Part shown: positions 1 to 64,000 of the stretch, piece after piece
Numbering within the stretch: the first letter of the stretch is position 1
How the letters are laid out: each line of letters starts with the position of its first letter
Assembly (NCBI GenBank): GCA_951406725.2
Contig: OX597834.1
Location: 34,534,001 to 34,598,000, forward strand
Direction: 5' to 3'
Origin: Octopus vulgaris
Lineage: Eukaryota
DNA: 64,000 nucleotides
Notes under the pieces: generated by a model
What the model was told of the DNA's origin: nothing
What the model saw: the letters and a program-made list of their open reading frames with translations, nothing else
Databases searched by the model: none
Position numbers and translations under genes: made by a program

Positions 1-372
1 ACACTCCATCGGTTACGACAACGAGGGTTCCGGTTGATCCGATCAACGGAACAGCCTGCTCGTGAAATTAACGCGTAAGTGGCTGAGCACTCCACAGACA
101 CGTGTACCCTTAGCGTAATTCTCGGGGATATTCAGCATGACACAGAGAGTGACAAGGCCGGCCTTTTGAAATACAACAGAAACAGGAAGTAAGAGTGAGA
201 GAAAGTTGTGGTGAAAGAGTACAGCAGGGAACACCACCATCCCTGCCGGAGCCTCATGGAGCTTTAGGTGTTTTTGCTCAATAAACACTCACAACGCCCG
301 GTCTAGGAATCGAAACCGCGATCCTACGACCGCGAGTCAGCTGCCCTAACCACTGGGCCATTGCGCCTCCAC
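1..372 (-). mobile_element. Young tRNA-derived SINE (octopus OR/OK-like), 3' end truncated by the window edge
   Basis: The minus strand begins GTGGAGGCGCAATGGCCCAGTGGTTAGGGCAGC...GGTTTCGATTCC. Pol III A box at 350-360 and B box at 306-316. CpGs are intact. The body matches decayed copies at ~43205-43515, ~57877-58078 and ~25605-25700. Confidence 0.85.
306..360 (-). promoter_or_regulatory. Internal RNA Pol III type-2 promoter (A box and B box) of the SINE
   Basis: TGGCCCAGTGG (A box) and GTTTCGATTCC (B box-like) with tRNA-like spacing. Confidence 0.75.
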
Positions 373-809
373 GATAAAAAGTATTCTAGCTATGACCAAC
401 CTATAATTTTACAAACAATGTAACTAGGACCATATTATTTAATATGTTCTTTCCTTTTAAGACCACAGAACATTATTTGGAAAGTGGTTATGTCTAGATG
501 ATCAAGTGATCATATCGAGTCTCACTTGTGTTAAGATTGAAAGGAATCCACTTGGTTTAGCTGACTGCTGCCTCTCTCTATCTTTATATTCTGGCAACAA
601 AATCGGTTATATTCTATCAAAACAGAATGTATAAGATCACCTACACAGTTATCAATATATTACTGGTATCTATTTTATTATTTCCCAAGAGACAGGAAGT
701 AAAGTCAAACCCTGCAGGATTTGAAAATCAGGACATAAAAGGATGTACCTAAATATGGTCGGACATAAAATCCAATGCCCTCCTACATCACACACTCTAT
801 AACCCGTGC

Positions 810-990
810 CAATGGGTGAGCATTTATGTGGTCACTCAACCTGCTAGAAATATCAGTCAAATTTACCTCAATCACATTCCAGTCTTAAAAATGGGAAGAT
901 TGCATTAATATAGTCCAAGAAAAACCTAAAAGAAGGAATGGCCATCCATGGTCATATAGATTTTGATCACAGGTGCACCTGATATAATAA
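810..990 (-). mobile_element. Dispersed repeat family 'D' (unclassified non-autonomous element), representative copy
   Basis: The motif GGTCACTCAACCTGCTAGAAATA...GATCA recurs at ~2495-2710, 3120-3305, 6535-6730, 16005-16210, 20205-20360, 25060-25260, 33480-33905, 42200-42410, 48115-48310, 52495-52665 and 62400-62610. Confidence 0.65.
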
Positions 991-1037
991 CAAATAATAA
1001 TATATATAATAATTTTAAAAGGAAACATTTTGCTTAC

Positions 1038-1133
1038 CTATGTTGCTGCTGAAATTTCCATAATTTAGTATATACATCAAAAGTCCTACCAAAGTAGGAC
1101 TGCCATTGTTTATGGCCATACTGAGGCAAATCT
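1038..1133 (-). CDS. SCAI: Internal coding exon of protein SCAI (suppressor of cancer cell invasion)
   Basis: On the minus strand, a TTTTTCAG acceptor precedes 96 nt (phase 2-2) and a GTAAGC donor follows. It translates as (R)DLPQYGHKQWQSYFGRTFDVYTKLWKFQQQH(R), which I recognise as near-identical to the conserved N-terminal segment of metazoan SCAI. Confidence 0.93.
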
Positions 1134-1217
1134 CTGAAAAAGAAAAACAAGCAATGAAAAAATATATACACAAAAAAATAAGATAAAAGATTTCTTACAT
1201 AGCTACAAGGTCAAAGA

Positions 1218-1281
<64 letters not shown>

Positions 1282-1321
1282 GCAATAGCAATAATAATAA
1301 TAATAATGATGATGATGATGA
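1218..1321. repeat. (AAT)n/(GAT)n microsatellite
   Basis: Direct reading. It explains the poly-Leu ORF at 1211-1393. Confidence 0.95.
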
Positions 1322-1474
1322 TTTCAAAATTTGGCACAAAGCCAGCAAGTTCTGGGGAGGGAGTAAATCAATTACACTGACCCCAGTGCTCAACTGGTAC
1401 TTATTTTATTGACCCCAAAAGGATGAAAGGCAAAGTCAACCCCAGCAGATACTGAACTCAGAACGTAAAGTAAC

Positions 1475-1543
<69 letters not shown>

Positions 1544-1870
1544 TCTTTTTAATTTTGGCACAAGTCCAACAATTTTGAAGGAGAAGGTATGATGATTACA
1601 TCAACTCCTAATACTTAAGTGGTAATTTATTTTATCAACCTGAAAGGATGAAAGGTAAAGTTAACTTTGGCAACATTTGAATACAGAACATAATAATAAT
1701 GGTGATAATATTTTGAAGGAAAGGGGTTAGTCAATACCATCAACCTCAGTACTAGACTGGTACTTAATTTTATCGACCCTGGAGAGAGGAAAGACGAAAT
1801 TTATCTCAGTGGGATTTAAACTAAGAGTATAAAGAACTGGAAGAAGTATTGAAAAGAATTTTGTCCAATA
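1322..1870 (-). mobile_element. Three tandem partial copies of SINE family 'B' separated by (AAT)n tails
   Basis: Repeated TTTCAAAATTTTGGCACAA...CAACTGGTACTTATTTTATTGACCCC...GGATGAAAGGCAAAGTCAAC...GAACTCAGAACGTAAAG motif. Confidence 0.8.
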
Positions 1871-2214
1871 TATAAAAAAGTGAAGTTTATAGTCTGAAAA
1901 ATTGGTTGCTTGCAAAATTAATGTGTTATATGAAATATATGTGACCTAAACAATGATTCCCAAACCAACCCTCACCCAAACATAAGTGAGAGTTTTGTTC
2001 CGATGATTTAATTAATGAGAAGACAAAACAGAGTTTGCAGTTGAATAATTCTTTCATCACCTAGGTAGATATTGGATGAGTTTTTTTTGTTTTTTTAAAT
2101 CTCATTTTATTAAACATGGCAGTTTGTCTCCTCCTTTTTGATCCTCACAGCTCCCTGCCTCCACTCCTGCAAACCTCTCCAACAGTGGTAGCAATAGTAA
2201 TTGAATGTTAAAAT

Positions 2215-2465
2215 CAGTGGTTCTCAACTAGGACCCACATGACCCTTAGGGGTTCATATAAGATTTTATTGCTGAAGTTTATATGCAATAAACTGGTTAT
2301 ACTTCAACAATACATGAAATATATTAACAACTTTTCTTATATAATTCCTAATAATATTTAATTATAAAAATATAATGGGGTTTTTAGAAACATCAAATGG
2401 TAATGGGGTCCAGTAGAGTAAAATAGGAATCAAAGAGGTCTATAAGCAAAAAACCAGGACCACTG
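2215..2465. mobile_element. hAT (Charlie-like) MITE with exact 8-bp TSD
   Basis: Begins CAGTGGTTCTCAAC and ends GGACCACTG. Flanked on both sides by GTTAAAAT (2207-2214 and 2466-2473). Confidence 0.85.
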
Positions 2466-5017
2466 GTTAAAATGAAGTTGCTGCTCCTGGTGTCATTGTT
2501 TAGCTCTAGGTCAGTCTTGAGTGAGTGGAGCCATGATCGAAGGTGTTCCACTTGAGATTATCCTGTCTTTTCAACTGTCACAGTATTTGTGGGACTACAT
2601 CATCCAATGTCTCCCTTTTCTTAAAAAACAGCAGAGTGTGATTTGAATAGCCTGTTGTTTGGCTGCTAATTCTAGCAGATCCAGCAACTATGTCAAGGTT
2701 CCTTTGCCATCTTCTTAAACTGAAGCTTATATCAGTCATGATGGTGGTGGCGGTGGTGGCATCAACAGCAGCAGTAGTGGTAGCAAAGATGATAACAATG
2801 ATGGTGGTAATGCTAATGATGATGATAATGAAAATTCGGAAAGTAAAAAAAATTGGTTAAAATTAATTTGCTATTATATAATTTATTATTGTTGATTTTT
2901 AATCATCTAATCAAAATAGCCGTAGATTAGGAATAATAAATGTATAAATTACATGCAACTTAAGAGTTCCAAACCTCCAAATCAATTTCCATCCAATTAG
3001 AGAATAACTGTTATAAAATTAATTTGGAAATTTCTGAGAAATAATGAAAACTAGAATATTAACATTGGTAAACCTTCTGTGACACTGAATTACATTATTG
3101 GTAATAGATGTTGGCTGTTATTGTTGTTTAGCCCCAGGTTAGTGCTGTTTAAGTGGAAGTTTCAACAAAAGCATTCTAGCTGTAGCCATCCCATTTTTGT
3201 TTGTATATCTAGGGCCACAATTTTGAGATGGGAGGGGTGTGATTTGATGGAATTTAGCTGTTGTTTCTTCAGGTTAAGTGACCACATTTAAGCAACCCTT
3301 TTTCGGTTCAAAATGCTGGCTGTTATTTAGTAGTGTTGTAGTGGTAGACGTAGTAATAGTATTTGTTGTTTGATCCCAGGTCAACTGCAACTGAGCAAAC
3401 CTGTAATCAAATACATTTATTGATCCCAAAAGGATGAAATACAAAGTTGATCATAAAAGGATTTGATCTCAGAGCATAGAGATTCAGAACAAATACCACA
3501 AGGCATTCAATCCAACACTCTAACAACTGTGCCAATTCATATGTAACAAAGCAAGACCTTCAAGTTACAAATATGATGGGATTCCAAACAGTTTCTGTCA
3601 ACCCAATTTCACCCATTAAGCTTGAGGGAATCCAAGGCTACAGTAAAAGGAACTTGCCCAAAGGCCACACAATGGGACTGAACTCAGGACATTATGATTG
3701 CGCAGAAGCTGTTTAACCATTTGGCTATGAATCTTGACTAATATACCTCAAATATACACAAACCAGAGTCCAAGGAAACTGGTGATGGTCTGAATCAACA
3801 AAGCATTATTTAGAGAAAGAAAATTTGCTTAAGTTCAGATGCCATATAGGAGGGATCAAATATCCTAACATATCAACCAAAACACTTCATCACAGAATGA
3901 AAAACAGTTTTCTCTCTCCAATGAATGGCTTTCATTGAAAGATCAGGATTCTCTTCTCATCTCTCTATACAAACATATCCAATGGAGGCCCTGCAAAAGG
4001 TCATAAGCACTAACCCTAACCCTCCCTTCCTGACTAAAAGATTAAAAAGAAAAGCAATAAACATCAACATCCATACCCATCAATTATGCAATGCCTCTGC
4101 TACTTACAGCTGTGAAGAGTGTACCTCAGCATGGAACCTATTATTAGAACAATTTTTTATTTATGCAGCTTTTTTTATTTATTTGCCAAAAACAGGGGGA
4201 ACATCAGCAACAATCAGTTGATTCACTGGCCAATAAACTGGCATCTTAAGATAAAGATGAATCAAAAAACAAAAAACAACTTGCAAGCAGTTTGTCATTT
4301 ACTCTAGTGTAATCACTATTAAATCCCCAAAAGCCAAAAGAAGCCATACAAAAGGTAGATGAGCAAAACTGTACTCAAAAGGTACATTAACAGATTTTTA
4401 CCTGGCTTTAGAAAAGTAAACAAAGAGGGAAATAAATGCAATAATCAAATTTTATATTTTTTCTTTTTATATTTTAATGAGTGTTTCAAAAATCTCTCTA
4501 TCTCATATACCTTAAATCTGTTTATTTCACCACCACCACCACCATTTCTCTCTCTCTCTTTATATATATACTGTAAATCAATTTCCCCTAACATACCTTA
4601 AATCTCTCTTTCTCCCCCCCCCCTTCTTTCTTTCTCTCCCTCATTCTGATCCCGCAAACTGAAGCAATAATTTTCAACAAAAACAAAACAAAAATAAATT
4701 TAAAAACCCCTTTAATGATACTTTTATTTAATATGCACACCAAAACTGATTTTTTAATTTATTTAAAAAAAAAAAAATTTCTTAAAAATTAAATTTTAAA
4801 AAATAAGAATCAAGAATTTTAGAAAAACAAAAGGAAAAATAAAAGGAATGAAATGCAAAAAATTGTTTAAATTTCATTGAACTCTGGAATAAAATAATTC
4901 CAAGCAATAGTGTCTGAAATCAATAGAAAACTACAAAGATTTACAAGTGAAAAATGATAAAGAGCACAGCAACAGCATACTAATGATGTTAATATGACTA
5001 AGGTTGTAGTGCAGTCG

Positions 5018-5125
5018 TGGTGATGGTGGTAGTGGTGAGAGAGAGAGAGAGAGAGAGAGAAACTGAAAGAGAGAAAGGGATGTAAGGATGATATAATTAG
5101 AGTCCTCTTTTGGTGATGGTGGTAG

Positions 5126-5160
<35 letters not shown>

Positions 5161-5207
5161 TGAAAGAGAGAAAGGGATGTAAGGATGATATAATTAGAGT
5201 CCTCTTT
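5018..5207. repeat. Tandem duplication of a 93/97-bp unit
   Basis: Units 5018-5110 and 5111-5207 are identical except for (GA)n length, with TGGT microhomology at the junctions. Confidence 0.9.
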
Positions 5208-5484
5208 TGGTATATGTTAAATGAGATATATATGCATATGCATACACTCAAATACAAGGACAAATACATGCACTCACACAAACGTGGCCATGCATGCATA
5301 TACACATATATACACATATATATTTACATGCACACATGCACAGACGTAAGCATGCAGATACACGTATATACACATATATAGTAATGCATATTCACATTTA
5401 TATATATTTATATATATATATACATATATGTACACAAATCCATACACATATTACAGAGAAACATGCACACATAGAAACATATAT

Positions 5485-5870
5485 TCTTTTATTCTTTTAT
5501 TTGTTTCAGTCATTTGACTGTGGCCATGCTAGAGTACTACCTTTAATCAAACAAACTGACCCCAGGACTTGCCTGGTACTTATTTTATTGGTCTCTTTTG
5601 CCAAACTGCTCAGCTATGGGGACGTAAACACACCAACATCAGTTGTCAAGTAATGGTGAGAGGACAAACACAGACACACAAACACACACACACACATATA
5701 TATATATATACGATGGGCTTCTTTTAGTTTCCATCTACCAAATCCATTCACAAGGCTTTGATCAGCCTGAGGCTATAGAAGAAACCACTTGCCCAAAGTG
5801 CCACGCAGTAAGACTGAACCTGGAACCATGTGGTTGGGAAGCAAGCTTCTTACCACACAGACACACCTAT
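5485..5870 (-). mobile_element. SINE family 'C' with internal (CA)/(TA) microsatellite
   Basis: Minus head GTGTGGTAAGAAGCTTGCTTCCCAACCACATGGTTCCAGGTTCAGTC. Homologous copies lie at ~3585-3730, 13187-13345, 34680-35050, 37850-38203, 52675-53015 and 56030-56300. Confidence 0.8.
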
Positions 5871-5894
5871 GTATATACAATCTTAAGTACACAC

Positions 5895-5926
<32 letters not shown>

Positions 5927-6024
5927 CAGTTGAAGACACAAGCTATGTCATCACAAAGATGACAACAAATACATGTGAAGTATAAGGATAAGATTATAAA
6001 TATCTGCCAAAATGTAGCATTGGT

Positions 6025-6255
6025 TTCAAATTTTGGTATAATGTCAGGATTACATTCAAAGTAGACATGTTTGTGGAGTACGCAGTCTTTTGTGAGCAGA
6101 TAATTCAGCATTCAACTGGTACTTATTTTATTAACCCCCATAAAGATGAAAGGTAAAGTTGGCCTCAGCAGAATTTGAACTCAGAACGTAAAGATGGATG
6201 AAATGTCGCTAAGCATTTTGCCCAATGTGCTAAGGATTCTGCTAGCTCTCCACCT
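6025..6255 (-). mobile_element. SINE family 'B', near full length
   Basis: Minus head GGTGGAGAGCTAGCAGAATCCTTAGCAC...TTTACGTTCTGAGTTCAAATTCTGC with a B-box-like GTTCAAATTC. Confidence 0.8.
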
Positions 6256-6405
6256 TTGTGAACATGTAAACTTGGAGAGTGATGATAGTGATGGTAGTGG
6301 CATAAGTGGGGATGATGATGACGGTGTTCATGGTGCAGGTGGTGGTGCATGCATGTGCATAGTTAATTTTTCATTAATGAATACCACATGGTCATCATGT
6401 ATATG

Positions 6406-6517
6406 ACCAGTATTTCATGGTTATACTGAATTCACCAGTACCTTGTGGTTATATTGTACTAACCAGTACTCCATGGTTATACTGTATTGACCACTACCTC
6501 ATAGCTATAATGTATTC
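6406..6517. repeat. 28-bp minisatellite, 4 diverged units
   Basis: Consensus approximately ACCAGTACTYCATGGTTATACTGTATTC. Confidence 0.8.
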
Positions 6518-8498
6518 ATTTTGAATCAATAATAAAGCCTCTAGGGAGTCAATGGACTTGATAGAAACAGCAACCAGGTTTTTCTTAAATCATCTCCAAC
6601 CATCTTGAATCAAGAATATAGTGGATAATATAGTCCCAGATATGCAAGAATACAATATGATCATGGCAAAAATGCTTTTGATCATAAGTTAGCTTGACCA
6701 AGTCTGACCTAGGGTTAATCAACAACAACTATTACTATATATAATCATGTTTTTGTGAAAATAAGTGAAATAACTGAAAATAATATTTATAGTACAACTT
6801 AATGAAAACTGATAGACAAATTTAACACTTAAATTGTATTCTTTTTTAGTGTTTGTTAATATGTCAAGTTGTCTATTTGTGCCACTGTCTGTGTGTGTTT
6901 ATGTATGCCAGTCAATGTACATGTATGTCCGTATGTGCATGTTAACCACTGTGTGCTGTTTGTGTGAATCAGTGTGTGTGTGTTTGTTGGCATACCTCAG
7001 TCAGCTAATCTATTTACCTCTGTGTCTGTCATCCATCTATTTGTCCATATGTCTCAATTTACACTATGTCTTTTTGTATATCAGTATAGATATCTACATA
7101 TCTACCTGAATATTTATCTATCAAGATGTCTATGTCTGTCTGTTCGTTTCTATCAGCCCAAGTTTATCTGAGTTTATTTGAGTCTATATTCTTACTATAA
7201 GAGATTAGGCCAACATCTAATGACTAGCCGTAAAAATAAGGAACAACAGATCCATAAAAGTAAACTATTTGTAAAGGTAAATAATTGAAGATTAAAAGTG
7301 GGGCTTCCAAAGCAGGGCCCAAGAAGTGTGAACCTAGAAAGAGAAATCAAAAACAAGGCTTAAAAGCATAAAGGCAGTACTTAAAGTGGGGCTTAAAGAT
7401 AGGGCTCAAAATTAGGTTATAAAGCAAAAAAAGTTCCTTCAGATTATGAAAATGGCAAACGACTATGACTACATGATGAATAAAATAGACACAAACTGTT
7501 CGAATAACAAGTCAAATTGGTAGCGAATAACTACAAAGCAACAGATACTGTGCATAATGATTACAGCAATAAATTATAACAGAACTATAATTTACCCAAC
7601 ATAAACAGCGTTCAGTAAATTAACAAGGAAACCCATATATAAAAACACCCAAATGGTGTTTATGTTATAAAGATTATAATTATGTCTTGCGTTAAGAAAA
7701 GATTCATTAGTAGAAATAGCAGAAGAAATCGGACATGATATAACTGCCTGCTGGAAAGACATATTCTTCACACAATCAGCTATTGCCATAACTAAAAGTG
7801 TAAATCTACTATTAGCATTATAATGCTGCTAGAATTGAAATAGAGACATATTTGAACTTGGCCAGAAAGCTATCTGTCTATCTACTTCTCTATCTGCTCA
7901 GATATAGCTTTCAAATGCAATTTGAGTATCATATTTTATAACAAAGGGTTTCTATAAATATTCTTGAATTTTTTCAACTTATGAGTAGATAGCAGAATTG
8001 ATAAAGTGGAGAAGATACTTTGTAGAATTTTGGGTATGTCCTGTTACATTCTATTTAAAGTTATCTCTGGAGATGTTCTTTAGAAATTAGTGCCAACACT
8101 GATTTGTCAAGACATTTCATTTATGAATACGTCTATTTAAACAATGCAACTGAAGCTAGAAAAATAGGTAACGTCATAACAAATCAATTCTGGCTCTAAC
8201 TTCTATAGAATATCTGTAGAGTTAACTTTAAAAAATAAATTAATAATACTGCTAACACACGTGAGGCACTGTATTGACTTATAAAGCCTTTAATACACTT
8301 GGTAGTATATTATGGTTGCATAACAAAATACAGTGTCTCTACCAGCAATTAATGTGTCACATTCTATGTTCAAATCCCAACCAGATTGATTTTGTTTATC
8401 ATCACTGAAGTTGATGAAATAAAGTAGTGTATATACAGTCCTCAAGAAGTGCTCCAGAATGATACAGTCCAATGGCTGGAACTAGTACAAGAATAAAA

Positions 8499-8564
<66 letters not shown>

Positions 8565-9949
8565 ATCCAGAAAAATAGCCACGGCCTGACCAAGTGGTTA
8601 ACAAGTGGGTAAGAAGTCTGCTTCACAATCACAAGGTTGAATGTTCAATCCTATTCTCTGGGGTTGATCCATGCTTTGAAAGTGAAATTGGTCAGATTGA
8701 AACTTTGTGCAAGTCTGTTGAATGGATTGTACTTGTAATTTAACAATCCAGCTTTGTCATACACAGCATTACACTGATTCTACCTGAAGATTATGTTAAG
8801 TATAGGAATGTCTGTGGAATACTCAATCTTTTGTGAGCAGATAATCCATTTGATCTAGCAACTGGCACACTCATTGTGGAAACTGATAGAGATCCATCTA
8901 CTATTTGCATTCAGAATGGGGATATTTTTCATTTTAAGGATGAAGTGTTGAAAAAAAAAGTTGCAGTAAGACAGAGAGAGGGTTTAGTTTCAGGTTGAAG
9001 TATGGTGTTGGGAGTTTATTTCTGCAGGAGGTGAAGGAAGAGGCAGATAGTGAACAATGTAGTAATTGGATAGATCAAGACTGAAGGAGATAGAGAGAGA
9101 GTGAGAAGCAGAGAGAGAAAAAGTAAGTAAAAACAGATAGACTAGAAGTCAGAGGAGGAACAGACATACGAAGAGAAAAGGTATGAGAGAGAGGGAGTTG
9201 ACAGTGAAGATAAGAAATGAATGATTGTCAAGTATAAAGTGAGAAGGATTTGTGTGTGTGATTACACACAAATACACACACACACACACACGTCCTTAAT
9301 ATATTTATTCAGGTCTGTAAACGTAAGTCCTACTGCAAAGTGTTTCTCCAAACACAGCCATGACTGCAAGAGGTTCTTTACATCTGGAAGCTTTATTCAA
9401 TTGAATAACTGAGCTTCTTTCATCAAACTGGTAACCACGTTAAATAGCACTGATCACCTGACCATTGGACTGAGTCACATGATATACCAAGTATGTAAAT
9501 CATGTGAAGCATGCAATGCTGCTGTACAAATGTTATATTCTTTTCCCATTTGTTTTATATACTGCATTCACACTAAGGACTATATTTGATCGTTAGCGTA
9601 CCTTTGTTTATTCTTGTAAATCTTTGTAAGCTTTACCACAGCATAGGTGATTACTGGTCAGGTTTGCTGACTTGCAACACTTTGATACTGTCATCAACAC
9701 TCTCATCGCTTGATTCATTCCTGAAGCTAAATTCAAGTTCTAGCTTTCAATAAGGATCCATATATTATAAGGGCCTCTTGCACTTTCCCAAGGTTTGATA
9801 TCAGATATGGTCACATGAATGCTTTTAACCCATCAACATGATACATAATCAAATCAATCTAACCTTTCTCTTATTCACTACAAACTGAATCAAATTAAAA
9901 TTTGGCTGGTATTTTTCTGGTTGTCAATTTTTCAAGAGAATGCATTCAC

Positions 9950-11492
9950 CCACTCAACATCCAAGTACTTAGTATTTTGATGAGGAAAATATTTCATATT
10001 AGATTTTGCTCTATTGTCTTTACCTCTATTATCTATTACCTTTTTCTGTTCTTTGCTTTGTTTTGTTTTTTTCCTGCTACAGGAATTTCAAAATGTAGAA
10101 GTTCTGTAAGAGGCAATTTCATAGTCAAAGAAATTGTTATTTTTGTTGATAAACAAACAATGAAGACTTCCAAGTTTCTTCCTTCCACTGTCTGTCTTTT
10201 GAATTGGTGACTTCATTACTTTGCAATGGTTCTACCAAACTTTTCTACTGAGTAATTGCTTGGGGATGTAATTCTTGGAAGTGAAATTCTTCAATGTTTT
10301 ATACATCATTATTCTAAATATACTTCACAGTTTATAAATTGTAGACCACTATCATAAATGATACTTTTTTTAGAATTCCCCACAATGTGAAAAGCAATTC
10401 TATACAACTGATCCAATTATGAGTTCCAGTTGGTTTCATGACAAATATCTCAAGCCAGCATGACATACTACATTTAGAATAACTAAATGTGATTTTCTGA
10501 TGGGTAGCAGACTTTTGAAATCCACATGCAGTTTCTCCCATATATTTGGAATTATAGATATTATTAAGGATTTTAACAGCTCAGACAGTTCAAGCGATAT
10601 ACATATCAAACAATTTTTTACTTTATCTTTGTCAATACTAGCCCAGCACACTTTACTTCTTGGAAGTTGCTTTTTTTAAACATGACATTCCTGGGCAATA
10701 TCTAATACTTTTGTTCTTAACACAAAAGAAATGATGATTCGATTTCTTTGAAGAATGATATCTGATTTCTCTATAAGCTCTTGTTTTATAGGCAAATAAA
10801 TACTAGTAGCTGGATTTTTTCCATTCACCAGTTCACAGTACTTCTATTGCTTGGATAGTTGAGTTTTCCTTTCAAAGTTTTAGTAAGATAGATAAAGTTA
10901 CTATAGCTTTAGAAATTACATTTGCAATATGTTAGATTGTGGGTGCTCTTTATTAACTGAAGTTAGTATCACAGGACATCAATCTAAGTTTTCAGCAAAG
11001 TATTCGTGACAAAGGCTTTGCTTTTATATCAAATAGTCGTTGATGGTCACTAAAAATGTTGAACAGTCTTCCATACAGATAAATGTGGAATTTTCACATA
11101 TCCATACCACAAAAGGTCTTCTTTTTCAGTTTTATAACACCAGTGTTTGATTTTTGAAAGTACTTTGGAAGCATAGGAAATAACATGATATTCACCTCTT
11201 GGAATCATGCACCGATATGGTGTCCCAACTCAACAGAACTGGTATTAAAGTGTGATAATATTGTAGATGTTATGCAGTGATTTTAAATCCTGAAATTTTA
11301 AAACTTGTCTATTACTCCAATGATTTCCCACCCACCCCAATATAATCTGCTGAAAGAAATAAATGTTATATGATGCATTGATGGATCTAATCCTACTTGA
11401 TGATAGCCGGAATTAAGATCCAGTTTTAAAAGGAAGCATGATCCATTTAAATTTTCCAATACCTCATCAATGGTAAGTAGTGAATATTGCAT
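9950..11492 (-). mobile_element. Decayed Ty3/Gypsy LTR-retrotransposon pol (RT N-terminus, RNase H, integrase)
   Basis: Minus-strand remnants occur in Gypsy order: TIDEVLENLNGSCFLLKLDLNSGYHQ (RT), HVISYASKVL...FHIYLYG...SDHQ (RNase H), CWASIDKD..NCLIC (integrase Zn-binding) and WEKLHVDF / PQA..VEKFGRTI (integrase core). There are many stops and frameshifts. Confidence 0.85.
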
Positions 11493-12130
11493 CTTTTAGA
11501 AATACAATTTATTCACAAAAATTAATCATGAATTTGAAAGAAGAAATTGACAATGATGATGATGGTGGTCGCAGAAAATACACTATTGATAATAACTATG
11601 AAGATGAAAATGATGACTATGATAATGCTGACAGGTAGTGCTGACAATAATGACTATTATGATTAATGATGACTATAATGCTTCTGACACTGATACTGCT
11701 TCCAGTGATATGAAGACTTCATCTATGACAATGATGATGCTTCATTGATCAAAAGAGATGAAAAAGAAAATGAAGAGAGAGTACAACAACTTTTAGCAAT
11801 ATTCCTCAAAATGCCATAAAAGAGTCACACTAATGTTAACATCAACATCATCATCACCATCACAATCATGATGCTGCTACTGCTGCTCAGTTGTGATAGT
11901 TGTGAAAGTGACAACAGGAACGGTGTATGTTGTAAGCTGTATATAATAAGACTAAACCTAGAGCAACAATGTTTATACAATCAATATAGAACTGCTAAAC
12001 TCACTGATTGCCACTTCTTTTTACAGGTCTTTACGATAAATAACAACACAACATTGCTCTGTTTAATCTGCTCGTAATATTTTTTTCTTAATTTTGCAGT
12101 CACCCTCTCCCCCTTCTCCTCCCTCCTCTT

Positions 12131-12165
<35 letters not shown>

Positions 12166-12439
12166 GAGTCACACATATTGATATCTTCTGCTACTACCCA
12201 ACAGCAATGCCTCTCTATCTTTCTATCTTTCGCTTTCTCTCACACACACATACTTGCGCACTTTAAAATATTCCTCTACTACTACTACCCAATAGCAATT
12301 TCTCTCTCTTTCTCCCTCTATCTCTCTCTCTCTCTCACACACACACACACCTTCCTCTGCTACTACCCAACAGTAATTTCCTTATCTCTCCAAGTATCTA
12401 TCTTTCTAATCTTTACAGCTATTTCTCTCCATCTAATCT

Positions 12440-12622
12440 TTACAACCATCTATCTATCAATCTATCTCATCTTTCCATCTATCTGTCTATGTAATCTTTA
12501 TATCTGTCTAATCTTTCCCTCTGATCTATCTATCTATCTCATCTTTCCATCTATTTGTCTACGTAATCGTTATATCTGTCTAATCTTTCCCTCTGATCTA
12601 TCTATCTATCTATCTATCTATC

Positions 12623-12660
<38 letters not shown>

Positions 12661-12800
12661 CATCTATCTATCTACTATTCTATCTAATCTGCATATCTAT
12701 CTAGTCTTTATATCTATCTAGCCTATCTAATCTTTATATCTACCTACCTAATCTTTATATCTACCTACCTATCTAATCTTTCTGTCTCTCTTCATCTATC
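12440..12800. repeat. (TATC)n-derived complex repeat with an internal duplicated unit
   Basis: Direct reading. Confidence 0.85.
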
Positions 12801-13359
12801 CTATTTATCTAACTCTCTACTTAACTACGTATCTTTTCCTGCACTCTTTTTCCTTTCCCCGTCTTCCGAAGCTGTTAATTTGATGACTGGTACAGATTCC
12901 ACTCCAGTTTTTATCATAATACGGCTATCATGTCAGGGAACATTTTATTCAATATGGCTTTGTACTGCATTCTAACTCAATGTAAAAGAACATCATACTG
13001 AGGCTCAAGGAGAGAGAGGGGAAAGGAGAAATTACATTAATGAAGATTAAAAAAACCAAAACAGTTGTACTGAAGACCCTGGCAAGTGTAACACTTGATT
13101 GGATAGAAGTGAGGAAGAGGGTATTTTTAATTGTTGCTGTAAGTCTTCATTACAAAAGGGGAAGGAAAAAATAATATATTCAATTACAGGCATGACTGTG
13201 TGGTGAAGAAATTTGCTTCAAAACCACATGGCTCTAGGTTTGAGCCCATTGCACAGCACTCCTTGGGCAAGTGTCTTCAACTACAATAGTTTCAGGTTGA
13301 CCAATGTCTTGTGAGTGGAATTTGGTAAATGGAAACTGTGCAGAAGATCTATGCTAAGA

Positions 13360-13680
13360 AAATCATTGCAAGAGCATATCCAAAATGAGGTAATTCAAGA
13401 ATGGAACAGTGTGGAGAACATGATCAGAGAATACCGAAAGGACTAGTTCTGCTAGGCCAGGTATGTCACAAGGTTCACAGGTAAAAGGTGGGCCTGTGCA
13501 GTTGACAAGTGTTATCCAAGAGATCAGAAAGGACCACTTAGAATGCCTCCATGGCAATGGGGAAAGGAAGACAACTTAGCTGAATAATTTGGGACAAGAT
13601 GGAAAGAAGGGCACAATCAAGGAAGAATTGGAAGCACATTGTGACTAGCATCAATGTAAAAGACTAGAAAGGCAGTACCT
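13360..13680 (-). mobile_element. Decayed RTE-type LINE 3' coding remnant
   Basis: The minus translation PFTCEPC... resembles the terminal C2H2-like motif of RTE ORF2. It is frameshifted. Confidence 0.45.
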
Positions 13681-13831
13681 TAGCATGGCTGTAGTCCAAT
13701 AATTGAGACCAGTAAAAGAATTATGTAATGTTCAACATTCAAGATTATTAGTCCCTGGGAGATTTTAAGTCAGACTAGTTAAAGGGAATACAGCCCATAG
13801 CAACAACAACAATTATTATTATTATTATTAT

Positions 13832-14212
13832 TCAAATTCCACCAAAGTCAGCTTGGCCTTTCATCCTTTTGGGATTAATAAAATAAGTATCAGTTGAACA
13901 CTAGGGTCAATGTATTTGACTGCCCCACCCTCACCCCTACTGAAAAAATTGCTGACCTTGAGCCAAAATTTGAAACCATTATTATAACTGCTGCTAAAGT
14001 GGCAAGCTGGCAGAATTATTACTGAGCAGGAGAAAATAGTTAGTGGCATTTCTTCTGATTTTACACCCTGAGTTCAAATGTCACTGGGGTCAACTTTGCT
14101 TTTCATCCTTTCGGGGTCAATATAATAAATCCCAGTTGGACACTAGGGCCAATGTTATTGACTTACTTCATTCCATGAAATTTCTGGTCTTGTGCCAAAA
14201 TTTGAAACCATT
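13832..14212 (+). mobile_element. Two tandem copies of SINE family 'B'
   Basis: GGCAAGCTGGCAGAAT...GAGTTCAAAT...CTTTTCATCCTTTCGGGGTC...CTTGTGCCAAAATTTGAAACC. Confidence 0.8.
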
Positions 14213-14574
14213 ATTGTAACTGCTGCTGCTAACACCAAACTTCTACAACCACTAATTAGATATAACAATGTATCATATGATCTGCTAATGAGTTCTTGAT
14301 ATCAAAAGCTTGCATATAACTCAAGTAAAATTATGGGGTTTTTTTTTAATCACATTAGCAAACTGATTCAACATATTTACCTACAGTTTTACATATATAA
14401 TTATGAAAAGCCTCTGTTGTAGATTTTTTTAGTCTGTGTGTGTGTGTGTGCGTTTGTGTGTGTGTGTGTGTGCGTTTGTGTGTGTGTGTGTGTGCGTTTG
14501 TGTGTGTGTGTGTGCATGTGTGCGCATGCACGCATGCTTGTGTGTATGCATGCATGTTTAATAGGTTAGTCAGA

Positions 14575-14770
14575 GAAGGAAGGCAGCCTCTATGACACTT
14601 CTTCAGAGATTCTGAGACTAGTGAATGAAGTGGGGAGGCCATCTTCATATTGGAGGCCTGGCTTGAATGTTTGCAACACAGTAGACTCTACTAAAGGTAC
14701 CCAAGAACTTGGTGATGATGTAAACTGGCTGATGGATTAAATCTATCACCCAAAACAGAGAACAGTCTCC
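14575..14770. mobile_element. Unclassified dispersed repeat (second copy at ~37005-37180)
   Basis: Both sites share CAGAGA..TGAGACTAGTG...GACTC.ACTAAAGGTACCCA...CTATCAC. Confidence 0.6.
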
Positions 14771-15263
14771 TCGGTAAGCTTCTACATTTTTCCACTGCCA
14801 AACTTCATTCCCTAAGCTTTGGTCAATCTCAGACTGTCGCAGGTACCACATAATGGAAATCAAACTTGAAACTATAAAACTGTGAAGTGAACTTCTTCAC
14901 CACACAGCAATATCTGTATACATGTATTCATTCCAACTATTGTATTGTGGTTATGCTAGAGCACTGCATCTATAATAATTGTTTGTATTTTAAAACTATT
15001 TTAAGAGAAAAATTTAAACCCTGTCTTTAGTAAAACTTTTCTAAAAAATTTTAAAAATCATAAACATATATTCAATATCATAAATTTGTAAGATTAATCA
15101 GATTGATAATTATTCATTCATTTTGATTAGATACAAATACAATTTTACCTTGAAGCAAGGAATAATAATTTGAATAAAAAGTTTGCAACTCTTTGTAGTC
15201 ACTGTTTGCCGACAGACAATCACTAGTTTCCTAAGATTCTACTGTTCTGCTGTCATAGTTAGT

Positions 15264-15385
15264 ATTTACCCAGAAGGTAAGGTATAATAATTTGAATTTA
15301 CCAAGAAGTAGGATATAATCATTTGAATTTACTTAGAGGTAGGGTATAATGTTTTAAAGTTTTTTAAGAGTAATATATAATCATT
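15264..15385. repeat. ~31-bp minisatellite, ~4 diverged units
   Basis: ATTTACCCAGAAGGTAAGGTATAATAATTTGA-like units. Confidence 0.7.
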
Positions 15386-18300
15386 ACAAAGTTTTAAGCA
15401 AAACTTTTGAGTATGAGATGTTTTGGTGCAGCCATTTTGGCCCCACATATTTGGCATCACTGATTCAATGCTGACCTATTGTCATCAAACATTTTAATGT
15501 TTCTCTCATTCTCTCTCCCTATTTCTCTCTCTGTTTGTGTGTGAGCGTATTTCTCTTTATGTGCATGAGGAGAGTGAAAGTTAATAAACTGTAATATCAC
15601 TCTTTCTCTCTCTCACTTTCTCTTTCTGAATGTGTATGTGTCTGCAAGTACATGTGTGTCTTTGCCTCAAGTGCTTTAAAGTACTGTTGCCAAAATGGTT
15701 TCAATGTCTAGTCAGTAATGTCAAATTGCCAACATCTGAACAGTCACATCCAATTGTCCCATTTTGTAAGCAAATATATTCTGCATGAAAAAGTCATCTT
15801 AAAAATCCGTGTCATAAAGTATGGGTTGGAACCATTTTCCACTTCAACTAGAAGGTTGAGTTATATCTAACTAGGCAGAGGTTATTGTGAGAGTCTGGAA
15901 TAAAACAAATTGACATACTGCCTGATAGTTGTTTACAAAAAAAAATAGGAAAATTCAAGTTCAGTTGGACAGCTAACCTTTAAAAGAAAATCAATGTTGA
16001 AAAGGGATACCCTTTGTAATCATTCAATCTGATAGAAATAGCAGCCAAATCATCTACAAATATCCTGCTCATCCTAAAGAAAAGTCACATTGGCCAGTGT
16101 GGCCCAACTAAAAACATATATTTGAATCCTGAATAAAAGACAACATGGTCACAACTGAAACATATTTGGTTATAGGTCAGTTAACTTTCAAGGTTGAGCT
16201 CAAGTGAAGCAATTACACTAATGAAATAATTACATTAAACATAGAAAATGAAGAAAAGTTCACAGATATTTGAAGCTAAGGCAGATACAAGGTAGTGTCA
16301 GGAAAATTATAATTTTTTTATATATGGCAGTGTGGTTAAGAAGCTAACTTTGCAACCATGTGGTTTTGGATTAAGTGTCTTCTATTATAATAGAAAACAC
16401 TTGCCCAAGGTGCTATACAGTGAGACTGAACCCAATACCATGTAATTGTAAAGTGAGCTTCTTAACCACACAGCCATGTGGGCATCTATACCCCACTAAA
16501 CTTCTCTAAAATCTTGGTTATTTGGAAAATTAACTGAAACACTGAGTCATCTTCTTTTTCTTCAGTCAGGCACAATCACACACACTACTCCATATCTCAT
16601 TCATAACAGAATTTTAATGGTACTATTCCACAGTTATGTCTTTAAAAGGTAGCAATACCTCAGTTTACTGTTCCTCATAGGAATACTTTGACTGTTGGGA
16701 TTTAGTTTCAGCCATTGTCAAATGCCAAGAACAACTGAGAAGATTCATTCAGGATTCGCAGTCATAATCCCATTGCTTGAAGAATCTTTGGAGAATAGCA
16801 GCATCAGTTAATGAAATTGGTCCAAACATTTGATTGAAACTTTATTTTGTTAACTCTGGAAGAATGGAAGGCAAAACTACCCTCGGTGGGATTTGATCTC
16901 AAAATGTAAATGGCTAATGCTAAATATTGCATGGCATTTTTGCTTTATAGCTACAAAACAAGTCATTAGTAAAGACACATGGTCAGCAAAGAGTTAAAAG
17001 ACACAGTCTACTGTTGCTTGAAATATAGACAATTAAATTATAAATTCTAATAGAGTCCATGCATTCACTGATGAGGTCATAAGATTAAAATATATCAGAA
17101 GTGATCCACCATATCAAACACTAACTGAACATATGATCTGTTGTTTGGTAAATGACAAAAAGATTAAGCTCATTAGATGCAAATAATTTTGAAAAGTCTT
17201 TGTGAGTCTCACTGCACCAACATTTGTGCTACCATTAGAATGTTCATCAATTCAGATGTTCTATAAACTCGTTAGTTAAAGAGAAAGCCATTCATTAACA
17301 AAAACTGAATCAATTTTCATAATTTCGTTAATATTAATCTTGAGAAATAAGTTGTTATTTCTTAATTTTTATCTAATATTACAAGTAAAAAAAAAGTACT
17401 TAATAATCTTAAATGTAAAATGAAAAATTAATCTTAACTTTCTCTTTACTTTTTTATCATGTCCAAAGTATTGTATTGCAAGATTCAGGTGAATTTTCTC
17501 TTTATGTCTATTTGTGTGTGCATGCGTGTGCATGTGTGTGTGTGCGCATGCACATCTGTTTATGTATGTGTATATGTATGCATGTCTACTTGTACGTGTG
17601 TATGTCTCTGCCTAGATATCTGCATGTATGTGTGTGTGTGCCTAGATATCTGCATGTATGTACATGTGCTTTATATATTTTAACCAAGTTCATTTTGTGT
17701 ATTTAGGCTTTTGTCTATGTGTTTAAAGAATATTCAGTTTGAATGTTGTATGAATGCATATGATCACATGAATTACGCAGTTTTGGTGAGTGTATATAAA
17801 GATAATGTGTATGTGTGTGTGTGTATTTAGTTTTAACACAATGGTGTGTATGTGTGTTTAGACAATAAAGGTATTTTAGCAATTTTTCATTTTTGCTATT
17901 AACAATTTAACAATGTCAGTGAGTTAAAACAATTCTATTTACTGAGTACAATTAAATACAGATGATAGGCAAGACAGATACAAAAAACATCATCATCATC
18001 ATTGCCGTTGTTGTTGCTGCTGCTGCTCTTATACAACAACCAGCAGACCTTTACCAAAAGAAGAAAAAGAAGAAAGTGAACAATAATGTGTGAGAATTGT
18101 TTTATTAATGGGCCAAACATGACAGGCCATTTATCTGTAGATCTACTCAGTAATAAGTCATCTGATCAAACAAATAACACATTGATTTTTAACTCAATTT
18201 TTACAAAATTCAAGATGTGTGCCATCATATGTTCAATTCTAACTTAATGAATAATGTTCCTGGTTTCTATTTCAAGGTGTTGTAGAGATAATTTATCAAA

Positions 18301-19334
18301 GTGTAAACTAGATCTTTCAGGGTTTATCCCAGTTATGATAATAATAGAAAATAGAACATTCTAGCAATCATTTCTTCAGCAGAAATGAAAGAAAGCATTA
18401 CTTTACACAGATTTGAAGAAACATACAAAATATATAAACAATTTAAGGAAAATTAAATTATAGTAAAGAAAGAAATGAAAAACAGACTTCTCAGCAGCTA
18501 GGTCAAGAGTTTTTCAACAATCACTAGTAAAACAAAGGTGCTAATAGAGTATATTTCAAATATAGAATTATCTAGATATTTATAATTAAACTGACATATA
18601 TCGTTGCCATAAATAAAACCCAAACAACTATTACATTCATTTTGATTAAATGATTTTATATTCATGGAAACAAAATGTCAAATTTTGCCTGAATTTTTCT
18701 CTTACATTTTTGAAAATTTAATCTTAAATAAATCACAAGAATTTGACAGGACTAGTCCTGGTTTCCTTCAGATACCTGATAAAAAAAAAATTGAAGAGAG
18801 AACATGTAATCTTCCTGAAGCACTGAATATAACAAGATGATCCATTTGCTGCATAAAGTAGCACTTACACAAGCATTGCACATAAACAAAAACAGAAAAA
18901 TGTAGAGAGACACACACACGTGTGTGTGTGTATGTGTGTTCCCCTTTCTCTTTGTGTGTGTGTGTGTGTGTATACAGAGAGATGGGAAGACACACACATG
19001 CACACAAGAGGTTAGCTGAAATGATAGCAATGATTGAATTTTATTTTCAAATACAGTACAATAAACTAATCTATAAAAGCAATATTTATCATAAACATTG
19101 CACTAAATATCCACTCAGTTCTTCCTTTTGTTCTACACGTCTTGCCAGGCAAGTAGGTGGGGATGTTACTTCACAACTACATAACTTTTGGGTTTGATAC
19201 AGCTTCACATTACTTTGGGAAAGTGTCTTCTATGATAGACTTGTGTAGACTGAAGACATGTAAATGAAATATGATTGACAGAAAATGCATGGAAACCTGT
19301 CAAAGGAGCCATTTCTGTTTTAGGGTGATACTGT

Positions 19335-19510
19335 ACTCAGTGCTCCTGTGGGACCCCTACATGGACACACTAGAAGAGGGAGACCAAGAATGATATATGT
19401 TGATGCCCTAAGGACAGACACATGTCTCTGGGAGACACAGGACATAGCAGCGATGATGAGGGACAAAGACCGCTGGAGAGAACTCATCCATGGATCTCAG
19501 GAATTTTGCC
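19335..19510 (+). mobile_element. RTE-clade LINE 3' end remnant
   Basis: Translates with frameshifts as LLWDP.HGHTRRGRPRMIYVDALRTD...MMRDKDRWRELI, matching the RGRP...DR..WR C-terminal signature of RTE ORF2. Confidence 0.7.
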
Positions 19511-20383
19511 CACCCTAGATTTATACATATATATATATAACATTAATGTTATAATGTTCAGAATATCTTATTTCCCTATCTATTATATTCCCCTAAATAT
19601 TTCACTGTGTATGATGTACTCACTACATATTTCACTATCCATATCAGAAAACATCTCACTATCCATAATATACTACAGAACATTTCCGTATCCATCACAT
19701 AGCAGTAAATATTTAACTATTTTTGGTATAGCTACAAAATATTTCACTATGCTATAACCCTAAATATCCCTCTTTCCATGGCATAGCCCTAAAGCAATAA
19801 AATCAGTTCTGAATATGAAAATTACTCAGAATATAAATGTAACAAGAGATGGGCAGTGATACCACCCACATTGTAAACAGTAAAATAACCAGAAGAGAAA
19901 TAGGGAGAAACTGATGAAATCCTATTTGCTGATTGAAAAGCTAAATTGCTGGCATAGCTGGAAAATATTTCAGTGATTGGGAATGGTCATAAAATCTGTA
20001 TTATTGTTAATGAATAAATGGTATGGTGACCAGAAATCAAAGTAACAAAAAAAAATTATATATAGAGAGAGAGGAAGGGGTGCAAAGTGTTTATAGAAAT
20101 GATAGCATTCCAGACTAAATCTGTTGTGGCAACAATTTACAGGTCATGCTCTGATGTAAGTGGGCTTATGATTTTGTTCCTAATCCCACAGAGTTATTGT
20201 TGTGGTTATATTTTAGCTCAGGTCAGCTTGGTGTTGATGTTGTTTAGTCTGAAGTTAATCCCAGTGAAGTAGAGCTATGTGCAAAAGCAGTCAAACCATG
20301 ACCATCCCGTTTGTTTACTTTTCAGAAATAGCATTCCCTAGACAACATTATCCACTGTTACCCTTTTCATCACAGCTTCATCT

Positions 20384-20448
<65 letters not shown>

Positions 20449-20589
20449 CAGCTGAAATTGCCATTCATCTCCTTTACTGCAAGATATCTATTTCTGTCAT
20501 CATTTGGCTCAAAGTCTCCTCCCTCAACACTACTTCCCCACTTTGGTTGAGGGATCTTGTTTTGCAATTTACTTAATGATCTTACTGCT

Positions 20590-20765
20590 GTTGCTGCCAC
20601 ATAGGAAGCACTCCATAAAGTGGTTGGTATTAGGAAGGACATCCAACCTTAGAAACCATGCCAAAGCAGACAGTAGAGTTTGGTGCAGTCTTCTGTCTTG
20701 CCAGTTCCTGTCAAACCATCCAAACCATGCCAACATAAAGCAAGGACTTAAAGGAGATGGTGGTA
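20590..20765 (-). mobile_element. Dispersed repeat family 'E' (LINE-3'-related or SINE), representative copy
   Basis: The motif GGTTGG.ATTAGGAAGG.CATCCA...CCATGCCA.CAT recurs at ~21340-21460, 42550-42660, 55500-55860, 56375-56640 and 58890-59010. Confidence 0.6.
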
Positions 20766-22898
20766 GTGATGTTGATGATTTGAGAAGAGATTTGGCTGTT
20801 CTTTTTGACTGGTCAAACTATCACCTTACTAGTTCATATTAATACAGATGATAAGATGGTGATTACTGTTGCAATAGACCTTATTTAGACCAAAGAAGTT
20901 CCAATTGTGGCCACTCTGTATTTGGATTATTGTATTTAGTGTTGTTTGTATTGAGTGACTCAAGATAGCCCTAATCCAGTATTAGACTTTCTCTACTCAT
21001 GACTACACTGCCTTTTAGTCATACAATATATCTATGAGTACATTATTCATATTATATGTCTGCTTACTGTCCCCAATTAATTTTTTCAGGAAAATTGTAG
21101 TGCAAGCTCATTATTTAAAAGACAGTGTATTTCATTGGAAATATGGTAAGGAAAGAGTTAAAGGGCAAGCTGCTATATAACTCTGCTTGCACCAGTCTGT
21201 CTGGCTAACTGGCAAAAATAATAAAATCAGATTCCACTTCATTCATACTATATGGTTGAGTGGTTAATGGTAGGAAAGGCCAGCTGCTATAACTTTTGCT
21301 TGACTGACTGACGAATAGACAGGCTCCACTCCATTCATACATTACAGTTGAGTAGCAGTTAGTGGTAGGAAGGGCATCAAGCTGTGAAAGAAAAAACAAA
21401 AATGCTCCAACAAACATGCTATCCTACCTAGCCAACCATTGAGAAATAGATGTAGCATGATTAAAATATTTATATAGATATATACATATATTTACAAATG
21501 AAAATAAGGAAAAGTAGTGTTTTGAAAAAGCAGCAAAATTGAAAATATTTTTAAAGACTCAAAAATTTGGTTTAGTAAAACGTAAGGGGGGGGGGTCAGA
21601 AATAAGTTAATATGATTATGAATTCTTAAAACAAAAACTACACCAGCCTATAATTAGCAGATTATATATAGTTAGTCATATAAAGGTGATAATCCCAGTA
21701 AGATGGAGATTTTATGGTATTTATACAATTGATTTTATTCAAGGCTTCTGTCAAAACTACTGTTAATGTTTTAGTATACATACGTATACACATACGTAAA
21801 TATATATAAGTGTATGTGTACATGCTTGAGTATATGTGTGAACATATATTACTCTTCACACAGAAATAGGTTACATATTGATTATTTCATAGCCATAATG
21901 CCTATGATTTATGAGAGAAAGATAGAAGATTAGGTGACATTCATGCCACTGGAGGGTCAACATCAAAGTAAAACAGTTACAATGCAAAACTCAAACTAAT
22001 TTACTGACTTCACTTAGATGTAACTTGCCTATTTGATGTGGCACAGTGACAGCTTGTCTACTTTGCATGACACACAGACAGCCACTAAACAGTACATTAT
22101 GCTGGGGAGGAGCTAAAGGCACTTGTGTAACCTTCACTTCAATTAACAAAGGAAATTCCGTGTCCCTTCAAATCTGTGTCCAGTATGTGGAGTCAACTTG
22201 TCCCTCACATGCCCCTCTTGCTAAGCTTCTGGCAGCTTGTCTACATAACATTATAGCAGCCTGTCTACTCTCAGTTTCTTTTCCAAAAATCATGCAACAA
22301 ATTGTTTGATTCTTAATTACAATTACTAATCAACCTTGGTTTCCACAATATCCTCCATATAAACGTGATTATCATTATCATCATCACCAGCAACATGATC
22401 ATGATTATTACCTTCCCCACCATTATTACTACCAACGTCATCATGAATTTTACAATTACCAACACCACCATGATTATTACCTTCATCACCATTACTATGA
22501 TTTGTGATCATTACCACTACCACCACCATCATTACTGATAATCATCATGATTATCTCCATCAGGTTCAACAGCCCCGCCACCATCATGATAATCATTACC
22601 AGTACCATGGTTCTTATCACTACCATTGTGACTGTCACCATCACTACCAATCATTATTATCATCACCACATTCATCACCAGTCTTATATTTACTTGATCA
22701 TGATATATATATATATATTTATATATATATAGCACAATGCAAGACCGCACCTTTGATGCAAGTCTGAGGTGCCATTCTAATGTCTAAAACTGCAAATATT
22801 ACGTCAATTTTCACTGCATTGAAAGCAGAGAGGGTACTGAATCAATTGTAACTGAACATTAAAGATGTGTTTAAGTATTACTTTGTCTTATTATTTCG

Positions 22899-23746
<848 letters not shown>

Positions 23747-24522
23747 CTAAATATGATATAGTAAAGTTTAGATATGTTGCTATTACCAACCCATAAGTGG
23801 ATGATCAATTAGTTGGTAGGGAGGTTAATTCTTATCAAGGTTTACATATTATCAAATATAACTGAAATAAACATAACACATCTCTCACAGTAATATACAT
23901 AAACATGTGTGTGTGCATGCGCATGCACGCACGTGTGTGAATTAACAAATTATCATATCATATAACATATATGAGATAACCGTATTTGTTCGCACAGACA
24001 TGAGTGTATGTGTGTTAAAGACAGAGAGAAAGGAAGAGAGAGAAAGGGAAAGAGCGAAGGATTATTGTATTTCGTGGAAACAGGATTTATTCATAAAGAC
24101 TGTGCAGAGTCAGAATGAGTTGCTTGCCATTCCAATCTAAATGTGAGTCCCATGAGTTTTCATGCACAGCTCCACTCAACTAACTAATGTATGTCACAGC
24201 CCAGCAACACAGATATTTTACTGCGACTAAGCCAACATTCTTTATTATTATGACCAACAATGGGAAAAACAAAACAAACAAACAAAAGTAAGAAAAGTAA
24301 GAAAATCAATGTTAGATATTGTTGGAGTTTCTGTTTTGGTTTTTGCAGTTACAATAGACAGACAAGTTCAAGAGTCTTTTGTTTTTGTTGGGTAATGTAA
24401 GTCAGGAGAAGAGGTGCAATGCCAGTGGTCTTTGCCTGTCATACTCATGGACTGAGGAGATTGATATGGTGACTTTTTGTCTAACCTGAACAACTGCAGG
24501 TCAATATCTTAGAGCAAGCATT

Positions 24523-24755
24523 GCTGCATGGCTTAGTGGTTAGGGTGTTGGACTCGTGACTGTAAGATTGTGGTCTCAATTCCTGGACTAGGCAAATGAG
24601 TTGTATTCTTGAGCAAAACACTTCATTTCATATTGCTCCAGTCCACTCAGCAGGTAAAAATGAGTAATCCTGCAATGGACTGGTGTTCCATCCAGAGAGG
24701 AATATATATACACCAGAGAAACTGAGAAGCTGGCCCTATGCTCCTTACAGAGTAA
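24523..24755 (+). mobile_element. tRNA-derived SINE (head plus core)
   Basis: TGGCTTAGTGGTTAGGG A box and GGTCTCAATTCC B-box-like motif. The core CTTGAGCAAAACACTTCATTTC...GCTCCAGTCCACTCAGC is shared with 43380-43500 and 45425-45470. Confidence 0.75.
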
Positions 24756-26042
24756 TGTGAATTGAGCAAACATTGCTGCAACTAGAAGCAGAGACTTAAT
24801 CTAAATGCTAGCAAAAGAGTGAATTCTAAAGATAGCCAAGGACAAGCATGGTAGTATGGTGTTAAACGAGGATTGTGTTCAGGTGTTAAACATGGTTATA
24901 TATTAGTCTTACCCCCAAAGGACCAGGTGGGGATGTTAAACGAGGTGATGTGTTACAGTTATCACCCAAGAATCACTCAAAAATCTGCTATGTTTAGTAT
25001 ATAATACGGAATGTGACAAGACCGACACTTTGAATTACAGGCACAAACTGTGTAAATATGTTGTTGCATAACCTCAGATCAACTCTGATCAAGAAAACCT
25101 ATGACCAAAATCATTACAGGTGTGACCAAACCCTTCATTTCAGGAGTGTATAGGGAATGCATTGTGTCCTTCCTTGTTTATGACAGGATTATGATTTGAA
25201 GGAAGTTTGGTTGCCACTTCTAGAGGTCAAGTGATAATGCATGGATAACCTCATTGGCCTGTTTTTAAATATGCACCCTAGGTTTGTAAGAAGCAGTAAC
25301 ACTATACTTAGCAAGTGAAGTAGTGGTAAGTTTAGGTCCTCTTATTGTCTTGGGCCACGATAGCAGCACTCACACAATGGTCATGTTTCAATCACTTGTA
25401 TCACCACCACCATGACCATCACATCAAATTAAACTTGATATGGAAATCAACTCAGTGTATCTCTCACAACTGACAAAGACCCCTAAATCTCTGACATGTG
25501 CTATGATGCACTAATCCATTCAGCTTTAGGTGACTATCATCACAAAAGATTTACTGAACTACAAAAGCATTACATAAAACATTCAGATAAGCTACATGCC
25601 CAAGGCACTATCAGTTATGATGATGAGTGATCCAGTTTATTTGATCAACTGAACATCCTGCATGTGAAATTAATGTGCAAGTGGCTGAGCACTCTACATG
25701 AAATCTTCTAATATTTGTCAAAAGACTGTACCAAAGAGAATCAAGGATTTGAGGGATTTTAATGAGCAATTATTGTGATTAAGACATAAACAAAAAGGTA
25801 CAAGAAGACACTATTCTAATAAATATATAAGAAACTTAAAAGAAAATGTTTCAGTTTAAATACTGGGGATTTTTTTGGTGTTGGAGATTGCCTTATTTAT
25901 TGCACAACTCAGGTGAAACAAATACCACAAGCCATTCTGCTCAAAAATGGCAAGTTATTTTTCTCAACAAAAAATATGTGTATATTTGTGTGTGTGTATG
26001 TGTGTGCATGCATATATTTACTTCATAAGTATATTTTCTCTT

Positions 26043-26341
26043 GCCGGCAACCGTGGAGAATGGCGACATACCGTAAAAGAGGGAATACAAAGGAGTGACA
26101 GAGAGAGAGAGGAGAAATGGAAAGAAAGGAAGAGACGTAAACAAGAGACTATGGCACTACAACCAGCCAGGAACAGTCTTCGCTACATTTGCGGTACCTG
26201 CCAGAGGGAGTGTTTGTCCAGGATAGGACTACACAGCCACAGCAGGAAATGTATCAGGACATGAAATATAAAAGCCGGACTAGACTACTTCATGCGCAAC
26301 TCCATTGTCTCCCGAGACAGAAAGGATGCCAATACAATACA
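26043..26341 (+). mobile_element. Young 5'-truncated RTE (BovB-like) LINE insertion with 12-bp TSD
   Basis: Open frame AGNRGEWRHTVKEG...ERKRRKQ...YICGTCQRECLSRIGLHSHSRKC*, then a short 3'UTR and a (CAATA)n tail. TSD ATATTTTCTCTT at 26031-26042 and 26342-26353. Confidence 0.9.
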
Positions 26342-26665
26342 ATATTTTCTCTTAGGTATGCAGTTTCCAGGCATACCAGCTCATGATTTTACAAGCCATG
26401 AGCATATAAGTCGTTGGACTGGCCAGCTGACCCAGGCGAATAGGTGGTGTTGATAAGCCACAAAAATAGTGAAATATTGATGTCAATCACTCCCAAATGG
26501 GATTGAGGGTGAGTTCTCTCACCTGTCCATGGCATTAAGGTGTTTTAACACTGGCGGCATGAAAGTTATATACTCCACTACGCCATTGCAGCCACTGGAA
26601 AATACACAAAGCATATACATTAGTATATGTATTTAACAATTTTATTACACCAGAGCTGCTTTTAC

Positions 26666-26692
<27 letters not shown>

Positions 26693-26702
<10 letters not shown>

Positions 26703-26827
26703 AATTTAGATTCAGTAAGGTATATAATACCACTTGCGAAAATCAGTTTATGGTGGTTTTTCGGAGCATTGGCTCTATTTTAGCAAGTGGTATTATATAC
26801 CTTACTGAATCTAAATTTACCTTATAT
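26693..26827. repeat. Perfect 45-bp inverted repeat (hairpin) embedded between (TA)n tracts
   Basis: 26693-26737 is the exact reverse complement of 26783-26827. Confidence 0.95.
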
Positions 26828-26905
26828 TGTGCCTGTAATGGTGTGAACTTGCTAGCCACCTTATTATTACCTTATTAATGCTATTAATAATGGCAATAAT
26901 GCTTC

Positions 26906-26953
<48 letters not shown>

Positions 26954-27567
26954 TGTATATACATATATGTGCATGCATATAATGCATATATATATATATA
27001 AGTATAAATAGAAACCACATGCACACAATCACAAACGTGTGTGTGTGTGTGTGTAATGTGCTTCTGGACAGTTTTCAGTTTTCCATTCCATATAAGGTTA
27101 TAGTAAAATACCTTGGGTACCATGCTATGAGATTGAGCCTAGAACCATATGATATACAGCAAGATGCCTAAGTATTTAACCATGCTGCACTCATATTTGT
27201 TTCTTATCTAAAGGGCTTGCCATTTTTATCCTTTGAAAACCATATATGTAAAGTCATTGGGTTGGATGCTTAAACAAACTAAAAAGTAGTGGGAGGAGGG
27301 AAAACAGGAAGAGATTTATTTTGGTGAATATGGAAAAAAAAATTGTGTCTTCAAGGCCAAGGAAAGTAGAAAAACATATAAAGTCTGCAAAGATCTGGAA
27401 TGATTTGGAACTGCAAGACAGACTAATATCAAATGATTTACATAAAACTAATTTATGATAGACCATATATATATGGAATACTGGGAAATTACATGACAGT
27501 CATATAGAATACTGATGAAGCAGTGTATGATGCATGTGTTAGATTATATACATTGCCACTCACATTA

Positions 27568-27624
<57 letters not shown>

Positions 27625-30146
27625 CTATTAATAGAGATACTCTAGAAATAATTACATTTGAAAATATAATTTAAATTGTGTTTGAGAGAAAAATGAAATA
27701 TTTCTAATAATCTATAGATTTAACAAAATAATATCGTTATTATTATTATTATTATCATTATTATTATTATTACTACTACTATTATTATTCAAAGTGGGCC
27801 TACCCATGTAATTTAAATTATAATCTATATACTTCTACACTTCATATATTCAGCACCAGGATATATATACAAAGCATACACTTCTTCTTGTAAATAATGT
27901 GCTTTTATGTACACCATATGCAGGTAGTTGTAAGCAACTAACTACTCACTCCCTTACCTTCTCTTGTCCAGGGCTACAGCCTAGTAAATGCTTGTATAAA
28001 GCCCACAAAAGAATAAATAATAATGCAATTATATTAAAATGCAAATGTTGTTAACTAGTTGTTTGCAATGGTGTATGTAAATATGAAAACAAACAAACAA
28101 AGAAAGCATGGAAACAACATTGTATTTCAAAACTGTCCTCTTGTGCACACAACTTCTATTCACATTACACAGAGAGGGGGAAAAAAACCTGGCTTTTGAT
28201 GTAATCATGGGAGAGTGTAGGAATCGGTGGGTATTAGTCTAAGAAGTAATATATTAGCATTCTTTGTTCAGAATGTAGACAAAGTAAATTTGATATAAAA
28301 ACAAATATCTAACAGAATGCTTCAATCTGGATTTTATTATGAAAACAAATTTGCACAAGCAGTGATAATTGGTTAAGATACAAATTAACTATTGAAATTC
28401 AAATAGAAATTCATAAAATGAAAATAGAGTGGAGACTGTACAGACTGTAGTAAGCTAAGTAGAGGAAATAGAATTTAGTTACGAATTGGATACAAAGGTA
28501 CAAATATGTATTTTTTTAATAAAAACAAATTTCATTGAAATTTAATTTGCTTATTTAACAAATTGCTATGAAAACACCAGAAATTTGAGAAACAAACACT
28601 GAAAGTCTATAAAGTCATAATCACATTTATTTATTATCTATTTTTTTTAGTGTGTGTGTGTGTGTATCTAACAGAAATGGCTGATATTCATATAGAAGAA
28701 AACTAATGCAAAAAAAAAAAAAGAAAACAGAATACTTTGAAAAAATATTGTCTGTTAAGATGTAGATTAAATTTTTTGGTTTTATGTAAAAAAAAAAGAA
28801 AAACTAGCAATGGATTAGTGGAATTGTTAGAGAATCGGTATTTGTTCTAGCTCTGTGTATACCGAGTTCAAATTCCACCCAGTAACAAAAACAAACAAAA
28901 AAATGAACAGAGACATTTTTGCCAGGAGTTGAGACTGGCAGATAGTATCAGCAATATGAAAAACCAGTGAAAATCAATGAAAACAGTTTCCTTGGTTCGA
29001 TCAGAAGATTGACTGCCACTATTACACCATGTAAGAAGCTTAAAATAAAATGTAATAATCATAAATAATGTTAATTAATGTCTGAGATTTCAGGTTTAGA
29101 CTGAATAACTGAACACCACTATCCGACCCTTTGAGTGATTTTATCAGAGTTCACTCCATTGAAACTAGCCTGATAATACCTTCCTTCCAAAAGTCATAGA
29201 GGTCCTAAAAAGGATCATAGGGGTGAAATTGCCTCATCTTATTAAACCATTACAAAAAAAGAAAATTTATTTGCTAAATAACTAATTAAATGATCCTCAC
29301 TCATGAATGAAAATGTCTTCCAACATAAACTTAGACAAATAGCATATTTTAAATATACCTACATGAATAAACAGATTAACTTTTAAGACATTCAATGTAA
29401 TTTTCACAAATATTTTCCCCAGTGACTGAAATGGTCTCAACAATTTGGTTCATTTATGTTACAAAATATAAGTAAATCTATAAAATAAATTTTTCAAGAC
29501 AATCCACATAATTTACATTGAAATTTTTACCCTACTTTTGACATGGTTTCAACTATTTGGTTCCATTTATGTTACTTTATGCAAATATTCATTACAATGT
29601 AGGTAAAAATGCAAAAGCAATTTAAACAATGATTGGAACGGAATGAAACTTCAATTCACTTTCAGCATTGAATTCAGTAAAAATGTCACCATTAGAAATA
29701 ATGGAATTTAACATTTTTACAAAATGCACTTAACTAAATTTTGCATCTAAGAGAGGAAAATAATTGCCATAAAGCAACTGGAATAATAAATGGGATGAAT
29801 TAGACAAAACAATATTTCTACTAAATTCCTGTTATATCAAAATCTCAGCAGAAAATATTGGGGTTTTGGTTTTGTTTTTTTGGTTTTTATACCAAATAAC
29901 ACTTTATATTTTGAAGGAAGCAAGGAGGTCTCCCTGCCCCTTTTCTTGGATGCAGCAGACATAGTTAAATGATGTTAAACAGAGTAACTGGAATATAATT
30001 AGAAATATACATAATTTGTTTATTTAAGTTAATTAGAAATTTATAGAAAAAAGTAGTCACAGTCTAATTTTGGAAATATTAGTAGAATATTACATGGTCA
30101 TGATTCTGTAGTTGTTATAGTCAGTACTGTTTGTGTTTATCAGTTA

Positions 30147-31520
30147 TCAGTTTCTGGGTAATATCACCCGAGAATCCCTGGCATCTTTACAAAAAAGAAC
30201 TCGAATGCCAATACTAAAATTGGTTGCCAGAGCACGAGACCCAAGTTTACTGAGGTGTATTCCGTCTCTTGATAAATATTCCTTATTCACACCACCATCA
30301 GTCCAGAAAGCACTGTAATTGTCTAAGAATGCAAAACCACGAACCTGACATGCACGCATGCAGCAACAATTTGTAACATTAGTTTTACGGTTCCATTCCC
30401 AAGACATTCCACTTCTAGGAAGAATGGAAGAAAACATGATTTTCGTCCCTTTTGGAACAGATAATTTAATTTGTTCCAACATTGCTCCAACTTTATGGGA
30501 AACCAGCTCTGCTGAACTTGTCTCAGCAAGATCATTGCCGCCAGCATGAACAATTATTCCTTTATAATCACCATTCTTTGTCAGTTTAATCGCTTCTTCA
30601 GAAATTTTTTCAATACAAGCATTATTAAAACTCCTTATATCGATATGACTGATACTTTGCCGAGCCATGTTTTTCACACCACCTCCCCATACATGTTTAA
30701 TAACTGAACAGCCAATGATAAGAACTTTATTACCAAATCCTTGTTCAAAGTTTGTGCCATTTTCTTGAATTTTACAACAATTATTATGTAAATGATTACA
30801 CTCGTCTTTACTCCAAGATGATGATGCACATGAACTCAAACAATGCTGAGAACATACCACACTTGGACATGGACTTGTTGATGATGTTCGGCGAGGAGAT
30901 GGTACATACAAACTACTTTTGGGGTTGTTAAAGCAATCAGGACTAAAGTCTATCCAATCAGTAACATCTATTCCTGGAGGAGTTTGATGCTTTGGTGATG
31001 GATCTGAACACTCTATAGAAATGTCAACTGCCTGACTGTGTTCAATACGGCTCTCTAAATATTCCACACAACCTTCCAGTTCATGACACTTCCATTTCAG
31101 TTCATTATTATCTTGGTGTAATTTAGATATTTCTTGTTTCAATTCTTCATTGCAGTCCTCAAGAGATTTTATCTGTTTCCGTATGTGGTAAAGTCCTCCT
31201 TCAAGTCGGCAAAGTCTACAGACAAGACTGAATTCTGGTTCATCCACATTATTATCACGACTAACAATGTTATATTCAGAAAAACATGTGGAACATATTC
31301 TAGTGTTTGAACTGTTGGTTTGAGTACCGTTAGTCTGAACGTGTAAATCTGAGATAGATTTATCAGCACCCATCACTTTGCTCGGTGATTTGGAAAGCTC
31401 TTTCAGTATGTGCAAATTATCAGAAATATGGTTGTGTGTAATCTCACAATTTTTAATTGAGTTTTCTGGAACAAGAAGAAAACTTTCAGAACAGTTTTGT
31501 TCCTTAGAGTTACAACTCAT
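30147..31520 (-). CDS. Intronless 457-aa protein with C4 zinc knuckle, leucine zipper and SGNH/GDSL-type esterase (CR1/L2 LINE ORF1p-like; candidate domesticated gene)
   Basis: The only long non-repetitive ORF. It has C76xxC79-x21-C101xxC104 and L/I every 7 residues from 106 to 155. SGNH blocks are VLIIGCS (S272), HAGGND (N329) and RDGIH (D419/H422). The ATG has A at -3, with an in-frame TGA two codons upstream. Confidence 0.88.
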   Translation of the reverse strand: MSCNSKEQNCSESFLLVPENSIKNCEITHNHISDNLHILKELSKSPSKVMGADKSISDLHVQTNGTQTNSSNTRICSTCFSEYNIVSRDNNVDEPEFSLVCRLCRLEGGLYHIRKQIKSLEDCNEELKQEISKLHQDNNELKWKCHELEGCVEYLESRIEHSQAVDISIECSDPSPKHQTPPGIDVTDWIDFSPDCFNNPKSSLYVPSPRRTSSTSPCPSVVCSQHCLSSCASSSWSKDECNHLHNNCCKIQENGTNFEQGFGNKVLIIGCSVIKHVWGGGVKNMARQSISHIDIRSFNNACIEKISEEAIKLTKNGDYKGIIVHAGGNDLAETSSAELVSHKVGAMLEQIKLSVPKGTKIMFSSILPRSGMSWEWNRKTNVTNCCCMRACQVRGFAFLDNYSAFWTDGGVNKEYLSRDGIHLSKLGSRALATNFSIGIRVLFCKDARDSRVILPRN

Positions 31521-32029
31521 TTTTCACAAAGATATGTACTACATTGAGATTTTCGTTTATTTTAACCAATTTAATCCAGTGAGTAGAATAACAATGAACT
31601 TGTTAGTGATGTCCAAAGTGGTAAAATGTTGGTGGTAATGATAATAATAATAATTTGGTAAAATCCAATTCACAATAACAAAGAAAAAATATTCCAGTGT
31701 CAGCCACTAGATAGACCAGAGAAGAACCGACTGACTTTACTCACAATCAACTGTCTGCTATTTGTGTGCTTATCATTTCCAAACAATGGATGTTTTTATA
31801 TATGTATTGTGTAGAAATAGTGAATTATAAAATAATGACAATCATTTCCACTGACATATATCCATCAAGTAGTCTCAGCAATCTCCTGTTCAAGTAATAT
31901 TGTAAAGGGTCTCTTAGCAACCCTGTGTTCAAGCAATGTTATACATGGGGTGTCACAATATATAAATGTTGATGTATTGAATAGAAAGTAGTAAAGGGAA
32001 TTCCATAACATATGATATATGATGGTGAT

Positions 32030-32500
32030 ATATTATTCCGGAAACGTTTTGGTCAATCTGATGTAATTATTAGAAATAATCCATTAATTAGGGAAGCCAG
32101 ACGTCGCCCATTTTTTTTAAGTTAACAAAATGAAGAGAGGCTGAAGAAGAGTTAGAAAGTCATTCAGTTGTTAAAGGTGAAATGTTTTCATTTCATACAA
32201 GGCAACTGAGAGAGAGGGAGAGAAAGAGCAAACACACTGCTTCACCGCTTGTCTCAGTTGTCTTGAATCAATATAAATAATAGCCGAGATGTGAAGATTA
32301 ACTACATGGCAGTTTGTGCCCTTTAATCAGGTAAATAACTGTTCTTGATTGGCAGCATACAACTAGAGCTGGGTTGAAACAGTGGGGTTAACCAGATTAG
32401 TATGCGTATTTATACAATTTCAACTGATTAGTGGTGACTGATTTAGTTTGCTCGAGATAATTCAGAGCAAAGCTAATAACTGGCTGCACGTGTTTGCAAA
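32030..32500. promoter_or_regulatory. Candidate Pol II promoter region upstream of the SGNH ORF
   Basis: Repeat-free segment that retains CpGs. It contains TTCCGGAA (ETS-like, 32036-32043), GACGTC (CRE core, 32100-32105), CCAAT on the minus strand (32348-32352) and CACGTG (32487-32492). Confidence 0.35.
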
Positions 32501-32896
32501 TCAAACCACATCTACTGATAATATTCATTTTCACTAAATCCTAATACTGATGAATTAAAATTGCTGAGCCATGCAATCTGGATACATCACTTTACACATC
32601 AATTCAGGTAGGACATCCTCACTGACAGTTTCCATCTGCTCAGTCCAGTAAGCAAACAGAATATTTTAAATTACATTGGATATTTCACTGGAGTTGAATC
32701 AAAGAAAATACTCAGTGGAATGTCTAGAAAAGCTTACAACCTATATTTTGGTGAACAATAAACAAACCATGGCCTTTTTTAAAAAAAAATATCTTTATAT
32801 ATACATATATGTATGTATGTATTTGTATGTATGCATATATATCTCTGTGTGTGTGTATGTATATGCATAATTGCATATAAAAATGTGGATATTTAC

Positions 32897-32971
<75 letters not shown>

Positions 32972-34679
32972 GCTATAGATATACATATGCATAATGTTTG
33001 TGTGTGTGTACATATATAATATTAGTGTATATAGCTTCATGCACACACACGATACACACACAGAGTGAATAAGAAATTAGAAGACAAGGGATATGTGAGA
33101 GAGAGAGAGTTGGTTAAATCCAAAAGTAATTATACAGACCAACTTAAGATTAAAAAATAAACATTGATATTAACAATTGTTGATAGGATGAGAAATCCCA
33201 ACAATGATATATATATATTTGTGTGTGTGTGTATCATGGATGATGATGTCGATGTATATGTATTTATATACATATAAACATGAAAAAAGAAACAAACTAA
33301 CAAAAGAAGAATTGAATAAAATACTGACATTTGAGTAAGTATTGTTAATCTGTGAGTGGATATCTGCAGTTTGGAATTATTGCTGCAGAATCTAAGCCGA
33401 TGTTATTACTAACATTAAATCTTGTTCTCTTTTAGTGTCAGCTAACCTCATTAGCAACAGAGAATGACTTGCTGTTAGGGAATTACAAGGGTACCAGCAC
33501 CTAGTTGTTTGTCTTGCTAAAAACAGCAGCTGAAATTACCTCACACCATAATCTATTATCATAAAAAAAGAAAAAAACATGGGTATTTAGGATAATGTTA
33601 TTCTAGATATGTTATGATTCAATAAGACTAGGTGGTCATGGCTAGAGCATCTTGATCAGAGGTCTGCTGGATCAGAGCTGACAAAAGCAACTCTACAAGT
33701 GATACTACACATCAGCAAAGAAGTACTTGACCTGTTAGAAATAGCGATCAAGTCTCACACAAATCTCACCCTATCAGCTTAAAAAAAGAATGCACAAATT
33801 GGATAATGCAGTTCACAATACACTAACTCTGAATTTATAAGAAAAATAAAAAGACAGGATAATCACAGCTGAATGAAAGCTGGCCTAGGGCTAAACAACA
33901 ACGACAATTGAGTCAAGAAATATGGGAGTTGTTTCTAGCAGGATGAATGATCATATAGAAGTCTTTCTTAATGGTTTATGCTTTGTTGATAAGACTGTCT
34001 CATACAAAATGAGAAAAACAACAAACCAATTAAAACTAGATCTACATTAATTATAAGTAACACTGACATCATTAAGTAGATGGTATAGGTGTGTGGTATG
34101 GGGGTTAATGGTGTCTAATTGATATTTTTTTTCTTACATAAACATTTATTTTTATGTCATGTATCTGATTACTATTTATATATTATGTTCAGTTCATTAT
34201 AAAATTACATAATTATTTAAGTTAATTTCTTGCCTTCATCCATCTTCCTTTCTCTCCTCTCTTCCTAATGATTACGACCACTTTCATTGAATGTTAGGTG
34301 GGTCCTCTCTCTCCTCCATGATTGGTCTCTGAAGAGTATTCCCATCATGAAAATATGTTGAGGAAATGTTTTTTAACCTGAATGATGGGTTGTTGTGATA
34401 GGTGGTCACCGTGGAGGGGAGGCGCATTTCATGACGAGCTTCATTACATACCTTCTCCAGACTATCATTCTAGACAAGGTATGTAATGGAGGGGATGTTG
34501 CAGAGATAACGAGGTAGGCATTATGGACGGGGAGGAGGGGGAGTGGAAGGCATTGTGGATGAGTTCAACATCTACTGATATATGATCTCCAAAACATTCT
34601 TCCAGATATTAATCACAATAATAATAAACAATTACAACTAAACTAAGCATTTCAAGTATTTACATTTAACCATTTTCCC

Positions 34680-34834
34680 CTTTTACTTGTTTCAGTTGTT
34701 AGACTGCAGCCTGGTACTTATTCTATTGGTGTCTCTTGCTGTCTTGCTGAACTGCTATGTCATGGGGGTGTAAACACACCAATACCAGTTGTCAAGCAGT
34801 ATTGGAGGACAAACACAGTCATAATGACACACAC

Positions 34835-34905
<71 letters not shown>

Positions 34906-35050
34906 ATGGGTTTCTTTCCAAATCCACTCACAAGGTTTTGGTAGGCCCAAGGCTATAGTAGAAGACACTTGCCCAAGGTGCCACACAGTGGGACTGAACC
35001 TGGAACCATGTAGTTGGGACGCAAGTGTCTCCCCACACAGCCACAGCTAC
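34680..35050 (-). mobile_element. SINE family 'C'
   Basis: Homologous to 5485-5870. Confidence 0.8.
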
Positions 35051-35642
35051 ACTTTTCCTAAATTTGATATAGTGAACCATATGATAGTTGGTTACAGGTT
35101 TCCAATAGGAAGATTACTCAGTTATTATTTTCCTTATGTTGAGAACATTGAAAGATTTGTATTCATTACAACATTAAAAAAAAAGAGACAAAAACCTCAA
35201 TAATTACAGTGCTTCTACTGGTACTATTAGGTCAACAGATCAGATTGATGTCAGTTAAGAATCTTGGTGAAGCACACAAAATAATGTATTGTATTTTGGT
35301 TTACGTAAAAAACTGTATAGTAGCAAATAGAGATTGATAAAATAAGCAGCAGAGTGAAAGAAGAATTGTGGTTGGCATGATCAACTAAAACCCTTCCATG
35401 ATTTTAGTTGATTATATCAGGTTGGTGCAATAAGATATGTCACTATTACACATACAGTGTTGTTTATTTGTAATCTCCTATTTAAAAAAAAAAAGTCCTG
35501 ACTAGGGATAATCTCACATTTGCTTAGAAACAAGTGAGGGTCAGAAACAGAGAGTTTGGCCAAAAACCTGCCTCCAATGAATTTCACTTCACCTATGTGA
35601 TGATGGAAAAATAGGTGTTCAAATTATGATGACATACATACA

Positions 35643-35698
<56 letters not shown>

Positions 35699-36230
35699 TA
35701 TGTATGTATGTATGTATGCATGCATGTATATATGTCTGTATGTATGTATGTATGATGTATGTACGTATGTACATATGTGTATGTTATTTTGAGTGTATAT
35801 ATATATTAGTATGTATGTGTGTATATACATGTGTGTGTATGTATGTATGTATGTATGTATGTATGTATGTATGTATGTACATATGCATAAATATATCTTA
35901 GTAATACCAATGTTATAGTTTAAAGATCTGAAAAGAACAAGTATAAAAATGAAATAGAAAGGGGACAGAAAAATAAAAGAAGAAAACTCTCATATTGGAG
36001 AACTTATGGTGATCTCTATTAATTTGCCTCTGGCTGCAGAGAGAAAATCTATGTTGAACACCTCTACAATGAAAGGAGATTATAGAGAATAAGCAAAAAG
36101 ACAAGAAAACATATTTCTGCTGCTGGCTGTTGCTCCTGAGAACTGTGTAGCTTACAGATATTGTGTAGGCTTTACATAAATATAACACGTGTATATATGT
36201 ATACACACACACACACACATGTGTATAGGT

Positions 36231-36267
<37 letters not shown>

Positions 36268-37440
36268 TGTTGAAGTAAAGTCATGTGACAAGTTACTAAT
36301 GAGAGAGTGAGAGAGAAAGAAAAGGAGCATTTGTTTAGCTGGAGAATGAAATTTAAATTTTCTGAAATATATTTACATAAATAATTTAACAGTTGAATTT
36401 CATTTGCCTTTATTTACTTTTTTTCCTCTCCCACCTCTACGATACTAAATTCTCATTATTTAATTTGAATTTCCCAATGGCTTTTTTCTCTCTCTTTTTT
36501 TTTTTCTCCCTTGTTATTGTTGATTTGTTTCATATTTTCCTAAACTGAAGAAAATGAGAGAGAGATAGAAAAAAAAAATGATTTTTGACAATCAAACATC
36601 AATGTAAGAGAGTACAGAAACAATTTGAACAGACAGAGAGGGAGAGGGGAAAGAGAGTATTGAGACGGAGGGAGGGAGGGAGAATCTTATTCTCTCTAGT
36701 TAAGCCAATAAGTTAAAACGGTTTAAGCTATAATGCATGAGTAGCAGCTAATATAATACTGAAGTCCTTCAGCTTTATACAGATTACAATAACATACAGA
36801 CACGTGCGAGCACGCGCACACGCAACAGTATCACACATGCACACACAGCACACCTTCATTAAGAAGAATACAAACACACGCACATCAGTGATTGATCTGT
36901 ACCAAATAGATGTACAATGATGATTATACTATAGATATACATAAACACACACACACATACTAATGAATACACCATATATAGATAAATATCTTCTTCTTTT
37001 TAAGCTTACTCAGCTTATGACTCTTTTCCAGAGACCGTGAGACTAGTGGGAGGGAGAGAGGAAGTCTTTCTCAGATCAGATACCTGACCTCATAACTTAC
37101 AACAAGAGTGGACTCCACTAAAGGTACCCAGGCACCAGGTGGTGGCATTAAGCTAAACAATGAATTACTTCTATCACACAAGTAGACACTGTACACACAC
37201 AATACATATACTTACAAACACAATTATGTTCACTCTTTCACACACACTAATTAACAATACCACATACACACCTTTGCCTCAGGCTGTGAAATGCTACTTC
37301 ACCAAACAACAGATAAGATGAAAAAATCAATAAAGATACTCTGTCATAAATAAGTAATTTATTCAACTTCAAAGCAATTCAGAAGATTTTTAACAGAAAT
37401 TTTCTACCTGAATGAAGGTGTATTTCTAAAATTGTAAATA

Positions 37441-37496
<56 letters not shown>

Positions 37497-37768
37497 TACA
37501 TACATATACAGAGAAAGAGATAGAAATTACACAATTACACTTTGTGTGTGTGTGTGTATTACATAATGTATAAATGTATATATAAGTGTATGCATATATA
37601 TCCTACATGTGTAAGGATATATATATCATTCCTGGAGTGACCTATTCATAGGTACATGCTCAAGCTACTTAGAATAAAAAGAACTCCAAGTGAGAAGTCC
37701 GAATGTCAATACATTTAACACATAACTGAGTCTAACAAAATACATACTCTGTTTTGCCCATGGCACTT

Positions 37769-37799
<31 letters not shown>

Positions 37800-37849
37800 T
37801 CGTGCACATGTGTGCACACAGGTGCGTGTGTGTATCTTTTTACCTTTTA

Positions 37850-38203
37850 TCCATTACTTGTTTCAGTCATAAGACTGAGCATGCTGGGACACTGCCTTGA
37901 AGAATTTTAGTTCAACGAATCAACTCCAGTATTTATCATTTAATAAACCTGGGACTTATTCTATCTGTCTCTTTTGCCAAACTGCTAAGTTATGGGGACA
38001 TAAACACACCAACACCAGTTGTCAATCAGTGATGCAGGACAAAGACGCACACACACACACACACACACACGATATGCTTCTTTTTGTTTCCATCTACCAA
38101 ATCCACTCACACAACTTAGGTCAGACCAAGATGTTTTGCAGTGGGACTGAACCCAGAACCATGTGGTCGGGAAACAAACGTCTAACCACATAGCCAAGCC
38201 TGT
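37850..38203 (-). mobile_element. SINE family 'C'
   Basis: Homologous to 5485-5870, with an internal deletion. Confidence 0.8.
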
Positions 38204-38399
38204 AAAATATAACCATTGTTTAAATGTGCATATGTGTATGTTTGCAGTTTATACATATTATGTATAGCTTGCACTGCAAGACACTCCTTTGATCAGCTGT
38301 CAGTTAAGATCACAATGAATTCAGCATTTTGTGAAGGTATTGCTCCTTCCAGCTGTACCAAGTACAACCAAGTCTGAGCTTGCTTTTTTTTTTGCCTAC

Positions 38400-38665
38400 A
38401 ATAGCACACTCCCTCTCCCACCACCATTACTCTTACATCCATCACACCAGTCCAGGTGCAGCTGTAACTACTCCAACCATACGCAGACTATTTGTTTTAC
38501 TATTCACTGAAGGTTTGTTCTTTGCTCTCAACATTGGTCTATCTCTCATACACACCTGCCATATCCATGATGAAGCATTTTCTGCTTCTCTCCCCAGTTC
38601 ACTAATTTCTGTTCTGCTGCCCTTTCTAAGTCCAATACTAGCCAGGTAAGACAAATCCATGACAT
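38400..38665 (-). mobile_element. Possible 3' remnant of a Hero/R2-superfamily non-LTR element
   Basis: LASIGLRKGSRTEISELGREAENASSWIW resembles the C-terminal AE.AS.W[LI]W motif that follows the REL endonuclease in Hero-clade elements. Confidence 0.45.
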
Positions 38666-39605
38666 TTTACCTCAAATGAATACACTTCTACCATTGTACC
38701 TCACATCAAAAATATAATTGGCATTTTCATATGATTTACTTTATCAATCTATAAAATTTGCTTTTTGACAATGATTTAAAAATTTTAAAAATAAAAAAAT
38801 AAAGTTTTTTAGCTTTTATATTTTTGAGTTTTGCTTGAATAATTACATTTTCTTTTTATCTGTAAAAAGCACTGCCTGCAAAAGGAGTGCACTAGCAAGG
38901 AAAATGCATATGAAGGAATGATAACATTCTTAATTGAACCTACCGTAATAATGAATTGAAGAAAAAGGTAGTTATCAATATGCTAGTTTAAATCTTGCAA
39001 GGCACAGCTTTTGGTAACAACCCAGCCTAGAGTTACAAGCAAAGCCATGAGATGCAGCAGAGTGGATGTAGGATCTCAGTGAAAGGCAACACACACAGCA
39101 CTGAGCAAAAGCCAGGATCACGAAACTCCCAAAGCATATTACCATTTAACATATATTAGGCCCTGTGTTGATGGGTGAAGCTAGCAAATCATTTAAATGG
39201 CTGTCACTAAAATCAAATCTTCATCCCACTTTACCATTCATGTAGATAACCAAGGGCCAAGTTCTGTTGCAGTACTGGCAATGGACCAGCATTCAAAACA
39301 ATCAGCAACAATGCTAAAAGCATTAAAGTCAAACAAGCTCAACAAGAGGTCACATTATAACAGCCACAGGACATCATCATAGACAATTGTCAGTCAACTA
39401 ATCTAGCTGACAGAAGATGTCAACTAGATTAGAGGAAAGCAGGACAGATATCCTATATCCTGCCTAATGTGGCACACACTAAGAAACTTCTTGAAACTGC
39501 CAAATTTTGATTTTTAAAGATTTTTTTTTATAAATAAATACTTCAATGTTCCAATATATACACACACAGAAGAAACTTAAGACATGCACCTACATCTTTT
39601 TTCTC

Positions 39606-39669
<64 letters not shown>

Positions 39670-42600
39670 CGTGTGGTATGTGAATATGTATACATTAGTG
39701 TGTGTTGGCTTACCTTTTCAATTAGTTGAATTTTTTTCTATAACAAAGAACTGGTTTCTAGCAAAGAAACAAGGCTCCATTTCAGGAATTTTTCATGATA
39801 ATGTATGTATATATGTGTATGTATACAGATACACACACACATACATACAGGTGGTTTTGCAAACAAGAGGGGAAAGTATTCAATACTGAATACTGTGATT
39901 CTTCACTGATCAATGTAGAATCACAAAACTGAATAGCAACGTTACACACACTTGAAGGTGACAAATTCCTTCTGACCCATTCGAGTAGGGAAAATGGATG
40001 TTAAATGATGATGGTGATAATGATGTATGTGCACGCACACACAGAATTTAGATGTTATGTAGCTTGTTTCAGCCATCCTTGCCAAGGCCATGCTATGGCA
40101 CACCATCTTCAAAAATACTATTTGTATAAAATAAATTTCAAAAGGAAAACAATACAAAACTACAGCAGTAAACTATTTAAGAATTTAGTGAATCTGCAAT
40201 ATTGTAAATACGGTAAATAAGATGAGTATTTTGAAGAATGAGAGGCTCCAAGATGTCTAGAGACTATTTGAGTAACAGTTACAGAGAAATCCCAATAAAC
40301 TGTGGACATGAAGGAAAAGATTGCATATAGCAGCATTTACTTTAATTAACAACTATGGCAGAGTTAAAAAAATAATAAATAAAAACACACACAGTTCTTA
40401 TCATACAGAATATTTATGGGCTTTTTTTAAAAAAAAAACAATACCAATAAAATAAAATTAAGATCATGAATAAATTACTTGAAATCAATGTAATAAGCTT
40501 CGTTAAGCCAACACACTATCTTAGATAAATTGGGAGATTGAGTAAGAGTTTGACCAAAGAGAGAGAGAGAGAGAGAGAAGGAAGGAACAAGCTGACTTTG
40601 CAAGTTAGGATTTATAGTTAGAAATCTTTATAAAGACAAAAGTGGGTGATAACAGTGTATCTTGATTGATAAAATGGCTGACCCTTGAGTAAGTACTTAA
40701 AGTACATCAATAAATTAAGATTTAAGATATATCTATTTTTTCCTTCTGTTTTTAATTTATTTCCAAGCAGTATGGCATTGATGAAAGAGGAACCTTGAAG
40801 TTTTGTAGCTATCCAGAAAGAATTAGTTCAATTTTGTCTGTTAAATGACAACTTAATTATTCTGCTTCAAATGATGGAAGAGCTAAGGTTGAACTGTAGT
40901 TGTTGGTCAGCTGCACAATCTTGGTCTTGTCTTCTTGGCTCTGGTCAAACAAAGCTTCTTCACAGAGCTGACCAGATAAATAAAACAACAGTGCACAAGA
41001 CATGATGAGTTTGTAAAATATTTTAAAATTCAATTGTCATAAGAAATGAAAAATCTAACATCATACTGAGACAAAGGCATTGCTGGTCTGAATATAGGCC
41101 TACAACCAAGCCAATTATACCTTTGCACCTTTGTCTTCCTCTGTTTTCTGTTGAAAGAAGAGCCCAAAATGTTAGACTTTATTGAACTTATTGATATTTT
41201 GTTCACTATCCTATTGACTAATCGTTGCCAGCACAAACCCTCGCCTGTTTCCTTCTATTTTCAATCAATAAGACATAAGGTCTACTATTTTTAACTAGTT
41301 TCACAGCCACTGGTTACTGAATGTGAAGGCTCACACACTACATAGGAACTCCCTGAACTCAACCATCATCACCTAAAATAATCTTTTGGTAGTTCAGAGA
41401 TGGAGAAGGAATCAGCTAGAATGAAGGTAATATAAGCATTCAAAAGCTGAGTGAACAAGCACGTCCAACATATATGAATGTGTAGTAGTAGAGTCTACAA
41501 ATGTTTTGAGCCAATAAATTTAACATAACTTTACTTACCAGAGTGTCTGACTGGAAGTAGCTGTCAGGTAAAGAAGTACTAATACTGTGGATGTTATACC
41601 AGACTTGGTTATGTGTTTGAAATTTCTCGACTTGGTGTATGTGAATGCACAATATATATATATATACACACACACACACCTCAAGCTAACTAAAATCAAA
41701 GCTACATAGGTATATAAATATAAAAATCCAGTAACAGAAAATTGTATACTACTACATAATTAAAAAAAATTCTTTTATATATTTTTAAAGAAACTTAGGC
41801 TACACAAAAAAATATATATATATAATTGTTTTAATATTTTATTTATTTGCTTTATATGTAATGGCATTCTGAAAGTGTCTTGTTATGTTTTGTTTTGTTT
41901 TTTTTCTTTTCTTTGAAACTGTTTCTTTAGAATCTTTCCTTAATCTAATACTAGCTGCTATCTAACAAAAATCATCAGCTGAAATTAGCTATTAGAACAA
42001 TTAAAAATGTAAACAGATCAATAGAATCGAGATTTAGTAGTCATTTTTGTTTGCACAAAAACTGAAATTGTAGAGAAAGGTCTAACAAATCACAAATACA
42101 TTCTAAGGAATGGCAAAAAAAATATCTAAGACATCACAAAGTCATGTCAAAGTTTAATAAAGCACTGTGTTGTGATAGAACTACCATCCTTTCTACTTAA
42201 AGAGAGAGGCTCAACACACTCACATGTTGCTAGAAATAGAAGCCAAATCTCTCTCAAGTTACATCCTACTGTCTTTATAGAAAAAAGCAACACGCTGCAT
42301 TACGTAGTCCTGGATACACTGGATTGAATAAAAATGTGATGATCATGACTAAAACACTTTCAGTCATAGGTCCACTGGATTTGGATTGACGGAAGGGAAG
42401 GGGTTAAACAATTACATTAAATTACATTCCAACAAATAACCCACCACACAGATATATGGCCTGCTAGAAATGGAAGTTAAATTTCCTCAACTTACACCCT
42501 ATTGTCTTAACCAAAAATATCGGAGCATATTAGATGAATTGCTCTTCATCATTTTAATGTCTACTTTCCCAAGCTTGCATGGGTCAGAGAAGCAGAATTT

Positions 42601-43204
42601 TCTACAGCTGGATGTCCTTCCTAATGTCAACCCTCACCTGTTTCCAAGCAAGTAAATAATTCCCTCAGATTAGCAAATAACAAACAGCCTAAATGTGCTT
42701 TTGCAGAGAATGCCAAACAAATGACACCATTTGCATGAACAGCGATACATCTGTTTACAGTTAACAACCACACATCAAGACATCAGAAACCCCAGACATG
42801 CTTTTCAATGAACTACAAGATGGACAGTGTTGTTTGTATGAACAGTGAGGGTTTGTCTACACTCAGTGCACAAATGTCAATGCAGGAGGGAAAACATACT
42901 CAATTATGTACACATCCACACTCTATACATACACACACACACACATGTGCATAGAGGGGGAGGAAGAGAAAAGAAATACATACACACAATGAACTGCTTC
43001 TAGTTTTCATCTGCCTAATTTCACCCACAAGCTACTGGTCAATTTGTGGCTATAGTAGAGGACACCAACCAACAGAGGCTTAGTTCAGTTTTAGAGATAC
43101 TGTGTCATATAGAGGACAGGGATAATTATGGCTGAGATACCATTGATGATAGGTTTGATGAATCAAAGATGACTTGGGGGTTAAACAAGCAAAAACAAAC
43201 TAGC

Positions 43205-43515
43205 ATTCCTTTGGTTACAATGATGAGTGTTCCAGTTGATCCAATCAACTGAACAGCCTGCTCATGAAATTAACATGTAAGCGGCTGAGCACTTCACAGA
43301 CATATGTACCCTTAACATACGTCTCAGGTAGATTCAGTGTGACACAGAATGTAACAAGACTGGTTCTTTGAAATTCAAGTACTACTCAGTTTTACCAGCT
43401 GAGTGGACTAGAGCAATGCAAAATAAAGTGTCCTGGTCAAGGACACAACACAATACTGATAATTGATCTCACAGCCGTAAGGTTGTGAGCTGAATACCCT
43501 AACACCCAAGCCACA
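43205..43515 (-). mobile_element. Older tRNA-derived SINE sharing its 3' half with the 1-372 copy
   Basis: GGTTACAATGATGAG.GTTCCAGTTGATCCAATCAAC.GAACAGCCTGCTCATGAAATTAAC is the CpG-decayed version of 10-72. Confidence 0.8.
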
Positions 43516-44697
43516 CTAACACTAAGCACAATTTCATAGTAATCTCATTAATTTCAGTTGTGTATTTTTCATATGAAAAGTCATTTTGTGGTTAATTTTT
43601 TTGTTGTAATTTCGTAAATATTCTCTTTTTTTATATATATATTAAAAAAAAGAGAGAGAAAAGAAGAAAAGAAAATAGAAGTTAGCGTTTCAAAGTTGTA
43701 CTTGCTTGGCAAGAAATTTCAGCTGGGACTGAGTATGGAAACTCACACAATTTCATTGTGGCTGAGTCATGATAACCACACATATACCATTATTTTCAAA
43801 GTTTTCTCATAACATTCTGTACTGTCAAGAAATAAGGTACTGCAGACAAAAACAAAGCCTCACCACTACCGCCACCACCACCAGCTCACCACTGCCAGAA
43901 TAACAAAAACATGATATAAGAAAATTGTATGTGTCAATGGTAAAATACTGTATGTGTTGCCATAGTTATTCATTGATCGTTCCTACAATAAACAAACAGA
44001 CAATAACGGTGATTGCTAAGACCTAAATTAACGTCTCAAGACTGTACCAGTTTACTAGTCATCTTTGTGATTAAATGATCAATCTAGCTGAATGACTCTT
44101 GTTCCGTAAACAGCACTGTTCTAACAGTTCCTTACCTCTTTTCTTCATGTTTGTTGCCCGATTGTTGAAATGAAGAATTAGAGTTTCAAGCAAACGAACA
44201 CTGCGTTCATTTTGTCTGCCTTTCTTTTCGATAGCTGTCACATCTCACAACCATCAACTGTCAACCAGCATCCAACAGCCACTTGCTTCTATAATAAATG
44301 TCTAGATCAAACTATAATTTGCCTATATAACAATATGTGTGTTCTAAATTACAGTTAAATATATATCTAAAACATCCTAACACATTAACTGCTTTAAACT
44401 ATTTCATATAAAATTCAGAACAGCATTATTAAGTTCTGTATCTTTATTCCTAATCACCATTATCATCATCATCATCATTATTGCTACAAAAGGATGATCG
44501 TCATCACCCTTATGATTACTGTCATCACCATTACAAGCATTATCATTGTCATCATCATCATCATCATCCCTTTAATTATTACTCATCATCATTACCATCA
44601 TTATTGTTATTTCATCATCATCACTAATAACATCACCACCTCATTTTTTCCTTTTCATATGTCATTTGATTGGTTGATATTTATTGTTATTCTTATT

Positions 44698-44730
<33 letters not shown>

Positions 44731-45303
44731 GCATACACAAATGACTCAGGCAGGTGAGAAGAAGAACCACCTATCCAATCCTGTTTTTCTAACTTATCCT
44801 TAATTAAACACAAAATATTTTTCTTTCCTTCTAATACTTTGTCATTAACTCTATCCACAAATATTATCTAACTATTATCCTTTAATTACTCTATCTTCTC
44901 TAAACACAAACATACACACACACACCAAGATCGACTCAAATCACTTGAGAAAAATCCAGAAACAATTGGAATCAAAGAGGTGAAAATCTGGAAATCTACA
45001 GGAAATAAATGGAAGGAAAGAGGTGGCAGTGGGGATGGAGACAGGGTACAAGAAACTGGAGAAATGATTTGTTCAAGTTTTATAATGATAATAGAAGTTT
45101 TAAATAAGTTTTCTTATCAATATAATCAAATCAATATTGTAAAACTGATAGGGATTAGAAGAATGATGAGTGTGTGTATATATATATATGTATATCTGCA
45201 TATATATATACACATATATATATATATATATACACACATACAGATATATATATACATATATATACATATATATCCACATAAATATATATACATACATATC
45301 CAT

Positions 45304-45338
<35 letters not shown>

Positions 45339-45705
45339 ACTACATGTGGATTGTTGGTGATTTTTTCCCTCCGTCTTCCTTTTCTCTTGGACTTTCCTCT
45401 GTTTTCTGTTTCTGAAGAAGATCTTTATTTCACTTTGCTCCAGTTCACTCAGCTGTAGAAATGAGTTGCAATATCACTGGTGCCATGCTGTATCAGCCTT
45501 TGCCTTTCCCTTGGATAACATCAGTGACATGGAGAGAGGAGGGTGACTGTTGATCTTCCACATGACAATCTTGTCCAGACTTGTGTTTTGGTGGGGAATT
45601 TTCTAGGTCATTCATGACCAAAGGGGGTCTTTTTTTACTTTATATATATATATAGCAATAATAATTCTCTAAAAGGGATATAGACAGTAACTGCTCGATA
45701 ACATA

Positions 45706-45810
45706 AGGGACTAAAGCCATCTGAATATGGCTAGGGACAGGGCAGGGTGGTGGGTGTGTTACTGTTGCACCACCCTGCCCTGTCCCTAGCCATATTCAGA
45801 TGGCTTTAGT

Positions 45811-45814
<4 letters not shown>
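45706..45814. repeat. Perfect 47-bp inverted repeat with a 15-nt loop, abutting (TA)n
   Basis: 45706-45752 is the exact reverse complement of 45768-45814. Confidence 0.95.
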
Positions 45815-45858
<44 letters not shown>

Positions 45859-46832
45859 GTCTTAACATTTTATAAATATATATATATGTTTTGGGCTTAA
45901 ACACAGAAAGTATGCTCAAACCATGTTGTTGAGTATATTATTTGCACAAAGCTCAACAGACCTTCAAGCAACAACATATAGCATGAAGAAGCTGAGTAGT
46001 GATGGGGTAAAAAACCAGTTTGTTTACAGCCATATTTGGGTGGGGGGGAACAGTTTTGTTTTCCAAACATCATATTGGAGGCACAACTATTTGAGTTTAA
46101 TCTTTTATGTTAATGATTTTTTGATATATTTCTTTACGTTTACTTTGAAACAAAAGCATTCTTAAGTTCGTTAGTGCTTTGAAATCTTCTAGGCCTCATC
46201 TTCAGAATGAAGTGGATGTTAGAGTTGCTTTTTATTGTCACATGTTGGGCTGAGCAACAATGATCATGAAAATAATGCATAATGGATAAATATCATCTTT
46301 GGATTTAACATTTTTAACCATTAAGGTCATGTTAATTTCATTAATCAAGAACTGTTCTTAATTCATTGCTAGGGTTCAGTATCTGTGTGTTAATTTCAGG
46401 GCCTGGCTCAGCTAGGCTTGGCTCAAAACATTTAGATTAGCTGAGCTTATGGATAGGTGGACAGAAGGACAAGCAGACAGATTGCTATTCCACATGTATT
46501 TTATAAATCTAGTTTTATTAGATGATATCCATTGATGCAGTATAGTTTTGTAAATGCCTTAATCTCATCTGAAAGAAGTTTGATCAAACAGAAAGAACAG
46601 CCTGAAGACAAAGAAATAGTTTATCTCACTTTGATTTCCAGTTTTAATAATGATGATAATAATAATAATATAGTATCTCCTTTCCTAGATATTCTCTTTC
46701 TAACATACTGAAAGGTGTAACCAATTTACAGTGTGTGGAAATTCTATTTCAGTCTTAATGATTCAATATTCCTTACATTATTTTCAATTAAAAGATAGCA
46801 TCTGAATTGAGACTATTTTTGGTGTTATTTTA

Positions 46833-47016
46833 AGGTAGTGGATGGCAGAATCAGTAGAATGCCTTGTGATATTTAAGTTTCAAGTTCAAATCCCACCTAC
46901 GTCAATTTTCTGAAGGTCAACTTTGTTTTTTACTCCTTAATGGTTGATAAAATTATACTCCCCTATAAATTTGAGGCCTTGTATCTGCACTATCAATCAT
47001 TAACGTCATCATCATC

Positions 47017-47057
<41 letters not shown>

Positions 47058-47561
47058 GGCAGCAAGCTGATAGAATTGTTAGCACACCAGACTAAATGTT
47101 TAGTGATATTTCTTCCAATTTTAAGGTAGAAAGCTGGCATAATTGTTAACATGTCAGGCAAAATTTCATTTGTCTTTACAATCAGATTTCAAATTCCACT
47201 GATGTCAATTTTGTCTTTCATCTTTTTGAGTTTGATGAAAGAAGTACCAGCTGCATAAAGTGGGTCAATGTAACTGACTTATCCCTTCCCCAAAAAGATC
47301 AGGCCTTGGGCCTATAATAGAAAGGATTATTATTATCATTGTTATAAAAATAGTTCATTGATAGAATCTTTAGTGTGTCAAACAAAATGACTTGCAGTAT
47401 TTTGCCAAGCTCTTTACATTCTGAGAGCAATTCCTGTCATGGTGAACTTTGACTTTCATCCTTTCAGGGTTGATAAGGTACTGTAGTTAAGTTAATCAAC
47501 TAAATCCACCCCAAAATTTGTGGTCTTGAATCTGTATTAGCAATAATAATGATTTGATTAT

Positions 47562-47602
<41 letters not shown>

Positions 47603-47670
47603 AGGCGGCAAGCTGGCAGAATCATTAGCATGCTTGGCAAAATGCTTAGTGGTACTTCATCCAGCTTCAT
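46833..47670 (+). mobile_element. Cluster of at least 4 tandem SINE family 'B' copies interleaved with (ATT)n/(ACT)n
   Basis: Repeated AAGGCGGCAAGCTGGCAGAATC.TTAGCA heads at ~46833, 47056, 47123 and 47602. Confidence 0.75.
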
Positions 47671-49633
47671 GACAACTTTCTATACATGTGGACTCTCAAA
47701 ATGAATGTTTGCCCACAGACATTATCTTTGTAAGATTTACAGCTAAATATCTGACACACAGTAATAACACTTCTTGGCCTTTCTAGAAACTGAAGTCCAA
47801 ATAAGAAGGTCAGTTTTTAAGGAATCATAATGACCTAAGAGAAAAAAATTTTTAAATTTAAACATTTTAAAAGGTCTACATCGAGGTTGTGTCCCAGTAT
47901 GACCACAAGCCAGTGATGAAGTGACTGAAACCAAAAGAAGAATAAGAGAATGTAACAGTTTAAAGAATATTTTGCTGTAAATATAAATATTAAATGCTGT
48001 CTTTGTTTTGACAACTCATTATGAATCAATATTTTCATATGTGCTACAAACCAAAACGTATCTGAGGTCTTAGACAATAGATATTCACCTACTGAACCTA
48101 ACATGACAACAAGAGCCATTATGCAATTGCTTGAACTGCTAAAAATAGTAACCAAATCTTCCTCAAAATCACACTCTACCATCTTAAAAAAAGCGAGACA
48201 CATTGGATACATTGGGTAAAGTCTGACTAAAAGATGAGGATAGACAACATGAAGATGTCTTTGATCATAATTTTATTCAATTAGAGCTGACCTTGATCTA
48301 AACAACACAACCAAGATACACATTGTCAGGGACCAAACAGCTGTTTCCTATCACACAAAGAAATGACAAAAAATAAATCTCATTAAATGATTTAAGTTTT
48401 CTATCTAATGCAACTGTATAACACAAATATAAGTGTATTAGCTGCTTTATTTGTATATTTTTCTAAGACCTCTCGTGTATACTTTTATCAGGATCGGTTT
48501 TTAAATTAGTAAACATATAATCCATTAGATGTGCAAAATTAACCTGCATGAAAAGCTGAAAACATAAGAGCTTATAATAAAGCGGTTGGGTATTAAAGGT
48601 ATCAGACAAGTTGTGTATGCATGTATGTATGTGTGGCAGGAGGCAGTAGCAATAACATGGAGATGTGACATGAAAGGTTGTTGTGTGTCAATGGTAGAGG
48701 GTGAAATTGTGGCAGGAGAAACATCTGCCAAAAAAAGTAAAAAAGGAAACAGAAGCAATGAGATCTCAAGAGGTTGAGACTCACAGATAACACAATGCCA
48801 GGATCTAGAGGATAGGGTGGTAATGTGTCCTACTTCATAAATATGCTTCATATCATCTTCAACCTGACAATGACAAACTGACTTTATCTCGGTAATGATG
48901 TAAATAAAGATCTGACACTTGTATATAATTAACCAGTATATATATATATATATATCAAAAGGATGTGTTATAATACTATTCCACAGGCATACCAACAATC
49001 CAACATACCTCCATCATCAGCTGCCCCACGGATATCATTATGGTTTTGACACCTGGCCAGTACCATTCAATCTGGCGGTGTCAACAGCACTAAAATAAGT
49101 GTTGTTTGGGGACAAACAAACCAGAGAAACCACTCTCTCAAACATATTTACCCTATGTACAACCGTATCGGTAAATAAATTTAATAAGTAAATTACAACC
49201 AACTCCTAAATACGTAACTAAACAGCAACAAATCTATGTAAAAGCACCAGTATAAGAATAAAAAACCAGAGTATAAAATATTTGCAAAAACTGTTCTGAA
49301 ATGCAGGGTGTTGCCAAGAAATTTGTATTGTTGCTATATCAAGATTCAGTTGATGAAGTTAGAATGTCATGTGAATAATAACAAAACAAAGAGAGAGAGA
49401 GAGACATAGCGGGATGAAAAGAGAGGGAAAGAGGGAGCGAGAGAGAGAGAGGGAAAGAGGAGGAGAGAGAGCGAAAGAGGGAGAGAAAGAGGTGGGGAGA
49501 GAGAGGTGGAGAGAGGGGAGCAGACAGACATCCACAGAAAGGTAAGAAAACTTTAGTATGAAACAAAAAGAAATAGACTTTAGCAAGAGACAAGGAGAGA
49601 GAGAGAGACTTTAGCATAGGTCAGACTCTTTAA

Positions 49634-49801
49634 CCCTCTAAGGTGTGGCTTATTGACACTGCTAAATTCTGAAGACAGGTGTGGTATATAAGCCAGGTGT
49701 GGTATATAAGTTATTTCACTGATCACCATCTTGTTTTTTTTTTTCCTTTTTTTGCGTCCTGCATGAAAAAAAACTTGCTATTTATACTCGACCTTAAAGG
49801 G
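49634..49801. mobile_element. piggyBac-type MITE with TTAA TSD
   Basis: TTAA|CCCTCTAAGGT ... ACCTTAAAGGG|TTAA (TIR 10/11 match). Internal direct repeat CAGGTGTGGTATATAAG occurs twice. Confidence 0.85.
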
Positions 49802-51477
49802 TTAAGGTACACAAAGACAAACAGACTTTAACAGGAACAGAGAGAGAAAGAGAGAGATAGAGACAGGCCTTAGCATGTGATACAGACAGAAAGAGAAACT
49901 CAGATGAACAGACAGACAAAAAGATCTTATGATGGGGCAGAAAGAGAGTAAGAGAGAGATAGAGAGAGCATGAAGCACAGTGAGAGAAAGACATATAAAG
50001 ATAGAAAACAGAAAAAGAAAGAGAAAAAGATATTATGTATAGCAAGAGAGAGAGAGAAAGATAAAAACTGACACACTTTAACATGGAGCATATAGATGAG
50101 AGTGACAGACAGACGTACTTTAGCATGAAGTGTACTAAGAGACAGACATATTTTAGCATGAAGCATACAGATTCCAATATAATTCATTCAGTGGTGCTGC
50201 ATTTATCTTATGCCGATCAGGCAAAAGTATTTTTTTTAAAAAAGAAATGAAGAAATAAAAATTTTTTAAAATCTTTTCCACAGAAAAATAACAGGAAAAA
50301 TATACAACCTTGTCAAACCAATGAAGGTTTTTTTGTTGGGTTTTTTTAAAAATAAAAAGAATTCCGGTCATTTAATGATAGAAATGATCTCTCTTTTCTA
50401 AAGACATTTCAGAAACATTAAATTTAGCTGACCCACAAATTGCTGACAAATTGGAAAAGATCTAAGAGGCTATAGAGACATTCTCTGTAATCAATCACAG
50501 GGATCTTTGATCACTGATTTCTGTTAGAAACTCCACAAGGAGATGTGAGAGAGGTTGAAGTAGTAGATAGGGAAAAGAAAATTTTTTTTGAAATTGTTCC
50601 ATTTTGTTTTGTTGTTTGTGAAGGAACGATAGAAATTCCTTTAAAGACTTGTGAATTGATATTTCAGTCATATTTATTTTTTTTCTAAAGTTTCAAACAC
50701 ACACATACAACATGCATGTATATTAATAATTACATATATACTCATATGTGTGTAGAAGGACACATACATATGCACAGACACATGTGTGTGCGTAGATGGG
50801 GAAAAAAATGTCACATTAAATTTAAGTTACAGCAAAAAATCCGTTATGATAAATCTTATTCTATGACACACATGTATACACACACACATATATATGCACA
50901 CACATACACTAACACATACGCACACTCATACACATGGTTAGGAAGAAAAGGGAAAAATGATTTGATGCTTACAACAAACAAAAACAGAACTGAAAAATAA
51001 AGGAAGTAAAAAGACAAAAAGGTATTAAAGTGAGAAGTGTCACTTTAATATAGAGAATTGTTGAAAAAGTCAGAAAAATTATGTAAGCCTGTCTATTTGT
51101 AAAGGGGAAAATATTTATATAGCAATTGGAACTATTGCCAAGATTATTAAAGGAAGATTGAGAATCAAAGATTTGGTAACCTTCAATTGGACTAAGTCTA
51201 TTATTTTCTTAAGCTTCTAATGTGTTACAGATCTGCCAGATTGCATATGTGTCTTGTGTGAATGAATGTGTAGGGCATGTGTGTGTGTAACATGCATATA
51301 TGTGTGAGTGTAGCATGCATATAAAAGTGGCATGTGTATGTGAGTGGATGTGCATGTATATGTAAGAGTGTGTGAAATAGACTGAATAAAATGTATGGGA
51401 ATTGAGTATTATTTTCTGTAGATATATTCTGAAATTGTTACCAAAAATGATTTCTCCTCTCCTGCCTTCCCCACTTC

Positions 51478-51820
51478 CCTATATATATATATATATATAT
51501 TATATAAATGGCATTTTCTGTCTGTCTGTTACCATCATAGTGCCTAAACCAACAAACCAATATTCATGAAACTTTGCGTACATGTTACACCAACAACCAG
51601 TTCAATAATAGGCAAATTAGATTTCGATAAAAATCTGTAATGTACCCTCCAGGGGGATTGGGCGATCTAATGATAAAATGAAAAAAGTGCAAAAAGTACA
51701 AGTCTGAGGGAAACACAATAGCAGAGTGAGGGTGACTTATATCAGGGAAGGTGAGAACAGCATTATGCTAATAACAAATATTGAGTGGCAATGGGCGGTT
51801 AACATTAATACAGCTGTCAT
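51478..51820 (+). mobile_element. Possible non-autonomous Helitron-like element
   Basis: 5' CTATATATA...AAAT...TCTGTCTGTCTGT...CCAATATTCATGAAACTTTG layout, as seen in invertebrate non-autonomous Helitrons. The 3' end is degenerate (GGCAATGGGCGG...CAGCTG). Confidence 0.4.
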
Positions 51821-51829
51821 ATACACACA

Positions 51830-51889
51830 ACGCTACATACATAGCCTATATATATATATATACTCATATGTATATATATATATATACAT

Positions 51890-51940
<51 letters not shown>

Positions 51941-52167
51941 CATACATACATACATATATACACATAGACATATATACATACATATACATAATAGTACATA
52001 TATATAAACATATACACATACATGCATATATATACATATACACTCATATATGCATATATATACATATACATATATATGCATATATATATATACACATATA
52101 CTCACATATATGCATATACACACACACATACATATATATACACATATATATACATATATACTCACAT

Positions 52168-52203
<36 letters not shown>

Positions 52204-52270
52204 GCACATATACACACACATATTAATGTTTATGTATGTGTGTATGTGTGTGTTTATGTATGTATACATA
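51830..52270. repeat. Complex (TA)/(CA) microsatellite
   Basis: Direct reading. Confidence 0.9.
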
Positions 52271-52674
52271 TAACAAGCCATCCCAGAAACTTTCACACAC
52301 TGTTTCTCTCTAAACTTATAATATTAATTTCAGGAAATGATGAAGTAAGTTAATTAAATAATCGAAGAAGTTATGATGTCCCTGAATTTAAAATCAACCA
52401 TAGACCTTGTATTGATGGTTGTGTGTCAAACTGATCTTGTTGTCTTTGATCATATAAATATATACCTTCAAAGCAAGCAAACTTACCAAAGCCCAAGAAG
52501 CCTCTATGTGGTTTCTTGCTCTGCTAAAAATGTCACTCAAATCTTCCTCAAATCATATCCTATTGACTGTATTATGCAATGCATAATACAGTCCTAGATA
52601 AATAAGATGGTATTATCATGGCTTTAATGTCTAATCAGATATCTATTCAATCAAAGCTGACCTTTTATCTTTTG

Positions 52675-53015
52675 TCTTGTACCTGTTTCAGTATTGAAGA
52701 GTTTCAGGCAAACAAATCAACCCTAGCATTTATTTATTAAGCCTGGTACTTATTCTATCAGTTTCTTTTGCCAATTTGCTAAGCTACAGGGACATAAACA
52801 CACTAACAGCAGGCGTCAAGTGGTGGTGGGGAACAAATAGACAAACACACACACACAACTAGCTTCTTTCAGTTTCTGTCTACCAAATCCACTCGCAGGA
52901 TTTTGGTCGACTCAAGGCTATGCTAGAAGACACTTGACAAAGGTGCCATGCAGTGGAATTGAATCTGGAACCATGTGGTTGGGAAGCAAACTTCTTACCA
53001 TGCAGCTACACCTTG
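52675..53015 (-). mobile_element. SINE family 'C'
   Basis: Homologous to 5485-5870. Confidence 0.8.
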
Positions 53016-56000
53016 CATTGAACAAAATCAAAAAGCAACAAGTCAAGTTGAACTCAGTTCTAGAAACAATCAAAACACTCAGCCTGTTTATAGTGTTGCT
53101 ACTGCTTGCTCTTCTCCTCCAACCTTCAACATAGTGAATTTCAGGTTGAAAGCCAACTAAATTGCTCTCACCATATTGGAAAAAACTTGCTAAGGTTATG
53201 GACACTGATTCATTCCTTCCTCTAGCCTCAACGTACCACTTGTTCACTTGTTTCATCACTACTGAAGAGATAGAAAATAAGCTGACACCAGCAATATTTC
53301 AGCTGTGAATATAAAGGGGTGTAACTAAATACTGCAAAGCATTTTATCCAGTTCTGTACTGATTCAGCAATCCACTACCCTCTTGGACTAAACCATATTC
53401 AAACATAAAGTACCTATTTCTAGACAGATAGGAGCCATCAATGGCTTGGCGCTCAAACCAAGGAAGCAATACAATGCTAGTAGGGACAGGGTATGACATG
53501 CCAACATGTATAGCATAGATCAAGTACAGCTAGGGTACATCCTAGATTTGATATCAGATACCTAAAGTATACTCTGCATCAGATACAGCTAAAATACACC
53601 CTGCATCAAATATATTTCTACATGTTTCAGGGTTCAACTCTACTTTCATCAGAAGAACCAGATGAGAAATAAAACTTCTCCTGGATGGACATTGGATGTA
53701 TCATTCCTATTCCCAACAAATCAGACAATGTAGATTATAGTCTTCTGTCCTGAAACGCTCGCAGGGAATTTGAACTTATGACCTGCCACTCACTTTCTAT
53801 AAATCAGATACATCCCAGATTAGATAGTAAGGAGAAACTTCATTAATGGGATCATCAAGAATTGGCACTAAACAACAATAACAATATTTTGTAATTTAAT
53901 TATTAGACTAGAAACAGGCCAACAGCTCCTTAGGAGACAGTATGAGGTTTAACTTTTGATGTACAGCAGCCAACTATATTTATAGTGTTATACATATATA
54001 TATACATATATACACACACACATGTGCGTGTGCACAGATCTCAACACATACTCACACATTCTATTGTTCTACTGCACTCTGTGACCTGGAATCATCAATA
54101 AATTGTATTTTTAAATTTTGTCCCTCTTATTGTAGCCAATATTTTAAACCAATCTCATTCAAATGATTCACTGTTGGTAGAGAACAGTTATTAATATTTT
54201 GGATTGTCAGGTGTGTGTGTGTGTGTGTGTGTTAGTGTGTAAGGTACTAACACTTGATAGAGTCAGTAAAATACCAACACTTCAGTCAGTAAGGTACCAA
54301 TAACTGGCTGGGTCAACAAGGTACAAAGATCTTAGTCAAAGAATGAAGAGTTCATATTTTATTAACCAACCCCAGTGTGTGTTACAAGCACATTCTGCTT
54401 GTAATGGCTCAATCTGATGTTTATTAGGGAAGAAACAGCAAATTGCGATAACTGATATTCTGTTAGCTTACAGAGAAGCAGAGTTCAAACCATCCCATGG
54501 GTTGAAGAAGCTGATAGCAAATCACTCCAGTACATCTTCCCTTGAATAACACTACGTTCTTTTCAATGAGTTTAGTCCGGTTGAGAGAGGGGGGTGAAGA
54601 GAGCAAGGGGAAGAGAGAGAGAGAGAGAGAGAGAGAGGCAATGCCAATCGATCACTTTCATAGGCCATACTCATACACCCAGACAGGTAAGAGCATTGTG
54701 GATTTTTAACTTGAATATTTGTTAATCATGTCAATATTTGTGAGAAAAAGCAAATAGGTGGGGATGAACATAGAGAAGATGTCTTCAGTGGTACTCCAGA
54801 GCAACTTTACTGAGCAGTTTTATGAAGTGGGGAAAATAAAATGTACAACAACACAGATTTAACACTAAATAGACAATTAATAACATTTCAGCTGGATCAA
54901 ACGAAATCCCTTGTATGTATTGTGTATAAAGTTTATATTTAAGTGAAGTTACACAACGATTCCATCTCGATAAATGGTAAAGATGATAGTTTTATGCATA
55001 GCTATCAAGAATCTCTTCATACAGCAATTTCCAATCAGATTCTGTACAAACATTATTAACAGAAACATTTACAGAAGGGAGGAAAAAAAACAAACAGAAT
55101 TATAGCAGAAGGAGGAGGATGAATATTTATGAAGGATAAACAAAATAATCTACAAAGTCAGAAAAAGCTAAGTGAATGGGGGCATGTGTGTGTGTGTGTG
55201 TGTGTGTGTGTACACATGTGTATGCACATGTGTTTCTGTGTGCACATGAGGAAGTATGTGTTTGTGTGTGAAAGTGTGTGTTTGTGCATGTAGGGGCACA
55301 TGCCTGGGCACAATTATATCTGTGCATTTGTAGAGGTGAGTATGCATGTGTGTGTGTGTGCATGTATATATTTATATATGTAAATATATTTGAAACTGGG
55401 AGGTTTCAACAATTCCCAAAATAAATGCTTACTCTACAACTAACCTGTATTGAGTTCTCTCTACCTTAGAGGTAGTAGTACTGAGTACAACCCACAGTCT
55501 ATCATCATTATTTAAAGTCTGTCTTTCATGTTGGCATGAGTTGGACAGTTTTACAGGACCCAAGAAGCCAAAGGATTACACAGAGCTCCAAAATCTACTG
55601 TGGTATGATATGGTTTCTGTGGTTTTTAATGCCAACCACTTTACAGAGTGTAGTAAGTGATTTTTTTAAGACATGCACCAGTAGAGTTGCTAAGTATATT
55701 GCAAGACAAAGGAAAAAGAACCCCTCGACCAAGTAGGGTTGTAGTAAAGAAGGAGATGGCCTTATGTTAGTTGTTAAAAGGTTAAAGTATGACAGAAGGA
55801 CAGGGACAAATGTTTTGCCATAAAGGAGATGCATGAACTGTGACAAATGCTAGGACACCACTTGTTGCAAAGGTTTTAGTCACTCAGATGAATCCCAGTA
55901 CATATCTAAGTCTTATTTTATTGCTCTCTATTTATCAAATACAAACACACACACACACATAAAGTGATCAAGCAAGTTTCATATGTCAAAGTGTGGAGCA

Positions 56001-56929
56001 CTCAACATAATGAATATAGAGCTAACAAACTGAAAGCAGCCCATTGTAAGTATGTGTGTGTGTGTGTGTGTATCTCTGTGTGTCATTGTGTTTGTCCCCC
56101 ACCAACACTTGACAACTGGGGTTGGTTTGTTTCTGTATCTGTAACTAAGCAGTTTGGTATAAGTGTTTGGTATAGAATAAGTACCAGGCTGGAAAATAAT
56201 AAGTACTGGATTTGATTCATTTGATTAAAACCCTTCAAGGTGGTGCCCCAGTATGGCCACAGTCCAATGAGTGAAACAAGTAAAAGATAAAAGATAAAGT
56301 TTTTAAGGTAAAGAGAGAGAGAGAGAGAGAGAGAGAGACACACACACACGCAAGCCATCATCGTCAGCAGCAGCATTGTTTAATGTTCATATTCAATAGG
56401 AAGTGAGAAACCAAAGATGTGCATCAAACTCCAGTGTCTGCTTTGACATGGGTTTTACAGTTTCATGCCCTTCCTTCTGGCAACCACTTTACAGTGTGTA
56501 CTGGGTTTTTTTTTCCCCAAAGGCAGTAAAACTATTGAAGTCACCAAGTACTCACAACACAAGATCCCTCAACTGAGTGGAGTATAGTATTGAAGGGGGT
56601 GAAAGTATAACTGAGGGACAGAACAAGTGTCATGCTGAAGAGGATGTGTGTGTATGCGTATGTGTGTGTGTGTGTGTGTGTGTGTGCCTGTATTTACATA
56701 TGCATGTATGTATGTTGTTGATTGGGAGAGGGAGGCACAATACCGAGATAGATGGAGGAAGAGAGTGCACGGTGGTTGTTCAAGGTTTGAAAGAGAGAGA
56801 ATGAAGCATAAGAAGATTAGGAGAAGGCTTTGAAGGAATGAACCTGTGGAAAATGAGGGACTGTTGGTTTTTGTGTGTGTGGTTTGTGGGAGGAGGTGCT
56901 TGAGTTATGCGGGCCTGGTCAGCCATCAA

Positions 56930-57225
56930 GTAACTCACAGGAATCGACCCATGGTAAATTGTGATATGGCTCTTGTTCACAACAGAACATGTACAAGATG
57001 TGGAAAGGTGTTGGAGGATTAAAAAGTCATGTCAAAAGGGTTCATACTGTGGCACCTGTTCCTTCTGCCAGCCAGCACAGCAATACATTATGTAATAGAA
57101 TGTGCAAAACTTTTGCCAGGCTCAAGAGTCAAACAAGGGCCTCACATTGCATCAACATTGACTCATTTCAATGACTCTTTCTAGCAATGGCTTTGCTCAT
57201 ACACGAGAAAGCAGCTAAGATGTAT
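56930..57225 (+). mobile_element. Decayed RTE-type LINE 3' end with C2H2-like motifs
   Basis: GGLKSHVKRVH...CNRMCKTFARLKSQ followed by a short 3' tail that runs into a microsatellite. Confidence 0.55.
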
Positions 57226-57876
57226 ATGCATATATGTGTATGTGTGTATGTACATATATATATGTATACATATATATCAACTCATTTCATTATTTTCTTC
57301 TATCTAATTATCTAATTTCATTAGTTAGCTAATTACCACCCCACCCTACTATCTTATCAATCACAAGTCTGTTCATAAAACTCATCTCAACATTAAGCTG
57401 ATTTCAATTAACTCATCCGCTTTTTACTACTTTTATCAACAGCTTCCATTCTCCTCTCCTGGATTCCAATATTTCAACCAGCATTACAGAATTTACACCT
57501 GTTCTATTTCACACCTGTTCATGCTACAAACAACCTACCCCCACCAACTCCCCACCACCAATATAAACCCTTCCCAAAAAATCACTCCATAAAACATCTG
57601 CTCCAATGTTAACTGAAACTGATAGGGTTTTTTTTATAATTCTTTCATGTTTTTTTTTTCAACTGGTTACAGTTATAGGCCTATGGCTATGCTGGAGCAA
57701 CACTACTTTCAAGGTGTTTACTTGATCAAATCAACCCCAACACTTATTTCAGTCTAGTTTTTATTTTAACATTTTATCAATCAATTTTAATTGAATAACT
57801 ATGTAATAGTCTGAAATAATGGGTCATAACATTGGTTGATGACAAGAATGAACACACAGACATACATACACAACTG

Positions 57877-58078
57877 GCACTCTGTCGGTTACAACGAGGG
57901 TTCCAGCTGATCTGATGAATGGAGCAGCCTGCTCATGAAATTCACATACAAGTGACTGAGCACTCCACAGACACACGTACCTTTAACATAGTTCTCATGG
58001 AGATTCAGTGTGACACAGAATGTGATAAGGATGGCCTTTTAAATTAAAGGTACTGCTCGTTTTTGCCAGCTGAGTGGC
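57877..58078 (-). mobile_element. SINE 3' half (same family as 1-372 and 43205-43515)
   Basis: GCACTCTGTCGGTTACAACGAGGGTTCCAGCTGATC...GAGCACTCCACAGACAC. Confidence 0.8.
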
Positions 58079-58113
58079 ACATATATACAGGTGGACATAT
58101 ATACACACATATA

Positions 58114-58152
<39 letters not shown>

Positions 58153-60248
58153 CTTTAATCTACAAGAAAAAGGTTATGAAATCTTCTCTCACATCCCAAG
58201 AACCAATTCATCATGTGATGTCTTAGGTTAAGCTATATATCTCTCTTCATTCTTCAACACTTGCAATGCATTACACTACACTTCTTCCACACTTGCTGCC
58301 AATAAATCCTAACAACTGATAAATCACTAATTCTTCACATCTTTACTCATGATATTAAATAGAAATTGGTAAGTCATTGCATCTCAAAGACCTACCAACT
58401 CTCTTCAGTTAACACTGTTTGTAATAGTTGGCCCATCATCAAATTAACTGTTTGACTGCAAATAGCTTAACACAATTTATGGATTCTATCAGGAAATTAT
58501 GGTCTATTTACATGTTGCAGTTTAAGAAATGGCAAGACTTGTTGTGGTTACTCCAATGGAAGTTCAATGTTGAAAAATTTAAGTGAAATAGTAGAAAGGC
58601 TCTAAGTCAAATTGAATTAAGATTTGAAACTTCTGAGAACTTGGTCATGAGGATTATATCTCCAGTAAGTTTGGTAGAGCAGCTTGCATTCCATTCAGAA
58701 TATAGTCTCCCATCAAAAGCACTACTCTATGGGAACCAGTGATATGACTTCCACTTCACAATTAAACAGTTCACACTAGACAGGGTAAACAGATGGCAGA
58801 AATATACTTCTTTCATTCTTTCAAACCAAGAGAATTATCCAGTATAAAATTTAGGCGAATATCAAGCATCGAGAGTATAGTACACCTATCATCATCATCA
58901 TCATTGTTTAATGTCTGTTTTCCATGCTGGCATGAGATGGATAGATCAACAAGAACCAACAAGCCAGAGGACTGTGCCAAACAATAATGTCGGCTTTGGC
59001 ATGTTTTCAGTAAATCCCTTTTCCCTTTTAATATAATCTAACTTCCCTCTCAGATCCTCAATGATAAATCCTGGAAAACTGAAACAATCACATATGGATT
59101 TAATTTTCCTAATCCAGTACAATAATCAATGGATCTCCACGAATTTTATTGATGTGTATTCAGTTGTACAATCAACAGAGCTACTTTCTCATTGAATTAT
59201 ACAGTAAACAGTTGAGGATTCTACTGATACATATAACTTTAAATATAATTATCAAACAGAATCAGCATGACACAGGGTGATATGGTCAGATCATTGAAAT
59301 ACAGGCACAAACCAGCAGTCTTCTGCACAACTGCCATCCACCCAATTTCACTTACAAGGATTGGGTCAACTAGAGGCTATGGTGAAAATTACTGATGAAC
59401 AAGATCAACTTTCAAAACAAATGTGACTATTTAAATAGACTGGTCATACAGCAAAATAGATGACACATTACCAAACTGCCAGGTACATTTCAAACACACG
59501 CACAGGCTGGGATGATGGAATGTGTCACTTCAATAATAAACCAACATTCCATTGACAATCAGCTGTAGAAATAAATTTGATACAAAACATTCTACCATGA
59601 CATATTTATATAAATGTGAGTGCAGTTGGTATAAGCAAGCAACGCTGTGAGTTTACATGAAAAAAAAAACAAAGGTTCTAACACTACATATTGAGCCTCA
59701 AATATGTACACTAAACATGTATTTGAGTCGGGTATATCAATGATCAAATAAACACAAATAAAGTGAGTCTAAAACACCAAAACTTGAAGGCTAGCCCCAG
59801 CATGGCCATAATCCAATGGCTAAAGAAATAAAAGAATGAATATATATATGCAGCCTGATTTTAGAATAGGTACATCATATCCCTGCATGTTGTAAGAGGT
59901 GATTTAACAGGTTGCCATAAAGAAGAATATCTGGCTGTAAAAAGTCTCAAAAAGTTCTGTCCAATGCATATGAGCATGGAGGAGATGCAAAAATGATCAT
60001 GATGATTTAAGTAGCCATAATTTTCAATATATATCTATATATTATAAGCATACATACATTTATAAACCAGTATATCATAATTATGGCCTTAAAAAGAGTA
60101 TATATATTTTAAATTCTCCTCGTATATAAATATATAACACATCAACTTTGTCTCAAGTTAAAAGAACCATAATTAAATTTCATGTCAAAACAACTTTTTC
60201 CCCCTCCTTTAAAATATATAGTGACTACTATTATCATCGTCATCATTA

Positions 60249-60321
<73 letters not shown>

Positions 60322-61224
60322 GTCATCATTATTCTGCTATCTATTTTAATGTAAAATATTTCAATAGATTGACAGTAGTTAAGATTCTAAACTTTCATAG
60401 ATTATTTTTATTATACAGAGATTGAATGGAAAAAAAAAAAATTTTTTTTTTTTCAAATTGTATTTATATCAACTAATCTTAACTTTGAGACAAAACTAGT
60501 TTTACGTACAAACTTCTAAAATTACTTCGAAAACACTTTTAGGTAAAGTTGAAAATAAAATATATAAAGGCTTATGACAACAATGCCAGTTTATTTTAAT
60601 TAAACTTTGTAGGAGAGATTTCCTAACAATGCTTTTAACATTTTATTATTCATTCATTTACTTATTTATTGCCTGAATCTGAGACACAGAGAAGGTCTCA
60701 GAGAAACTGCAACAAGGGGAGGGTTCTTAGATTAAAATTGCATAAAAACCCAAGACGTGTGTGTGTGTGTATGATGATGATGATATATATATATATATAT
60801 GCATATTATGCATATGATATATACAGAAGATAGACAGACAGATAGATATGTATGCATAGATGTATGTATGTGAAATATACAGGTGTGTGCGTGTGTGTAT
60901 ACACTCACATTCATCATGTGATTAAAAAGAAGCTAAACATACACGTGTATTCACACACACACACACACACACACACATGCACACACACTGAGAACATCTA
61001 ATATATTTTTATTACCATAATATAATCCCTGAAGAAAAACAAATTTTTTTTAATTTCAACACAATAGAAAATAATATTGATTTCATTTCTAAAACTTAAT
61101 GGAAATCAATGTTGGAATAAATTCTTGCAGAGATTTGTAGTTCCTGAGTATTGGTTATTTAAACCAAGACACGGAAGGAAACATACACAAGACCCTAAAA
61201 CAAGGTGTACATACGTAAGTGCGA

Positions 61225-61259
<35 letters not shown>

Positions 61260-62994
61260 TGTGTGTGTGTGCAAGTATGTGTGCTGATGTAGATCAACAA
61301 AGGATGTAAGCAACAGTAAGAAAACCAAAGAAACAGAGTTTTACAAATGAAATTCATTGCTATATTTGTTTTGCACCTAGTTATAGACACAGCCTTCTGT
61401 TGCTTGGCATCTGAAATACATCGAGCCAGTGACTAACCCAGTGGAAACGTCTAATCAACAACACTATCGTTCACAATTTGTGATATCCAATGAATAAAAC
61501 ATATGCACACACATGAAACCAATGTAACCCGGTCGAGTCCATATCTGCTGTCTTCTACTCATTCCACCATCATTATTCTATCTTCTACATTATTCTACTG
61601 TTGTAATTAATAAAAGTATAACTTGATTATTACATATATCATTGCCTTTTCTGTTCTGCCAGTCATCACTCCCTCTTCCCTTAAGTAACTTCCTATTGCT
61701 CTCCATCCTTCATTCTTACCATTGAACCCCCTATTATTCAGCACTGGTTATCTTCACCCCTGTCCACTTATGACCACCACTACTCACTCTTGCCACTTTT
61801 ACCCACTTTTCCTGATCCTTCTGTCACTATACTATCATTTACTTGCACATGTTGCACTGGCGGCACACTCTACTCCTCAGCAGCAGCATCTTTATATCTC
61901 TTTCTAGCACCATTCCATCCATCCCACCTAAATATATATTGCAGGGTAGTCCTAAATATCCTCTTACTCAACCAACCTCCTAATCACTCTCAATAGCTCC
62001 TGATAATACTTTCTCTTTCCCTTCTATTACTCCCATCTCTAACACTTAGTTTTTCCACAGACACCCTCTGATAACAAACCTGCTCTTCCCATTATACTTT
62101 AACTTCTCAACATTTCACCCAAGTTACAAGGTCACCACACCAGTGCTATGGTTGCCACAGTACTTTCTGCTACAGTAGAAAGTGCTGTGCAGTAGAATGG
62201 AAACCAGCATCATGTGATTGTGAAGCAACTCACATCTTAACTCACATTCATAACTACAACTATGGAACTATATTCAAATGTATTTAGTCATTTGTAGAGA
62301 AAGAAATGTCAAGTTGGCTAAAGAAATTACCAAAAAAGAGAAAAAAGATCAAAATGACAAGGAGAAAGAAGAGATTGGTCAGTGAGAGAATCTGAGGCTG
62401 TTGTTGTTCCAGATTAGCTCTAATCCAGCTAAACTATAAGCAAAAGTGTTCCAGCTGTGAATATCTCCTCTTTGATTCACACATCATATTATCTAGTACT
62501 ACATTGTCAAATGTGCTACTTAACCCTTTTTTAAAGACAGTAGTCTAGTGTCTGAGGGAAATGAAGTAGCTATTTCACACAGGTAGAGTGACCACATAGT
62601 GAATCCTTTGTTGATTTATCTGATTAATCAACCTCATGAAATTGGTGCTAATTTGGCAAATGAGTCAATGGAGAACAATTATAACAAAATTTCTATCAAT
62701 AACAGGGAATAGAATATCAGAAACTGGGAAGTGTCAAATAAACTATATTGTGGTATTTAGTTACATTGTAATCTTTTATTCTTTTACTAGTTCCAGCTGC
62801 TGGGCTGTGGTCATGCTGGAGCACCACTTTCTAGCATTTTAGCATTTGCAGTCTGGATATTATTTTATTGATATCTATTGAATCAATGAGTTATGCTTTT
62901 TGACAGTTCTGGTATCACACAGATAAACAAACACAAATATGACAAGTCAGTCTCATTACAATATAGTGAAGGAAAAAACAATTTAATTAATAAT

Positions 62995-63205
62995 ACTTTC
63001 TAATTATGGCACAAGACCAGCAATTTTGAGGGGAAGGGAAGTCAATTATATCAACCATAGTGCTCAACTGGTACTTATTCTATTGACCCCAAAAAGATGA
63101 AAGCCAAAGTTGACCTCAGCAGCATTTGAACTCAGAACATAAAGAGCTGAAAGAAATGCTTGCTACTAAGCGTTTTGTCTGGTGTCGGAAGATTCTGCCA
63201 GCTTT
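62995..63205 (-). mobile_element. SINE family 'B', near full length
   Basis: Homologous to 1322-1470 and 6025-6255. Confidence 0.8.
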
Positions 63206-63841
63206 CATTACTATATTCTGGGTTCAAATACTGTTGGTGATAGGTTGATGATGGGAGGGAGAGAAGAATGAACTTTATTTTTAACCTTCAAAAGGTCAAT
63301 TAAATATGTACTCATAAATGTATTGGGGCTGATTGGTCTAATAAAAATTGACCATTTCTCTTGGAAAAATTAACACATTTATTAATTAAAAAAAGCTATG
63401 TGCTTAATTATATGAAAAAAAATCAATGTTACTACCCAAATATATATATGCTTCTTTTTTAATTAGGCAAGCACAAGAGCTGACCTAAATACTATTTTTA
63501 TTAAAAGGACATCAAATTCCAAACACACACACATACATAAATATAAATGAATGAATGTATGTGTGTGTATATGCATATATGCATACATACATACACAATG
63601 GAAGGCACTTATTATAATCATAGATAATATTACCAAATGGTTAATATCAAAATTAGAAGTACCAATTCTATGTTTAAAATGAATTATTAGCTGGTTATTG
63701 TTATCAAAAAAGCTTTGGCTCAAAGTGATCACACTAAGTGACTTCCAATAATATATACATGAGTGTGTGAATCTATGTATGTATGTGTGTGTGTATGTAC
63801 GTGTGCATGTGTGTATATATATATGTGTGTGTGTATGTATG

Positions 63842-63872
<31 letters not shown>

Positions 63873-63881
63873 TTGTATGTG

Positions 63882-63931
<50 letters not shown>

Positions 63932-64000
63932 CTTGTTCTGCTCTACTTTTGTGTCAGTCAAACTATCTACTGCACAAATACAAGACAGATAGGTAAGTTA

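Follow-up and report, generated by a model that had tools for sequence, protein, structure and literature searches.

The window analysed here, a stretch of 64,000 nucleotides from Octopus vulgaris, contains an intronless gene (P0001) for a protein of 457 aa that is quite likely a domesticated retrotransposon protein of cephalopods. More specifically, we think it likely that P0001 represents the domesticated esterase-type ORF1 of an extinct non-LTR element, predicted to form a zipper-linked dimer and likely to carry active SGNH esterases.

The frame runs without interruption on the minus strand from an ATG at 31520 to a TGA ending at 30147. A previous reading of the window, made from the sequence only, had described an intact ORF with its own start codon and an in-frame stop just upstream, and both were recovered when the coordinates were re-derived (Table 1). 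It had also described all other transposon-derived coding stretches in the window as broken or truncated. Of the 44 ORFs of 100 aa or more that were listed, only P0001 is longer than 210 aa and not the translation of a microsatellite. When the region 27800-32780 was shuffled 300 times, no ORF was longer than 173 aa.

Table 1. Features of the P0001 locus, in window coordinates unless another piece is named
Feature	Position	Strand	Remarks
In-frame TGA	31526-31524	-	two codons 5' of the P0001 ATG
P0001 ORF, candidate domesticated esterase-type ORF1 gene	30147..31520	-	one open frame, 457 aa
Variable N-terminal extension, aa 1-75	31296..31520	-	low identity to P0003, in-frame deletion in P0002
Putative C4 zinc finger, CxxC-x21-CxxC (C76, C79, C101, C104)	31209..31295	-	Cys pattern
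Leucine zipper/coiled coil, aa 105-162	31035..31208	-	heptad L/I/V/N/C pattern
Ser/Pro/Cys-rich linker, aa 163-262	30735..31034	-	weakly constrained
SGNH hydrolase domain, aa 263-445	30186..30734	-	Pfam Lipase_GDSL_2, PF13472
Upstream non-coding DNA, conserved (candidate promoter or 5' UTR)	31673..32433	-	organism E conservation
Candidate 3' UTR	28500..30146	-	AATAAA/ATTAAA at 30024, 29271, 28635, 28546, 28520
Decayed dispersed repeat	28830..29020	.	30 genome matches, 73-92%, query positions 1-134
SCAI coding exon 2	1038..1133	-	inside window
SCAI exon 1	L022:5278-5375	-	~55 kb past window end

The zipper, the Ser/Pro/Cys-rich linker and the SGNH domain had been named before, and the heptads, the Pfam hit and the AF2 fold agree with this assignment. 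The motif ahead of the zipper had been called a zinc knuckle. The spacing CxxC-x21-CxxC is indeed present, but it belongs to a C4 'zf/lz' finger without the CCHC pattern of a knuckle. Its four cysteines are invariant in all four rows of the cephalopod-type alignment A1, and the finger would be expected to bind zinc. The Pfam search of P0001 returned no RRM, and there is no Arg-rich motif (no 15-aa window holds five or more Lys or Arg residues). The finger/zipper part is acidic (pI 5.0) and the SGNH domain basic (pI 9.4). Direct RNA binding is thus less likely than for L1TD1, and the previous suggestion of an RNP-forming protein finds no support.

The match of P0001 to Pfam PF13472 (Lipase_GDSL_2) has an E-value of 1.3e-9 and scores above the curated cut-off. 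The SGNH triad (S272, D419 and H422) and the block III oxyanion residue N329 are present. By alignment, they correspond to S143, D279, H282 and N195 in 4C1B, the esterase of ZfL2-1 ORF1p, and all four are invariant across the four cephalopod-type proteins that span these positions. Two other positions near the active site deviate. Block I reads GCS in the P0001 family, with Cys in place of the Asp found in 90 of 144 relatives (Ser in 28). In block II, the oxyanion Gly is replaced by Asn300 in P0001 and P0002, whereas P0003, P0005 and 130 of the 144 distant relatives have Gly. The backbone NH of Asn300 may suffice for the oxyanion role, yet the block I Cys and the block II Asn, as read from the alignment, may reduce or alter the esterase activity. 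A CCC cluster at residues 385-387 is conserved within the P0001 family, and we assume that it could be acylated.

The sequence of the SGNH domain points to retrotransposons. In a PDB sequence search, 4C1B came first of 17 matches (E 6.9e-6), and a profile built from alignment A2 (P0001 and relatives) scored it at 162 bits, compared with 96 for the next, bacterial, entry and 81.5 for PAF-AH. The ZfL2-1 esterase has the triad S143/D279/H282, the oxyanion residues G165/N195 and the transposon-specific residues H191/S228, according to passages of PMC3905857. H191 and S228 align with H325 and S364 of P0001, and G165 with the changed N300. Of the 144 distant relatives, 97 keep the transposon-specific His and 115 the Ser; alignment A2 left out four of the 148 distant hits (P0114, P0129, P0152 and P0153). 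The search with an E-value limit of 0.001 yielded 471 representatives, all distant except for two of the cephalopod type, with 24-40% identity among the 150 matches listed. A CxxC..CxxC motif precedes the SGNH domain in 26 of the 148 distant relatives, and in 16 of these a zipper-like stretch follows by a crude score. Among the A2 members, zf-CCHC was found in 11 and PHD in three, and Pfam OSK also matches 23 of the 148 A2 members. According to the parts of PMC4120745 consulted, the accessory domains of non-LTR ORF1s include CCHC and PHD, and the type IV ORF1 is defined as 'zf/lz + esterase'. The named Atlas neighbours of P0001 are 94-100% eukaryotic. Of the 20 relative clusters that were looked up, 15 are nameless, one is labelled as a bacterial MAG protein and one as a 'lysophospholipase L1-like esterase'. 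In the cluster of relative P0170, one member protein occurs in identical form at three loci of one spider genome. An Atlas search with the finger/zipper alone gave no usable match.

The ranking by structure is different. The AF2 model of the SGNH domain, based on 148 sequences, is of high quality (pLDDT 93.6, pTM 0.91) and has the flavodoxin-like five-stranded fold, with 7PZG as the best match (Z 21.2, rmsd 2.3 Å, 173 residues aligned). Structure searches place bacterial SGNH enzymes first, whereas 4C1B has Foldseek rank 22 (TM 0.48) and lies outside the VIA top 50. The 4C1B crystal form is domain-swapped, as stated in a passage of PMC3905857, and this probably explains its low rank. The question whether P0001 is closer to a TE ORF1 or to other SGNH families is thus answered in favour of a retrotransposon ORF1 esterase by sequence, and in favour of bacterial enzymes by the structure ranking.

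Overall, a retroelement origin of the SGNH domain is very probable. The likeliest donor is a non-LTR ORF1, in agreement with the sequence-only reading, but a LINE donor is not proven, because SGNH domains are encoded by ORFs of Ngaro, Penelope-like and rotifer LTR elements as well (parts of PMC5408684 and PMC9210276). A quick tree of 145 of the 148 rows (three short rows were dropped), which contained no named TE or cellular reference rows, left the position of the cephalopod clade uncertain, with a sister support of 84. In a scan of metagenome contigs with relative P0047 for an adjoining ORF2, none of 85 stretches was confirmed, and no distant relative was found upstream of an ORF2. In one distant relative from outside the window, the frog gene model P0114, an SGNH domain of the TE type is fused to FNIP domains; this results either from a join made by the annotation or from the exonisation of an ORF1 esterase.

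P0001 is the only locus of its kind that five kinds of query detected, as would be expected for a gene of low copy number. Searches of the whole genome (2.80 Gb) with the SGNH protein (nine candidates scored), with Pfam PF13472 (one candidate) and with a distant-relative protein (five candidates) each gave a single match, the P0001 locus. The finger/zipper query retrieved this locus and one extra match, C6, which has an E-value of 0.07 and three stops and was treated as coiled-coil noise. With 3.8 kb of DNA as the query, only the P0001 locus was found, and the 30 other matches all fell on a repeat of about 130 bp at the downstream edge. The same type of search in the same genome yielded 56,077 RT and 6,905 endonuclease candidates. 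All these counts are lower bounds; the searches scored the best candidates only, and decayed copies could escape. PF13472 detected no second SGNH gene in the genome, and even PAF-AH subunits were missing from the result, although split exons may hide such a gene.

The hallmarks of a LINE, namely a downstream ORF2 with APE and RT, a 3' tail and many copies, were not found. ORF2 proteins from 60 LINE loci of the genome detected no ORF2 remnant downstream of P0001, and matched the window only in three short segments (5757-5879, 34937-35047 and 52941-53018), all on the strand opposite to P0001 and none within 3.4 kb of it. Conversely, an SGNH profile had no match in the 60 LINE loci with about 1.5 kb of flank on each side. 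The region 27700-33000 showed neither a TSD nor a terminal repeat. The previous statement that the DNA downstream of the gene has neither ORF2 nor TSD agrees with these results, but this DNA is not exclusively UTR-like, as it includes a decayed dispersed repeat of about 190 bp, within which multi-mapping read contigs were found at 28837-28963. The repeat, presumably SINE-like, is probably unrelated to the gene. Elsewhere in the window, there are short broken retroelement fragments at 11301-11495 (-), 19324-19515 (+), 25917-26264 (+) and 56834-57019 (+), which we take to be one Gypsy-like RT piece and 3' ends of the RTE/CR1 type; relative to P0001, the LINE-like fragments are in antisense orientation. 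Some 900 bp of (TA)n repeats are found at 22850-23800.

Close homologues exist in Argonauta and in more distant genomes. P0002 is 96% identical over the aligned residues and has a 12-aa in-frame deletion in the N-terminal extension. Its differences from P0001 affect 2 of 195 residues in the SGNH part, compared with 17 of 250 elsewhere (p 0.003). P0004 from Argonauta hians, the only named close homologue, is 74% identical (72% in the N-terminus), in a partial model that ends 26 aa into the SGNH region. The 18 extra N-terminal residues of this model resemble, by eye, an off-frame translation of window positions 31521-31550 (-), so that the 5' flank of P0001 looks homologous in Argonauta too. P0003 and P0005 are each encoded by one continuous ORF, found on 22 contigs and on a 76-kb contig, respectively. 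P0003 is 59% identical to P0001 overall, but only 42% in the linker and 19% (13 of 69 residues) in the N-terminus. From aa 263 onward, 164 of 195 residues are identical, compared with 95 of 247 before (p 3e-23). For P0005, the corresponding count is 165 of 195, and the SGNH identity of the two proteins is thus 84-85%. In view of the much better conserved Argonauta N-terminus, P0003 and P0005 must come from a far more distant lineage, which, judging by these identities, is probably decapodiform. Searches for further homologues of the SGNH domain, at near and longer lengths, gave no new orthologue and no fusion, which is a weak result.

Purifying selection could be assessed in organism E, a related species, for which the contigs of run X20 span the ORF and both flanks, so that the locus is orthologous. 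These are single low-depth contigs, with 23 coding changes listed and up to four more unlisted. Over the whole ORF, there are 11 synonymous and 12 non-synonymous changes (pN/pS 0.28-0.43, p 0.003-0.036; 0.55 and p 0.097 in the worst case for the unlisted changes). The finger/zipper has two non-synonymous and five synonymous changes, and the SGNH domain none and four (worst-case p 0.09 for this domain alone). Together, the domains have two non-synonymous and nine synonymous changes (p 2.3e-4, or 0.007 if all four unlisted changes were non-synonymous). In the N-terminus and linker, the numbers are ten and two; all four changes in aa 1-75 are non-synonymous, and pN/pS of the linker is about 1. 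The constraint thus acts mainly on the finger/zipper and the SGNH domain. For a single-copy locus that is fixed, this indicates selection by the host.

The gene lies inside SCAI, as had been proposed, on the same strand and in intron 1. The Pfam SCAI profile has 12 matches on the contig, all on its minus strand, and the most 5' of them is at window positions 1034-1150. SCAI exon 1 was not found within the 64-kb window. As it is located about 55 kb outside, P0001 is nested in sense orientation in a phase-2 intron of 118 kb. The next gaps between Pfam-matched exons measure about 45, 39 and 46 kb, and the 3' exons of SCAI are packed within about 22 kb. At L023:6680-6985 (+), about 11 kb from SCAI exon 1, there is an exon in head-to-head orientation to SCAI. 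We take this exon to be deoxyhypusine-synthase-like and those beyond it, in L025-L026 (-), to be BAG6-like; both are useful as synteny markers for the SCAI region.

Organism E shows 5 differences over 658 bp upstream of the ORF, compared with 26 over 673 bp of the downstream flank (p 1.7e-4, Fisher test). The conserved upstream stretch contains TATAAATA at 32414-32407, which may have a promoter role. Within 32137-32433, 299 bp are free of substitutions in organism E, compared with about 3.9% downstream; this segment contains CCAAT at 32352, a box resembling TATA and, near 32206, a CT-rich site that resembles a splice acceptor. CACGTG is found at 32492. P0001 is present in 14 runs that are guessed to be RNA, none of them on record as such. 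Three runs of this presumed kind cover the gene unspliced, in unstranded contigs that SCAI pre-mRNA from the same strand could equally contribute to, and one contig of 3,893 bases spans 28789-32681 without splicing. No splice joint at P0001 was detected in any of four runs. Three runs show a loose end at 28507 that lacks a splice donor; it was dismissed as a chance AT-rich match. The X11 and X12 contigs end at 28461-28789, near the AATAAA at 28635, whereas X1 continues, and the 5' ends disagree (32007-32773). The ends of the X11 and X12 contigs are at most a weak hint to the 3' end of a transcript.

The location raises the possibility that P0001 is an alternative last exon of SCAI, in a fusion or an alternative transcript, by an exonisation of the Lyosin type (PMC12129022, in part). 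The sense orientation would fit, as would pyrimidine-rich AG sites near 32206 and near 31466, but none of the six candidate acceptors in 32800-30900 opens the phase-2 frame from SCAI exon 1 into P0001, the contigs are unspliced, homologues have a start Met of their own at the corresponding position, and, as a weak argument, there is no longer fused form among 383 candidates. We consider such an exon highly improbable. The same holds for the idea that P0001 is what remains of an element with present or recent mobility, or a non-autonomous member of it, kept intact by selection at the level of the element. It is true that TE ORFs likewise show domain-level constraint and that the genome searches scored the best candidates only, but the single copy, the absence of ORF2, tail and TSD, and the same locus and flanks in organism E, with mainly synonymous changes in the domains, all argue against this. 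An ordinary cellular SGNH gene, or one acquired horizontally from bacteria, that gained a finger and a zipper is very unlikely as well. The bacterial best fold matches, the lack of introns and the relative labelled as a bacterial MAG protein would be explained, but not the strong preference of the sequence profile for 4C1B, the retention of both transposon-specific residues, the finger-zipper-SGNH layout common to many relatives, or the largely eukaryotic origin of the named Atlas neighbours.

It is harder to decide what the presumably domesticated protein does. P0001 could be a non-catalytic scaffold, an RNA or RNP factor, or a dominant-negative restriction factor against esterase-type LINEs. 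The two changes near the active site (GCS for GDS, and N300 for the block II Gly) are in line with this, as are the OSK matches among the A2 members. Inactive SGNH proteins exist, as excerpts of PMC3905857 report for Oskar and insect PAF-AH, and L1TD1 is a precedent (PMC4161310, in part). On the other hand, the four catalytic side chains are invariant, the absence of an RRM and of K/R-rich windows and the acidic finger/zipper do not suit an RNA factor, and no esterase-type LINE to be restricted was found in the genome searches. We regard these roles together as rather unlikely. Selection on the enzyme domain and the invariance of the catalytic side chains favour an active, but probably slow, esterase.

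How such an esterase might work is suggested by structure prediction. For aa 70-168, ESMFold2 predicts a parallel homodimer with an ipSAE of 0.54, compared with 0.01 for the best control, and at least 98% contact agreement between runs (pLDDT at least 81). Of 16 animal homodimers, 7 attained the ipSAE mark, and of 30 eukaryotic monomers none did, but the score may reflect generic coiled-coil memory. A full-length AF2 model from four sequences was discarded (pLDDT 39). The ZfL2-1 esterase slowly hydrolyses pNP-acetate and binds acidic phospholipids and liposomes via its surface charge, according to parts of PMC3905857. We therefore picture the following course. A non-LTR element would have inserted in a cephalopod ancestor and lost its ORF2, and the element family would then have become extinct. 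P0001 would be transcribed from its own conserved upstream region, without splicing to SCAI. The zinc finger would cap a parallel coiled-coil dimer, from which long flexible linkers tether two esterases. Each basic esterase could dock on anionic lipids and slowly hydrolyse short or lipid acyl esters, as ZfL2-1 ORF1p does. Selection seems to act on an enzymatic or lipid-related activity, and not on RNA binding; that this activity is specifically the one of a membrane esterase or deacylase is a tentative proposal, with the chances slightly below even. A bolder proposal, which we consider improbable, is that P0001 is coleoid-wide, perhaps more than 250 million years old, and the first domesticated esterase-type ORF1, a LINE-derived counterpart of Arc. 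It would have kept Gag-like membrane docking, would release itself or a cargo by one round of lipid-ester hydrolysis, and might take part in the traffic of vesicles or RNPs, perhaps in the nervous system of cephalopods.

Host genes built from a LINE ORF1 are rare. The literature searched names, in the parts consulted, L1TD1 and a few vertebrate exons, all of the RNA-binding L1 type. Our search, which covered few subscription journals, found no report of the P0001 gene or of any domesticated esterase ORF1, and the passages of PMC9115989 that were searched mention neither esterase nor SGNH. If our reading is true, a constrained invertebrate gene of the esterase type represents a second route, in which an enzyme was captured from a retrotransposon. 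P0001 would also be a candidate lineage-specific cephalopod gene that can be tested in tractable species. It also bears on what the retrotransposon esterases act on, because a host-selected, single-copy version that can be knocked out would expose the substrate.

Among known proteins, PAF-AH IB, bacterial sialate O-acetylesterase and the OSK domain of Oskar share the fold of P0001 (Z 16-21), but cellular SGNH hydrolases are much weaker matches to the sequence profile than 4C1B. To our knowledge, neither they nor OSK carry a finger/zipper module. Lyosin and other exons derived from L1 ORF1 resemble P0001 as ORF1-derived coding sequence inside a host gene, but they are spliced to host exons (PMC12129022, in part), whereas the searches for P0001 gave neither an in-frame acceptor nor a splice joint. 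Eutherian L1TD1 is, like P0001, a host gene derived almost wholly from a LINE ORF1, without ORF2. It is of the coiled coil-RRM-CTD type, binds RNA, has evolved under positive selection and was often lost, as far as parts of PMC4161310 describe it. In contrast, P0001 is of the esterase type, seemingly enzymatic, and under purifying selection in its domains. The closest counterpart is ORF1p of the zebrafish L2 LINE ZfL2-1 (4C1A/4C1B), which has a coiled coil, a poorly conserved linker and a C-terminal SGNH domain (passages of PMC3905857). It shares with P0001 the triad, the oxyanion Asn, the transposon-specific His and Ser, a basic esterase and the lack of an RRM. More widely, type IV zf/lz-esterase ORF1s are found in CR1, L2, RTEX and Penelope-like elements (PMC4120745, in part). 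P0001 differs from ZfL2-1 and the type IV ORF1s in being single copy, without ORF2 and constrained across species, with only about 23-30% identity. The GCS block I, the block II Asn (shared with P0002) and the CCC cluster are its own peculiarities, it lacks the Arg-rich linker motif that is frequent in ORF1p of the CR1 clade, and its dimer is predicted to be parallel, whereas that of ZfL2-1 is antiparallel. Taken together, P0001 probably descends from a type IV ORF1p, but is no member of an active LINE family.
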